Assembly (NCBI GenBank): GCA_963808625.1
Contig: CAWEHK010000049.1
Coordinates: 18,875-82,874, forward strand
Direction of reading: 5' to 3'
Length of the DNA stretch: 64,000 bases
From: an uncultured delta proteobacterium
GTDB lineage: Bacteria > Desulfobacterota > Syntrophobacteria > Syntrophobacterales > Syntrophobacteraceae
Shown one piece after another: positions 1-64,000 of this stretch. The notes beneath the pieces were generated by a model. That model ran no database searches, was not told the origin of the DNA, and worked only from the letters and a program-made list of their open reading frames with translations. Position numbers and translations under genes: made by a program. Each line of letters begins with the position of its first letter. The stretch's first letter is position 1.

Positions 1-446
1 CAGATGTCGTGGCCGCACGGACCGAGGCACTGTAAATAGTGGATGGAGCCGTGGCATTCCTCGATCCGGTCCTCGTCATAACCGGCCTTCTGAAAGTGTC
101 CATCGACATTGGAGGTGAAGACGAAATAGCCGCCCGGCTTTTCGTCTCGCAATTTCGAGCAACTGCCGAAAACCTCGGTGAGGGATCGTCTTCCGGTAGA
201 GATTGAGCCGGTGTCCATAGAAGGCCCAGGCCAGCTGCGGGTTGCTGAAAAACCATTCCGGGTTGGCCATTTCGACAAATGATTTACCCAGCCTGGCGAT
301 GGGCGGATAGGCTTTCCAGAAGCCCTCTTTGCCGCGAAAATCCGGCAACCCGGAATCCACACCGATCCCCGCGCCAGCCGTGATAAGCACCGCATCGGCG
401 TCGTCGAGCTCCCTGGCTGCCTGTTTTACGTGTCGTCGAACACCAT
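1..446 (-). CDS. Sir2-family NAD-dependent deacylase; runs off window start, frameshifted
   Basis: ORF 76..573 contains LITAGAGIGVDSGLPDFRG and AFYGHRLNLY..PHRG sirtuin motifs; likely ATG at 446 after GGAGAGG; frame breaks near 425 and 135. Confidence 0.85.
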
Positions 447-560
447 AGTAACCTCTCCCCGACCATTCCTCCAATCTGACCCCAATGGCTCGCTGCATTG
501 ACAAAGGCACCGGGCGGGTTGGAAAACCCGCCCTCCTTTTACAGTGAATCGGAACACACC

Positions 561-640
561 ACTCATTACTCATTACTCATCACTCAGCACCCAGCACTCT
601 AGCACTCAGCACTCAGCACTCAGCACTCAGCACTCAGCAC
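561..640. repeat. Heptamer tandem repeat (CAGCACT/CATTACT)n
   Basis: About 11 imperfect 7-bp units are directly visible. Confidence 0.9.
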
Positions 641-1446
641 TACTTCATCAACCACCGGATTAGTCAACGTCCCGATGTCGCTCCACCTCGATTTCAACGG
701 TATCACCGGACTTGAGAAAAACCGGCGGCTGGCGCACAAAGCCTACCCCACTCGGCGTTCCCGTGAGAATAACGGTCCCGGGAAGGAGTGTGGTTCCTTC
801 CGAGAGGAACGCAATGAGTTCCGCCACGGAAAAGATCATGTCGGAGGTATTGCTGTCCTGCATCACCTCATTGTTCAGGATACACCGGAGCCGCAGGTTC
901 TGTGGATCCGGTATTTCGTCGGCGGTCACCAACTCGGGTCCCAGCGGACAGAAGGTGTCGAAGCTCTTGCCGCGAATCCACTGGGAGGCGCCGGCATGTT
1001 GCTGCCACCATCTGGCTGAAACGTCGTTGCCGGCCGTGTATCCGAGGACATAATCCAGCGCCTTGGCTGCAGGGACGTTCCTGGCGGGCTTCCCGATGAC
1101 CGCCACCAGTTCAGCCTCATAATCGACCTGGGCCGGATTCGGTACACACCCGGGGCAGGATGATGGGATCATCCGGATGAGCCACTGCTGCGGGATTCTT
1201 CATAAAGAGCACGGGATATTCAGGAATCTTTATTCCCGTTTCAGCAGCGTGCTGCCGGTAATTGAGCCCAATGCAGAGAATGGCCACCGGGTCCAGGGGG
1301 GCCAGAAGCTTTTCACGGGAACCGTGATTCCCGCATTCCTGAAAGCCATGAAACAAATGCCCATGGAGAAGAACGGCCTGACCATCCCGGAAGTCACGCC
1401 CGTAGCACTCTTTCCCGTTTTCATCCAGGAACCGAACGATGCGCAT
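625..1446 (-). CDS. Fumarylacetoacetate (FAH) hydrolase family protein, frameshifted
   Basis: ORF 1117..1446 ([18 protein letters not shown]) plus ORF 660..1172 ([36 protein letters not shown]); C-terminal IGTLTNPV in a third frame; end approximate. Confidence 0.9.
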
Positions 1447-1511
1447 TGCTAAGCCCCTCTTTTCTGATCATTAGCCTCAATCAACCACCCCCGGCGCAAG
1501 TAAACCCTTCC

Positions 1512-2171
1512 TTATGCAACGGGGGCAATGATCGAGTAAAAAACAGCCAAGAAATGAAGACCACTTCCCGCCAGCACAAATCCATGCCAGATGGCATGGT
1601 GGTAGGGCAACCGATGCCAAAGATAAAACCCGATGCCCGCCGTATAAGTAACTCCTCCCGCGACCAGCAACGCCAGCCCGGCAGGAGGGACTGAGGCACT
1701 CAATGGTTTGATTGCCACCACTGCCGCCCAACCCATTACCACGTAAAGAACCACTCGCAAAAAACTGAATCTCCGCAACAAAGAGAACTGCAGGGCAATG
1801 CCAAGGATGGCGAGTCCCCAAATCAAGCCGAAAAGAGACCAGCCCCAGCGACCACGCAGGTTCACCAGCGTGAAAGGCGTATAGCTGCCGGCGATGAGCA
1901 GAAAAATGGCGGAGTGGTCAAAGACTTGCAGTACACTCTTGGCACGAGGGTGCTGAATAGTGTGGTAGAGAGTGGATGCAGCATAAAGGAAGATGAGGGA
2001 AGCCCCGTAAATGCTGCAACTCACGATGTGGCGAGCGGTACCGGACGCACTTACATGGGCAATCAGCACTGCCATTGCCACAATCGCCAGAATCATCCCC
2101 ACGCCGTGGATGACGCTATGGGCTATTTCTTCTCTGATCCCGTACCTGGGGGGATTCGAACTGCCACTCAT
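1512..2171 (-). CDS. Hemolysin III / PAQR-family membrane protein
   Basis: EEIAHSVIHG, ASTLYH, DHSAIFLLIAGSYTPF, HAIWHGFVLAG; about 7 TM segments. Confidence 0.92.
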   Translation of the reverse strand: MSGSSNPPRYGIREEIAHSVIHGVGMILAIVAMAVLIAHVSASGTARHIVSCSIYGASLIFLYAASTLYHTIQHPRAKSVLQVFDHSAIFLLIAGSYTPFTLVNLRGRWGWSLFGLIWGLAILGIALQFSLLRRFSFLRVVLYVVMGWAAVVAIKPLSASVPPAGLALLVAGGVTYTAGIGFYLWHRLPYHHAIWHGFVLAGSGLHFLAVFYSIIAPVA

Positions 2172-2321
2172 TCTTCAAATTCCATCTCGGTGCTCTTGGG
2201 GACCCACTTGATGGCCAGGGAGGCAGCGCCATTTTCTGTTTGTTGACGCTGCCATCGCCGCACTATTATAATCCTCTGATTTCGATGACATCAATTTTAA
2301 ACCTTTCACCGCGAGAATCTT

Positions 2322-3859
2322 ATGGATAGACCACAAGGTTATCGAAAGCGCTTGGTTGCAGCACTACTGCCCATGCTGGTCTTGATTCTCTGCCAGGGCA
2401 CGGGGATCCGGAGCAGTGTTGCAAAGGATGAGAAGTCCCTGCCGCCGGAGAAGATTCGCGAATCGGTTCTGGCCGGGACGTGGTATCCGGCGTCACCGGA
2501 AGAACTGCGCCAAATGATCGAGGGTTTTCTCAGCCGCGTTCCAGCCAACGGACATTCCCGGCCAATTGACCGCTCTCATCTCACCCCATGCCGGATACGT
2601 CTACTCCGGCCAGGTGGCCGCTCATGCTTACAAGCTCCTCGAAAAGCAGAAATTCTCGACCGTTATCGTGCTTGCTCCCAGCCATCAGGCGCGTTTTACG
2701 GGAGTCTCCGTATACGATCGGGGAGGCTTTCGCACACCTCTGGGAGTCGTACCCCTTGATCAAGACCTGATCTCAGCCCTGGAAAAGCGGGACAAGCGCA
2801 TCCGTTTCATTCCCGAGGCCCATGCTAAAGAACATGCGCTGGAGATCCAACTGCCTTTTCTCCAGGTGGTGATGCCGGGCTTCAAGCTCGTACCCCTGGT
2901 GATGGGAGAACAGGATCTTGAAACCTGCCGATGGCTCGCCGAAGCCATTGCCGATTGCATCAAGGACAAACCTGTTCTCCTCGTGGCCAGTTCGGACCTT
3001 TCTCACTTCCATTCATCCGATGAAGCCAAACGCCTGGATCAGGTGGTGCTGGATCGGGTGGCGGCATTTGATCCGGAAGGTCTCCTGCGGAGCCTTGAAA
3101 GCGGCAAATGTGAAGCCTGCGGCGGCGGCCCGATGGTAGCGACCATGCTGGCGGCGCGACGTTTGGGAGCAACCAAGAGCCGGGTCCTCAATTCCGCCAA
3201 TTCCGGCGATGTCACCGGGGATCGCAGCCGTGTGGTCGGCTATATGGCAGCGGCGCTGTGGGCCGAACCGGGCGGCGGCAGTGAACGGAAATCCGAAGAC
3301 GCCGAAGGTGGGGGTGGATCTTGGCCTCAGTGCCGATGAGAAAGCCCTGTTGCATCGAATTGCCAGGGAAAGCATCGAAGCCAAGCTGCTGGCCAAAAAA
3401 GCCCCAAGCCTCGATCAATCTGCCCTGCCGGCCTCAAAGAAAACCGAGGCGCCTTCGTGACGCTGAACAAGGCATGACCAACTCCGAGGCTGCATCGGCC
3501 GTCTCGCCGCCGACCGCCCACTGGGAGAGGTGGTAGCGGAAATGGCCTCGGCCGCAGCGTTTCAAGACCCTCGTTTCAGTCCCCTGAGCGCCGACGAACT
3601 GAAGGACCTGGAAATCGAGATCTCGGTGCTCACTCCCTTCAAGAGAATCACCAATATTGACGAGATCCAGGTGGGAAAACATGGGATTTTGATGAGAAAT
3701 GGCAGCTCCTCCGGCCTGCTTCTCCCCCAGGTCGCCACCGATTATGGCTGGGATCGCACCACCTTTCTGGAACATACCTGCCAGAAGGCCGGGCTTCCCA
3801 AGGATGCCTGGAAGGACAAAAACACCGAAATCTATATCTTTTCTGCGGATGTTTTCTAA
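2322..3859 (+). CDS. amrB: AmmeMemoRadiSam protein B (Memo) fused to protein A (AMMECR1), with N-terminal hydrophobic leader; frameshifted
   Basis: IRESVLAGTWYP, ISPHAGYVYSG, EHALEIQLPFLQ, ASSDLSHF, CGGGP, VVGY; then GAFVTL, LRGCIG (other frame), DPRF, IEISVLTP, GLLLPQVA. Confidence 0.88.
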
Positions 3860-3865
3860 TTTAGT

Positions 3866-4022
3866 TAGTATCTATCCGGAAACCCACTGCTCGAATTAGA
3901 CGAGCGTGGGGCGGACTTTATGTCCGCCCTCAATTGGCAATGATTTCGGCACACTTCGGGAGGGGATAAACCCCTCCCCTACAATCCAAATTCAGATATC
4001 CGGAATTTCCGGATGGAAACTG
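3866..4022. mobile_element. MITE-like element family M1 (TIR ~GTTTCCATCCGGAAA) with internal REP-like hairpins
   Basis: Ends TAGTATCTATCCGGAAA / TTTCCGGATGGAAACT; internal GGGAGGGGATAAACCCCTCCCCTAC; related copies at 9285 and 19270. Confidence 0.75.
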
Positions 4023-4066
4023 GTTAGAAGAGTGGGAAAACAACGCGATGAGCGACACGAATATGA

Positions 4067-7000
4067 ATGAAGAAAACTTGCACCCTTTCCGATGAAAACC
4101 CGGGAGAGCGGATCACTTCACTGACGGCCCAAATTGTTTCCGAATTCGAGGTGGCGATGGGTAGTTCCAGCCGGGTAAAGGAGCTCTGCACCGAGCTCTC
4201 GAAGTTCTTGGAAACGGCGCCGGTTTTTCCCGATCGTCCGCAATTGGAGCGCCTGGTTTCCGTGGTTGGCAAGCGGACGGGAGCCATGGTCGAACCGCTC
4301 TTCGATCTGCTCGTCCAGCTCTCCTGGAGAATCGACGATCCCTGGGTTGTGCTGGAAGGCATGCTGAACGTCCGCGACCATGCTCTGATGCGCAGAACTC
4401 TGGAAGAAATTCTCAAGCTAACGGAAGCCGGAAAGCTCCTGGTGGATCTTGAAGTTCTCCAAATCTTCGCCGAAAACGTCGAGAAAGAGGGGAACCCCAT
4501 CAGGGAAGCGGAGCATCTGAAGATTCTGGCCAGGATCATCCACCTGGCCGCCTTGCCGCTGCCGGACTTGCAGCAAGACCCGATTGCCTGGCTCTACCTG
4601 TCGTCATCTCAGCTCCAACTGCGCCAGCTCGCCGCGCGCCTCCTCGATGCCGAAGCCAAGCCGGTGGCGGCGGACCTCGCCCAGACCATTCTTGGCGAAG
4701 ACGCTGTCCAGGTCCTGGCCCCCTACCTTGCGTTTACGCGGGCAACTCACCTGGATCTGCTCTACCTCATTCCCATTCCCGGCCAGCCGCCACCCTGCCT
4801 CAGCGGCGTGAGGGAAGCGGAAAAGCTTTGCGGCAGCCAACTGCTTCGGGAGGTGATCGCGGCGCTCGGCTGGGGGCGTTTCAATTTCGGCCTGGATGCC
4901 GGCAAAGGCGTCAATATCAGTATCGGAGGCTCGTTTCCCCTGGTCGTCTCCCCGGTCGAAACAACCCTTTTCGATGGCCTCGAAGAAGCTCGCCGTACCG
5001 GCGAGCACTTCCTGTTCACCGCCCATGGAGGACTCCCTGTCGAGACCCGGAAGACTTCCGGCGAGGACGACGTGGTCTCCCGTTTCCGCTCCTACAATGT
5101 CACCCATTCGGAAGTACTCACGGAAATTCTGGACGTAGCCCCGCTGACCCGGGAAAAAGTCGAGCGGATTCTGGAAAAGATGGACCGGATTACCAGTGAT
5201 TTTAAGGCGCTCTTTTCTTCGTATGCCGAAGAGTGCGCCATTCTACCGGAGCTGTACCGGAACCTTCGGGAGCGGATTGTGCACGAGCTGGATCAGGAGA
5301 CTTCCGAACTGCAACTCTCCGCCGAACTGACGCGGCTGGTGCAAATGTTCGAGGACCCGGCATCCCTTGGCTCCGTGCGAACCCTGCATGGCCTCAAGCG
5401 CTACCTGCACCAGCGCGGTCTGCGCCTGGGTTTCCGCCTGGTGGAATCGGGAGGGGCCACCAACCGCACCGTAACCCTTGTGGTGGCATCGTCCCGGCGG
5501 ATTACTCATGTCACCCGCGACTTCCAATATGTGAATTTCGGCTCGGAACGAAACATCACGACGATGACCGAAATACCCTATCCGGTGAAGGTCGTGGTCG
5601 ATGGTCTCAGTCGCCAGATCCTTCACGGCCAGCAGCGTCTTCCCGGAATCCGGGTTTTTTGCTACGGCAACGAGGTCCACTATTACCTCACCTTTCTCAA
5701 TCATCCGGCGTTTTTGCGCATCGACTTCTCGCCCCCGCTGCGGGGCGGCATGATCGACCTGGAATACTACGGCGTCAGCAAGAATGAGCTCGAGATGCAC
5801 CCGAATATTGCGCTGGATGCGATCCAGCAGTTTTTCCGACCAGCTCGAGTTTGACGTCCGGGTAGAAAACACGCGCGTTCATGCCCGTTACGACAAGGAG
5901 CGGGCCTTGAGTTTGGGGGACATCTGCGAAAAGGCGGAAGCCCTTTTTCGCCTGGCGCCCTATCTCATGGAAATCGACTGGGTCATCGGGTCACTGGACC
6001 TCTCAGAGGACGCCAAGAAGGCCGCCGCAGAGGCGTGGGCCTGGTTCTTCGCCCACTGGGGGGTGCTGCCCATCGACCAGATGCTGACCCAAAATCGGCT
6101 GGGCATTTTGCTCGGGATTGAGTCCAGCGCACTACTGGGGAACGGGAGATTATATGGTCAGGGGGCTCCCCTACCGTGATCGCTTCACGAGAATTCCCCC
6201 GGCGGGCCTGTTCCCCGCGCTCCGCTCGGTCCTGCACGAACTGGGGCAGGAAGTCGACCCGCTTTTTGAAGAAGGCGGCGGCCACGAATGGGGACAAATC
6301 TACCTCGAAAACATGGTGCTGCTCCCCCTGCGCAAAGCGGTGATGCGCGGAGAAATCATCGAAACGGCGAAAGGATACGAAAAAAGTCCGCGAGGAGCTA
6401 TTTGCGCGAAAACATGAAACGGAGTTCTTTGCGGAAATTCTGACGGCTGAAGACGAAACCTCCTGGGTATCGCCTCCTCTCGCGGCGATCATGGCGACGC
6501 TCGAGGGCGACCACCCGATCCCGCTGGGGGTGCGCCTCTCCTCTTTCGTGCTGGCTCATCTGGTTGCGCCTTTGGAGCGGACGCTGCGCTTCCAGACCAG
6601 CGGCAGTCTCAACGGCTACGAGGTGCAGCGGGCCGCCATGGCGCTTTGCGGCAAGGAACTCGGCCTGTATGTGTTCCGGGACGGGGCCGGCATCATCCGG
6701 TTGGCCATGTTTTCTCACGGGGAATCCCTCTATCTCGGCGCGCCAGCATCCCGCTTCCCGCTGGCAGTCCAACGGCAGCATCGATCCCGCGGAATTCGCG
6801 GAACTGCTCTGGCTGAACAATTATCTCACGGCGGGCATGGAATCGGTGAAAACGGACGTCTGCGTGGGCGCCGAAGACGTTCTCTCGTGCTTCCAAAGAA
6901 TCAACCCCCAGCAGCGGCCCCGTCCCATTCCGGGGGACAATGTCATCGAGGGGCTCAAAGCCTCTCCCGGCCGCGCCGTGGCGAAGGTGCTGTTCGGCAC

Positions 7001-9254
7001 GCGGGGCCGCCAGCCCGAGGACTTCCATGACACCATCCTGGTGGCGCCGGCAATCACCCCGGAGGACAACAGCTTTCTCTACCATTCAGCGGGGGTGGTC
7101 TCGATCGGCGGCGGGATTCTCAGCCACGCCGGCTTGATCGCGGTGCAGTTCCACAAACCCGCGCTCATTATCTCCGGGCGCTGGCAGGAGTCGGCGGTGG
7201 GTCCCCCCTTTCTTCTCTACAGCACCATCGAATACCAGGAAGAAGAAAAGGCAATCAATGACTACCAGATTACCATCCGGCGCGACGTCCATAAGAAGGA
7301 GCGGCGGCTGCAGGAGGGCGACCTGGTGGTGCTCGATGCCGACGATGGGACCCTGCGGGTCCTCGGTCAGGACCGCGAAGTCTTGAGCCTGCATGAGAGC
7401 ATTCGTCACTTCGGAGAGACGGGCCAGCGCCTGGCGCGGGCCACCGAGGAGAAGGAGATCCTGGTTCTCCGGGGCCGCCGACTGCGGGCGCGTCACCAGA
7501 TCGAAAAGCATCTGACGCAGTTGAAAGATCTTCTCCTGGCCCATCATGTGGTCCAGGAACTGTTTGTGGGGAAAGATCTTGCCGGCGACAGCGGGGCCCA
7601 AAGCGAGAAGGGCCGGTTCCTCTCCCTGCTGCTGGCCAATCGCCGGGTCGGGGCTCCCTGCCGCGAATTCATTTTCGAAATTTCCCGAAACCTTCAGCAC
7701 CGCTATGCCGACCGTTCGGCAGAGGGCAGACAGCGGCTCCCTCTTTCCGACAATCCTTATGAGATTCTCTCTTTGCGTTTGCAGGTGCTGCGCCTCCGCC
7801 GCGCCCTTCAGGACACCTCCACGTCCCTGCAGTCCTGCAACTTCGAGCCGGTCTTCTGTGACACCTCGGTGGCTTCGGAAATAAGCGAGCTGGCTCGCCG
7901 CCGACTGCAACATTTGCACGACACGCTGGTGAAAAACGTCAGCGAAACGGTTTCCTCCGGGAAGACGGATTTCCGCCTGCGCCATCTGGTCCGCCAGATT
8001 CAGCGCCTGGATACCGTGCTCGAGACGCCGCCGGAGCTTCGAAAATCAGTCGATGAGATCAGGAACACCATCGTCCAGAATGATCGGCAGGCACGCCGGA
8101 GCCTTCAGGATCGCCGGGTCCTCGGACCTGCCGACGGAGGCTTCGAGATCTACACGGCGATTGGCTGGAAAGCCGCAAACCTGGCCGAGATCGAACGGCT
8201 GGGCGGGCGCCGGCTGGTCCCGCCGTGGTTTGCGGTAACGAACCAGGTGTTCCAGGAAGTCTTGAGCGCACCGCTGGATAAGAGCCTCAGCAGTGCCGAA
8301 GGGTTTCCCCCGAGTATCGCTACCGTGAATGATGCGGTTGACGCAATCCTTGCCCGCGAGGACTGGAACAATCTGCAAAAATCCCGGCAGATCCGACAAC
8401 TTTGGGGAAAAATCACGATTCCTCAGGCCATTGCCGACGAGGTTGCCGCGGCCTATGAGCAACTTTCCAAAGACATACCCGAAGGATCGACGCCCGATGG
8501 GAAAGATGCGGAACCTTTCGTCGCCATTCGCTCCTCCGGTCGGGAAGAAGATACGGAGAATTTCACCCGTGCGGGAGAATTCGAGTCCTTTCTTTACATT
8601 CGCGGCCGCGAGCAACTGCTGGAATATTTGAAGCGTGCCTGGAGCGGCCTGTGGACGGAACGGGCGATCCACAATCGCGGTGTCCTGGGGACCCAGTTGG
8701 AGAAGGTGGTGGGCGGCATCATCATTCAGCGCAATGCCTGGTCGCGTGTTTCCGGCGTGCTCCAGACCGTGAACATCGCCGAAGACAAGCTGCGGGAAAT
8801 GGTCATCAATGTCGGCCTTGGCCTGGGTGAAGGCATCGTCTCCGGGACGGTGGCCGCCGATCAGATCGTCGTTGCCAAGACCGACAACCTGCAAACCGCT
8901 CCCCTTCGGTTTCGCTACATCACGGCCGACAAGCGCGAACAGGTGGTGTTCAATGCGCGCGCCGGCTATGGCGTGATCCGCTCACAGACGCTTTACCACC
9001 AGCGGCTTCGCCCCGCGATCGAATACGTCGAACTGGCCGAGCTGGTGGCCATTGCCGATCGGCTCGAAGCGGCTTACGGGCATCCCCTCGATATCGAGTT
9101 CGGCATCGAAGGCGCCAAGCTCTGGATCCTCCAGGCCCGGCCGGTTGGCACCTTCCCGGCGCTGCTGCGGGAAACCGTGCAGCTCTATCCGTTTTCGGGA
9201 AGGCAATTATTGAGATGTCTTTCAATCCGGAGGAGCCGGCGGGATTGCTTTTGA
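4067..9254 (+). CDS. Giant (~1,700 aa) PEP-synthase/dikinase-like protein: unknown N region, phospho-His swivel domain, helical region, C-terminal ATP-grasp (PPDK_N); frameshifted
   Basis: Overlapping ORFs 4067..5854, 5784..6179, 6118..6417, 6491..7030, 6564..9254; His domain GLKASPG..GGILSHAGLIA..EGDLVVLDADDG; ATP-grasp IGWKAANLAE, VAIRSSGREED, GLGEGIVSG, DIEFG..WILQARPV. Confidence 0.8.
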
Positions 9255-9279
9255 CATGCTTTGAACCTGTTGCTACGAT
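9251..9279 (+). promoter_or_regulatory. sigma70-type promoter (TTGACA-17-TACGAT, extended TGn)
   Basis: Consensus -35 at 9251-9256, 17-bp spacer, -10 at 9274-9279, upstream of phd and the maeB-like gene. Confidence 0.6.
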
Positions 9280-9284
9280 AGCTT

Positions 9285-9427
9285 GTTTCCATCCGGAAAC
9301 CCACCTGTTGCGTAGGGGCGGGCTTTACGCCCGCCCGAAATGGACAATAAATCCAGCACATTTCGGGAGGGGATAAACCCCTACCCCTACAGTCCGAACT
9401 CAAACATGTGCAGTTTCCGGACGAACA
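9285..9427. mobile_element. MITE-like element family M1 copy
   Basis: GTTTCCATCCGGAAAC ... GTTTCCGGACGAAC ends; GTAGGGGCGGGCTTTACGCCCGCCC hairpin. Confidence 0.75.
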
Positions 9428-9448
9428 ATGGCTACAAGAGGTGAAAGA

Positions 9449-9732
9449 ATGCAATTGGTCGGCATAAGGGAATTGAAGAATAGACTCACCCACTACCTCG
9501 AAATTGCCAAGAGTGGTGACAAAGATAGTTGTAACGGACCGAGGGGTACCTGTGGCAATCCTGCACAATCTGGATCAAGTCGAGGAGGAGATGACACTGG
9601 AAGAAAGGTTGGTTTCCTTTCAAAACAGGGCTTTGTGACGTTGCCAAGGAAGCGACTGGGTTTCCGTCGCTTACCGGGGTCAAGATCAAAGGCGAATCCT
9701 TGTCCGAAACGGTGATCAAGGAACGTAGATGA
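9449..9732 (+). CDS. Phd/YefM-family antitoxin, orphan, frameshifted
   Basis: MQLVGIRELKNRLTHYLEIAKSG, then IVVTDRGVPVAIL in a shifted frame, ending SETVIKERR*; no toxin follows. Confidence 0.75.
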
Positions 9733-9751
9733 TTTATTAGGAGATAATTTC

Positions 9752-12013
9752 ATGATTCGAGCTAAGGACGCGCTCCGATACCACGAAGGCGATCGCCCCG
9801 GAAAAATCGAACTGAGGGCCACCAAACCGTGCCTGACTCCACTGGAAATGCGCCTTGCCTACCTGCCGGGCGCGTTGTTCGCTTCGGCAGCGATCGTCGA
9901 GGACCCCTCCAAGATCTTCCGCTACACCTCCCGCGCAAACCTTGTGGGAGTCATCACCAACGGCACGGCGGTGCCCGATCTGGGCAATGTCGGCCCGGAG
10001 GCGGCAAAACCGATCCAGGAGGGCATGGTCGTCCTGTTCAAGCGGCTGGCGGATATCGATGTTTTTGACCTCGAGTTGAACACCACCGACCCCGAGCGCT
10101 TCATCGAGACGGTGCTCACCCTCGAGCCCACCTTCGGGGGCATCAACCTCAAGGACATTCACTTTCCCGAAGGTCTCTACATCTATGACCGGCTCAACGA
10201 GGCCATGAACATTCCCGTATTCCACCAGAACCTCTACAGCTCTGCCGTGGTCGCGGCGGCGGCCCTGATCAATGCCCTGGACCTGGTGGACAAGAACATC
10301 GAGGAAGCCCGCGTCGTCATCTGCGGCATCGGCAACATGGGGACCGGCTGCGCCCGGCTTCTTCTGCAGCTGGGGGTGCAGCCGGAAAATCTCCTCTGCT
10401 ACGATTTCAACGGCCTCGTGCATCCGGACCGCAAGGATTTGCTCGAGTACCAGCGGGTTTTTGCCCGGAATCATCCGGCGCGGACCCTGGCGGAAGGCAT
10501 GCGGGGCGCCGATATCTTCCTCGGAGCCTCGGCCGGTGGGGTGGTCACCCAGGAAATGGTGCGCGCCATGAACCCCTACCCGATTGTTTTTGCGCTCGCC
10601 ATTCCCGAACCCGAAATCAGCTATGAAGCCGCGCGCGCCAGTCGCCGCGACGTCATTGTGGCAACCGGCCTGGGCCAATATCCCAACGCGATCCTCGATA
10701 CATTGAGCTTCCCCTATATTTTCCGGGGCGCTCTGGACGTCCAGGCGACCCAGATCACGGAAGGGATGCTCATCGCGGCGGCGCGCGCCCTGGCGGAACT
10801 GGCGCGCGAAGAGATTGTCGAAGAGGTCGAGCGGGCCTACGGTTATGAGCACTTTACCTTCGGCCCCGAATACCTCCTGCCCAAGCCCATCGATCCGCGC
10901 ATCCTGCTGCGCGAGTCGGCCGCCGTGGCGCAGCAGGCCATCGACGAAGGGGTGGCGCGCATTTCCATGGAAACCGAGCCCTATCAGGAGAGCCTGATCG
11001 TGCGCCTGGGGACCGAACGGGAGACCCTGCGCGGACTGGTCATGAAGGCTCGCCAGAAGAACCTCAAGGTCGTTTTCTCCAGCGGGTCCAGCGAGCAGAT
11101 TGTGCGAGCCTGCTCCATTCTCATCAACGAGGGCATCGCCAGCCCGATCCTGCTTGGGGGTGAAGAAGAAATCAGGGAGCTCATCGACCGGCTTGATCTC
11201 GATCTTGGTGGGGTGCAGATCATCGACCCGGTCCGCAGTCCGCTCTTTGAGACGTATGTCGAGGAATACTACCGGATGCGCCGCCGCCGGGGGGTGATCC
11301 TGGATGAGGCCAGAGAGCGCATGCGGCAGCGGGACTACTTTGCCTCCCTCATGCTCCACATGGGGGCGGCGGACATGATGATCGGCGGGGTTTCCATCCA
11401 CTATGCGGATTCCCTCCGGACGATCATGGAAGTCATCGGGCCGGCCCCGGGAGTGCGCAAAGTTTCGAGCCATCACATGGTGCTGCTGCACAAGAACGTC
11501 TATTTTCTGGCTGATTGCGGCGTGAATATCGATCCGGATGCCGAAGACTTGGCGGAAACCGCGCTGCTTGCCGCCAATCGGGCGCGTTCTCTGGGCATTG
11601 AACCGCGCGTGGCGATGCTCTCCTTTTCAAGCTTCGGCAGCGTCGATCATCCCTTTACGAGAAAGGTGCGCCGCGCCACCGAAATTGCCAAGGAACTGGC
11701 GCCCGACCTGGCCATCGACGGTGAAATCCAATTGAACACGGCCTTGAATGGAATTCGCCGGCAACGGTATTTTCCCTTTTCAGAACTGAAAAATGATGCC
11801 AACGTCCTCATTTTTCCGGACCTTCAGTCGGGCAACATCGCCCTCGATCTCCTGCAATGCATGGTGGAAGAAGCGGTTTTGATCGGCCCTCTGCTGACGG
11901 GCACACGCTTACCCGTCCATCCTCGCCCATACGGCTTTTCCGTGGAAGAGGTGGTGAACCTGACCACCCTCGGCGTCGTTGAGGCCTCCACCGCAACCAG
12001 CCGCATTTATTGA
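9752..12013 (+). CDS. maeB: MaeB-like malic enzyme/phosphotransacetylase-domain fusion with degenerate malic-enzyme active site
   Basis: Intact 753 aa with colinear MaeB motifs ([59 protein letters not shown]), but EGK->EGM, NLED->NLKD, HDDQHG->HQNLYS. Confidence 0.9.
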
Positions 12014-12080
12014 TCTGGGATGAGGATTTTGGGTTTGAGCTGGGAAATAGTGGCCAGCTCACTGGCGGAAATCATCCGTT

Positions 12081-12186
12081 GGTGGGCACGGAAAGGCTGT
12101 GCCCACCCTACAGTGTTCCCGGGTTCCGTAGGGTGGGCAGGTTTTTTTGCCCACCGGAAACATGCACGAACTTATGCCCGTGCGTA
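12081..12186. repeat. REP-like palindromic repeat (GGTGGGCAC..GTGCCCACCCTAC); second copy at 23992..24096
   Basis: Near-identical ~105-bp sequence at two sites. Confidence 0.85.
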
Positions 12187-12312
12187 ACAGTGGTCAGGGG
12201 TCATAGATGAGCTCACTGAGAGGGAAAGCCGGCGCGGCTTTCCCTCTCACCCTCCGAAAGGTCCGTTTCAAGCCGCCTCAGAGACAGACAATCGGTTCTG
12301 CAGCGCTAATGC

Positions 12313-12600
12313 TCACGCCACCATTTCCCAGTTGCTTTCGAACGTGTTGTCATGCAGCGTGTAGGCATATCCAAACATTTTGCCGATTCCCGGCAGTACC
12401 CCCTCGTTGACCTGCCAGTAAAGGAGATAGACCGCAGGGAGCAAACGAGGTTCACCGGTCTCGGGGTCCTCGGGATAATTTTGCCAGACCTCCCGCTTTT
12501 CCATAACTCGCCAGAGCGTGCCATGCTTCTTGCTCCGAACGATTTGTCCCACCCTGGGAAGATTCTTTTCTTTCAGGATTTGGTCGTGTGTTTCAATCAT
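12313..12600 (-). CDS. Small hypothetical protein (95 aa)
   Basis: ATG after AGGAGG RBS; MIETHDQILKEKNLPRVGQIVRS...FESNWEMVA. Confidence 0.6.
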   Translation of the reverse strand: MIETHDQILKEKNLPRVGQIVRSKKHGTLWRVMEKREVWQNYPEDPETGEPRLLPAVYLLYWQVNEGVLPGIGKMFGYAYTLHDNTFESNWEMVA

Positions 12601-13146
12601 CGCCCATTCCTCCTTTCGAAGTAGACCCGAAGCTATCGGGTAACCTATCCAGTTTGGTTGCCTGCCGACAGCCCAATCTGCCACCCACACTTCTATTCGC
12701 CAGGACAGAGGAAGGATTGCGGATGCCTTCGCGACTTTCCCTGCCTGTCACTGGATGCAGGGTCCACTGCTCTGAGCCGGCATCTCACAGGAGAAATGAG
12801 CATGATCTTGTCGATTTCGGAAGGGACTATGTCGCATGCACCTTGATGGGTAATTCTGCTTGACTGGTATAATTCCACGAGCGCCATCGGTTGAAGTTAT
12901 CAGCACCGTCTCGGCATCTCGAATCAAGTGATCATGGACATGCATGATGTTTGGCCCCGCTGGAATTTGATCGTTTCCACTATTTATTATAATCATCAGG
13001 CTAGCATTTCTCATCAAGAAAATGCTGACCTGACCACGTTAACCAAGATATTGTTCAAAGCCTTTTCATTGTTGATAAAAAGGTCCCTGTCGGCTATGCT
13101 GCAATAGGATTGCATTATGGTCGAGACAGATCTGTGAGGCGGCTTT

Positions 13147-13539
13147 ATGTATGTCTCGCGAACCCTTGAAACCTTCCTTGGCACCGCCACGAACCAATTT
13201 CCCGTGCTCCTGGTCACGGGAGCACGGCAGGTGGGAAAAACAACGCTCCTGTTGTATCTCAGTCGAGATAAAAGAGCCTATGTCAGCCTCGATGATCCAC
13301 TGGTCCTGAGTCTTGCCAGGGAAGATCCGCCGCTTTTCCTCCAAAGATTTCCACCGCCCGTGCTCATCGATGAAATCCAGTACGCTCCGCAGCTTTTGCC
13401 CTAAATCAAAATGGCAGAGGACAGAAACCGGGCGCCGGGTCTTTACTGGCTCACCGGCCCGGGCGGAGTGATCTGCCTGGCCGAGCAGTCTCTGTCCCTC
13501 ACACCGTCGGCCCGGTCCATACCAGTGGCCGCACTTTAA
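13147..13539 (+). pseudogene. AAA+ ATPase (AAA_14/DUF4143 type) remnant with nonsense codon and large internal deletion
   Basis: Walker A GARQVGKTT, Walker B LIDEIQYAP, TAA at 13402, then IKMA..YWLTG joined directly to C-terminal-type PGGVICLAEQ..VAAL*. Confidence 0.75.
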
Positions 13540-15015
13540 GGAAGCCTTTTCCTGCCAATCCCACATCTCGAAACACGGTCAGCTTCGATTCTCGTTAATC
13601 CTGCAGGCCAGGACCCCTTTGTTGAAATGCTTAAGTCCCATAGGTTGGCATAGGATTCGTTGAGGATTTCGATCGGGTGAAACACCTTGTAAGGGAGCAG
13701 CTGGTGGAACTGGAGCCGGCAGCTCAGGCAGTCGCTGAGAAGCCGCTCCGGGATCAATCGCCCGGATCTTCTCCATCAGGCGGCTTCCCATCTCGACGGA
13801 AACCTCGTGAAAATCACGCTTGAAACCCATGATTCCGGAAATGCCGCAGCAGTAGAAAGCGCCTTCGATTCTTTCCATGGAGATTCCCGGCACCAGGCTG
13901 AGCAGATCTGCGTAAGGCTCGCCGATCATTTGCTCCCTCAGGTGACAGGGGGGATAGTAGGCCATGCGCGCCGGTACCGGTCCAAAGCTGGTGTCGAGGT
14001 TGCCGGCGCGATGGAGGTCGCGCAAATACTCGCCCAGGTCATACGTGCGGCTCGAGATTTTGATCCTTTTCAAGGCGCTCATGGGCGAAAAATAGCCTTC
14101 ATCTTTGTAGAGCGCTTCCAAGATGGGATTGCCGGGGGGACGTGCCCCAAGGCGCCGGTCAGCTAAGGCTCTCTCCTTGCCCGCCGCACCTTCTCCGGAC
14201 TCCTGCGGCTTCCCGGTGTTCCGCCGCATAACGGGCGCCTTCGCTCAGCACGTTTTTCAGCATATACCCGCAGGTGGGGCAGGAGCACACAATGTCGTAG
14301 CCTGCCTCGACAGCTTCGCCGAGCCGTTCCAGATTGAACGCGGCAAACTCGAAAGTGAGCGGTAGATCTCCCTCCAGCAGACTCGGCATGCCACAGCATT
14401 GCTGTTCCGGGAAGTAGACCTCGATCCCGTTGCGCTGAAGAACCTCGACCGCGGCCTTGGGCACCTCGGGAAAGAGGAACTGTCCCGTGCAGCCGGCAAA
14501 GAAGGCAACCTTTCTTCCTTTGCGTTTCCCGCGGGATATGGAGCCCTCGCCGTTTCGCCCAGGTGGGGAAGTTTTCTTTCGGAAAGACCGGGACTTTTCT
14601 TTCTTCATGAATCCCCGCCAGCTTTTTCAGGAGAGCCGCCGGTGCGTCCGCTTTGAAAAAGCGTGTTGGTCAGTCGGGGATAAGCGCCACACAGCCTCGC
14701 TACGCGCTCGACATCTTCCAGGAGCCGGATGGTTGGTTTCAGCCCGTCCCTGCCGACAAAGGCATGTTTCGCCCGCATGATATCCGAGCGAATGTTGTGA
14801 CACGGACATAAGGCGCAGTAATTGCACAAGTCCACCAGGTTTCTCAGGTCCTCGGGAGTGATCGGCTCGTTCTTTTCTTTTTCCTTATCGTAGAGGCGGT
14901 AGAGCTCAGGGAATACCAGGCAGGGTGTGTCCTCCATGAGGAATCTGCAGATGTCACAATCCGCACAGGCTTCGATGACGGCCCGCGCCATTTTTTCAGG
15001 GTTATTCTCTAGCAT
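13536..15015 (-). CDS. Fe-S oxidoreductase with CCG domains (GlpC/HdrD-like), frameshifted
   Basis: CADCDICRFL, CNYCALCPC, AFFAGC, QQCCGMP, CSCPTC, YYPPCH, YCCGISG, SDCLSCRLQ across four ORFs; end approximate. Confidence 0.85.
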
Positions 15016-15082
15016 GTCAGGTCTCCAACTCGAGAGAAGCGCTTTCCGGTGAGGTTTGCTGCCGAACTGTGCTCCTCAATAA

Positions 15083-15162
15083 GAGACTGTCCAAAAACAG
15101 CTTGCACTCATTTCAGCCCTTCTTCGTGGTAAAAGAAGGCCTTTCATTTTTTGGCCACCCCC
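15083..15162. mobile_element. MITE-like family M2, internally deleted copy
   Basis: Same ends as 20580..20717 (GAGACTGTCCAAAAAC / TTTTTGGCCACCCCC) but lacks the central CACGAAG palindrome. Confidence 0.7.
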
Positions 15163-15490
15163 TGAGCCGCCGCGATGCTCATATCTACAGTTTCGGCCAG
15201 AAGCCCACCACTACTTAATCCAGATGCGACTTCAACCCGAGATTCTTCTGTTGTTCCAGGCGCTCGAGGAATTCTTTGAGCAGACGAAATGCTGCCCTTT
15301 CATTGCCGTCCATAACACTCATTTCTATCTGCACAAGCTCTTCCTCACCTTGTGAGTAACGCAACGGCAGTTTGATCAAGGTCCATGCTGTCGGGCAGGT
15401 TTTCCAGCCTGCGATGCCGAACCCGCCAAAAGGCAGGCTGCAAAGCCTGCCCCACAACTTAAGGCGCTCCGCAGAAACCTCGTTGTAGTA

Positions 15491-16201
15491 TTAAAACGCC
15501 TCGATGAACGGACGCAGGATGAAGTAGATGCCGAGGAGCGCAATGCCCACGCCGGCGCATCGTCGAAACCAAAGCCCTCCTTCATGGAAAGAGCTGCTCT
15601 CCAGCAACCGTCTTACCGTTGCGGTCGAACTTCCCGCCACGGCAATGGGGACACAGTGTCCGATGCCAAAAAGGGTGATGAAGAGCAGGCCGGTTGCGAT
15701 CTTCTGCTGAATGGTGATGATCGCGAGAATGGGCGCAATAAAGCCGAAGGTGCAGGAACCGGAAAGAACGCCGTAGGCCAAACCCAGAAAGAAGGCACCC
15801 GACAGCCCCTTGAGCTTGATGCGGCCGAGCATGCTGCCGGACATCGAACAGTTCGACACGCCGAGCATGTCGAGGGCCACCCAGATCAGGATAGCGCCGA
15901 CCAGGATGGTCCAATAGGGTCCCACCTCGCCGAGCATGCGGCCGAGCAGCGAGCAGATGATCCCGACCAGGGCGATGGTGATGAAGAGGCCCACCGTGAA
16001 GGCAAAGGCATAGTGTACGGCATGGTTCGCTTTGAGGGCTTTTTCCTGCCCCGCCACGTAGCTCACGATCAGGGGAATGGAGGCCAGATGGCAGGGGCTG
16101 AACACGACACTGATCATCCCCCAGAGAAAGCAGCCCAGCGCGGCAAGGGCTGTCCCCGCCAACATCCACGAGTTGACCGTCAAGAACAGCTGATCAAACA
16201 T
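15491..16201 (-). CDS. ccdA: CcdA/DsbD-type transmembrane thiol-disulfide transporter
   Basis: FSPCHLASIPL and GSCTFGFIAP Cys motifs, about 6 TM. Confidence 0.88.
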   Translation of the reverse strand: MFDQLFLTVNSWMLAGTALAALGCFLWGMISVVFSPCHLASIPLIVSYVAGQEKALKANHAVHYAFAFTVGLFITIALVGIICSLLGRMLGEVGPYWTILVGAILIWVALDMLGVSNCSMSGSMLGRIKLKGLSGAFFLGLAYGVLSGSCTFGFIAPILAIITIQQKIATGLLFITLFGIGHCVPIAVAGSSTATVRRLLESSSFHEGGLWFRRCAGVGIALLGIYFILRPFIEAF

Positions 16202-16216
16202 TCTTCCGGCCCCCGA

Positions 16217-16613
16217 TCACTGCTTTTCCACACCCAGTTGCTCCAGCTTGGCCACGATACTGCCTTTGTCGAAGAAGCCCTCATGCCGGTAAACTTCCTT
16301 CCCTTCCCGGTCGTAGAAAATCTGCGTCGGGATCGAGCGAATGCGGTATTTTTTCCCTTCCTCCGGATTCTGCCAGACATCGATGAACACAATAGCAGCT
16401 TTGCCGTTGTACTCTTTTTCAAGCTCCTCCATGATTGGAGCCATCAGCTTGCAGGGGATGCACTTGCGAGCCCCGATGTCGATCATGGTCACCATGCCTT
16501 TCACCGGCAATTCTGAAGGGACAGCAGCCGTTTCTCCCGCGAAGGACAGGGGCAATTCCAAGAAATCCAAACGACAATCCAAGTACAACCGCCAAAACCA
16601 CGAATCGCTTCAC
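16217..16613 (-). CDS. Exported thioredoxin-family protein, frameshift in signal region
   Basis: CIPC active site, SIPTQIFYD..G.EVYRHEG; hydrophobic N-terminus in ORF 16419..16613. Confidence 0.85.
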
Positions 16614-16810
16614 TTAACAAACCTCCTTAAAGTTTCAAGATTGCCCGAGCACCACAAGCATCACCACAAACCACGCCAACGGAAAATTCCAAAGTGCCTT
16701 CTTCAAACATTTTCTCCGCTTGAGGAGCCATCCCCTGGTTATGCCCATTCGTTCAGACTCCGTTCTCTGCTTCGGACTGCGTTCACCGCTGTTCGATCTC
16801 TCGTTACACA

Positions 16811-17919
16811 TCAGCCAACGGATGAACTTCGGCTAAGGCTCCAAGAACGTGACAGATGCCTGTCGGGGTTTCGACGGAAGGGGAAATACTTGCTCTTGAA
16901 CCAGAGCGCCACGTTGACCAGACTGATCAATACCGGAACTTCCACCAGGGGGCCGATGACGGCGGCAAAGGCCTCCCCCGAGTTGATGCCGAAGACGGCC
17001 ACCGCGACTGCGATAGCCAGTTCGAAATTATTGGACGCGGCCGTGAAGCTCAGAGTGGTTGATTGCTCGTAGGTTGCTCCTACTTTCATGGAGAGACGAA
17101 AGAAACGAAAAACATGATCACGAAATAGATGCACAGCGGTATGGCCACTCGCAGAACATCCCCTGGCAGTTGCACGATGTATTCACCTTTGAGTGAGAAC
17201 ATCACCAGAATGGTAAAGAGCAAGGCAATCAGGGTGATGGGGCTAATTTTGGGAATGAATTTTTGTTCGTACCATTGCTTGCCTTTGGTCTTGAGGCCGA
17301 TGAATCGGGAGAGCATGCCTGCAATAAAGGGAATACCGAGATAGATGAACACGCTCTCGGCAATCTGGCGCATGGAAATGTCGACCAGAACCCCGGTCAT
17401 GCCGAACCAGCGCGGGAGCATGGTGATGAAAATGTAGGCATAGAGGGAGAAGAAAAGTACCTGGAAGATCGAGTTGAAAGCCACCAGGCCGGCGCAGTAT
17501 TCCGTATCGCCGTCCGCCAGATCATTCCAGACGATGACCATGGCGATGCATCGGGCGAGTCCGATCAGGATCAGCCCTACCATGTATTCATGGTAGCCGG
17601 AGAGGAAAGTGATGGCCAAGACGAACATAAGGATCGGGCCGATCACCCAGTTTTGGATAAGGGAGAGAGCCAGGACCTTGACATTTCGAAACACCTCTCC
17701 CAGTTGCTCGTACTTTACCTTGGCGAGGGGCGGGTACATCATGAGGATGAGGCCGATGGCGATAGGGATATTGGTGGTGTCTACCTGAAAGGTGTTGATC
17801 AGGTCGCGGATGCCGGGATACAGGTATCCTCCCCCTACACCAACAGCCATGGCCAGGAAAATCCACAGGGTCAAAAAGCGGTCAAGAAAAGAGAGTTTCT
17901 TGGTAACTGAAGCTTCCAT
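16811..17919 (-). CDS. acr3: Acr3 arsenite efflux transporter, frameshifted
   Basis: [61 protein letters not shown]. Confidence 0.93.
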
Positions 17920-17946
17920 GAGCCTTCTCCTCATCTCTATTCAGTT

Positions 17947-18391
17947 TTATTCATCCAGAATTTCCGGAAGTTTTTCCACGAACTCCTTGATTTCATCGCG
18001 AACACGCCGGTAGTGAACCATCGCTTCCTCTTCCGTCTGCGCACCGGCAGCGAGACGGGGAGGATCATCAAAGCCCACATGCAGCACCCTGGTTTTGGCG
18101 GGAAAGAAAGGACATCCCTGATGGGCCTGATCGCAGAGCGTGATTACATACTCGAATTCTATGTGTTCGAGAGTATCAACATCCTTCGAGGCTTGACCTG
18201 AAATATCGATGCCGACCTCAGCCATGGCTTGCACCGCCTTGGGGTCAACACCATGGGGAGCGACGCCGGCAGAATAGGCCTCAATCTCGGTCGCCCTTTA
18301 AGACGCGAGTCCAGGCTTCGGCCATCTGGCTCCGGCAGGAATTGCCCGTGCATAAAAAAAGGACCTTCAATTTCTCTGCTTTTGCAGCCAT
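17947..18391 (-). CDS. arsC: Thioredoxin-coupled arsenate reductase (LMWP fold), frameshifted
   Basis: [35 protein letters not shown]. Confidence 0.9.
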
Positions 18392-18425
18392 CGTCTCCTG
18401 CCTCCTCGCATCATAAGAGTTAAAG

Positions 18426-18950
18426 TTACCAGTCGAGTTGAAACTGCCCGAGATAGCTTGCAAGCTTCCGTTTGTTGTCTTCACTCAGAGGGGGACAATC
18501 GTCCGGTCCTTTGCCTCCCTCTGCCACTTGGGCGGCAAAAACCATACAGGTTGGTTGACCACATTCGCGGCAGTTTGTTTTCGGCAAAAGCCTGAGGATC
18601 TCAATCACCCGGGGTTTGGGAGCGCCTTCAAAACGCGGTTCGATTTCTTCTCGCTTTTCCCAGGTTTCGTTGATCTCCCCCTTGAGCCATTCCAGGATCT
18701 TGTCCACTTCGGTTTCATCCTTCAGAGCATTGACGGCAATAAGACGAGGATGCACCGTGATGAGCTTGCCGTGGGTCTTGAAAGTGACCGAAGGCGGCTC
18801 CCTGGTATACTGGTATCCTCCCAGCACCGCATTGAGATAGGGCAGGACTTCGGTGATGTCCTCATCCAGATGGGCAATGCAGTGCAAGGACTGAAAGCTC
18901 GGGTTGCACTCCGGCCGAAAGATTTCTTTCCGATAACTTTTCAGTAACAT
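18426..18950 (-). CDS. Fe-S cluster protein (C-terminal [15 protein letters not shown] motif)
   Basis: 4Fe-4S motif of the CFeSP/RnfB FeS type in an intact ORF. Confidence 0.8.
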
Positions 18951-18979
18951 GTGACACCTCCCCCCTGGCAACAAGCAGG

Positions 18980-19210
18980 CTATTTGAGCCAGCGCAGGAC
19001 TTCTCCCTTCGAGGGGACCTTCCCAGTAGTCTTAACAGTGCCATCAATCACCACTGCCGGTGTGGAGAAAATGCCGTGCCTGGCAATCTCCGCCAGATCA
19101 CTGACGTACTCAACCTCGGCGGCTATTCCAGCTTCAGCAACTGCCTCTTTCACCACCTTCTCCGTTTCGTGACACTTCCTGCAACCTGGTCCCAAGACTT
19201 TGATTTTCAT
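18980..19210 (-). CDS. Small thioredoxin-like redox-active disulfide protein (MTH895 type)
   Basis: MKIKVLGPGCRKC...STPAVVIDG..KTTGKVP. Confidence 0.88.
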   Translation of the reverse strand: MKIKVLGPGCRKCHETEKVVKEAVAEAGIAAEVEYVSDLAEIARHGIFSTPAVVIDGTVKTTGKVPSKGEVLRWLK

Positions 19211-19269
19211 TTGTTTCTCCTTGTGTAACCATATGCTGGTAATCGATCCAAACACTTGATTCCTGGATC

Positions 19270-19399
19270 GTTTCCATCCGGAAACACGTTTGACTGTAGG
19301 GGAGGGGTTTATCCCCTCCCGAAAATCCACAGCTTTTCGCCAACTTGCGGGCGGGAATAAATCCCGCCCCTACGAATTATGGGGTTCCCGGATAGACAG
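19270..19399. mobile_element. MITE-like element family M1 copy, inverted
   Basis: GTTTCCATCCGGAAAC ... TTCCCGGATAGAC; internal GTAGGGGAGGGGTTTATCCCCTCCC. Confidence 0.75.
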
Positions 19400-20532
19400 C
19401 TAGATCAGCATGTTGAACAAATAGCCGACAATGATGATGCCCACCGCGACGACAGCCGTGAAAACCATGATCAGTCTCGGCTTGAGGACCTTGCGCAAAA
19501 TCACCGTCTCCGGAAACGAGATGGCGACCACGGACATCATGAAGGCGAGCACGGTTCCCATTGCCGCGCCTTTCTCGATGAGGGCCGATACCACGGGGAT
19601 GATCCCGGCCGCATTGGAGTATATGGGGATGCCGATGAGCACCGCGGCCGGAACCGACCACCAGGCCCCCTTGCCCATGATCGAGGCGAGGTAACCCTCC
19701 GGCACGTAACCATGAATGCCCGCTCCAACGGCAATGCCCACGATGACGTAGATCCACACCTTGCCGACAATATCGCGCACGGCTTCAAGGCCAAAATTGA
19801 TGCGATCGGCGAGGCTTTTTCGCTCCTCGTCGTAGACGCCGCTCTCCCCACCTGGATTTGATAAACCCAATCCTCGAGGTGATGTTCCATCTTCAAACGG
19901 CCAATCGTCCAGCCGGCAAGCATGGCAATGATCAAGCCCGTGCTCATATAAATCGCGGCGATTTCCCAGCCGAAAAGTCCGTAGAGCAGCACCAGTGCGA
20001 TCTCGTTGACCATCGGCGCGGAAATGAGAAAGGAAAAGGTCACCCCGAGCGGTACGGAAGCGCTGAGAAAACCGATAAAAAGGGGCACCGCCGAGCAGGA
20101 GCAAAAGGGGGTCACAATGCCGAGCAGCGCGGCCAGTACATTGCCAACCGATTCACGCTTGCCGGCAAGGATCCTGCGGGTGCGCTCCGGGGTAAAGTAG
20201 GAGCGGATGAGGCCCACGCCAAAGACCACCAGGACCAGGAGCATGAGGACTTTCGGGGTGTCGTAGAGGAAGAATTCCACCGCGCTGGTAAGATGCTGTG
20301 TATTTCCCAGCCACGCAATGTGAGTGGCCAGCAGTTCCACCAAATGGCGAGCCAACCAGCCGGCAACCGGCGCCAGACTCTTGTAGACAACCCACCAGGC
20401 CACCAGCAAGGGGACCCCGATCAAGAGATAAATGAGCGTCGATTTTTGGGTGTCTCCCGAGGAGGAGTCAGCGCTGGCATTCAATTCCTCACCGGGCAGA
20501 CAAATGCAGCTTTCAGCCTTGTCCGTTCTCAT
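19400..20532 (-). CDS. ArsP/DUF318-family permease, frameshifted
   Basis: EFFLYDTPK, TPFCSCSAVPLF, FLISAPMVNE, GIPIYSNAAG, AISFPE. Confidence 0.88.
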
Positions 20533-20579
20533 TCCTTGTCTCCATTTCTGAAAAACCTATCGCACCGTTTGGCGCTTAA

Positions 20580-20717
20580 GAGACTGTCCAAAAACAACTT
20601 GCACTCATTTCAGCCCTTTTTCGAACCACGAAGAACACGAAGAGCACGAAGAAATCACTTCGTGTCCTTTTCGTGTTTTTCGTGGTAAGAGAAGGCCTCT
20701 TATTTTTGGACGCCCCC
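20580..20717. mobile_element. MITE-like family M2 (TIR GAGACTGTCCAAAAA / TTTTTGGACGCCCCC, flanked by TAA)
   Basis: Imperfect TIRs, TAA on both sides, central CCACGAAGAACACGAAG palindrome; copies at 15083, 23859, 30285. Confidence 0.75.
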
Positions 20718-20720
20718 TAA

Positions 20721-20865
20721 GTACAGCACCACACAAATGAGTGTCCAGTTTCCACACGTCATGCCCGCGAAGGCGGGCATCCAAGCTTTGTCTCTGGATT
20801 CCCGCCAGAAGCATGCGGGAATTGACGCCCGGTGATAATGGTCACTTAATTCTGTGGAGCTGTAC
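20721..20865. mobile_element. MITE-like family M3 (TIR GTACAGCwCCACA..AGTG.CCA) enclosing GTCATGCCCGCGAAGGCGGGCATCCA hairpin
   Basis: ~27-bp imperfect TIRs; related element at 25698..25837. Confidence 0.65.
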
Positions 20866-20896
20866 CAAGATCTTGGAAGCTCGTAAAAGTTCAAGC

Positions 20897-21412
20897 CTAC
20901 TCCTTTCGGGCAAGTGATCGATGCGCCTCAATGAGCCAGGCCTTGATCTGCTTCCGGGGAGGCACTCTGCCTACCATTGCGATCCTGCCGTTGATTACCA
21001 GGGCGGGGGTCCCCATCACACCATAGCGGGCAATCTCCTTGATATCGGTGACGTGGTCCAGGTTTGCGGGAAAATCCAGTTCCGTCAGCAGTTCCATGAC
21101 CGTCTGGGTGAGATCATGGCACTGCACGCAGCCCATGCCCAAGACTTTGATCTCCAGTCCCCGGGGTGATTCGTCCTCACAGGCTTGTCCCATGAATTTG
21201 CGGAACTCCCGGACAAAGGCCTGCGCATACTCATCTCGGGCAACACTTGGGATGTAGTTGTCGCGGCCGAGACGCTCCAGCATCGCGGCGGCGATTTCGT
21301 CATCGCTTGTTTCGCCATGAGTCCGGGCCAGTTCCCCCATGACCTGCCGGATGCCAATGATGCTGATGTCAAACCCCCCAATCCTGATTTTGGTGATATC
21401 CTTCTCGGTCAT
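20897..21412 (-). CDS. Thioredoxin-family protein with N-terminal extension (MTH895-like C domain)
   Basis: IKVLGMGCVQC, YGVMGTPALVING..GRVP. Confidence 0.8.
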   Translation of the reverse strand: MTEKDITKIRIGGFDISIIGIRQVMGELARTHGETSDDEIAAAMLERLGRDNYIPSVARDEYAQAFVREFRKFMGQACEDESPRGLEIKVLGMGCVQCHDLTQTVMELLTELDFPANLDHVTDIKEIARYGVMGTPALVINGRIAMVGRVPPRKQIKAWLIEAHRSLARKE

Positions 21413-21449
21413 GGTTGCCTTCTCACTTTGACTTGACGATGGGAAAACG

Positions 21450-21794
21450 TCATTTCTTGCAGATCTCTTCCCGGCGAATGGAAGGAAGGCGCTCGGCAAT
21501 GCGCACGACCTCGGGATCATCCTGCAGCCAATGCCGCAAGTTCCCCAGGAGAGCAGCCGCATAGGGGCTGCTGTTCCCATTCGCCAGTTGATAATTGACC
21601 CAGAGCCCGCTTTTTCGGCAGTCGACCAGGCCGGCGTCCTCGAGAATTTTCAGATGTTTTGATACGGTTGGCTGGGCAAGCTGCAGGGTGGCCTGGATCT
21701 CACAGACACACAGTGATTTATGCTGAAGCATTTTAAGAATCTTGACCCGGTTGGGATCAGACAGTGCTTTCATGACTCTTATAAATTGTTTCAT
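21450..21794 (-). CDS. arsR: ArsR/SmtB-family metalloregulator
   Basis: KALSDPNRVKIL, LCVCEI, QPTVSKHLKIL; heads the ars cluster. Confidence 0.9.
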   Translation of the reverse strand: MKQFIRVMKALSDPNRVKILKMLQHKSLCVCEIQATLQLAQPTVSKHLKILEDAGLVDCRKSGLWVNYQLANGNSSPYAAALLGNLRHWLQDDPEVVRIAERLPSIRREEICKK

Positions 21795-21807
21795 AGTACC
21801 TCCCCAG

Positions 21808-21829
21808 TATATTGCTGGCTTGGAATATA
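21808..21829. promoter_or_regulatory. Candidate ArsR operator (TATATTGC-6-GGAATATA imperfect inverted repeat)
   Basis: Inverted repeat between a minus-strand TTGACA (near 21849-21854) and the arsR start. Confidence 0.4.
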
Positions 21830-22057
21830 TCGAATGATCTGCCCGGAATGTCAAGGGCCTCGATCTGCAAAAAGAATCATGGACATGGGCAGGCATGCTG
21901 AAGAGGCCCGGTGCCGTCACGATTACATTCCTTGGAATGAATATGAAGCACCGCCTGCCGGAATTTTGGGTTGCTTCGCATAGGAATGTCCATTAAGGTT
22001 GGTGAGGTCCTGTTGGGTGAGCTTTCATCAGGGAATCGCAGCGAAGGAGGGGAACTG

Positions 22058-23041
22058 GTGTCGGAGAGCGAACTTTATGATCTCATCATTGTGGGTGGAG
22101 GCCCGGGGGGCCTTACCGCCGGCATGTATGCCATGAGGGCCGCGCTCAAAACGGTACTCATCGAGAAGGGAGTGCCGGGGGGGCAGGTAGCCATCACCAA
22201 AGCGGTGGAAAACTACCCCGGATTCATCGAAATCGGCGGCTTTGAGTTGTGCGACAAATTTTTGCAGCACGCCAAATGGTATGGTCTGGAGATGATTCAG
22301 CAAGAGGTTGTCGCGGTGGATCCGGGGCTCGAGTTCCATTCCGTCCGCCTCGCCAATGGCGCCGTGGTGAACGCCCACGCCGTGATTCTGGCGCCCGGCG
22401 GCAGTGCTCGCAGGCTCAACGTGCCGGGGGAGAACGAAAACTTCGGCAAAGGTGTCTCCTACTGTGCCACCTGTGACGGCTTTTTCTTCCGGGACAAGAC
22501 GGTGGTGGTTGTTGGTGGTGGCGATACCGCCCTCGAGGATGCGCTCTACCTCTCTAAAATCACCAAACGGGTCTACCTCGCCCATCGCCGGGATGCGTTT
22601 CGGGGCAGCAGAATCCTGCAGCAGCGGGTGCTGGCTGAATGCGGAATCGAAGTGCTCTGGAATACGGTGGTTACGGAAATAAAGTCCAACGAGCAGGGGG
22701 TTTGCGAAGTTTCCCTCAAGGATACGAAAACCGGTGAGCCAAGGGCACTGGCAACGGACGGTGTCTTCATCTTCGTTGGTTTTGCTCCCAACAACCAGTT
22801 GGTGCCCGCCGGCATCAGAGCGAATGCGAACGGTTATGTCGTCACCGACGAGAAGTGCGAGACGAGCATTCCGGGCATCTTTGCCATCGGCGATCTCCGG
22901 CAGAAGTATGCCAATCAGATTGTCATCGCCGCGGCCGACGGCTGCATCGCCGCTCTGGCTGCCGCGCATTACGTGGAAATGAAAAAGGCGAGCGCCGTCT
23001 GTTCGATGCCTCCCAGCTCCCTGGCTGCGGGCTCACAGTAG
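22058..23041 (+). CDS. trxB: Thioredoxin-disulfide reductase
   Basis: GGGPGG, ENYPGF, GVSYCATCDG, VVGGGDTA, TSIPGIFAIGD. Confidence 0.95.
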   Translation: MSESELYDLIIVGGGPGGLTAGMYAMRAALKTVLIEKGVPGGQVAITKAVENYPGFIEIGGFELCDKFLQHAKWYGLEMIQQEVVAVDPGLEFHSVRLANGAVVNAHAVILAPGGSARRLNVPGENENFGKGVSYCATCDGFFFRDKTVVVVGGGDTALEDALYLSKITKRVYLAHRRDAFRGSRILQQRVLAECGIEVLWNTVVTEIKSNEQGVCEVSLKDTKTGEPRALATDGVFIFVGFAPNNQLVPAGIRANANGYVVTDEKCETSIPGIFAIGDLRQKYANQIVIAAADGCIAALAAAHYVEMKKASAVCSMPPSSLAAGSQ

Positions 23042-23171
23042 GGCTGGAAGAGGGTTGCGGTTGCTGTACTACTGGGTACACATCAAACTGCCCTCTTTTT
23101 TGCAGGAAAAGAGATTTGTTTGGGAATTCTTGGATAAGGCACGAGCGTTGGGTGGCTTGAAGGACGTAAAG

Positions 23172-23859
23172 GTGAGTCACAAACGAGCGGTGATTAAAGC
23201 GATCCTCTTGCTCGTCTTCGATCATCGCGGCCGTGGCCGTGGCCCGGTATGCTCCCGTGAAAGGACTGTTGACTGCGGACAAACTTGGGGCATTGCTCGA
23301 GCACAGTGGATTTTGGGGACCATTGCTGTTCATCGGCGTCTACATGGCGGGGGTGTGTCTGTTCATTCCGGGGACGCTTCTGACGACCCTGGGCGCCGCC
23401 ATCTTCGGCCCCTACTTCGGATTCCTGTATGTCTGGGTGGGCGCGATGCTTGGCGCCAGCCTGGCGTTCTTCATCGGACGCTACCTCGGTCGCGATTTCG
23501 CGGCTTCGCTCATTGGCGATAAATTGAAAAAGTACGATGATGCCATTGCGCGCAAAGGCTTTGCCACGGTCCTCTACCTCCGCCTCGTCTACTTTCCCTT
23601 CACCCCGATGAATTTCGGTATGGGACTGACCAAAGTACAGTTTTGGGACTACTTTTTCGGGACGGCCCTGGGCATCATTGCGGGCACCTTCGTCTTTACC
23701 TTTTTCGTGGGCACGCTGAAAGAGGCCTGGGTGAGCGGCCAGTGGGCCGGGCTGGTGAACTGGAAGACCTTGCTGGCGCTTGTCCTGTTTGTCTTCTCGT
23801 TCTGCATCCCGAGGATCATCGAGAGGCTGAAAGAAGCGATGCGGCTAAAAGTTGCTTAG
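23172..23859 (+). CDS. TVP38/TMEM64 (VTT/SNARE-associated) membrane protein, frameshift near N-terminus
   Basis: IPGTLLTTLGAAIFG, FFIGRYLGR, LRLVYFPF..NFGMGLT. Confidence 0.85.
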
Positions 23860-24120
23860 GGAGCGTCCAGAAACAAATGGCCTTCTTTTGCCACGAAGAA
23901 CACGAAGGATACGAAGTGATTTCTTCGTGTTCTTCGTGTGTAGAAAAGAGGCTGAAACAGTACCCGTGGGCCGAAATAAGTAGCCAGTTCCGGTGGGCAC
24001 GGTGGAGCTGTGCCCACCCTACAGTGTTCCCGGATCCGTAGGGTGGGCAGGTTTTTTTGCCCACCGCAAACATGCACGAACTTATGCCCATGTGTACTAG
24101 GTGTTTTTGGACAGTTTCCC
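23859..24120. mobile_element. MITE-like family M2 copy, inverted, with nested REP-like element
   Basis: GGGAGCGTCCAGAAAC ... GTTTTTGGACAGTTTCCC ends; contains segment 23961..24096 shared with 12081..12186. Confidence 0.7.
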
Positions 24121-24363
24121 AGCTACGCCGGGGTTATTAAGGCAGGCAAGCTGGTTATACTCGTTAGGGATGAAAAGGTTCTCTTTATTACCGCGGAGAA
24201 CGCAGCGTGCGCAGAGAGAGTTTGCTATGAAATCATTAGGTTTCTCTGCGATCTCAGCGTGCTCTGCGGTGAATTCATAAGTCTGCCAAAACGAAGGTCC
24301 TCAGCCTAGACGAGTATATTTTCGATGCAATAATTTCGAGTCAATAGCGGCGGTGGAGCAGCG

Positions 24364-25180
24364 ATGGAGCATGAAACGACGATACGCCTGGGTCTTTTTC
24401 CTGGGCATTTTCGGCATGGTAGCCCTTGGGGAAATCCTGGCCCCACGGCGGGCCCTCACCACCTCCAAAGCCGGTCGATGGTTCGCTAACCTGGCGATAA
24501 TTGCTCTCAATCCGGTTTCGGTGCGCCTCGTCTTTCCCGTTTTGCCCGTGGGGGTGGCCCTCATGGCCCAGGAAAACCACTGGGGATTGCTCAACCACGT
24601 TGTTTTTCCGTACTGGCTTTCGGTAGCGATCGGCGTGATTGCTTTGGATTTTACCATCTACCTGCAGCACGTCGGCTTTCATGCCCTCCCGCTGCTCTGG
24701 CGGTTGCACATGGTGCACCACGCGGACCTGGATTTTGACGTCACCACGGGACTCCGCTTCCATCCCCTCGAGATTGTGCTGTCCATGGGGATCAAAATCA
24801 TGGCGGTCGTGCTGCTCGGAGCGCCCGTGCTGGCGGTGCTCGTTTTTGAGGTCGCGCTCAACGCCACGGCCATGTTCAGCCACAGCAACATGCGTCTTCC
24901 CGTGCGCTTTGATCGCGTGCTGCGGTGGTTCGTCGTGACCCCCGAAATGCACCGGGTGCATCATTCGGTGGTGATCCGTGAAACGAACAGCAACTATGGC
25001 TTCAACCTGCCCTGGTGGGACCGTCTGTTCGGCACCTATAAAGACCAGCCGGTGCAAGGGCATGCCGGGATGACCATCGGCCTCGCGCAATTCCGCGACC
25101 CCCGATTGCTGACTCTTCCCCGACTCCTGGTGCTGCCCTTTATCGGAGATATCGGGAAAGTGCCAATCAACCGTCATTAA
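24364..25180 (+). CDS. Sterol desaturase/fatty acid hydroxylase family protein
   Basis: His boxes HVGFH, HMVHH, HRVHH, RFHPLE, NYGF..WWDRLFGT; true start MEHETTIRLG with a frameshift. Confidence 0.88.
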
Positions 25181-25241
25181 TGGGAAACGAAGAGCCCATT
25201 TCGTATTTTTTCGAGGCCAGGCCCTCGAGGGAGCTCAGATC

Positions 25242-25646
25242 ATGGCATCAACGTACTCGAATCCAGGAAAACTCGCGATCAAGTCCAAGGTTTGGATTGA
25301 AGATCAAAATGGTAAGGTCGTATTTGGGTCAGGTCGCTTGCGCATTTTGGAGTTGGTGGACCGATACGGTTCCATCCATGCTGCATCCAAAGAGTTGAAG
25401 ATGAGCTACCGGGCCGTGTGGGGTAAAATCAAGGCCACTGAAGATCGTCTGGGGCAGACTCTCGTGAGGAGGAAGCCGGATGGCGCCAGGCGGGGGGGAT
25501 CGGAATTAACCCCTTTTGCAACAACCATTATGGAGGGTTTTCGTCACCTTCAGAGTCTGGTCGAAAAAGAAGCGGATCATGTTTTTCAGGATTCCTTCTC
25601 GAGTGGCCTGGGCATGGAGATAAACCCACACACCGGCACAAAATGA
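25242..25646 (+). CDS. modE: ModE-like winged-helix regulator (DNA-binding domain only)
   Basis: KSKVWIE..FGSGRLRIL..GSIHAASKELKMSYRAVWGKI..GGSELT; no TOBE domains. Confidence 0.8.
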   Translation: MASTYSNPGKLAIKSKVWIEDQNGKVVFGSGRLRILELVDRYGSIHAASKELKMSYRAVWGKIKATEDRLGQTLVRRKPDGARRGGSELTPFATTIMEGFRHLQSLVEKEADHVFQDSFSSGLGMEINPHTGTK

Positions 25647-25697
25647 CTGCTTCCCAGGGGGGAATGCCCAGGACAGCTCCGCTTAAAGGAATGGCTG

Positions 25698-25837
25698 GTT
25701 CCACTGCGGCTTAAATGAGTGTCCCAGTTCCGTTCGTCATACCGGCGCAAGCCGGTATCCAGGTATTTTTTCTGGATTCCGGTTTTCACCGGAATGACGC
25801 ATCAGGATTCCGGTCACTTTATGGTGCGGAGGTTCAC
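25698..25837. repeat. M3-related repeat with GTCATACCGGCGCAAGCCGGTATCCA hairpin
   Basis: Shares AAATGAGTGTCC start and GGTCACTT end with 20721..20865. Confidence 0.6.
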
Positions 25838-25840
25838 TTA

Positions 25841-26096
25841 GAGGCTGTCTGAAAATTCCCTCTAAAGCTGGTTCCCAGGCTCTGGCTTGGGAACCCACCT
25901 CCTTGGAAGCTCCAGCTTCGTCGGACTTGTGGATACCATCTGATACTCAAGACGCACGGGAAGCTGGAGCTTCCGTGCCTGCGTTCCCAAGCTGGAGCTT
26001 GGGAACGAGCGAACGAGCTCCCCCCTTTTTTAAAGGTGGGTCGGAGGGATTCTTCCTTCGAGTTTTGTGCAAAATTTGAATTTTCTGACAGCCTTC
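25841..26096. mobile_element. MITE-like element (TIR GAGGCTGTCTGAAAATT / AATTTTCTGACAGCCTTC, TTA flanks) carrying GTTCCCAAGCTGGAGCTTGGGAAC hairpins
   Basis: TIRs and TTA on both sides are directly visible. Confidence 0.75.
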
Positions 26097-26230
26097 TTAG
26101 AGATTCCAGGAGACAAGCCTGAAGCGGGCTGGGCGGGCTTCAGGCCCGCCCTTCAGACTTTGTTGTCGCTTCAGAGGTGACCAACCAGGTGGCGTCGGTT
26201 CAATTCTTACGACCGGCTCGAAGTCCTTCC

Positions 26231-27082
26231 CTACATTTGTTTGCCGGCATCTGGGAAAAAGAGCGGCTGACCGAATTTGTCCTTGCCGAACTCACCGATG
26301 AGCTTCTGGGTTTCCGGCGCGATCATAAACTCGACAAAGGCTTTGCCGCCCTTGCCGTTGACCTTGGTGAACTTCTCGGGATTGACCTGCATGACGTGGT
26401 AAACGTTGAGCAGTGACTTATCGCCCTCGGAGAGGATTTCCAGTTTGATGTTCGGTTTCTGCGCCAGGTAGGTCCCGCGGTCGGTGAGGGTATAGGCCTG
26501 CTTCTCGGAAGCCATCAACAAGGTTGCGCCCATGCCCTGGCCGGATTCCTGATACCATTTTGTCCCCGCCGGGCTGATTTCGGCTTTCTTCCAGATGGAG
26601 AGCTCTTTCTTGTGCGTACCGGAGTCGTCGCCGCGCGACACGAAGGTCGCTTCTTTCTGAACGATGGCCTTGAAGGCGTCAACGCTGGACTTCCCCTTGA
26701 TTCCCGCAGGGTCAGCGGCGGGACCGACGATCACGAAGTCATTGTGCATGACGAGCTGGTAGTTGCTTGCCAGGCCGCTATCAACCAGCTTCTTTTCAGC
26801 CTCCGGAGCATGCACCAGCAAAACATCAGCCTCCCCCTTTTCGCCCATGGCCAGGGCCTGCCCGGTACCGGCGGAAATGGTCTTCACCCGATAGCCGGTT
26901 TGTTTCTCGAAGATCGGGATCAGGACATCGAGGAGTCCGGTATCCACGGTCGAGGTGGTCGTCGCCAGGATCAGGTCTTTGACTTCCGGTGGTGTGACAC
27001 CGGCGCCCTGGGCCCCAGCCTCGGCGCTGGCGAGAAAAAGCGTCATTACCATCATCAAAAAGATCAACAAGCGTTTTGGCAT
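26231..27082 (-). CDS. tupA: Tungstate ABC transporter substrate-binding protein
   Basis: Signal peptide; TTTS tungstate-selectivity motif (ATTTSTVDTGLL), GTGQAL, HAP, FVSRGDDSGTH, YTLTDRGT. Confidence 0.92.
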   Translation of the reverse strand: MPKRLLIFLMMVMTLFLASAEAGAQGAGVTPPEVKDLILATTTSTVDTGLLDVLIPIFEKQTGYRVKTISAGTGQALAMGEKGEADVLLVHAPEAEKKLVDSGLASNYQLVMHNDFVIVGPAADPAGIKGKSSVDAFKAIVQKEATFVSRGDDSGTHKKELSIWKKAEISPAGTKWYQESGQGMGATLLMASEKQAYTLTDRGTYLAQKPNIKLEILSEGDKSLLNVYHVMQVNPEKFTKVNGKGGKAFVEFMIAPETQKLIGEFGKDKFGQPLFFPDAGKQM

Positions 27083-27126
27083 GGCATTCTCCTTTGATCA
27101 TTATCCTTTGATCATTATCCGCGGGT

Positions 27127-27193
27127 GTCGTTCCCGCATGCTTTTGGCGGGAATCCAGGAAAAAGCCTGGACACCCGCCTTCGCGGGCATGAC
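27127..27193. repeat. Palindromic repeat (GTCGTTCCCGC..GCGGGAATCCA..CCCGCCTTCGCGGGCATGAC)
   Basis: Same hairpin family as inside 20721..20865 and near 33430. Confidence 0.7.
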
Positions 27194-27230
27194 GCGTGGA
27201 GACCGGACACCCGCATAGGTGGCGCTGCAC

Positions 27231-28691
27231 TCAGTGAATCGCAAGCAAGGTAAGGATTTCATTGGTCGCCCAGTATACCTGATTTTGAACGTTGCAGTCG
27301 GTGATCCAGTCGTTCGCGTCAGGTTTTCCTTTTTGCTTGCAGCCGTCTGCCCTCGGCAAAACGTCTCGAGTGAGGATCTTGACGGCATATTGTTCCTGAC
27401 TGGAGGTAAAAAACCATTTGGCGTTTCGGACGTTCAGGCGGAGCTGATCCTTCAGGAATTGATCCTTGAAAACTGCGGCATCAAGCGATTGGATCGCCGC
27501 AAGCAGTTCGTTGAATTTCACCTTTGTGGTCGCGGTGGGATCAATGGCGCCATAAAAGATAATCTTAGCCTCATCGACATAATTCCACCCGGCCTCAAGG
27601 GTGTCGATATCCGTGGTGCCCGCCGGCAGGGGCTCAACCTTGATGATCGTGGCGGACCGGGTTGAGAAACCGGCATTATGGTCCCCATTGCCATTATAGG
27701 GCCAGATCACATCCTGATTGGCTGCGGTGGAACGCTGATCGGGAGGCCCCGGCTTCTTCTGCGGTGGGACAACCCGGAAGGGACCTTCGCCATCAAGCTT
27801 GTTATCAGGAGTCAAAACGCCGGTGGTGAGGTATTCCCCATCCCTCTTGTAAGCCAAAAGCATTCGAAGAGGCTTTCCGTTTACGATGACATCACCATCG
27901 AACCTGCCCGCACACGAGGGTGCACTGTAGTCCGCCCAGCCCTCAGGGTTCTTGGCAATGTCAGCGACCTGATCGTAATAGTAGCTGGCCTTGGGGTAGA
28001 TCCCGTAGACCTGATAGAGAGACGGATTGGGGTCGGGATTAAGCGGGTGAAACTGCGAAAACCCGTCAGGTGCAGAGACTTTGATGTTGGTCGCCGAAGG
28101 CAGGACGCGGACCGTTTTCTTGAGCAGGTATTCCATGCTGGCGCCGGTGTATTCAGCATAAGTATCCGTGGATTTGCTCGCATTCATCAGCATAAACTGG
28201 TTCCATGCCGGGAGTTTCTCAAGATCGGCGCGACTGAAGATGCGATAGGGAGCGGTCACCTTCGAGGGATCGTCCTTCGGGTCACCGGGATATCTCACGG
28301 CAGCGATCTCCACCTTGTTGGGATAGGTGTCACCGTCCGAATCAAGGCTTTCGATGGCCTTGAGGGCATCGGCGTTTCGGCCATGGGCAAGATAATCGGT
28401 ACCGTAGGAATTAAGGGTCTCGAGAATGTTTCCGTGAGGTTCATCATAGCCATACTTGTAGTGGCACCATTGGCAGCTACCCAGGCTGACGGGCTTCCCC
28501 TTGGGATCCGTATATTGGCCGCCGGTGTGGCAGAGGTTGCAGCTGTCCAGCTTGGTGCCGGCCTTGTCGGGATAAACCGCAAGAAAGACCCCGGCATCCT
28601 GCTCACCCTGGTGATGATAGGCTGCCAGGCATACCCCGGAAAGAAGTCCCAAAGTCAAGACAATAACGATCCCTCTGTTTCCGTAACGCAT
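27231..28691 (-). CDS. Secreted diheme c-type cytochrome with GEGP motif and molybdopterin-oxidoreductase-like domain
   Basis: Signal peptide; CNLCH and CQWCH; DSDGD EF-hand-like loop; YTGASM..SAPDGF..MLLAYKRDGEYL..DGEGPFRVVPPQ. Confidence 0.82.
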   Translation of the reverse strand: MRYGNRGIVIVLTLGLLSGVCLAAYHHQGEQDAGVFLAVYPDKAGTKLDSCNLCHTGGQYTDPKGKPVSLGSCQWCHYKYGYDEPHGNILETLNSYGTDYLAHGRNADALKAIESLDSDGDTYPNKVEIAAVRYPGDPKDDPSKVTAPYRIFSRADLEKLPAWNQFMLMNASKSTDTYAEYTGASMEYLLKKTVRVLPSATNIKVSAPDGFSQFHPLNPDPNPSLYQVYGIYPKASYYYDQVADIAKNPEGWADYSAPSCAGRFDGDVIVNGKPLRMLLAYKRDGEYLTTGVLTPDNKLDGEGPFRVVPPQKKPGPPDQRSTAANQDVIWPYNGNGDHNAGFSTRSATIIKVEPLPAGTTDIDTLEAGWNYVDEAKIIFYGAIDPTATTKVKFNELLAAIQSLDAAVFKDQFLKDQLRLNVRNAKWFFTSSQEQYAVKILTRDVLPRADGCKQKGKPDANDWITDCNVQNQVYWATNEILTLLAIH

Positions 28692-28801
28692 GTTACCCTC
28701 CTTTCGTTGATTACGACCCTGATGCTTTTGTCACCTGACAACATGGCCTTCAAAGAACCCTGTGATCAATTGTTGCGATTCAACCTCCAGGCAGGCGGCT
28801 C

Positions 28802-28840
28802 ACGGTAGCAGAGGAATATAACTATGTCAACATTGACATA
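28802..28840 (-). promoter_or_regulatory. sigma70 promoter of the GEGP-tupA unit, overlapped by perfect palindrome TATGTCAA-CA-TTGACATA
   Basis: Minus strand TTGACA (28830-28825), 17 bp, TGc-TACCGT (28807-28802); palindrome 28823..28840. Confidence 0.65.
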
Positions 28841-28892
28841 TGCCAAAAATGAAATAAATGCTACGCCGGGTAGGTCCAGGTCCCAGGAACAG

Positions 28893-28917
28893 AAAAAGCC
28901 CAGCTTGCCGCTGGGCT
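28893..28917 (-). terminator. Rho-independent terminator after the tRNA-Ser pair
   Basis: AGCCCAGC-GGCAA-GCTGGGCT followed by a T tract on the minus strand. Confidence 0.75.
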
Positions 28918-28929
28918 GAAGTTCTTTTA

Positions 28930-29023
28930 TGGCGGAGAGAGAGGGATTCGAACCCTCGGTAGAGCTTTACACCCTACACTCGCTTAGCAGGCGAGCGCCT
29001 TCAGCCAACTCGGCCATCTCTCC
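28930..29023 (-). tRNA. tRNA-Ser(GCT)
   Basis: GGAGAGATGGCCGAGTTGGCTGAAGGCGCTCGCCT-GCT-AAGCGAG, long variable arm, GGTTCGAATCC, GCCA end. Confidence 0.96.
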
Positions 29024-29041
29024 GTATTGATCTTATCGTAA

Positions 29042-29134
29042 TGGCGGAGGGAGTAGGATTCGAACCCACGGTCCCGCTGCTAACGGAACTACGGTTTTCA
29101 AGACCGCCGCCTTAAGCCACTCGGCCATCCCTCC
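29042..29134 (-). tRNA. tRNA-Ser(TGA)
   Basis: GGAGGGATGGCCGAGTGGCTTAAGGCGGCGGTCT-TGA-AAACCG, long variable arm, GGTTCGAATCC, GCCA end. Confidence 0.96.
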
Positions 29135-29168
29135 CGATTTCCTTATGCTATCCATCTAATTCGATTAG

Positions 29169-29197
29169 CAATTAGCATTGAGTGGTGAATGTGTCAA
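29169..29197 (-). promoter_or_regulatory. sigma70 promoter of the tRNA-Ser operon
   Basis: TTGACA-17 bp-TAATTG with TGn extension, ~35 bp upstream of the tRNA. Confidence 0.6.
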
Positions 29198-29685
29198 GAG
29201 CTTCAAAACGAAAATTGGAGATCGGAAGGCGGAAAACAGAGAGGGACGTGATTTCCGACTCCTGATTTCAGGCTTCTGCGTTTGGTCATAACTGACAACA
29301 TTTGTCCAAGTAGTGACAAATGTCGTCTTTCCAGGTTGAGCCATGCGTTGCACGCATGAATGGCAACGTGTCGCACTCCTTGCATCCCCGAACCCCGTCC
29401 TCACAATCCGGCGGGTCCCAGGTCAGACATGCTGTCCGCAACGGTTGCCCGAAGTAGGGACCCAAACCCTGTTCGCAGGCTCTGAAGGCTTATGGTCTGC
29501 CTCTTCTGCAGCATTTGCCATGGCCGGAACCATCAGGAAGAAGCGCGCACAAAATTTGCTTCTGTATCTATCCGGCCTGTAGCGCACCAGCCGTGCCGAG
29601 TAGATCCATTCGCTTGTGAGAGCGCACTTGTTTCCCGTCGGGAACGGCGGGAGGAAGCCCATGCAAAAGAGGTAGCAACGAGGTT

Positions 29686-30195
29686 ATGGTTGACTCCGGG
29701 TCAGCGCATACGTCCAGGAAAACGCTTTCATGCCGGGCGGCGGCCGGCTTCACGCTCGTGGAGTTGATGGTCATCGTCGCCATCTGCGCCATCCTGGCGT
29801 CGGTGGCCGTCCCCGCCTATGTGAACTACACCAACAGAGCAAAGCAGACAGAGGCGATCGACGCGCTCATGCAGGCGAAGTTCGACCAGGAAGTCTACTG
29901 GGCAGCAAACCAATTCTATTCCATTTGGATATGCTCTCTTGAGTCATTTCCAGTATTTCCGCAATGCAGCCCCTCGAAGCAGACAAACTGCTGTATCGGT
30001 GTGAGTATATGGGTGACAACCAATTCTTATCGTGTCTGGGTGATAAATGCTGACAATGAACACTTTCAGATCAAGGCAAAAAAGACCATACTGGGTGGAG
30101 ATGATAATCTCACAGTGAGTGATATGCTTGAGAGGCCCATGGTGGAGACGCCCGACGCCCTCAAGTGGTCACTCTTCAAGTGGATATTCGGATAG
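29686..30195 (+). CDS. pilE: Type IV minor pilin, PilE-like
   Basis: Prepilin motif G|FTLVELMVIVAICAILASVAVPAY..Y. Confidence 0.8.
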   Translation: MVDSGSAHTSRKTLSCRAAAGFTLVELMVIVAICAILASVAVPAYVNYTNRAKQTEAIDALMQAKFDQEVYWAANQFYSIWICSLESFPVFPQCSPSKQTNCCIGVSIWVTTNSYRVWVINADNEHFQIKAKKTILGGDDNLTVSDMLERPMVETPDALKWSLFKWIFG

Positions 30196-30284
30196 CATAA
30201 CGTTTGCGTGCTTGATGACCCGGAAGACGGGTTTTCCGGAAGGAAACGAGCCGGTCCGATCGAAGACGAGGCCTGCTGACTTTA

Positions 30285-30391
30285 GGGGGCGTCCAAGAAT
30301 AGGGGCCCTCTTTTACCACGAAGAACATGAAGGACACGAAGTGATTTCTTCGTGCATTTCGTGTCCTTCGTGGTTCGAAAAAGGGTTGCAA
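30285..30391. mobile_element. MITE-like family M2 partial copy
   Basis: GGGGGCGTCCAAGAAT..CCACGAAGAACATGAAGGACACGAAG; other TIR missing. Confidence 0.65.
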
Positions 30392-30417
30392 TGATTGGTC
30401 CCCACGGGAACCGGAGG

Positions 30418-31242
30418 ATGGGAAGGCGACTCAGAAGTGGACTCAGGCTGGGAAGCATGCTCTCCGGGGTGCTGCTCCTGTGCCTGGTGTTGACCGGGTG
30501 CTCCCAGCAACCGTCTGCCCCGTCCGCGCTCCCGAGGCAAACTTCTGAAAAGGCCGTGGTTGCGGACCGGACGAACGTGCCGACCGAGCAGGCAGAAGGC
30601 GCTTCAGCGGGTCCCGAGTCGCCCTCCTCCGCCACGGGCAGCGGCGATAATCTTCCGGTAATCGAGAAAGTGTCGCTGGAACCTGGGTCGCCGGTTACCG
30701 GAGACCATCTGCAGGCAAATGTGCAGACCCGCGGTCCCGCCGGTGATCAGGCAAAGATCCTTTACCGGTGGAAGCTTGACGGCCGCCTGGTCCAGGAATC
30801 GGAAGACAGGGTTTTGCAGAGTCCCCTGCATCGCGGTGAGTTCGTGGAACTGGAGGTGGTCGCCGGCAACGGCGCTTCCCGCGGTAATCCGGTCACTATT
30901 TCGACCTTTGTAGGCAATGCCGCACCCACAGTCCGGTTTTCCGGCCAGAGTCTGGGCAGCGACGGCATCTATCAGGCGAACGTCGAGGCGGTGGACCCGG
31001 AAGGGGGGCCAATAAGGTTCCTGCTTAAGAGCGGTCCTCCCGGGATGACCATTGATGCCTCCACGGGTGCTGTGAGATGGCCGGTCAGAGCGGATCACAC
31101 TGGAGAAAGCTTTGGCGTCCTGGTAGCCGCCCAGGACAGCGAGGGAGCGGAAACGCAGCTCAGCTATCAAATCAAAACGCGCCTGGAAGCAGGTCAGGGG
31201 ACTGGCAACAATGCAAACGATGCGGCTCCTTCAAAGCAGTAG
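30418..31242 (+). CDS. Lipoprotein with Ig-like (He_PIG/cadherin-like) domains
   Basis: Lipobox LTGC; NAAP, AVDPEG, GPPGMTIDASTG.VRW, AQDSEG. Confidence 0.75.
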   Translation: MGRRLRSGLRLGSMLSGVLLLCLVLTGCSQQPSAPSALPRQTSEKAVVADRTNVPTEQAEGASAGPESPSSATGSGDNLPVIEKVSLEPGSPVTGDHLQANVQTRGPAGDQAKILYRWKLDGRLVQESEDRVLQSPLHRGEFVELEVVAGNGASRGNPVTISTFVGNAAPTVRFSGQSLGSDGIYQANVEAVDPEGGPIRFLLKSGPPGMTIDASTGAVRWPVRADHTGESFGVLVAAQDSEGAETQLSYQIKTRLEAGQGTGNNANDAAPSKQ

Positions 31243-31717
31243 AGGATTCACGCTGGTCGAGGCCATGGTCGTGGTCGGTATTGTCGGAATTCTGGCCTGC
31301 GTCAGCTATTCTGGCTTTTCAAGCCAGCTCCAGCGGGAAAAGGCAACGGCGGCGGCAAACCAGTTAATGGGCCACCTCAAAGAAGCGAAAATGCTCGCCA
31401 TGGAGAAGCATGAGAGTCATACCGTCGATGCCAACGAAACGATGTACATTGTCTACCGGGACGCGAGCAATCTCTACACACTCGATGATAGTGAATCGAT
31501 CATCCACAAGGTAGATCTCGCCAAGGATTTTCTTGGCGTCAAGCTAAGCGTAAGCGTAATCCCGTTTCGTTTTGACACCAAAGGAATGCCGAAAAAGCCT
31601 AGTCCTGGGGCGTTTTTGGGGACGACTTTCACCCTGACTATGGCCGGAAAGCGTCAGTGCACTTTGACCATAGCAAATTCGGGCAGGATCGATGTCACTT
31701 CATGCTCCGACCTTTAG
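31211..31717 (+). CDS. fimT: FimT/GspH-like minor pilin
   Basis: RG|FTLVEAMVVVGIVGIL; AKMLAM; FRFDTKG; C-terminal SGRI. Confidence 0.8.
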   Translation: MQTMRLLQSSRGFTLVEAMVVVGIVGILACVSYSGFSSQLQREKATAAANQLMGHLKEAKMLAMEKHESHTVDANETMYIVYRDASNLYTLDDSESIIHKVDLAKDFLGVKLSVSVIPFRFDTKGMPKKPSPGAFLGTTFTLTMAGKRQCTLTIANSGRIDVTSCSDL

Positions 31718-32123
31718 CCGTGCAGGCTTTACCCTTATCGAGGTGATGGTTGCGCTGGCCTTCATGGCCATTGCTTTCGTTGCGGTTTGGGGCGTTCATT
31801 ATTCCTCTCTCAAGGCGGATATCAGGACGGACCTTGAAACCGGAGCCGTGGCCGCAGCATACAGTCAACTCGATTTCTTGCGAATTTTTCCCTTTACCGA
31901 TGCCCTGTTGTCTGACGGCAACCATTCATCTAATGCGGCAGATCCTCCCCTGCCGGCAGCGTTCACCCGATCCTACTCGGTTGTGACCGACCCCAGTCTC
32001 CCCTGGAAAAAAACGGTCACCGTCGTCGTAAGGTGGACGGAAAGGACCGGCGGGTTTGGTGCGAGCAAGGTGTCGGTGCCGAAAAGTGTGCAGATGTCCT
32101 CGATGCTTGTGGACCTCAATTAA
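31692..32123 (+). CDS. pilV: PilV-like minor pilin
   Basis: AG|FTLIEVMVAL; FTRSYSV..KTVTVVVRW. Confidence 0.78.
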   Translation: MSLHAPTFSRAGFTLIEVMVALAFMAIAFVAVWGVHYSSLKADIRTDLETGAVAAAYSQLDFLRIFPFTDALLSDGNHSSNAADPPLPAAFTRSYSVVTDPSLPWKKTVTVVVRWTERTGGFGASKVSVPKSVQMSSMLVDLN

Positions 32124-32148
32124 GCTACTGGCAACCGTGGTGCAAGTC

Positions 32149-33108
32149 ATGACGCAGAAACAGGGATCAAAGGGAATGACTCTCGTTGAACTGATGGTGG
32201 CGATAGCGGTCACTGCCGTCGTCATGACCCTGAGTCTGTCGATTTTTTATGGCCAATTCAGAAGCTACAAGAGTGGCCAGGAGACCAAGGAAATCCAGGA
32301 AACCAGCAACGGGACCCTGGATTTCGTAAAGAGAGAACTGGCCCAGGCGGGTTGGTCGGTCAGGCCGGAGATGTCTTTTTTCATTCAAGATGGTGGAAGC
32401 GCTGGCACGGACCAGATTTACATCAATGACACAAGCCTCGTCGATCTGAACTCCTCGTTTGGCCGTTCCCTAATGACTCAAGCCAATGGCTGCGGCGGTT
32501 GTGCGGAGATTGCCGGGGGGAGTGGCACGGCAACCGTTACGGTTTCTTCACTTTACATCGACAATGATACAATTACAGATTTCAAAGCCAACGCTACCCA
32601 TTATGTCATAAGCGACCAGACAGGGGCGGGCAACAGGATTGCCAAGATCCAGACCATTACGGGGAATCAGCTTAATCTGGATCGAACCACTGCCGGCAGA
32701 TTCCTTGCGCCAGCGGTTTTCTACTATGTCGAGACCGGCCAGATTCTCAGACGAAGTGACCGATCTTCAAGCGGCGCCCAGCCTTTTGCGGAAAATGTTG
32801 CCGATTTGCAGGTGGCTTATCGGGACAGAAGCGGCAACTGGTATGGGGTGAGCGGTTGCGCTGGCGCGGGGGTGGGTGCGGGATTTTGCAGCATGAGTCC
32901 CTTTAATCCTGCCATGATCGGTTTGGTCCGGGTCACTCTCACCAGTCGGAGCACCAATCCCATCGGCATTATGAATAATTTGAAGTATTGCCGACCGGCG
33001 GTCGAAAACAGAGCGGCCGCCGCCCTTGGTTCTACCGAATGCGGGTATGTCTATCGAACCTACAGCGTCAGCATCCAGCCCAGGAATACCAGCAACGAAT
33101 TCCAATGA
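32149..33108 (+). CDS. pilW: PilW-like minor pilin
   Basis: KG|MTLVELMVAIA; RELAQAG; AENVADLQVAY; VRVTL; IQPRN. Confidence 0.82.
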   Translation: MTQKQGSKGMTLVELMVAIAVTAVVMTLSLSIFYGQFRSYKSGQETKEIQETSNGTLDFVKRELAQAGWSVRPEMSFFIQDGGSAGTDQIYINDTSLVDLNSSFGRSLMTQANGCGGCAEIAGGSGTATVTVSSLYIDNDTITDFKANATHYVISDQTGAGNRIAKIQTITGNQLNLDRTTAGRFLAPAVFYYVETGQILRRSDRSSSGAQPFAENVADLQVAYRDRSGNWYGVSGCAGAGVGAGFCSMSPFNPAMIGLVRVTLTSRSTNPIGIMNNLKYCRPAVENRAAAALGSTECGYVYRTYSVSIQPRNTSNEFQ

Positions 33109-33284
33109 CGTGCAGCGGTAAGAGCGTGAATCAAAAGAGCCTGCCCCCGCCGCCCTCCGTATGCTCCCCTGCCTAAAGCGTGTGGGGACAAGCCTTGGCG
33201 AGGATATGTAGGAACAGGAGGTGGCGGGATTTCCGCTCGAAGCCTGTGGGAATGACGGTTCTCGGACGTCACGGTGATCAGCGA

Positions 33285-33300
33285 GGGCATGATGGTTGCA
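33285..33300 (+). promoter_or_regulatory. Candidate sigma54 promoter upstream of pilX-pilY1
   Basis: GGGCATGATGGTTGCA matches GGCA..-N-TTGC -24/-12 spacing. Confidence 0.35.
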
Positions 33301-33582
33301 TAAAATATTTCCACCGGCGCCTTGCTTTTTGTACCAAGAAAGATGGGTTTCCAGGGATTTCGGGACGTTGTCTTAAGCGAACGCACTTTCTCAATAAGTG
33401 TGGGTGGTCGAGCGTTTTTGTAACCTCTGAATTCCCGCCAGAACCATGCGGGAATGACGGATCCCTTAACAGGTGCGCTATCGTCGTGCTCGCATCGCTT
33501 TTGGCGGGCATCCAGAGAGACGGAAGATTTGAGTCTCAATCCTTAACGGATATACAGCGAACCAGCAGCGAGGGGATGACAC

Positions 33583-34089
33583 ATGCCGCCGCGACTATTG
33601 CTCAGGGATGAGAAGGGCGTTGCCATGGTGCTCGCCGTGTCGATGATCGGATTGTTGGCCTTGTTCGGGGTCTGGATGCTGGTTGAGGGCCAGACTGCAT
33701 TTCGCGTCACGGCGTCAATGGAAAGGAGGGAATCGGCGTTCAATCTCGCCGAGGCGGCGCTCCGATTAGATTTTCGATGTCTTCTCGAGAACGCTCCTTC
33801 CCCATCCTATGCACTGTTGGCCAGCACCAATCCCCTCGATGTAACCCCTACCGGTATATCCTATATGGCGTCGGCACAGTGTCTCGGAAAAGGGACGATC
33901 ACCCCAACGATTAAATATCTGGCTTACAACACCGCACCGCCTCCGGGATGGATGTTGAACTGGCAGGGTTCTTCATCCTTCTACAGTCTTTACTACAGGT
34001 CGACGGGAGAAGGGAGAATTCCCCTCCCCTCCGGTAAAGGTGATGCCAGGACCGTGGTCTCCGCTTTGACCTCAAGACTCACACGATAA
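33583..34089 (+). CDS. pilX: PilX-like protein
   Basis: DEKG|VAMVLAVSMIGLL lacking E5; AFNLAEAA. Confidence 0.75.
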   Translation: MPPRLLLRDEKGVAMVLAVSMIGLLALFGVWMLVEGQTAFRVTASMERRESAFNLAEAALRLDFRCLLENAPSPSYALLASTNPLDVTPTGISYMASAQCLGKGTITPTIKYLAYNTAPPPGWMLNWQGSSSFYSLYYRSTGEGRIPLPSGKGDARTVVSALTSRLTR

Positions 34090-34121
34090 CTCCGAAGCGA
34101 GAGCCTGGTGAGGAGGAAACT

Positions 34122-34157
34122 AAATCCGACATCCCAAATCCGACATCCGACATCCGA
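34122..34157. repeat. Heptamer tandem repeat (CATCCGA)n
   Basis: AAATCCGACATCCCAAATCCGACATCCGACATCCGA. Confidence 0.7.
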
Positions 34158-34178
34158 TAAATTCGGAAGGAGAGCCTG

Positions 34179-37100
34179 GTGATGGGTAAGACACTGGTCG
34201 TTCTTGGTCTGCCGATTTTGCTCTTGTTGAGTGGGGCAACCGGCTTGTTTGCGTATGATGAGTGCGTGGCGCCGCCCTTTATTGCCGCCGATGCGCCACC
34301 GCTGGTCATGATGGTTCTGGAACGAGACCACAAGCTCTACTATGAAGCCTACAACGATGCCACGGACCTGGATGAAGACGGCAAACTGGATATCGGATAC
34401 AAGGACAGCATCAATTACTTCGGCTATTTCGATTCCGACAAGTGCTATACGTATGACAACACCGGCCAGGCCAAATTTGTTCCGAGCCGCTTTGCGCCAA
34501 ACGCCTACGGCGCTTCTCCCGACCATTACTGTGGCGGGGCCAATGAGTGGAGCGGCAATTTCCTCAACTGGCTTTCCATGGCCCGCATCGATGTGATCAA
34601 GAGAACGCTTTATGGCGGACATCGAAGCACGGACTCGGCCTCGGAAACGGTGCTGGAAGGGGCCTACATACCCCAGGACGCCCACAGCTGGGGCAAGGAA
34701 TATGCCGGCTCCGACACCCGCCAGCTCACCCCCTTCGACCCCCCGACCTCACCCACCTTGAGGCACCTCTTTTGTGTAACGAGTGATAGTGCCGGTGATG
34801 CCCACAAAATCAAGGTGGCGCTCAACGAAACGTATCGCAAATGGGATTGGGCTTCCTGTGAGAACCCCGTTTGAATGGGGCCCGGCTATAGCGGCAAGGC
34901 TGTCGCTTCACGGAACGATATCAGTACTTATTACGTTAAGAGTTAAGGCCTGCGCACGCTCTCCGGAGCTGGATACGACCTTCTGCAAACTCTACCCCGG
35001 CGGCGGCACAACCTACAAGCCCATCGGCCTTCTCCAGAAATATGCTGAAGGAAGCGGCTCCAAAGATTTGCTCGAAAAGCTGGTCCACCTGCAACACGGA
35101 CTCCGACTGCGCGGACGGGCCAGGGTCTTTGCGTCGAGAACTCCGGCATGTATCTGGGGCTGCTGACGGGCTCATACACCAATAATACCAAGGGGGGAGT
35201 GCTTCGCAAGAACATCTGGTCCATTCTTGATGAAGTCAATTATTCATCGGGTTCATTTCAGAGTTCGGAAAATGTTAAGGGAAACATCATTCTCTCCATG
35301 GATCGGATGAAGACCATCGGTTTCAGATATTCAGATCACAGCTACCAGGATTCCGTCGGAGGCACCTGCGGCTGGATTACCAGCCATGCGTCTGAACAAT
35401 GGCGAGTGCCGGATGTGGGGCAATCCAATCGGGGAGATGATGTATGAGGCGCTGAGGTATCTTGCGGGAAAAGCTTCGCCGACCAGCACCTTCACTTACG
35501 CGGATATCAGCAGACTCGACGGTGAACCTTACGAAACCCGCATGGGGAATCAACAAGGGCAGCAGCACTTATCAACCTTATGACATCTTCCCCTCGTGCG
35601 CCCGGCCCTTCCTGCTCGTGATCAGTGACGTCAAGGTCAACTATGATTCGGATCAGCTCCCCGGCAGCTCGTTTGCCACTTTCACGGGCGATCTGCCAAA
35701 CCTCAATGTCACCACCCTGGCAAATACCATTGGGACCGAAGAAGCCGTCGCAGGGTATAAGTTCATCGGGCAGAACGGCACAACCTATGATTTTACGTGT
35801 ACCGCGAAAGAACATTGCCAATCTCGGTAACATCAGGGGATTATGCCCGGAAGAACCGACCAAGCAGGGAAGCTTCTATTCGGCTGCGGTGGCTTATTAT
35901 GGCAAGACCATGTTTAAGGACAACACCGGCAAGCCGGACGTGACGACCATGGCTGTCGCCCTTGCCTCTCCCGTTCCCGATATCAACATAAAAGTGGGGA
36001 GCAGCAATGTGCGGATTGTTCCCGTGGGAAAGTCTGTCAGCGGCTGCTATAGTGTTGAATCCAACTGCTTCGATCAGTGCTCCGGCTCATATCGCGATCT
36101 CAGCGGACTTCATTTGGTCAATTGCACTTCGAGCGCCTACTGTCCGTCCAATCAAATCGTTGATTTCTATGCGGAAGATGTCCAATATGATGATGCAAAT
36201 AATCTCGTTTATGCCCGCTTTCGGATCAACTTCGAGGACGTGGAACAGGGTGCGGACCATGACATGGATTCCATCGTCCAGTACACCATTGTGCCGAGCG
36301 GCACCGATCAGGTAACGGTGAGCATCGATGCTTCCGTCTATGGCGTAGGATGCATCGATCAGGTATTGGGTCTTGTCATCTCGGGGACCACTGAGGATGG
36401 AGCCTATTTTGTCGTGAAAGACAAGGATGTGACTGGTCCTGATTCGGACACCCCAGCGGCCGTTGCGGGCCTCCCGTTTTCATGGAACAAGACCTTCACG
36501 GTCACTGGAAGCACTGCCGGAGTGCTTCCAGATCCTCTCTGGTATGCGGCCAAGTGGGGTGGATTTACCGACACGGACGGCAGCGGGAAGCCGGATCGCC
36601 CCAGAAAGTGGGACCGGGACAATAACGGCGTACCCGATAACTACTTCTACGTGGCCAATCCCCTGCAGTTGTATGCCCAAATGGAGCAGGCTTTCGTTGC
36701 CATTCTCAGCCGGGGAGGGAGCGCGGGCGCGGTGGCCACGGTCACCCAGCAGGTGCAGGGTCAGGACATGCTGGTGAGGGGCGCCTTCACGTCTTATGAA
36801 GATGATCCTCAGACCTTTGTGTGGAAGGGACACCTGGAAACCTACTGGCCGTATGAAGGGTGTGTCGACTTCAGGACTGAGGCTGATTGTAAGAAATACG
36901 TCGGTTGCACATGGCAGGATTCCACCTGTTCGGGGTTGATCTATGCTTTCCAAAGGCCGGAGCACCTCGATAAATTCTGTTACCAGCATCACGATCACTG
37001 CTGGGAAGCGGAAGAACACCTGCCCGATCCGGCCAGCCGCAACATTTTTACCTGGCATCAATGGTCAGAAAGACAACATTTAACGCCACCAACCTATGTG

Positions 37101-39344
37101 CAACCGATCTGCTCGCTTTGGATGGCGATGCGCTTTACGACAACACGAGGGACAACAACTGTACTGCCATGGTTGACTGGATTCGCGGCCAGGATGGTTG
37201 GCTCAAGGCGCGGGACCGCGATGGGTGGACCCTCGGCGATATCGTCTACTCCACGCCGGTCGTGATCGAACAACCGTCGCTGGCGGCTGTGCCGGTCGGG
37301 GCAGCGGTTCGTGTGGCACTTCCTGTACTGCTGGCTGCGACTGTAGTGACTCGAACAATTACCTGCCGTAAGCAATGCTTTCTCTGTTACCGCGAATGTC
37401 AGAAGACCCGCAAGAAGGTGATCGCGGTGGGCGGTAACGACGGGATGGTGCATGCCTTTGTTTCGAGCAAGTGGGACAATGTCAACCAAATCTGGCTCAC
37501 TCACTCTTCCGATCAGAATGATAGCCTCTCCGATCCCGACATCGGGAAGGAACTCTGGGCGTTCGTGCCCAGCAACATTTTGACAAAACTCAAGGAATTG
37601 GCCCGTCCCAGCTACGGTACGGAAGGAGGCTGTGTGCATCGGTTCACCGTCGACCTCTCGCCGCAGGCCTGGGAGGTTTATCATTGACCCGGACGGCGCC
37701 GGCAGTGAACCCAGACAGTGGCGCACGGTCCTGATTGGCGGTGAGCGGGGGGGAGGGGATACCTTCTTTGCTCTCGATGTGACGGACGTGGACAATCCGA
37801 CAAGTCCTCTGGGAATTTCCCGCTTTCAGGAACATGGTCCAGGTGGCGGGCAGACTCATCCCCGTACACGGTGGAAACCCCTTACCGGGAGAAGACCGTC
37901 TATGATAAAGTCAAAGCCCTGCCGGCTTCCTGGGCCGTTCCTTATGTCGGGAAACTCAAGCTGCCGACGGGAGTCTCCTTCCTTGCGGCTCCGCCGGTTT
38001 CGCCCCTGGCTGCCGGAAACCCGACGCTTTCTCCGAGTGCTCTTGACAGTCCGGCCTCAGCGGTTGGGTAATGCCGTCATACCCTACACGCTACCCGTGG
38101 CCATCATTCCCACAGCCCCCAGGATTTGTTACGCTGACTTGCCGTCGACGTTGACGAACGCCCAGAAGCTTGCCACCCTCCAGCCAAACCTGCTGATGAT
38201 TGATGTCGAGAAGGGAATCAATATCTTCCAGTATCTCTGGCCGCTGGTTCTTGCGACTCAGGCAACAACTCAGTGGCCGGATAAAATGAACAGCACCAAG
38301 CACATCCCCTATGCTCCAGGCAGCGCCGTCGTTTTGGACCTCTGGAAGGCCAATGGCAAAGTCGGCATGGATGGCTATCTGGACCATATTTACTTTGGTG
38401 ATCTCAACGGCAAATTCTATGGGCTCAAATTCAACATGGAGGATATCAACAAAGGAATGGAGATTGATTTCTGGCAGACAAAGAGCATCCCTTCAGATGA
38501 TCTTTCGACCGACATTTTGCGATCCGACCATGAACCCATCTCCATTGTGCCTGCCGCCGCCCTTGACCGGGACAATCGCCTGCACCTCTATTTCGGCACC
38601 GGAAAGTACGATACGATTAAAGGTGCCAACAACGACAAGACGGAAACCTCCACCATGTCTCTTTATATGGTGGAGGATGAACAGCACGAGGCCGACGATC
38701 GATGCCACGGCGACGGTCTCGGGGACAGGCCCAATCAGCGTCTCCAGTGCCGCCGCTGGATTCACATGGAACGGTTTTGGCGTGGATGTCAACACCTCCC
38801 AATGCAGCTACGTTGCGGGCTTCAACTCAACCTGCACCTGGGTCAAAACGGATGGCACCGAGGATTGCTGCGAAAGCTCAAACCCCTCCTGTACGACTCC
38901 CTGCTGGGACTGCATCTACAGCCTCAATGCCGATGGCGAGCGGGTTGTTGACTCTGCCCTCGTTGCCGGCGGACTGGTCTTTTTCACCACCTTTGTGCCA
39001 AGCAACGATCCCTGCACGGCAGGGGGATACGCATACCTTTATGTGCTTGAATATCTCTGCCGGGATCTTGGCAACAAGGATCCCCTTGCGCAATCGGGAT
39101 TCAGCAAGCAGACAAGTTTCGACTTTCAGACCCTCAGTGCCAAAGCAATATGGGATGGTGCAGAGCGGCACCAAGAACCGTCGGTGTGGTTGCAAAGCTT
39201 GGCGTGGGTATGCCGAGCCGGCCCGTATTGGATTCTTCAAGCCTCTATATATTTGTGCAGACAAGTGTCGCAGAGATTCACAGGATCAAGGTCGATCTGC
39301 TTGAGAAACCTGTTTACATGATGGGATGGAAAGAAGACGAGTAA
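34179..39344 (+). CDS. pilY1: PilY1/PilC type IV pilus tip adhesin (~1,700 aa), many frameshifts
   Basis: Signal peptide; DHKLYYEAYND, WSGNFLNW, NPIGEMMYEALRY, EDVEQGADHDMD, PLWYAAKWGGF, PDNYF, LGDIVYSTP, GGNDGMVHAF, ELWAFVP, YFGDLNG, YFGTG, GERVV, FTTFVP, final WKE. Confidence 0.88.
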
Positions 39345-39397
39345 ACCAGGCAAAAGCCCCGCCGCACTGATTTTGGGTGATCTCTTTCCGAACCCCA

Positions 39398-39730
39398 TCA
39401 AAGGGCCGTGAGAGATTCTTCCAGGGTGGCGTGGATGGGAAAGAACGAGACGAAACCGGAAAGTTCAAAGATCTCCCTGATGTAGTCCTTGAGGGAACAG
39501 AAAGACAGACGACCATTGATCCGCTTCAGTTCCTTTGCGGCTTTTAAAAGGACGCGGAGGCCGGCGCTCGAGATATAATCGAGTTCCTTGAAATCGAGCA
39601 CCAGTCGGGTTTCCCCTGTCTGGATCAGGCCCAGCAGCTTCTTTTCGAAATCATCCGAGGTATTGGAATCCAGGCGGCCTTTGAGGCCGAGAATGATAAT
39701 GCCATCCTGTTGGGTTTGTGTGACCTCCAT
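39398..39730 (-). CDS. STAS-domain anti-sigma factor antagonist
   Basis: GRLD..LDYISSAGLRVLL..IFELSG with conserved phospho-Ser. Confidence 0.9.
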   Translation of the reverse strand: MEVTQTQQDGIIILGLKGRLDSNTSDDFEKKLLGLIQTGETRLVLDFKELDYISSAGLRVLLKAAKELKRINGRLSFCSLKDYIREIFELSGFVSFFPIHATLEESLTAL

Positions 39731-39956
39731 CAACTTCTTCTCCTCCAGCCAAATGCCCTAAACCTTTAGATCATAAAGGTCTTCACTCAGACGAGCAGCA
39801 AGCCCGACACAGCATATAAAAAGCTTGTTCATTCGTCAATAAACATATAAAAAAGTACGAAAAAGTTCACAGCGACCCGCAGGTTATGGAAGGCGGCAAA
39901 GGATCGCTGGTCCCAGGCAGGCCCCTTCGCAACGTGGAATCAGAGTGAGGTTTCAG

Positions 39957-42467
39957 ATGATAACCAAACGTCCCCTTATCTACTGGGTTAAGGCCAGCAG
40001 TATCAAATTGCAGGTGCTCCTCCTCGTCGTGATTGCCGTGAATATTGCCGCAAGAGTATTTCCCCTGCAGATGCAAAGAAAAATTGTCAACGAAGCCATC
40101 GGTCTCAAGAAACTCAACCTGTTGTTTCTATATTGCGGCCTCTATCTCGCAGCGGTGCTTCTCGCCAGCGCCCTCAAGTTTGTCATCAATGCGATCCAGA
40201 CTTATCTCGGGCAAGAGACTCTTGCGCGATTACGAAAAGAGCTTTACGCTCATATCCTCACCCTGCCCCTGAGCTTCTTTCGCAAAGCCTCTTCGGGCAT
40301 GGTCGTTTCGTCTCTGGTCACCGAGGTCGTCTCTGCGGGCGAACTGGTGGGGCAGGCAATTGCCGTGCCGGTCAACAACATCCTGACGCTGCTCGCTTTT
40401 GCCGGGTACATGTTCTATTTGAACCCCCTCCTGGCGGCCATTAGCCTCGGGATCTATCCCATCGTCATCATGGTGGTGCCAAGGCTTCAAAAGCGCTCCA
40501 ATCGCGCCAACAAGATGCGCGTGGATGTGACGCGCGACCTGAGCAGCAAGATCAGCGAGACCATTTCAGGCATCCATGAGGTGCAGGGAAATGCCAGTTA
40601 CCGCATCGAAAACCGAAAATACGGGGGGTTTGTCGACCGCCTGTTCGAGATCCGCATGGTCTGGAACCTCTACAAGCAAGGGATCAAGGTGGTGAATAAC
40701 CTCTTTCAAAATCTTGGCCCCTTCATCCTCTTCATTGTCGGCGGTTATCTTGCCATCAACGGCCGTTTCGATCTGGGGGCTCTGGTTGCGTTCCTTTCCG
40801 CCTATGAGAAGCTTTACGATCCTTGGAAAGAGTTGATGGACTTTTATCAGGTCTATCAGGATGCCACGACGGGATACGGGCGGCTCATGGAGTACTTCGA
40901 TGTCGAACCCGAGCATGCCATCGAGCCGCCGCCGGATCGCGAACCTTATCAATTTCAAGGGCGGATCCACGCCCAGGACCTCTCGTTCAGCGTCGCCGGC
41001 GGGATTCAGTTGCTCAAACAGGTCAACCTCGACTTGAAACCCGGAGAGCAACTGGCGTTGGTGGGGTTTTCCGGAAGTGGCAAGAGCACCCTTGCCCAAT
41101 GCATCTCCCAACTTTACAGCTACACCGGCGGCAGTGTGCTGATCGATGGGATGGAGGTAGCGGAGCTGACAAAAAGGGACCTGGCCGAGAACATGGGGAT
41201 CGTGGCCCAGTCTCCCTATATTTTTGATGGCACCATCAAGGAAAACCTCTGCTATTCCTGTGAGGCCCTGCTGGAGGGTGAGGAGGCCGAGAAGAAGCAT
41301 AGACTGCCCACGCTCGATGAGATGATCGAGGCGATCCAGCAGGTGGGACTTTTTGTTGACGTCCTGCGGTTCGGGCTGAACACGGTGCTGGCGGTAAACC
41401 AGGAAGATGAACTGGTGACGAAAATCATCCGCGTCCGGGAAAACTTTCAGACTCACTTCGGGGAGGAACTTGCCGACTATGTCGAATTTTTCGACGAACA
41501 GCGCTATCTGGAGTTTTCCACGGTGGCCGCAAACCTTACTTTCGGCAATCCAAATCATGAGGAATTCACCCAGGAACGACTCGCTGAGAGTCCGTATTTC
41601 CTGCAGTTTCTGGATGAGGCGCAGCTCAGAAGGCCCCTGATCAATCTGGGCCGCGAGTTAGCCGGCCAGTTCCTGGACATTCTGGGAGACCTGCCGCCGG
41701 ATGAGGTCTTCTTCAAGGAAAGCCCCTTCTCTCCCCATGAACTCGATGACTACAAAGCGCTCATCCGTCGGATCGAGCACTCGCGGCTTCACGAACTGGC
41801 TCTTGAAGACGAGCGCCTGTTGCTTCGCCTGGCGCTCCGGTTCGTTCCGGGAACTCACAAAATGGCCACCCTCTCGGGGGACCTGCGCCAGCTGGTCCTC
41901 GAAGGTCGCTTCCTTTTTATGGAAAAAATCCAGCAGGACCACCCCGGCGCCTTAAGCTCTTACCGCATGCCGGAATACATTCACTCTCAGACCATCCTGG
42001 ACAACATTCTTTTCGGGAAGTCCACCAGCGACCATCCCAACGCCCAGGAACGCATCAGCCAGAGCATCATCCATCTCCTCATCGAAGAAGACCTGCTGGA
42101 GCGGATTGTCGAAATCGGCATGGACTTCCGGGTCGGGACGAAAGGCGACCGGCTCTCGGGCGGGCAGCGCCAGAAGCTTGCCATTGCGCGGGTCTTTCTC
42201 AAGAACCCGCCTATTCTGATCATGGATGAAGCCACCTCCGCCCTGGATAATGCCTCCCAGAAGCGCATCCAGACGTTGCTCGAAACCAAATGGAAAGGCC
42301 GGAGCACACTCATTTCGGTGGTGCACCGTCTCGATACCATCAAGGGCTATGATAAGGTCGCCGTGATGAAAGCCGGCAAAATTCTGGAAATGGGCTCTTA
42401 CCAGGAACTATTAGCTGAGAAGGGGGTGCTCTATGAACTTGTCCATGGGGCCAAAGCAGCCGCTTAG
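39957..42467 (+). CDS. ABC exporter (TMD+NBD) with ~270-aa insertion in the NBD
   Basis: TM region; Walker A GFSGSGKS; Q-loop VAQSPYIF; long insert; LSGGQRQ, IMDEATSALD, VVHRL. Confidence 0.88.
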   Translation: MITKRPLIYWVKASSIKLQVLLLVVIAVNIAARVFPLQMQRKIVNEAIGLKKLNLLFLYCGLYLAAVLLASALKFVINAIQTYLGQETLARLRKELYAHILTLPLSFFRKASSGMVVSSLVTEVVSAGELVGQAIAVPVNNILTLLAFAGYMFYLNPLLAAISLGIYPIVIMVVPRLQKRSNRANKMRVDVTRDLSSKISETISGIHEVQGNASYRIENRKYGGFVDRLFEIRMVWNLYKQGIKVVNNLFQNLGPFILFIVGGYLAINGRFDLGALVAFLSAYEKLYDPWKELMDFYQVYQDATTGYGRLMEYFDVEPEHAIEPPPDREPYQFQGRIHAQDLSFSVAGGIQLLKQVNLDLKPGEQLALVGFSGSGKSTLAQCISQLYSYTGGSVLIDGMEVAELTKRDLAENMGIVAQSPYIFDGTIKENLCYSCEALLEGEEAEKKHRLPTLDEMIEAIQQVGLFVDVLRFGLNTVLAVNQEDELVTKIIRVRENFQTHFGEELADYVEFFDEQRYLEFSTVAANLTFGNPNHEEFTQERLAESPYFLQFLDEAQLRRPLINLGRELAGQFLDILGDLPPDEVFFKESPFSPHELDDYKALIRRIEHSRLHELALEDERLLLRLALRFVPGTHKMATLSGDLRQLVLEGRFLFMEKIQQDHPGALSSYRMPEYIHSQTILDNILFGKSTSDHPNAQERISQSIIHLLIEEDLLERIVEIGMDFRVGTKGDRLSGGQRQKLAIARVFLKNPPILIMDEATSALDNASQKRIQTLLETKWKGRSTLISVVHRLDTIKGYDKVAVMKAGKILEMGSYQELLAEKGVLYELVHGAKAAA

Positions 42468-42951
42468 TGAATACCGGGCCAACCTCGAGACCCTGATGCA
42501 ACTCCCGCTGTTCGCGGGACTCCCGCTCGAACCGCTGAAGGTCCTTGCCTACCTGTGCCGGCGGGAGACCTTCAAGCCAGGCGAGATCCTGTTCCATGAA
42601 CACGAAGTAGACGCCAATGCTTACTACATTCTCGAAGGGACCGCCGGGTTGCTCTCGGAAAGAAATGGGGGATCGGAATACACCGAATTTGGAGAGCGTG
42701 AATTCATTGGCGGCATGTCACTCTTTTGCGACATCAAACGTTTGTTTACCCTCAGGGCGAAGACCCGGGTGGTTTGCCTGACCCTGTCGCGGGACAAGTT
42801 TCAAAAGATCGTGGAGCGTTTCCCGGAGATCACCGACAAAATGGTGAAAGCGATTATACTGGGCGTACATGCATGGGAAGAGAGGTTCCTGAGGGAGCAT
42901 GCGCGGGCTTGTGACGGCTGCCGTAAGTGGGTCGGCGTCAGCCTGGTCTGA
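42433..42951 (+). CDS. Cyclic nucleotide-binding domain protein
   Basis: QLPLFAGL..FKPGEILF..AYYILEG..FIGGMSL..RLFTLRA. Confidence 0.85.
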   Translation: MNLSMGPKQPLSEYRANLETLMQLPLFAGLPLEPLKVLAYLCRRETFKPGEILFHEHEVDANAYYILEGTAGLLSERNGGSEYTEFGEREFIGGMSLFCDIKRLFTLRAKTRVVCLTLSRDKFQKIVERFPEITDKMVKAIILGVHAWEERFLREHARACDGCRKWVGVSLV

Positions 42952-42973
42952 AACTCCTCATGGTTGAGAGAAA

Positions 42974-43453
42974 ATGAAAGGGTTGCAGCTTTTGATGGAA
43001 ACCTTGCGCTTGCCTGCCAGGATGGAATCGCTGGAAATTTTTCGCCTGTTTGTGCTCGGGAAGCTGCGGCAGTTCAACCTGTCCCAGGAACTGGTGTTCA
43101 AGGTCGAACTGGTCCTGGAGGAGGTGCTGACGAACGTCATCCATTATGCTTATCCGGAAGAGGCAGGAGAGGTGGAAGTGGGATGCGCCATAGAAGGTCA
43201 TGACAAATTTTGCTTCTGCGTGACCGATTGGGGCATTCCCTTTAACCCCCTTGAACGCCCGGACCCCGAACTTTGTGAGGATCTCACGGAGCGCCACGTG
43301 GGAGGCCTGGGCATCTACCTGGTCCGCCATCTCGCCGACCAACTCCGCTATCGCCGGCAGGAGGGTGGAAACCTGCTGACGTTCTGCTTCGATCTTCAGC
43401 CTATTTCGCCCCAAGGGCCTTGGAAACCAACTCGGCAATATCACGAGAAGTGA
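42974..43453 (+). CDS. RsbW/SpoIIAB-type anti-sigma Ser kinase (HATPase_c_2)
   Basis: LVLEEVLTNVIHYAY, DWGIPFNPL, GGLGIYLV, GNLL. Confidence 0.88.
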   Translation: MKGLQLLMETLRLPARMESLEIFRLFVLGKLRQFNLSQELVFKVELVLEEVLTNVIHYAYPEEAGEVEVGCAIEGHDKFCFCVTDWGIPFNPLERPDPELCEDLTERHVGGLGIYLVRHLADQLRYRRQEGGNLLTFCFDLQPISPQGPWKPTRQYHEK

Positions 43454-45908
43454 AGGGCTTCATCACAAAGGCGCTCACTCCAAGCTCCCTGGCCTTCTCC
43501 TCGTTGATCGTTTCGCTGTAGCCGGAGCAGAGCACCACGGGAATGTCCGGTCGCATGCTCATGATTTTGCGGGCAAGTTCGGCACCGGTCATCGACGGCA
43601 TCGTGTAGTCCGTAAACACCAGGTCAAACCAATCAGGCTGTGCGCGGAACACCGCCAGTGCTTCGCGTCCGCTGGTCATGGAAATTACCTCATATCCAAG
43701 GTGACTCAGCATTTGTTTCCCCAAATCCGCCAGCGTCTCCTCGTCATCGACAAACAGGATACGCCCTGAGCCTCGTGGCATTGCCTCGAGCACCTCTTCC
43801 CTGTCCTGAACGTTCACTGCGTGCCTGGGAAGGTAAACCGTGAACGTACTCCCCACCCCCGGCTTACTGCTGACGTTGATGACGCCGCCATGGCTCTTCA
43901 CGATGCCGTGCACCACGGCGAGTCCCATTCCCGTACCCCGTCCCTGGCCTTTAGTTGTAAAAAAGGGATCAAAAATCCGTTCCATGATGGCAGGCTGAAT
44001 CCCCCCCCCCGTATCGCTGACGGTCAGTTGTATGCAGGGGGTGTCACTTAGCTTATCGTAGATGCTCAGTGCTTCTATCTCGGGATCTATGTCGGTCAGG
44101 CTTACCTCCATCACGCCACCCTTACCCTGCATCGCATAAGCGGCATTGGCGCACAGGTTCATCAGCACCTGGTGAATTTGGGTCGGGTCCGCGAGGACTA
44201 AACCATCCGATGCCAGCCGGACATGCTGACGAATCTCAATCGTTTTGGGGATAGACGCCCGGAGGAGTTTCAACGCCTCTTTTACGACCGGAGCGATTCG
44301 CACCGGCCGATGCTCTTTTTCTCTTTCATGAGTAAAGATCAGGATTTGTTTGATCAATTCCTTTGCCCGATGCGCCGCTTTGAGAATCCGTACAAGGTTC
44401 CGCTCCGTCGTGCTTCCGTGGGCCACCTTCGTCAGGGTCATCTCGGCATACCCAATGATTGCTGCCAGAATATTGTTGAAGTCATGAGCGATACCGCCGG
44501 CCAGAGTGCCAATCGCCTCCATCTTCTGGGTCTGCCGCAGGTGGGCCTCGAGATTGTGGTGGTCGGTCATGTCCTGATAGGTGAGCAGATGTTTGCCGTC
44601 ATCCATGACTACGGACCGAATATGGATGATTTTTGACTTGCCGTCCTTGCAGCAGACCGTGACCGTTCGATCTTTTACCGTCCCCGGCGCGGAGCTCTCA
44701 AGGATTTCCTTCTCCCAGAAGGAGATAACTTCGGCTCGGTAGGCGGGATCGGGGTAGGCTTTCCCAAACCACTGCCGTTGCCCCGGGAAATCATCCATTG
44801 TATAGCCCAGGATCTCGGTGAAAGCCGGGTTGAGGTATTCGAAGCTCAGGTCGCTGTTCATCAGTGAAATCCCGATGGGGGCCTTTTCAGCAAGCATCCG
44901 GAAGCGCTTTTCACTCTCACGAAGAGCTTCCTGGGCCAACCTTCGCTCGGTGACATCGCTTAGGGTCCCGATCACCCCGGTTACCTTTCCCGACTCGTCA
45001 CGGCAGCGAAAAGAATGGTCCCGGAGCCACCTCGATTCTCCGGACCGCGTACTAATCAGGAAGTCTGCCTGGTGTCGCCCGGTTTTCCCCGCAACCCGAT
45101 CCTGCATCAGGACTTCCACGGAGACGTCCTCGTGCCCGGGAATTTCGATTTGCTTCACCATGCTGAAGAAACCCAGGGCGTTGATTTCCCCAGGCCCGTA
45201 ACCCGTCAGTTGCCTGATTGCCGGACTGAGATAGTCATACCTCATGGAATCGCAGTTCATTCGGTAGAGTACATCTCCCGTGTTTTCCGTCAGGCGGCGC
45301 TCCTCGCTCTCCCGCAACTCTTCGGCAAGCTTGCACTCGGTAATGTCATGGAATGATTCGATGGCGCCAAGAAGCTTTCCTTCCTTGTCACAAATCGGAC
45401 TGGCCTTTCCCTGCAGGTAAAGCCATCTGCCGTTCATGAAGAGCATTTGAGCGGGTTCTGCCACCAAACCGTCCTGTTCTCTGCGGACATAGGCATATTT
45501 GCCTTCCACCTCCTCGTCGGTATCGAAGATGAGGTCAATCAGGATGGGCTGTCGAGCATCGTAAAGCGGTCGAGCATACTCGTAGTCTCCCTTTCCCAAA
45601 ATCGCCTCAGCCTTAATCCCGGTCAGTCTTTCCATGGCCGTGTTCCAGGCGACCACTTCTCGCTGGGTGTTGACCACCAATGTTGGGTCGGGAAGGTAGT
45701 CGGCGAGGCAGCACAGCAGATTTTGCGGATCACCAACGGCCCCCCCCGCCGGCGGCTTATGTTCGCCGGTCAGGGCTGACTGCGCGCTCTTCAGTTCGAT
45801 AATTTCCTCGTTGAGCGCGCGGTTTGTGGCTTCGAGCTCAGCAATTCTCCGGTAGAGGTCCCTCACTTCTTGAAGGCTTCTGACTGCTGTCTTATCCTCT
45901 TCAATCAT
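43401..45908 (-). CDS. Multi-PAS hybrid sensor histidine kinase/response regulator
   Basis: Three PAS domains; GIAHDFNNIL H box; NLCANA, DTGGGI, FDPFFTTK, GTGMGL; receiver VDDE..TDYTMP..KP. Confidence 0.93.
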   Translation of the reverse strand: MIEEDKTAVRSLQEVRDLYRRIAELEATNRALNEEIIELKSAQSALTGEHKPPAGGAVGDPQNLLCCLADYLPDPTLVVNTQREVVAWNTAMERLTGIKAEAILGKGDYEYARPLYDARQPILIDLIFDTDEEVEGKYAYVRREQDGLVAEPAQMLFMNGRWLYLQGKASPICDKEGKLLGAIESFHDITECKLAEELRESEERRLTENTGDVLYRMNCDSMRYDYLSPAIRQLTGYGPGEINALGFFSMVKQIEIPGHEDVSVEVLMQDRVAGKTGRHQADFLISTRSGESRWLRDHSFRCRDESGKVTGVIGTLSDVTERRLAQEALRESEKRFRMLAEKAPIGISLMNSDLSFEYLNPAFTEILGYTMDDFPGQRQWFGKAYPDPAYRAEVISFWEKEILESSAPGTVKDRTVTVCCKDGKSKIIHIRSVVMDDGKHLLTYQDMTDHHNLEAHLRQTQKMEAIGTLAGGIAHDFNNILAAIIGYAEMTLTKVAHGSTTERNLVRILKAAHRAKELIKQILIFTHEREKEHRPVRIAPVVKEALKLLRASIPKTIEIRQHVRLASDGLVLADPTQIHQVLMNLCANAAYAMQGKGGVMEVSLTDIDPEIEALSIYDKLSDTPCIQLTVSDTGGGIQPAIMERIFDPFFTTKGQGRGTGMGLAVVHGIVKSHGGVINVSSKPGVGSTFTVYLPRHAVNVQDREEVLEAMPRGSGRILFVDDEETLADLGKQMLSHLGYEVISMTSGREALAVFRAQPDWFDLVFTDYTMPSMTGAELARKIMSMRPDIPVVLCSGYSETINEEKARELGVSAFVMKPFTSRDIAELVSKALGAK

Positions 45909-45998
45909 CTCAAAATCCTTCGTTCCCGCATTAGCGGAGCCTTTCGCTGGTGCTCGGTGGAAAGCCTGCCGCCGCTTGTGATCAAGACCACTGTTTCA

Positions 45999-46361
45999 TC
46001 AGCAATTCAGGGTCTTCTTGAGCCACTCCCTCAGTTTCTCGCTAATGGCGTATACTCCCACGCCGGGCTTCCGTCCTCCGTCCTCGATGGCTTTTTGAAT
46101 CAACTCCTCGGGAGCATCGATTTTGGCCAGTTCTTCCATTGCCTTCATGTCTCTGCGAACCAGGGTGAGTCGCAATGGTTTCTCCCAATCGTAGATAACG
46201 AAATAATAGCTTTCCTGACCGGGATATCTGACAAAATCATCTTTTCGCGCCCACCCGGTCCCCCATTCCAAAAAGGTTTCCACCGCCTTTTCGGGAGTCA
46301 TTTCCAGGTCCAATTGGTCGATGATCTCACGATGCTTTTTCAATTCTTCCAGGTCCCACAT
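45999..46361 (-). CDS. DVU0772-family protein
   Basis: MTPEKAVETFLEWG..ESYYFVIYDW..LVRR..ELA; family assignment from recall. Confidence 0.65.
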   Translation of the reverse strand: MWDLEELKKHREIIDQLDLEMTPEKAVETFLEWGTGWARKDDFVRYPGQESYYFVIYDWEKPLRLTLVRRDMKAMEELAKIDAPEELIQKAIEDGGRKPGVGVYAISEKLREWLKKTLNC

Positions 46362-46647
46362 GGGGGTCCCCTCCTTTTTTCTCTTCACCTTGCAAAACCA
46401 AGACCAATGATCAAAAATTATGGCTTGACATGGTCGGTCCCTCCATCCTGTCAATCTGCGGTTCACCATTCATTGTATATTAGAGCGAGTGCGTTTTGAT
46501 TGTAAATCGGGAGTTCAGGGATGATCGGGGCAAGCGCTGAGTTTTCCGGAGCATTACAGGGGTGGCCTTAAAGCCGTCCATTCGGAGTGGGTGAGCTTTG
46601 GCCCTGGCGTGCCGGCCATTGGCCGCTTGGACCTTTCTTGCTCAAAC

Positions 46648-46785
46648 GGTGTCAAAATAGGTCTCCCGAATCACATTGCGTCATTCCGGCGAAAGCCGGA
46701 ACCCAGCCGGAATCCAAGGTATTTTAAGACCTCCCGGCCCCCGGCTTTCGTCGGGGTAGCGGGAGAGAAGGGCTTTTTTGACACC
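46648..46785. mobile_element. MITE-like element (GGTGTCAAAA / TTTTGACACC) enclosing GTCATTCCGGCGAAAGCCGGAA hairpin
   Basis: 10-bp TIR and internal palindromes. Confidence 0.55.
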
Positions 46786-46919
46786 CTCTCAGGAAGTGGC
46801 CGCATGAGTCAAGGCTGACACGAAAGGGGTTGGACAAAACTGGAAGAAATCGATTACAAGTCCCCATCGACGACGCGTTAAATGGCGGCTGGACGGATGA
46901 GGGAATTGTGGGGAAAGGA

Positions 46920-47750
46920 ATGACCGTGCACGAATATGTCCATGGATTTACCGAGCGGGAGAGCAGGAGGCTCCTCGACCAGGCGTCGACGCTCGTCGAG
47001 ATTTTGCACTCGGATACTCTCTACCCTACGGGAAGCAGTGTTCTCGAGGCCGGATGCGGCATCGGTGCTCAGACCTTATCCTTGGCCCGAAACAGCCCTG
47101 GAGCGAGGATCGTATCCATAGACATTGCCGAAAAATCCCTCGATGCCGCGAGGAAACGTGTTGCTGCGGAGGGGCTGAAAAATATAACATTTTGTCGCGC
47201 TGACATTTTTGCTTTACCGTTTCCCCCAGAAAGCTTTGACCATGTCTTCATTTGTTTTGTCTTGGAACACCTTCGGGACCCCGTCGCGGCGCTGGCATCC
47301 TTGAGCGCAGTATTGAAGAAGGGGGGGAGCATAACGGCCATCGAAGGGGATCACGGATCGACCTATTTCCATCCGGACAGCCCTGATGCCCTTCGCACCA
47401 TACAATGCCTGATCGATTTGCAGGCGGGGTTTGGAGGCAATGCTCTCATCGGGCGTCAATTGTATCCGCTCCTGACTGAGGCCGGGTTTCACTCCGTCGG
47501 GGTTTCTCCCAGAATGGTCTATGTTGACGCAAGCAGACCCAAGTTGGTGGAAGGGTTCACCAAACAGACTTTCATTGCGATGGTTGAGGGGGTCCGTCGG
47601 CAGGCACTGGAACTCGGGTTAATTGATCACGAAACGTGGGAAACAGGTATTCGCGATTTGTACCGAACCACCCACTCTGATGGTGTCTTTTGCTACACTT
47701 TTTTCAAAGGCCTTGCCTTGAAGCAGGGTAATGTGGTCCCCGCGTGCTGA
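46920..47750 (+). CDS. Class I SAM-dependent methyltransferase
   Basis: YVHG..ESRRL..VLEAGCGIG, SFDHVFICFVLEH. Confidence 0.88.
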   Translation: MTVHEYVHGFTERESRRLLDQASTLVEILHSDTLYPTGSSVLEAGCGIGAQTLSLARNSPGARIVSIDIAEKSLDAARKRVAAEGLKNITFCRADIFALPFPPESFDHVFICFVLEHLRDPVAALASLSAVLKKGGSITAIEGDHGSTYFHPDSPDALRTIQCLIDLQAGFGGNALIGRQLYPLLTEAGFHSVGVSPRMVYVDASRPKLVEGFTKQTFIAMVEGVRRQALELGLIDHETWETGIRDLYRTTHSDGVFCYTFFKGLALKQGNVVPAC

Positions 47751-47753
47751 TTA

Positions 47754-49335
47754 GTGGAGCATAAGCTGATGACCCCATCGTCTCCGCCTCAAACCAATAA
47801 GTGGGTCGTAGCGCTTACCGTCATTCTGCCGACCTTCCTCGAAGTCATGGATACGAGTGTGGTCAATGTTTCTCTGCCGCACATGCAGGGCAGTCTGAAT
47901 GCCGGGGTGGATGAGGTGACCTGGGTGTTGACCTCGTATCTCGTCGCCAATGCCATCATCATTCCCATCACCGGATGGCTCGCCAGCGTGTTTGGCCGGA
48001 AACGTTACCTGATCTTTTCCGTCGCCCTGTTCGTAGCGAGTTCGCTTGCCTGTGGAGCGGCGCCGTCTCTGGAACTTCTGGTTTTGGCCCGGATCCTTCA
48101 AGGGCTGGGGGGAGGCGGGTTGCAGCCGCTTTCTCAGGCGATCCTTCTTGAAACCTTCCCGCCCAAAGAACATGGAATGGCAATGGCGGTCTTTGGCATG
48201 GGAGTGGTTTTTGCCCCGATCCTCGGCCCCGTTGTCGGCGGATGGATTACCGACAACTGGAGCTGGCGCTGGGTCTTTTACATCAATCTGCCGATCGGCT
48301 TGATCTCGGTGGCACTGGCCGCCCTCCTCATTCATGATCCGCCGTATATCCGCCGCGCCAGGATCCATATCGATTCCTGGGGGCTCTTCCTGATCACCGC
48401 TGGACTGGGATGCCTGCAGGTGGTTCTCGATAAGGGCGAGCGCGAAGACTGGTTTGAGTCCAATTTCATCATCACGATGAGCATCGTTGCGGTGGTCGCG
48501 TTGATTCTCTTCGTGATCGTGGAACTCCGTGCCGAGCATCCGGTGGTAAATCTCCGGGTCTTTAAAGACCGCACCTTCGCGGCTGGTAACGTGATGATGT
48601 TTATGGGGTTCTTCTGTATGTTCGGGAGCTTCGTTCTGCTGCCGCTCTATGCTCAGACCCTCATGGGCTACACCGCAACCTGGGCAGGACTCGTGCTGGG
48701 GCCGGGAGGCATCGCCAGCCTTATCATGATGCCCATCGGCGGGGTGCTGATGAAGAGGGGAGTAAGGCCGCGCAGGTTGCTGGCGGTTGGACTCTTGACC
48801 ATGGCCGGCGCCCTGTGGCTCATGTCGGGACTCAATTTGGATGCCGATTTCCCGGCCATTGCGCTGCCTCGCTTCATCCAGGGTTTCGGTCTGGGGCTCT
48901 TCTTCGTGCCGCTCGCCGCTTCAACCTATGTCAATATCCCGAAGGAAGAAATGGGCAATGCCTCGGGCATCTTCAACCTGCTTCGCAATCTCGGCGGCAG
49001 TTTTGGCATTGCCACCGCCACTACCCTGGTTTCGCAGCGCTCGCAGCTGCACCAGACTTTCCTGACGGAAAACATAACCCCTTTCAGTCCCGCTCTGAGA
49101 GAGTACAGTCAACATTTGCTGGCACCTTTTCCCCGGCCACGACCCGTCGGGTGGAAACGCGCTCTTGGCGCTCGCGGGGATTTATCGTGAAGTGCTGCGA
49201 CAAGCGAGCATGCTGGCCTTTAATGACGTCTTCTGGCTCTTCGCGTGGCTTACGGCCATCCTCGCACCATTGACGATCTTCTTGAGGAGGGCCAAAGGAA
49301 CGGCTGGTCGCGAAACCACCGGGGGCCTTCATTAA
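47754..49335 (+). CDS. DHA2/EmrB-QacA MFS efflux permease, frameshift near C-terminus
   Basis: EVMDTSVVNVSLP, WVLTSYL, WRWVFYINLPIG, NLLRNLGGSFG. Confidence 0.9.
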
Positions 49336-49457
49336 AAAAGCCCCGGCTTCGCTGTCACCGTTTGAATGGCGGCATTATTCAGGACGGCATCTGTTGATTC
49401 TTTTCGAGTCGCGCAATGGATGGGGCGCACCGAGATGCAACCAGTGAAGATGGAACG

Positions 49458-50679
49458 ATGAGCGAATTTACGGCGGGCGAGGCCAAAACACCTGCAGTCC
49501 CATCATACGGGGTGCTGCTTTTTACCTGCTGTGCGGTGGCCGGGGCGTGCTATTTCGGCTCTTTCATGCGCGTGCCGGTGGTGCCTCTCTACGCCCTTTC
49601 CTTAGGCGCCGATGCCTTTCAGGTTGGTGTCATCAACGCTGCCTTTCTGTTCATGGCGGGAACCGTTTCTCTGCCCCTGGGCCTGGTCTCGGACCGGCTG
49701 GGACGCAAGCTGCTGGCCGTCACGGGCCTGGCGCTTGCAGCATGCTCTTGTTTTTTGCTCGCCTTCAGCAGCTCCACCGCCGAGTTGGTGGCGATTCATC
49801 TTTTGCTTGGCGTCAGCCTGGGGATGTTTGGTCCCACCATGATGTCTTATGTCGCCGATATCACTCCTGCAACGCATCTTGGTCGGGCCTACGGATGGTA
49901 TACCCTGGCCATCAACGGAGGGATGAGCGTAGGGCCGGCAGCAGGAGGAATCGTGGCGGAGTGGTTGGGCTTCCGGGCGGTTTTTGTCCTGTCGGGGGTG
50001 GAAATCCTGCTCGTATGTTTGATGACGCTCATCTTTCTTCCACGCGCTCGACACGTTGTCCTTCATCAACCCACAAGCCGAGACACCAGGGCATTGATGA
50101 AGGACCTTCCCAAAAATGTGGCGCTCCTCTCATGCTGGATGGTGACGCTGGGAAGCTGTTTTGCGGTTGGAATGTACACGACCTTTGTCCCCTTGCTGGC
50201 TGCCGAGCAAGGATTGAATCCCGGCGAGATCGGTCTCATTTTCGCCACCCAGGCACTTTTCAATGCCCTGTCGAGGGTCCCCTTCGGGCGGCTCAGTGAC
50301 ACCGTTGCCCGGCGGAGCGATCTCGTCGTCGTGGGTCTGATCGGCCTTAGCGGCGGCCTCGCCGGCTTTGGCGTTCGCGTCAAGCATGCTCGCGTTCATC
50401 CTGTGTGCCGCCGGCTTGGGGATCAGTATTGGGATTGCGTACACCGCAATTGGAGCGCTCATCCCGGAAGTGGTCAAGCCCGACTCCCGCGGTCTGGCGA
50501 TGGGCGGCTACAACAGTTGTATTTACCTCGGCATGATGCTGAGCTCCCTCGGGATGGGGGCGCTCGTGGGGGATCTGGGTTACAGGAATTGCTTTTTCAT
50601 CGTGGCCCTGACCAACCTGGTAACCACCGGGCTTTTCTATCTCATGATGAGCAAGGTCGGCATGGGCAGAAGGGCCTGA
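49458..50679 (+). CDS. MFS transporter, frameshifted
   Basis: GLVSDRLGRK motif A; about 12 TM across ORFs 49416..50789 and 50368..50679. Confidence 0.85.
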
Positions 50680-50940
50680 GCAGACAGGGAAAGTTTCTTT
50701 TGCCGGTTTTTTCGGGCGCTCCGTGTCTCCCCCAGACAAGGCGTCGTCGTTGCTGGTCGGGTCTTTTAGAGGGTGTCCAAAAAGGCTGAAAAAGCGCGGT
50801 TGTGGAAACGCAACCCCAATAACCCCAATATGCCGTCCGGATATCAGGGCCATTAGGATATCGCAGGAGGCGCATGCACGAGGCCGGTGCGAAGGCGTCC
50901 TTATGGTGTCCCTCCTCGACCGGGAGGCCGGAGTCCAAAC

Positions 50941-51555
50941 ATGACGAACAAGGTTCAGACGCTGGTTGGGCAGGTCAAGCCGGTAGATGTTTTTGTCCTC
51001 TCCTGCGCACACGAGGACGAAGAGTTGTGCGATGAGCTGGCAAAGCACCTCGCCTTGCTCGAAAGTCAGGGATATATCTCCAGCTGTCATGACTTCAAGG
51101 TCACGGTCGGATCCAAGGGGAAGGCAAAGATCGACGAGCACCTGAAATCCGCTCAGATCATTTTACTCCTGGTCAGTCCCGATTTCCTGGCTTCCGACTA
51201 CGGCCTCGATGGGGAGATGAAAAGGGCCCTGGAGCGTCACAGGGCAAACGAAGCCCGAGTGATCCCGGTCATCTTGCGCCATATCAATTGGCAAGAGACG
51301 CCCTTCGCCAGGCTCCAGGCCCTGCCTGTAAACGGCAGACCGGTCACGGATTTTCCCGATCGGGACAAGGCTTTCGCCCAGGTCGCGGAGGGCATTCGTA
51401 GGGTCGCGAAGGAACTGCGCGGCGAGGGGACGATGGCAATATGGAGTTGGCTGCCTCTGCCAGGCGGATCACCCGCCGGGACCTGGCTCTTTGCTGTGCT
51501 GGTGATCGCAGCAGCTTTGCTTGCAGGCTTGCTTGCGGGCAAGTATTTCTGGTAG
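50941..51555 (+). CDS. TIR-domain protein with C-terminal TM anchor
   Basis: VFVLSCAHED, AQIILLLVSPDFLASDY..EMKRALERH..VIPVILR..W..TPF..LQALP; hydrophobic tail. Confidence 0.82.
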   Translation: MTNKVQTLVGQVKPVDVFVLSCAHEDEELCDELAKHLALLESQGYISSCHDFKVTVGSKGKAKIDEHLKSAQIILLLVSPDFLASDYGLDGEMKRALERHRANEARVIPVILRHINWQETPFARLQALPVNGRPVTDFPDRDKAFAQVAEGIRRVAKELRGEGTMAIWSWLPLPGGSPAGTWLFAVLVIAAALLAGLLAGKYFW

Positions 51556-51664
51556 AAGGGGCAGAGTCGACGGGCGTTCCGTGCCCTCCTGGAGAGCGGC
51601 AAACGCAACGACTTTTCGTTATGCCTTGACGGACCAGGTTGAATAATGGTGGTTGGAGGAGTGA

Positions 51665-52556
51665 GTGCCTGAGCTCCCCGAGGTAGAGGTCATAAGACGC
51701 CGGGTGGCTCCTCGTGTCACCGGTCAGGCGGTGACCGAGGTCATCGTGCGCAATGCGGCAATGCGCTGGCCGGTGGCGGCGGAAATCACCTCAAAACTTC
51801 CCGGACAGATCATTCAGACCATCGAAAGGCGAGGCAAGTATCTCCTGTTCCGCTGCCCGGACGGAACCCTGATCCTCCACCTCGGCATGACCGGTTTCTT
51901 GCAGGCACTGGACGCATCCATCGCCCCGGGCAAACACGACCATCTCGATATTCTCTTAAGCAACGGCTGGTATCTCCGTTTCAATGACTATCGCCGGTTC
52001 GGGCTGGTCCTCTGGACTGAGGGTGATCCTCTGCACCACCCTCTGCTTGCACAGCATGGGCCGGAACCCTTTGATGAGGCCTTTAACGGTTCGTATCTCT
52101 ACCGGAGAAGCCGGGGCCGCAAAGCTGGAGTGAGGCAATTTCTCCTTGACCAGAGGATTGTCGCCGGGATCGGCAACATCTACGCCAATGAAGCGCTTTT
52201 TGCGGCACGCATCCACCCGGTGCGACCGGCCGGGAGAATCTCGCAGAGCCGCTACACGATTTCTGGCAGAAGCCATACGAAACGTGTTGAGAGATGCCAT
52301 CGACCAGGGCGGAACGCTTCTTGATTCCAGCGCGGGTTCTGAGTACTTTGAGCACTTCCGTTTGGAATTGCTGGTCTATGGTCGAACGGGGCAACCCTGT
52401 CCAAACTGTGGTACTCCGATCGAGCGTGGGCGGCACTCGCAACGCACGTATTATTTTTGCCGGAGCTGTCAGCGTTGGGTTTCCGGAGACCGGAATTATC
52501 GCCGAGAGGGCCGAAAAGGGCATGAAGAAATGAAACAGCATCAACAAAGGACCTGA
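51665..52556 (+). CDS. mutM: Formamidopyrimidine-DNA glycosylase, frameshift near 52260
   Basis: MPELPEVE, RRGKYL, HLGMTG, GIGNIYANEALF; zinc finger CPNC..FCRSCQ. Confidence 0.93.
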
Positions 52557-52572
52557 AGGGAGAAGAAATAGC

Positions 52573-53496
52573 ATGAAAATCGCAATCATGGGGACAGGCG
52601 GTGTCGGCGGCTATTACGGGGGACTGCTCGCCAGGGCCGGGCACGAAGTGACGTTCATTGCTCGCGGCGCGCATCTGGCGGCCATTCTTGACAAGGGGCT
52701 GCAGGTCAGGAGTGTCTTCGGCGACTTCCAGGTGTCACCGGCCCAGGCCACCGACACGCCGGGCACGGTGGGTGTGGTCGACCTGGTGCTATTTTCGACC
52801 AAAACCTACCACACCGATGAAGCGGCACAGCTCATCAAACCGATGATCGGCCGGGACACGGTGGTTATTTCCTTTCAGAACGGTGTGGATGCGGCGGAGC
52901 GGATCGGGCCGGTGGTGGGCGCGGAGCACCTCTTGGGCGGGGCGACCTGGCTTTCGGCGGCCATTGAAGGACCCGGAGTCATTGGCCAGTACAGCCAGTT
53001 CCGCCGGATTGTGGTGGGTGAATTCGATGGGCGTGTTACCCCGCGTGCGCAAGCGATCTCCGAGGTACTTAAGAGCACCGGGGCGACCGTCGAGGTGGTT
53101 CAGAACATTGCCCAAATCCTCTGGACCAAGTTCGTCTTTATCTCCGCCATCAGTGCCCTGGGCAGTCTGACCCGCGTAACGATGGGCGAATATCGCGGTG
53201 TTCGGGAAGCGCGGGCGGTGTTGACCGAGGCCATCAAGGAAGTGGTGGCGGTGGCCCAGGCCAAAGCCGTGGCCCTCGATCCGGACGTGGTGAATAATAC
53301 CCTGAAGTTCATCGATGACAGCGCGCCGGGCATCAAGCCCTCGATGCAACGGGACATCGAAGCCGGACGGATGAGTGAGCTGGAGTCCATGATCGGCATC
53401 GTCGTGAGGTTGGGTGCGGAGCTTGGCGTACCGACACCGGTCATGGGCCTGGCCTATGCGGTGCTGAAACCGGGAGAACTCAAAGCGCGAGCCTAG
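52573..53496 (+). CDS. panE: 2-dehydropantoate 2-reductase
   Basis: GTGGVGG, QNG, LWTKF, SMQRDIEAGRMSELE. Confidence 0.92.
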   Translation: MKIAIMGTGGVGGYYGGLLARAGHEVTFIARGAHLAAILDKGLQVRSVFGDFQVSPAQATDTPGTVGVVDLVLFSTKTYHTDEAAQLIKPMIGRDTVVISFQNGVDAAERIGPVVGAEHLLGGATWLSAAIEGPGVIGQYSQFRRIVVGEFDGRVTPRAQAISEVLKSTGATVEVVQNIAQILWTKFVFISAISALGSLTRVTMGEYRGVREARAVLTEAIKEVVAVAQAKAVALDPDVVNNTLKFIDDSAPGIKPSMQRDIEAGRMSELESMIGIVVRLGAELGVPTPVMGLAYAVLKPGELKARA

Positions 53497-53764
53497 CTTC
53501 TTTCCTGCACGACCCGGATGGGGCAGGGCTTTAACCCCGCCCTGAAAGGCAGCCCAAGGGACTGCGCTCGGCAGAGATTAGGGTCCCCCCTCTGAACACT
53601 GACTGCTCCAAGGGACTGCCATGAAGCTACTGGAGCAGCGGCTCCGTTTGTGGGGCAGGCTTTCCAGCCTGCTGGCGGACTGGAAAGTCCGCCCCACATG
53701 AGAAGGTTGTCGAATAAATGCAGCTTGGTGTAACAACCCGAATTTCGCGCCCGCCAGTCCGTCC

Positions 53765-53821
53765 CCAGCACCCAACACCCAACACCCAACACCCAACACT
53801 CAGCACCCAGCACCCAGCACT
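53765..53821. repeat. Heptamer tandem repeat (CAGCACC/CAACACC)n
   Basis: About 8 units immediately after the yhhQ stop. Confidence 0.85.
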
Positions 53822-53824
53822 GTT

Positions 53825-54527
53825 TCATTTGGTAATGGCGAGGGGGTTGAAGCTCGTGTCGTAATCGTAAACGTCAATGCCTTCGACCCGTTTCAGAAGG
53901 TTCACCACGATATAGGTGAGCGGCGTTGCCGCCGCTTCGTAGCAGGATTTCCCGAGCCACTGGGTGACGATGATTGCGGCCAGGCTGGAGAGCGGCACGG
54001 TGCCAAGGAAAGCCAGGGAGATGAAGACGAGGGAATCCAGACCCTGGCCGACAATGGTCGAGCCGATTGTCCGCGTCCACAGCCACCGCCCCTTGGTGGC
54101 GATTTTCATTTTGGCCAGCACCAGAGAATTGGCAAATTCACCGACTAGATAGGCCGCAAAAGAGGCGGCGAGCAGCCGGGGAGTGCAGCCCAGGATCTGC
54201 TCATAGGCTTCCTGACCATGCCAGAATGGTGCTGCGGGCAGCATTTGCCCACCCCAAACGGCTGCCACCGCGATGACGTTGCAGAGAAACGCCCAGCCAG
54301 ATCACCTGGCGCGCTTTTGCATAACCATACACCTCGGTCAGAACATCACCGGCAATGTAGCTGATCGGGAAAATAATGATGGCGGCCGGGAGCACGAGAC
54401 CAAAGATGCTGATCAGTTTCACGGCAATGATGTTCGCGGTAACCAAGGACGTAATGAAGACGGCGGTGATGAGGATAAACCATTTGGAATATCCTTGAGG
54501 TGAAGACCCGAGAATTTCCTGTTCCAT
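53825..54527 (-). CDS. yhhQ: Queuosine precursor (preQ0) transporter, YhhQ/DUF165; frameshifted
   Basis: TANIIAVK, FPISYIAGDVLTEVYG, ASFAAYLVGEF, WLWTRTIGSTIVGQGLDS. Confidence 0.9.
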
Positions 54528-54654
54528 TATGTAACCCTCCCGGTTGAATGGAAGCTGTAAACAGAGGCTCTGACCCTGCCTGACGGCATAATATCGCCTT
54601 CTGAGGCAAATTTGGCAACCGCTTGCTCGCAACCGGAGGCCGAAGAGCGAGGGT

Positions 54655-55049
54655 TATGCCTGTATGCATCAAGCTAACTTCACTGCCCTGAAGGGGCTTC
54701 ATAGATGAGCCCAGGGTCAGCGATAGCGCCACCCTGGGGAGCCAAGTACAACACGAACGGCTACCCTGAAGGGGTTACATAAAACATACCGATTCAACGA
54801 TTTATCTAACCCTTTCAGGGTAAGCGGAAAGGGGATTGGGCTCCTCATCCCAGAGTGGCGCTCTGCTGCCCCCGGGCTATTCCATGAAGCCTTACAGCAT
54901 TCTGCGGTTCCTTGTGCAATATTCGATATTCGGCTTGCTGCCCCCGGGCTATTCCATGAAGCCCTTTCAGGGCATTCATCAGCCGGCTGGCAACCAGTCA
55001 CGGGCATAGCTCTACCTTGGGTAAACCTTAGCTTGATGCAGATGGGATA
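54655..55049. mobile_element. MITE-like element (TIR TATGCCTGTATGCATCAAGCTAA / TTAGCTTGATGCAGATGGGATA) carrying GCCCTGAAGGGGC REP-like repeats
   Basis: ~22-bp TIRs; internal CCCTGAAGGGG/CCCTTTCAGGG pairs and duplicated CCCCCGGGCTATTCCATGAAGCC. Confidence 0.72.
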
Positions 55050-55366
55050 AGCCTCTTACGCTGAGCTCATGTCCCAGGGCACCGGTGGGTGGCACCCCTC
55101 GGTCATTCGCGTCAATGCTTGCAGCGTTTTTGCGCTTGCCCGTCTATCTAAACCTTCTTAGCCCCACCGGTCAAAACGAAAGGAGAAGACTCGGCTTTTT
55201 CTCCGTGATGGGCTTTCCAGGCTGCAATCCATCGGTTAGGATTTCAAACCAGCCCGAGGGCCTGGCAGGTTACTCGATCACTTTCAGCCACCTCGCGGAC
55301 CTTAAAGTTGCTCGTGTGTCATGATTTATTGCGAACAAAAAGATTCCTTCCGGGGAGATCGGTGTT

Positions 55367-55549
55367 ATGGATGGAAACAAAAGCGGCGGCGGACAGGGCC
55401 TTCCGTTCCTCAGCGGATGGCAGACAAAGTGCCATAAGTGCGGAGACGTGCTGCCCCTCCTGCATCCCCATATCGTCGTCGAAAGATACGACGAGCAGGA
55501 AAACATGATTTGCGAGACCTGCTACGAGAGCCTTTGCGCTGAAACATAA
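55367..55549 (+). CDS. Small CxxC..CxxC zinc-ribbon-like protein
   Basis: CHKC and CETC; GGGGAG RBS upstream. Confidence 0.55.
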   Translation: MDGNKSGGGQGLPFLSGWQTKCHKCGDVLPLLHPHIVVERYDEQENMICETCYESLCAET

Positions 55550-55768
55550 GCAGCCCCATCCTCGGCGAAGATTATCGGTTTGCCAAGGTTCGTGTTTCTT
55601 TCTAAGAAAAGACCATCCCTCTCCTTTTTTTTCAAAAAGAGGCTCTCGCCCTAACCTTCGCGCCATCCCAATATCCTGGCAGCCCTTAAAGAATGCCTTC
55701 AACTCTCCTTTAAGAGTCCTCGGGGATGGTTAACATTATATCCTGAACCCTTTCATAAGGAGGTTGAC

Positions 55769-55972
55769 ATGACGATTGACCGATTAGTTCTTGCTTTTGC
55801 AGGAAGCTTCGTGCTTTTGAGCCTCCTGCTTTCCCGAATCCACAGTCCCTACTGGCTGTTGTTTACGGCGTTCGTGGGGGCGAATCTTCTGCAGGCATCG
55901 TTTACCGGTTTTTGCCCTATGGCCAAAATTTTAAAGGCACTCGGCTTTAAACCGGGAGAAGCTTTTAACTGA
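55769..55972 (+). CDS. DUF2892/YgaP-like small membrane protein
   Basis: [28 protein letters not shown] motif. Confidence 0.85.
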
Positions 55973-56260
55973 TTACCCGCGGTTGCAGGCCGGGGATTTC
56001 TGCGTTAAGTAACCATCTTGAAATTCCTGGCATCTCCTCCCCCTTCGGCGGGGAAGGCTGGGTGGGGGTTTAATTGAAAGCGTATCCCCACCTCCCCCCA
56101 GCCCTTCCCAGCGAGGGAGGAGAGTTTTGAAATAGATCGACAAAATCTATAATTGCGGGGGATTCCTATTTTGTGAGGCGCGAGTTGGTTCGTGGATATG
56201 AAATGGGCCAACCGAAAGTAAATTTAATCAAAAGCTTAGATGAGTTAAGGAGGAAAGAGA

Positions 56261-56365
56261 GTGGCCAATTTCAAATGCAGCAAATGCGGGTTTGAAAAAG
56301 AAGGCAAGTGCAAACCGCAAAAATGCCCTAATTGCGGCGAAAAAAAGAGCTTTGAAAAGAAATAG
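56261..56365 (+). CDS. 34-aa rubredoxin-like (RCKP-type) protein, below ORF-track cutoff
   Basis: AAGGAGG RBS, GTG start; MANFKCSKCGFEKEGKCKPQKCPNCGEKKSFEKK*. Confidence 0.8.
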   Translation: MANFKCSKCGFEKEGKCKPQKCPNCGEKKSFEKK

Positions 56366-56369
56366 ATGC

Positions 56370-56586
56370 TCTGAGCACTGAAACTGAGCAGACCGAAGAT
56401 TTTGTGAGCCTCTGCCGCCGAGCTTTCAAGGAATATGGGGCGTCCCCATCGGGGAGCAGCTGCGCCGTGCGGGAACCGACCTGGGGGGATGCGCTTGCCA
56501 TCACCCGGAGCTTACGCGTCGAAGGCGACCTGAATGCCCGGCGCCTGGCCGAAGAGATTGAAAAGGCTTGCCCTGCCGCTGTCTAA
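56370..56586 (+). pseudogene. Small hypothetical remnant at the left edge of the TA mosaic
   Basis: STETEQTEDFVSLCRRAFKEYG..DALAITRSLRVEGDLNARRLAEEIEKAC; no clean start; followed by abrupt junction. Confidence 0.45.
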
Positions 56587-56588
56587 AA

Positions 56589-56634
56589 GTCGCACCAGAT
56601 CGGAGAGAGCTTCACTCGTCCATTTCAGTTCCAT
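56589..56634 (-). pseudogene. N-terminal stub of RelE/ParE toxin
   Basis: MELKWTSEALSDLVR matches the start of 62810..63085, then breaks off. Confidence 0.8.
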
Positions 56635-56894
56635 CAGCGAGGCGCCGGCAGCGGGTTGTCGGTGTCAAGGCTGTCCGCCCACGCCAGCTCAGCCTGGTGG
56701 TCGATAACATGCCCCGCATCGACATCGGCCAACGCCTCCAGGGTCAGCCGACGGCGTTCTTCTTCCTGCTCAACCCAAGCAGCCAATGCCTGTTTAATGA
56801 TCCAGCCGCGCGAGCGCTCCAAGCGGGCGGCCAACTGATCGACTTTCTCGGCTAACGACAAAGGGACGTGCGCAGTTAGCACCTTGGTCGTCAT
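56634..56894 (-). CDS. CopG/RHH antitoxin, copy 1
   Basis: MTTKVLTAHVPLSLAEKVDQLAARLERSRGWIIKQAL; nearly identical to 63085..63345. Confidence 0.88.
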   Translation of the reverse strand: MTTKVLTAHVPLSLAEKVDQLAARLERSRGWIIKQALAAWVEQEEERRRLTLEALADVDAGHVIDHQAELAWADSLDTDNPLPAPR

Positions 56895-56972
56895 TTGGAA
56901 TCTCCCTTCAAGGACGACAGAATCCGCGCCTCGTAGGCCGCATGATGCCGCCCACCGACCACACCATTACAC

Positions 56973-57296
56973 TCATGCTTGTAATCCGTCATGCAAAACA
57001 TGATGACGGGACCGAAAAGTGACGTTAACTTCAAGATCCTCATCAAGCTTCCCGAGTATCGTAATCATCCGATCAAGCGTAAAGCGTTCAAGCTTTGCGT
57101 TCCGAATGCGTGAAAACTCCGAATGTGCAACACCTGTCAGCCTTTCGGCCTCACGTGTCGATAAGCCGCGATCGTCAAGCGTGCGGATGATCTTCGCTGC
57201 AAGAAGGGCGCGGGCCTGTTCAACACAGGGGTTAACGCGGCCAAAGTCACGAAACACGTTGCCGCTGCCGCGAATAAGTTCAAAGTCGTCGTTCAT
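56973..57296 (-). CDS. higA: HigA-type HTH antitoxin
   Basis: GSGNVFRDFG..LSTREAERLTGV..FSRIRN..RFTLDRM. Confidence 0.85.
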   Translation of the reverse strand: MNDDFELIRGSGNVFRDFGRVNPCVEQARALLAAKIIRTLDDRGLSTREAERLTGVAHSEFSRIRNAKLERFTLDRMITILGKLDEDLEVNVTFRSRHHVLHDGLQA

Positions 57297-57521
57297 CGTA
57301 AAGCCTCCTTCAATCGGTTCAGGCGTTCGCGGATAAGATCAACCTCCATCTGAGGCGTCTCCTTGCCGGTCTTGGATTTCTTCTGAAAGGCGTGGATCAC
57401 CCAAATATCCGCGCCAACCTTGACAGCATAGATCACGCGGAAAGCATCCCCGCGATGTCGGAGCGCGACTTCGAACACGCCTCCGTCAACGCCCTTGAAC
57501 GGCTTGGCCTTGTCCGATTTG
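57293..57521 (-). pseudogene. higB: HigB/RelE (Gp49-like) toxin, N-terminally truncated
   Basis: KAKPFKGVDGGVFEV..AFRVIY..VIHAFQKKS; 5' end replaced by an AAA-gene fragment. Confidence 0.8.
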
Positions 57522-57636
57522 CTCTAAGGTAGTAAAGAAATCGGACGAGATCCTGACCGTCCTCGCCTGGAAGTTCGGCGGGCTTCATCTGCTGCGGGAG
57601 CTTCACCGGCGCTCGCTCCCTCACATCCAGGACATG
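57522..57636 (-). repeat. ~115-bp duplicated internal fragment of the AAA ATPase gene (61950..62063)
   Basis: VRERAPVKLPQQMKPAELPGEDGQDLV is encoded at both sites. Confidence 0.9.
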
Positions 57637-57757
57637 CCCGTGGGCGCCTGGATTGTTCAGTGGGGAAGCATTGCCGCGATGTGCAGCAGAGGGGGGTTAT
57701 TCCTGACCCTTGCTATTACTTTTGCTGTGATGTCGATGTGTTTGCCGTTGCTTCCAG

Positions 57758-58096
57758 TCATGATGGCTGCTGCACCGTAACGGACATTTGCCCCGGTTGC
57801 CCCGTGCTTTGCCGTGCAGCCGGTTTGACCGTAACTTCTACATCCTGCCCAAGGATCGTTAGAAACTCTATTAACCGGCCCACGGATACCGACACGGGGC
57901 GGCAGCGCATAAGCGCTGAGACTTGGGGCTGTGTGGTGCCCAGCAGTTTCGCAGCTTCAGCCTGGGTGAGCCCTCGCTCTTTCAGGAGTCGGTAAATCTG
58001 TACTGTCAGTTTGGCTTTGACCAGCTCTTGCTCCGAATGGGGGAACCCCAAATCAGCAAAAACATTGCCACTGCTTTTTTCGTGATCTGCTATCAT
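57758..58096 (-). CDS. higA: HigA-type HTH antitoxin
   Basis: SSGNVFADLG..LTQAEAAKLLGTTQPQVSAL. Confidence 0.88.
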   Translation of the reverse strand: MIADHEKSSGNVFADLGFPHSEQELVKAKLTVQIYRLLKERGLTQAEAAKLLGTTQPQVSALMRCRPVSVSVGRLIEFLTILGQDVEVTVKPAARQSTGQPGQMSVTVQQPS

Positions 58097-58476
58097 ATCA
58101 ACAACTCCTTATGCCTGTTGGCGTAAAGCCTTTCGGCCTGCTTCAAGCGGTCGCGGATCAAGTCGAGTTCCTGTTTTGGCGTCGTTATTCCGTGTTTTGC
58201 CTTCTTCTGAAAAACATGCAGCACATAAACCTTGGCCGGGAACCGAACGGTATAGATAGCGCGATAGGTATCGCCCCTGTAATCCTCGATCAGTTCAAGC
58301 ACACCCGCCCCGCCAAAACCTTTAAGTGGCTTTGCTTCGGGAGGTTTCTCACCCAATTGGGCCGCATAAAGCGCGTAGCCGAATGTGCGTTGAACGGAAC
58401 GCGGCAAAGCCTGCATATCCTTTCGGCTTGACCCTATCCATTCAAGCTCTTTGGGTTCGCTTTCACGGTCATCCAT
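58093..58476 (-). CDS. higB: HigB/RelE (Gp49-like) toxin
   Basis: WIGSSRKD..FGYAL..AKPLKGFGGAGVLE..TYRAIY..VLHVFQKK. Confidence 0.9.
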   Translation of the reverse strand: MDDRESEPKELEWIGSSRKDMQALPRSVQRTFGYALYAAQLGEKPPEAKPLKGFGGAGVLELIEDYRGDTYRAIYTVRFPAKVYVLHVFQKKAKHGITTPKQELDLIRDRLKQAERLYANRHKELLI

Positions 58477-58599
58477 AACTATTTCATTATATAGATTTTT
58501 ATATTAAGAGTCAAACAAAAACTCCCTCCGGGTTCGATCTCTCCAGGTTTCGTTTTCATATGGCGTTTTCTTCGCTTCATTGTCCCCTCGGCATTTTGT

Positions 58600-58752
58600 C
58601 TCCACCGGCCGCCGTCTTTCTTCGACGGGGCCCTCTAGCCAGCAGAGGGCCTCCAGTCCGTGGGCTATGGCGACGGAACAATCCCTCATGCAGACATCCC
58701 GCAGGCGGTCGGGCCAGAGGCTATAGGCCAGGTGCGCCCAGTCGTATTGACT
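58600..58752 (-). pseudogene. 3'-end remnant resembling BREX PglX methyltransferase, copy 1
   Basis: QYDWAHLAYSLWPDRLRDVCMRDCSVAIAHGLEALC; PglX similarity from recall. Confidence 0.6.
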
Positions 58753-58780
58753 TGGCGCGACCTCGCCTGTTGGGCGATGT

Positions 58781-58830
58781 CCTGTCATTCCGCGAAAAGA
58801 TCTTGTGGCTTGAAGAAGGCGCCAGGCTCG
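58781..58830. repeat. ~50-bp dispersed repeat D; copy at 59728..59777
   Basis: CCTGTCATTC.G.G.AAAGA.CTTGTGGCTTGAAGAA.GCGCCAGG.TCG. Confidence 0.85.
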
Positions 58831-58883
58831 CCCTTGCGTTCAAAGCGGCGCGCGAGCAGCGCAAGACCAATCCTCCCGATCCG

Positions 58884-58959
58884 CACCCGTGATTCAGTTC
58901 TCCATCAGCGGCGCCGTGACATCCCGGAATAATCCCTTCGGTTCGACCTGCACGGAGTG
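58884..58959. repeat. ~75-bp dispersed repeat A; copy at 63552..63627
   Basis: GATTCAGTTC....TCAGCGGCGCCGTGAC..CCCGGAATAA..CC.TCGGTT.GACCTGCACG. Confidence 0.85.
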
Positions 58960-58975
58960 ATCGCTCAATGTCCTG

Positions 58976-59266
58976 TTAGGAGTCAAATAGCACGGGGATG
59001 TTGCGCGCTCCGTGCAGGATGCGTTCAATGCGAACGTTTTTGGAATCGACGGTGTAGAAAATCAGGTAATGACCAAAAGCCACCATGCGAATGCCCTCCC
59101 CAAGCTCATGCCGTAAAGGAGCGCCTGTCGGGGCAGCAGTAATTTTGAGACACCGCTCTCGAATTTCACGGATGAAAGAAACAGCGCGGGGTGGATTGTC
59201 GCGAGCTATGTAATCGCCAATCTCTTCAAGATCGTGTTCAGCGAGCGGAGAAAACACGCATTGCAT
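58976..59266 (-). CDS. parE: ParE toxin
   Basis: FSPLAEHDLEEIGDYIARDNP..YLIFY..IERILHGAR. Confidence 0.9.
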   Translation of the reverse strand: MQCVFSPLAEHDLEEIGDYIARDNPPRAVSFIREIRERCLKITAAPTGAPLRHELGEGIRMVAFGHYLIFYTVDSKNVRIERILHGARNIPVLFDS

Positions 59267-59280
59267 GAGATATCTCAGGG

Positions 59281-59535
59281 TTAGCTTGTCATCTTGCGAT
59301 ATTTCGCTTCGAGGCGATCAAAAATCTTGTCAGCCGGAATGCTGGGGCCGCTTTCCTTGCCCTCCTGAACCTGCTGACGAAGATTTCTCATTTGTGTTTC
59401 CCGCAGCTCCTCGCGCTCTTCCAAGAGACGCAAAGCATCGCGGATAACTTCGCTTGCGCTGCTGTAGCGTCCGCTTCCGACTTGCCGCTTAATGAATCCT
59501 TCAAAATGCTTTCCTACTGCATAGCTGGATGGCAT
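59281..59535 (-). CDS. parD: ParD (CC2985-type) antitoxin
   Basis: HFEGFIKRQVGSGRYSSASEVIRDALRLL. Confidence 0.9.
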   Translation of the reverse strand: MPSSYAVGKHFEGFIKRQVGSGRYSSASEVIRDALRLLEEREELRETQMRNLRQQVQEGKESGPSIPADKIFDRLEAKYRKMTS

Positions 59536-59848
59536 GGCCCAATCCTCCCTTATCAAATATTATCGATTATTGATAACACAGCATAGTTTTGGTTTCAAAC
59601 CATAAATTTTTCCGAAGCGTGAATGCCTTCGCGAAAGGCATGCCAGTCAAATCGGCAGCAAGGCCGTGTCTCGGGAAAGGCCGCATCCTGTTGCGGCAGG
59701 TTCACCGGATCAGGTATTTGGTGCCAGCCTGTCATTCAGGGGAAAGACCTTGTGGCTTGAAGAAAGCGCCAGGATCGAGAAAGATGGCGCACTTCCCCAC
59801 AGGCTCCCTGCTGTTCGTCTGCAATCTCATTGCAGTACCTATTGGGGA

Positions 59849-60216
59849 TTACGATAGTGAAGTGGCCGATGGTTCTGGGGTAGCCAATGGGGCCAGGGCG
59901 ATCCTGATGCACGCACACACCCCCTGCCAATCCCGGTCTGACAGATGACCGACAAGTACAGGATGAGTATGAGTAGTGGGGGTAGCGTGGCGAGAAAGCA
60001 CCGGAAGACTGATGGAACTCGCAAGCCCGCCTGTGCCCAATCTTGCAGTACGTGGTCCGTGGGTCCAATGGCAGTGGATTGGCTGGTGATGAGACCGACG
60101 ACCACATCAGGACGCGTGGCATGATAGACCGGAGATGACACGATTACGGTCGGCCGGCGTTTGATACCCGTCACACCTGGGAGGTCAATCGCCACCACAT
60201 CACCCGGATCAAACAA
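59849..60216 (-). CDS. mazF: PemK/MazF toxin, frameshift near 59980
   Basis: PGDVVAIDLPGVTGIKRRPTVIVS..DVVVGLITS..DWAQAGL..PS; GHLSDRDW in the next frame. Confidence 0.82.
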
Positions 60217-60382
60217 GGCTCTCCTCCTCTGGGTAGAGCTCCTCCGCATGCTTTAACGAGAAGGATGTCAGGTCCGCCTGATCCCTTTCGCTCCAGGCGT
60301 CGCTTTGATCCACAACGACCACGTCGGGAAGTGCCAGTTCCTGAAAAAGCTGCGCTGCGTGAGGATTTGGAATCAGGCTCAT
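60209..60382 (-). CDS. 57-aa acidic protein overlapping the mazF start (putative antitoxin)
   Basis: Manual translation MSLIPNP..DQSDAWSERDQADLTSFSLKHAEELYPEEESLV*. Confidence 0.6.
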   Translation of the reverse strand: MSLIPNPHAAQLFQELALPDVVVVDQSDAWSERDQADLTSFSLKHAEELYPEEESLV

Positions 60383-60549
60383 TTCTTTATCTGCTGCTCT
60401 CTCAAGCGGCGCTGATGATCAAACATCCCCTCATTTTGCCTTTTCCAATATGCTGCCTTCTCCTCAGGTGTGAGGTCCTTCGTTTCTTCGTAAATGCGAA
60501 GGGAACCGCGCCGCTTCATTTCCACGCAATCAAAGCTCTTGGTTTTCAT
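60379..60549 (-). CDS. 56-aa helical protein, putative partner of the PIN toxin
   Basis: GGAGG RBS; MKTKSFDCVEMKRRGSLRIYEETKDLTPEEKAAYWKRQ... Confidence 0.65.
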   Translation of the reverse strand: MKTKSFDCVEMKRRGSLRIYEETKDLTPEEKAAYWKRQNEGMFDHQRRLREQQIKK

Positions 60550-60765
60550 AGGAAATTACCTCCTCCAGCTTACTATCATCGGACATCCCGCAACGGTAGC
60601 CAAAGCTACATGAAGAAGATCGGCCTCCCACCGGGGCGCCACAATGCCCGCACGAAGGTAGGCCTGTTGGAGTTGCAGGGCTTCTTCAGTAACTGAAATA
60701 CCTTCGACTAAAGAGAGCATCTCAGCAAACAACTGTTGACCAGTTTCTTGTGCAGGAACGACGTG
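60530..60765 (-). pseudogene. PIN-domain toxin remnant with missing N-terminus and internal deletion
   Basis: EEALQLQQAYLRAGIV..DLLHVALATVAGCPMIVSW joined directly to EVISYENQEL*. Confidence 0.65.
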
Positions 60766-60834
60766 AACTTCATCGGGTTCACTCCGATTCAGCAGAGAAG
60801 CAAGGGCAGGGAAGCGTTTGGACCGTACCTTCCT

Positions 60835-61452
60835 TCATGGAAGAACTTTGCCGCCGCTGAGTTTAAGGATAGTGTTCACCAAGGCTTTGAGCTCTGAACA
60901 GTGATTGACGGCCTCAGATAAATCGTTGTCTCGTAAGATGCGCCCCGCATCGCGCGGTTTGACATAGCTGGCCCGGCACTGACCGATCTCGAAGATTTCC
61001 TTTATCCGATGCGCGGGCGGATTGTCGTGGTTGACGTCTTCCGGATTCCCTGTGGGTGCCGCTTTGTTGTGGCCTGCCAGGCGCTGGATGGTTGTCCAAT
61101 AGGGCAGCAACCACGCTTCGAAGTCAAACTGAGCGGCATGGGGATGGAATTTTTCATCATCACCGACCCAACGGCGCATTTTGTCCTTGGCGTCCGACGC
61201 ATCCTGGAAATCCGGCGGTCTGCTGCCGGTATAAACGTCAGTCAAAGCGATAACGTGGTCGGTCGGCCGGCAACGATCCCTCAAGAGTCCTTGCACAACA
61301 CGCTTTAATTTATCTCCAGTGGGAATCCGACCGTCATAGGGGAAAGGGTCCAGGTTAGGCATTCGACCACGCAGTCGGGCCTCCAGATATTTCCTCAGAT
61401 GTGGCATAAAGGCCTTTTCGGTTTTTCCCTCGACGATAATGGCAATCCTCAT
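60835..61452 (-). CDS. DUF4276 (TOPRIM-like) protein
   Basis: MRIAIIVEGKTE, ALTDVY, FEAWLL, NPEDVN, YVKPRD. Confidence 0.78.
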   Translation of the reverse strand: MRIAIIVEGKTEKAFMPHLRKYLEARLRGRMPNLDPFPYDGRIPTGDKLKRVVQGLLRDRCRPTDHVIALTDVYTGSRPPDFQDASDAKDKMRRWVGDDEKFHPHAAQFDFEAWLLPYWTTIQRLAGHNKAAPTGNPEDVNHDNPPAHRIKEIFEIGQCRASYVKPRDAGRILRDNDLSEAVNHCSELKALVNTILKLSGGKVLP

Positions 61453-62588
61453 GAACGGCCTCCCATCCGGCCCATCCGCCAGACCTCGTCCAGGGTGTAA
61501 TCCGAGAGCCATTCGTCAAGATCGCAGGCGTCCGCCCAAACAGCACTGGCACAGCCATCATCCATGATATCCATGACGACGACTTCTTCAGGCTTCAAGA
61601 ACCTGATCAGGCGATCCGAATGGGTAGCCACAATCAGTTGCGTTCGCGTCGAGGCTTCACGCATGAGTTCAGACAGGATGCTCAGTAACTCCGGGTGGAG
61701 GCTCACTTCCGGTTCGTCGATCATCGTAATGGTTGAAAGGCCCGGGCTTTGCAAAAGAGCTGTCAACCAGAGAAAACGCAGAATGCCCTCCGAGAGTTGA
61801 TGCATGTATATCGGCTTTTTGAACTGCTTTTCCTTCCACGTCATGGTCAGCATTCCGGCGGCAACCGGAGGAAAACTCAGGGATTCAAAACCGGGAAAGG
61901 CCGCTTGGAGCGTATCGATAATTATTTCGTATCGTTCGGGATCGCTTTCTCTCAGGTAGTAAAGGAATGGGACGAGATCCTGACCGTCCTCGCCGGGAAG
62001 TTCGGCGGGCTTCATCTGCTGCGGGAGCTTCACCGGCGCTCGCTCTCTCACATCCAGGACATGATACTGAGTGGCTGAGCTCAGAATTCGCCGCATTTCC
62101 TCCGGCTGCCGAAACATCTTGGGGACCTGGGACAAAGAGGTCTCCAACGGGTTGTGATCCCAACTCGGGCGCACAAGTGTCTCTTTATCAATCTCATAAT
62201 ACCTGATGTCGTCATAGAGAGACTGAATGTGCATGAATGGGCCAGTGTATCCCTTTCTCACCTGGGTGAGGGTCTCCGATGAGACAGCATACGAGGACCC
62301 CTTTGGAGCAAGGTGAAGATCATATTTAAGGGGTTCGTGGCCCGGCACATCCTGGTCAATGGACAATGAGACCTCATGTCCACGATCAATAGTCAGGATA
62401 TCGGCAATACCTCCCATGGAATTCAATCTGGCATTCAAATTTCCCGCCGCCGAAGCCGAAAGGAGGGAGAAGGCATCCAAGAGAGAGGTCTTTCCGACAC
62501 CATTGGCCCCAATCATGACCATGAGGGGACGCATCGTCAAATCGATATTATAAAGACGCCTGAATCCCTTGATTTTTACGTGGTTCAT
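61449..62588 (-). CDS. AAA_21/ABC-family ATPase
   Basis: GANGVGKT, QLSEG, MIDEPEVSLHP, VATHS. Confidence 0.9.
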   Translation of the reverse strand: MNHVKIKGFRRLYNIDLTMRPLMVMIGANGVGKTSLLDAFSLLSASAAGNLNARLNSMGGIADILTIDRGHEVSLSIDQDVPGHEPLKYDLHLAPKGSSYAVSSETLTQVRKGYTGPFMHIQSLYDDIRYYEIDKETLVRPSWDHNPLETSLSQVPKMFRQPEEMRRILSSATQYHVLDVRERAPVKLPQQMKPAELPGEDGQDLVPFLYYLRESDPERYEIIIDTLQAAFPGFESLSFPPVAAGMLTMTWKEKQFKKPIYMHQLSEGILRFLWLTALLQSPGLSTITMIDEPEVSLHPELLSILSELMREASTRTQLIVATHSDRLIRFLKPEEVVVMDIMDDGCASAVWADACDLDEWLSDYTLDEVWRMGRMGGRS

Positions 62589-62616
62589 TCTATACATCTC
62601 CAGCATCTCCTGTGGG

Positions 62617-62783
62617 TTAGCTCGTTTTACGGCACCGGTCGCCTCTTTTCTTCGCGGGGGCGTCTACCTGGCAGAGGCCTTTCAGCCCGTGGGCTATCGC
62701 GATGGAACAATCCCTCTTGCAGATATCCCGCACGCGGTAGGGCCAGATGGTATGGGCCAGGTGCTTCCAGTCGTATTACCTTG
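62617..62783 (-). pseudogene. 3'-end remnant resembling BREX PglX, copy 2
   Basis: YDWKHLAHTIWPYRVRDICKRDCSIAIAHGLKGLCQVDAPAKKR..*; homologous to 58600..58752. Confidence 0.6.
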
Positions 62784-62809
62784 GTCCGGCCGCGTCTGCC
62801 GGCTGACAA

Positions 62810-63085
62810 CTATCGATCTTCCCGCGTATGCCATAGGCGCAGCACGTAGATGATCGATTCCCGGATTTCGTATCGCATCTCGTAATGTCCCACGAGGATG
62901 CGGCGAACCTCGCGCGGCTCGAATTCTTCAAGCTTCTCACCGATGTGCGGGTGCTCCAGGAGACGGCTCGGGGCTGCGGTCAGCGACTGCACGGTGCGAG
63001 CGGCGGCGCGTTTGTTGACCGGCGCCAGGAAGTCATAAAGCCGCACCAGATCGGAAAGAGCTTTACTCGTCCATTTCAGTTCCAT
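62810..63085 (-). CDS. RelE/ParE toxin
   Basis: MELKWTSKALSDLVRLYDFL..EVRRILVGHYEMRY..LRLWHTREDR. Confidence 0.9.
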   Translation of the reverse strand: MELKWTSKALSDLVRLYDFLAPVNKRAAARTVQSLTAAPSRLLEHPHIGEKLEEFEPREVRRILVGHYEMRYEIRESIIYVLRLWHTREDR

Positions 63086-63345
63086 CAGCGCGGCGCCGGC
63101 AACGGGTTGTCGGTGTCAAGGCTATCCGCCCACGCTTGCACAGCCTGGTGGTCGATAACATGCCCGGCATCGACATCGGCCAACGCCTCCAGGGTCAGCC
63201 GACGACGTTCTTCTTCCTGCTCAACCCAAGCGGCCAACGCCTGTTTAATGATCCAGCCACGCGAGCGCTCCAAGCGGGCGGCCAACTGATCGACTTTCTC
63301 GGCTAACGACAAAGGGACGTGCGCAGTTAGCACTTTGGTCGTCAT
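63085..63345 (-). CDS. CopG/RHH antitoxin, copy 2
   Basis: Overlaps the toxin start; duplicated with upstream DNA at 56589..56965. Confidence 0.88.
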   Translation of the reverse strand: MTTKVLTAHVPLSLAEKVDQLAARLERSRGWIIKQALAAWVEQEEERRRLTLEALADVDAGHVIDHQAVQAWADSLDTDNPLPAPR

Positions 63346-64000
63346 TTGGAATCTCCTTTCAGGGGCGGCAGAATCCGGCTCTCGTAGGCCACATGATGCC
63401 GCCCACCGGCCACACCGCCCGGCCAGTTCGCACCAGCCAAACCTATGGCATTGCTGATCTGCGATGTTCAATCATGATAAATCAATTCAAATCATAGCGA
63501 TTAACCGTGATCGGTTCAAGGTTGAGCGTAAGACCAATCTGTACCTAAAGTCACCCGAGATTCAGTTCGTCGTCAGCGGCGCCGTGACCCCCCGGAATAA
63601 CTCCCTCGGTTTGACCTGCACGCAGTGGCAGTTTTTGGAAGAGAGCGGGAACCGAATGGTGACCTCGTTTGGCCCGTTTGGCTTTCATGGCATTTTCTCC
63701 GTGGTCGTTTCGACCTCGAAGACACGTCCGAAATCATACGCCAGCAAGGACTATGGGCCTGGATTGTTCAGCCGTAGAGGCATTGCTATTAAGCGCCACA
63801 AAATGGGGTTATTTTTTAATGACTGGTCCTGTAATATCAGGTACTTAGCGATACTGCCCATGGCATTATTCCTGTGATGTCAGGAAGTTAACTTGGCCCG
63901 ACCCCGTTTGGTTTTGGTTCCGATTAATTCGCAACGACGCTTCGGGCTTTTGCCGTAATCGCTTCATAGCAGGGGGTACCCCCAATTCTTGCGCAGCGGC

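Follow-up and report, generated by a model that had tools for sequence, protein, structure and literature searches.

A conserved bacterial gene pair of a malic enzyme homolog with replaced catalytic residues and a giant swivel-histidine dikinase: a possible metabolite-sensing module

The window analyzed here is a stretch of 64,000 nucleotides from an uncultured delta proteobacterium of the family Syntrophobacteraceae. On its forward strand, an open reading frame at positions 9752..12013 encodes a malic-enzyme-like protein of 753 amino acids (P0001), hereinafter MaeB*, and is preceded by a Shine-Dalgarno-like AGGAG (9739..9743, + strand) located 8 nt 5' of the ATG. The first-pass annotation described this frame as uninterrupted in an otherwise frameshift-prone assembly, and both parts of the description hold: there are no internal stops among the 753 codons, and indels disrupt the neighboring gene, with further genes of the assembly split as well. 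Sequence search, alignment and modeling all identify the product as a full-length paralog of the hybrid malic enzymes. It matches PF00390, PF03949 and PF01515 and aligns with the solved hybrid enzymes over its whole length (HMMER), with a malic-enzyme (ME) domain (9752..10966, +) that is fused, via a hybrid-specific hook subdomain (10811..10864, +) and a linker, to a PTA-like domain (11036..11971, +) of the non-catalytic type. MaeB* is 43% identical to MaeB of Bdellovibrio bacteriovorus (Bb in residue names below), and its AF2 model (mean pLDDT 83) superimposes on the full-length, acetyl-CoA-bound structure of that enzyme with a TM-score of up to 0.87. Against the NCBIfam profile NF009501, with which MaeB* alone was scored, it reaches 683.5 bits, below the curated cut-off of 1178. 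An intact canonical maeB, whose product is 47% identical to MaeB*, is present on another contig of the same genome.

The gene upstream of MaeB* (4067..9254, +) encodes a swivel-His dikinase of approximately 1,700 amino acids, which in the window is interrupted by small indels at about five sites (near 5839, 6133, 6168, 6387 and 6735). Four of these interruptions do not occur on contigs from related strains, and the assembly contains further broken genes, so that assembly error is the likely cause; no RNA data set with the sequence was listed among 20 sequencing runs, none of which represents the window's own strain. An intact dikinase of 1,718 amino acids (P0123) is encoded in a genome of the same genus (G029). 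The protein consists of an N-terminal region, a His domain around residue 1,000, a helical region and a C-terminal ATP-grasp domain. In the swivel domain, the His that carries the phosphoryl group (GGGILSH; 7125..7127, +; H1025 in P0123) belongs to the motif given in the accessible text of PMC12167813 and is found in 119 of 121 dikinases, the other two having gaps at this position. The ATP-grasp (PPDK_N) domain (8163..9150, +), delineated with Pfam and by alignment, retains intact Lys and Arg motifs (K1373 and R1493, each in 118/121). Both PF01326 and PF00391 were detected in all eight full-length partner proteins scanned, and none of the eight contains a Pfam domain for the PEP/pyruvate-binding barrel. 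The regulatory Thr of PEP synthase is replaced by Leu in 119 of 121 dikinases, so that this protein cannot be controlled in the PEP synthase manner. By its motifs, the partner is a member of the swivel-His dikinase superfamily but neither a PEP synthase nor a PPDK. In the window, the dikinase and MaeB* genes are separated by an insert of ~490 bp (9198..9738), missing in G029, which contains hairpin repeats as well as a short frameshifted ORF; the latter has no Pfam match and presumably resembles a Phd/YefM antitoxin.

The pocket of the ME domain is extensively remodeled. In the HMMER alignment to the solved MaeBs, where the E. coli numbering is that of MaeB* plus 2, residues M92, K134, D135, Q159 and N160 correspond to K94, E136, D137, D161 and D162 of the E. 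coli enzyme and to K107, E149, D150, D174 and D175 of the B. bacteriovorus enzyme, of which we take D150 and D175 to be metal-binding positions. The accessible part of PMC7902834 lists Y52, K107, E149 and D174 as catalytic residues of B. bacteriovorus MaeB and N300, K250, R242 and D233 as its NADP residues; these align with Y37, M92, K134, Q159, I284, Q234, R227 and D218 of MaeB*, respectively. In total, M92, K134, Q159, N160, I284, L315 and D316 (codons starting at 10025 (ATG), 10151 (AAG), 10226, 10229, 10601, 10694 and 10697; that of Y37 starts at 9860) stand in for catalytic, metal and substrate residues. A literature search for mutagenesis of these catalytic residues yielded nothing usable.

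The six motif changes pointed out in the first-pass annotation (EGM, NLKD, HQNLYSS, GIGNM, LAIP and NAILD in place of the canonical motifs) are all present, and the substitutions are not private to this assembly: replacements of the same kind occur in 120 of the 120 closest listed homologs. We compared the set of 121 sequences comprising MaeB* and these best 120 homologs with 144 canonical MaeB sequences from the examined loci. The base Lys (replaced by Met, Val, Ile or Leu), the metal Glu and the second metal Asp each occur in 0/121 members of the first set compared to 144/144 of the second. Of the three metal ligands, two are lost, as are three Asn residues for substrate and cofactor, among them the malate/nicotinamide residues and the nicotinamide-stacking Asn. 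The earlier reading of the active-site residues as replaced is correct and needs two refinements: one metal ligand, D135, persists in 118/121 sequences, and GIGNMG still conforms to GxGxxG (G192 and G197 in 121/121, G194 in 113/121). The catalytic Tyr, reported as kept, is indeed Y37 in 121/121. Among the other NADP contacts, D218 and R227 are retained, K250 is changed to Gln and N300 to Thr or Ile across the clade. The new residues are themselves fixed or nearly so (N160 and D316 in 121/121, Glu or Gln at position 159 in 120/121, K134 in 105/121), and R34 and Q89 are clade-specific residues of the old active site. Among the 197 positions that are at least 95% conserved in the 144 canonical sequences, 139 are retained and 33 are replaced clade-wide, all of the latter within residues 41-395 of the ME domain, so that the pattern is not due to chance. 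The contrast between the domains is in part expected, given that invariant positions are fewer in the PTA domain.

Could MaeB* still be a malic enzyme that operates with substitute residues? The retention of Y37 and D135, the conservative change to Glu at position 159 in most members and the names malate dehydrogenase (decarboxylating) or NADP-dependent malic enzyme that databases give to numerous members would be compatible with residual activity; such names, however, are assigned automatically, the NCBIfam score falls far short of the cut-off, MaeB activity requires a divalent cation (PMC7902834, accessible text), and the base Lys is absent from 121/121 sequences along with two metal ligands and the three Asn residues. 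We regard this possibility as very improbable. Judging from its sequence, MaeB* fails as an active malic enzyme, yet remains a MaeB homolog, and the prediction that oxidative decarboxylation of malate has been lost appears well supported by the clade-wide replacements and the canonical paralog in the same genome.

A homolog search with MaeB* gave 7,999 matches among 8,000 scored candidates; in none of the best 120 of these (69-93% identity) is the base Lys, the metal Glu or the second metal Asp present. In a tree of 30 MaeB* and 44 canonical sequences, rooted at the midpoint without an outgroup, the two groups are split by a single branch of ~0.87 substitutions per site (SH-aLRT 100), so MaeB* appears as one long-stemmed clade. 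Comparison with the nearest relative gives a dN/dS ratio (Nei-Gojobori) of 0.036, and comparison with six more partnered relatives gives 0.05-0.10 (maximum 0.104); the ratio is low in both domains, with distant pairs near saturation. These values indicate purifying selection. Sources of MaeB* are named as Syntrophobacteria/Desulfobacterales, Eisenbacteria, Acidobacteriota, Calditrichota, Gemmatimonadota, Myxococcota and Bacteroidota. The distribution is patchy: MaeB* is present in 13/96 genomes of the order to which the window belongs, in 0/300 other genomes sampled across the phylum, in 5/71 genomes of a myxococcal family and in 2/151 genomes of an acidobacterial class, one of the 151 being an unpublished genome without MaeB*. 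When the MaeB* alignment was used to scan genomes for loci, canonical MaeB dominated the output, and MaeB* made up 5 of the 80 loci.

The many indels of the assembly and the broken partner gene could point to decay or artefact as the source of the replacements. Against this, identical amino acid replacements are encoded by different synonymous codons in 16 genomes, the ratio to the nearest relative is that of a constrained protein, and 120 homolog clusters share the changes, so that decay or assembly error has practically no probability left and can be considered refuted for the clade. The proposal of neofunctionalization rather than decay thus seems well founded on the common replacements, the monophyly and a dN/dS of ~0.05 among near relatives.

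In contrast to the catalytic residues, most of the allosteric apparatus persists. An acetyl-CoA site in the PTA domain is the mark of clade 2 (PMC12704298), R535 and N718 are required for inhibition of B. bacteriovorus MaeB by acetyl-CoA, the ME domains rotate by 69 degrees upon acetyl-CoA binding, and the hook transmits the allosteric signal (PMC7902834), as described in the accessible portions of these two papers. MaeB* keeps R510, R513, Y551, R556, N592, Q660, N695 and P713 of this site. Among the 121 sequences, counts that include 3-4 sequences without a PTA domain are 105 for the equivalent of Bb R535, 108 for K538 changed to Arg, 113 for Y576, 109 for R581, 109 for N616, 116 for Q683, 110 for N718, 118 for P735 and 113 for Q748, the last being Pro in the window's own genus. 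Nine of the 13 listed clade 2 site residues thus seem to be conserved, or to have undergone conservative change, in 105-118 of 121 sequences, and the equivalent of Bb N618 is mostly Asp or Glu, as in canonical sequences. The hook residues Y363 and F370 (Y379 and F386 in B. bacteriovorus) are invariant in 77/77 aligned clade members. Phosphotransacetylase activity is not expected: an active enzyme needs Asp at the position of Bb V746 and Ser or Thr at that of Bb Y576 (PMC7902834, accessible text), and these are Leu in 108/121 and Tyr in 113/121, respectively. Given that the hook and most acetyl-CoA-site residues are conserved and the catalytic residues lost, MaeB* seems to have retained the sensor and the relay and to have lost its catalytic output.

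Alterations are seen where the CoA pocket receives the acetyl group, with the equivalent of Y721 changed to Leu in 94 and that of T614 to Ala in 93 of 121 sequences and that of K722 to His, Asp or Asn. At the hexamer interface, most sequences have Ala (61) or Glu (40) as the equivalent of Bb E544. These changes, together with the Pro at the Q748 position in the window's own genus and the loss of K250 and N300, speak against a role of MaeB* as a sensor subunit.

The first-pass annotation, which considered MaeB* on its own, overlooked what we see as the main clue, namely that the giant dikinase gene upstream is nearly always linked to it. Neighborhood clustering places the dikinase directly upstream of MaeB* in 13/16 loci, as the sole recurring neighbor; these 16 loci show no further enzyme or transporter gene that repeatedly accompanies the pair. 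At the genome level, the dikinase was found in 18/22 MaeB* genomes, and in the window's order a dikinase fragment was detected in only 1/83 genomes without MaeB*. Viewed from the dikinase side, in the best 80 of 183 metagenome loci, 29 of which end before the next gene, MaeB* lies directly downstream in 51/51 informative loci (two of these calls were made on the first ~90 residues only) and canonical MaeB in none. The stop and start codons overlap as ATGA in 33/61 pairs, and the gap is 30 nt or shorter in 46/61. Two open frames that appeared to represent dikinase-MaeB* fusions (2,596 and 2,435 aa) were rejected as a shadow frame and a frameshift inside the dikinase. The trees of the two proteins agree (44 pairs; patristic r of 0.89; 21 of 24 supported splits common to both), which indicates co-inheritance rather than contact; indeed, linkage alone yields congruent trees and overlaps without binding, a point against the sensor-subunit model. 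Because the genes adjoin across several phyla and the CoA pocket is kept, the dikinase and MaeB* probably constitute one metabolite-sensing unit.

Four genomes of one genus (G024-G027), two of them 99% complete, encode MaeB* and yielded no dikinase in our searches. Their MaeB* genes have dN/dS of 0.05-0.07 and are altered at K134, D218, Q234 and N592 among 16 otherwise conserved positions. This retention under purifying selection implies that MaeB* has value without the dikinase, and its persistence in these genomes counts against the sensor-subunit model.

In another reading, MaeB* acts on canonical MaeB: it might join the latter in mixed hexamers, as an inhibitor or as an adaptor that may bring the dikinase to the active enzyme, or MaeB* might itself be the target that the dikinase phosphorylates. 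Canonical MaeB, whole or in fragments, is encoded in 18/22 MaeB* genomes, including all four that lack the dikinase; the scaffold is conserved, as attested by the retained canonical-invariant positions; and an interaction with metabolic enzymes is described for VadK, a His kinase derived from PPDK (bioRxiv 10.1101/2025.10.30.685616, accessible text). Conversely, no canonical copy was found in the draft genomes G030, G038, G096 and G489 (4/22), some MaeB match is common in these lineages anyway (66/71 genomes of the myxococcal family and 121/151 of the acidobacterial class), the MaeB* and canonical MaeB genes were not neighbors at any locus examined, and the two proteins differ in the crossover helix and at the E544 position. 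We consider this reading rather unlikely.

The N-terminal part of the dikinase contains a conserved core that we denote domain X and presume to be the acceptor-side domain (residues ~425-660; approximately 5340..6030, +), with the motif RTLHGLKRYLHQ at 5378 (+) and the invariant residues H447, K450, R451, H454, Q455, H552, D615, K616 and D643. A profile of the core finds 151 representatives at 50% identity, among them proteins of 1,460-4,330 aa with the same order of His and ATP-grasp domains, two of which contain FHA domains among the 11 matches scanned with Pfam. The best 150 of the 151 matches include no recognizable protein with the order ATP-grasp-His-X, in which domain X is C-terminal. 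Since this broad search listed none, the link to such proteins rests on profile-profile comparison and small-database tests. With a deeper profile searched against 304 long ORFs and 304 reversed decoys, seven ATP-grasp-His-X proteins rank first (best E-value 1e-7) and an eighth ranks tenth; HHalign aligns the core with domain X of these proteins over ~225 columns with a probability of 93% (E-value 3e-7), and distant relatives with 95%. As the HHalign template consists of 11 sequences, we treat this result as supported distant homology, not as evidence of function. At the eight ATP-grasp-His-X loci, 34 chosen neighbors include 25 signaling-type or acetyltransferase proteins (histidine kinases, receivers, USPs, an anti-sigma-type kinase and acetyl-CoA-dependent acetyltransferases), four TauE proteins and five without a match, so that the gene context leans towards a regulatory role.

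The AF2 model of dikinase residues 190-940 has a pLDDT of 89.9 and a pTM of 0.90; Foldseek found no match for it with an E-value of 0.001 or below, and in a fold search the best match was a generic four-helix bundle (Z 11.0, rmsd 4.6, 121 aligned residues), while a MotA-CTD-like structure matched weakly (Z 6.9, rmsd 4.0, 103 aligned residues). The searches with this 751-residue model are dominated by one helical bundle, and no new fold is demonstrated thereby. An Atlas search with residues 1-930 gave no match; the Atlas lead towards a putative substrate-binding domain of the rifampin phosphotransferase (RPH) type in the dikinase is the PF27448 Rph_4th clusters at 0.82-0.83. An internal repeat in the N-terminal region is unsupported (HHalign 0.3%).

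Alternatively, the remodeled ME pocket might have acquired a chemistry of its own or supply a substrate. The pocket might bind a small molecule, as the acceptor site or for a second, metal-independent step in a pathway of two enzymes shared with the dikinase, under acyl-CoA control, with K134 replacing the metal ion beside D135 and Glu159 and complemented by D316, R34 and Y37. K134, N160, D316, R34 and Q89 are polar and fixed in the old active site and could equally mean new binding or chemistry. The replacements show no random scatter but are polar and fixed, R34 and Q89 are specific to the clade, GxGxxG, D218 and R227 are retained, the dikinase has no PEP/pyruvate-binding barrel, and the genus without the dikinase is the one in which K134, D218 and N592 are altered. 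However, the dikinase owns a conserved core with invariant His, Lys, Arg and Asp residues, the homologous domain X works in dikinases without MaeB* nearby, no further enzyme or transporter gene recurs by the pair, and the nicotinamide-stacking Asn is gone. In our assessment, this reading is unlikely. The first-pass annotation left the choice between a pseudoenzyme and new chemistry; the evidence leans to a non-catalytic partner subunit, with a low probability for the second option. These explanations are not fully exclusive of one another.

Physical association of the two proteins was addressed by structure prediction. The pair of G029 dikinase residues 190-809 and the ME domain of G029 MaeB* (residues 28-404) scored 0.39, compared to 0.00 for the best of three controls; the runs agree in at least 95% of contacts, with a partner pLDDT of at least 89, and the prediction gave no interface. 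In the benchmark, 116 of 157 solved complexes passed the mark, as did 2 of 215 mismatches, and the range at or below 0.60 contained only 18 of the 157 solved complexes and both mismatches. The tool rates a pass of this grade as more often wrong than right unless a complex is likely beforehand, which weighs against the model. Recall from a solved structure is unlikely because PDB searches showed no similar complex. The prediction thus lends weak support to a dikinase-MaeB* complex and, together with the genetic evidence, modestly raises the chances that one exists.

Taken together, these observations give, in our estimate, about an even chance that MaeB* is a non-catalytic, acyl-CoA-sensing subunit that controls the dikinase. 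In this two-gene module, the MaeB* pseudoenzyme would be made in a 1:1 ratio with the upstream dikinase and bound to it. MaeB* would retain the MaeB architecture, with a PTA hexamer hub, linker helices, hook and ME dimers, and the dikinase would dock probably through the remodeled ME domain. Occupancy by acyl-CoA, and perhaps by NAD(P)(H), would drive a large rotation of the ME domains as in MaeB, and the output of this rotation would be control of the dikinase instead of malate turnover. The dikinase, in turn, is predicted to move the beta-phosphate of ATP to the swivel His H1025 and then to an acceptor at domain X. More speculatively, and with a probability that we put clearly below even, the dead malic enzyme would have become an acyl-CoA/redox receptor hexamer in which a rotation of ~70 degrees switches a docked dikinase that phosphorylates proteins through domain X while converting ATP to AMP. 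If so, the pair would be an undescribed signaling system of bacteria, and domain X would mark a wider, so far unrecognized class of signaling dikinases, including those of two-component clusters in the window's order and the giant FHA-bearing proteins.

The sensor-subunit model, if correct, would make a malic enzyme a pure sensor, with a well-understood long-range allosteric switch repurposed for another enzyme. The pair constitutes a system of two proteins that is open to testing, is placed at the malate/pyruvate/acetyl-CoA node and occurs in at least seven phyla, mostly in uncultured bacteria; it also provides access to a dikinase domain that is widespread. Because the genes are named malic enzyme and, in the case of the dikinase, pyruvate,water dikinase, metabolic reconstructions count two activities that are probably absent. 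A targeted literature search, conducted largely without subscription journals and supplements, found no description of the pair or its parts; the pair is real, conserved and apparently undescribed.

Among known systems, the closest to MaeB* is the clade 2 MaeB of B. bacteriovorus (PDB 6ZNG, 9KRU/9KRV; PMC7902834 and PMC12704298, accessible text), which has the same ME-hook-linker-PTA layout with a non-catalytic PTA domain; by contrast, MaeB* is devoid of the catalytic Lys and of two metal ligands as well as the malate/nicotinamide Asn residues, forms its own long-stemmed clade and is linked to the dikinase. Like PEP synthase/PPDK, rifampin phosphotransferase and HpeHI, the partner contains an ATP-grasp and a His-swivel domain whose motifs are intact; it differs from them in the order acceptor region-His-ATP-grasp, in having no pyruvate barrel and in being about twice their size; the accessible parts of PMC4844700 and PMC12167813 describe dikinase relatives with divergent acceptor domains and do not describe a pseudo-malic-enzyme subunit for swivel-His dikinases. 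The ATP-grasp-His-X proteins (C39 and C8 in the same genome; L293 and L297-L302, all from the window's taxonomic order) resemble the partner in possessing domain X, which in them is C-terminal, and are distinguished by the other domain order and a size of ~870 aa; their genes sit among those for histidine kinases, receivers, USPs, TauE and acetyltransferases, with no MaeB* among the neighboring genes scanned. Plant glucan, water dikinase presumably has the same layout as the partner, with an acceptor region followed by a His domain and, at the C-terminus, a nucleotide-binding domain; unlike this enzyme, the eight partner proteins contain no carbohydrate-binding Pfam domain, and glucan, water dikinase is not among the PDB sequence matches of the partner. 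VadK (bioRxiv 10.1101/2025.10.30.685616) and PspR (PMC10948481) have other architectures and, in the accessible portions of these reports, no pseudoenzyme sensor partner is mentioned; both are PEP-synthase/PPDK scaffolds turned into regulators of carbon metabolism and thus provide a precedent for the partner dikinase.

The dikinase gene upstream of MaeB*, the hybrid malic-enzyme paralog devoid of catalytic residues, is unevenly similar to its counterpart in G029, a genome of the same genus, with 81% identity in the N-terminal third (4067-5836) and 95% in the C-terminal half (6741-9203), compared with 97% for MaeB*; given this profile, recombination inside the dikinase gene is possible. Upstream of the dikinase lies a frameshift-split gene of the Memo family (PF01875; 2322-3859), which occupies the same position in another locus (L118). 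The dikinase and MaeB* genes are separated by an insert (9198-9738) that starts within the final codons of the dikinase gene and contains hairpins along with a small ORF distributed over three frames; by our reading, this ORF looks like a Phd/YefM antitoxin gene with a three-codon MIY stub after it. Gaps of 344-442 nt are present at the same junction in four metagenome loci. Farther downstream, the region 15491-23041, in which several genes are frameshifted, presumably represents an arsenic-resistance and redox gene cluster, with members that we read as an ArsR-like regulator, an Acr3-like transporter, an arsenate reductase-like protein, thioredoxin, thioredoxin reductase and a permease.

In the genus to which the window belongs, residues 724-726 of MaeB* (11918-11930) are PRP, as opposed to LLQ in the clade, and because of this replacement, the equivalent of Q748 (Bdellovibrio bacteriovorus MaeB numbering) in the CoA site is gone. 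In one genus (G024-G027; loci L119-L121), purifying selection maintains MaeB* in genomes where no dikinase was found; its gene surroundings there are unrelated, and 16 positions conserved in other MaeB* are altered.

Domain X, the conserved core of the dikinase, has distant homologs in ATP-grasp-His-X dikinase-like genes (L303-L311), found in the window's own genome (C39:47509-50160 and C8:226249-228927) and in its relatives. Annotated solely as PEP-synthase-like, these genes recurrently cluster with those for dCache histidine kinases, stand-alone receivers, USPs, TauE and acetyl-CoA-dependent acetyltransferases. Five giant proteins of 2,986-6,226 aa (P0380, P0381, P0385, P0386 and P0387) likewise carry a distantly related copy of the core; each of the four scanned contains an ATP-grasp domain, whereas a His domain occurs in three of them and an FHA domain in two.

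Finally, single ORFs of ~850-890 aa in six genomes (G130, G149, G295, G208, G242 and G104; loci L339-L344) encompass two malic-enzyme domains in tandem. In all six, INLEDI and HDDQHGT are confined to the C-terminal copy and are both missing from the N-terminal one, which, judging from these motifs, looks like a second, independent pseudo-malic-enzyme joined to an active twin.
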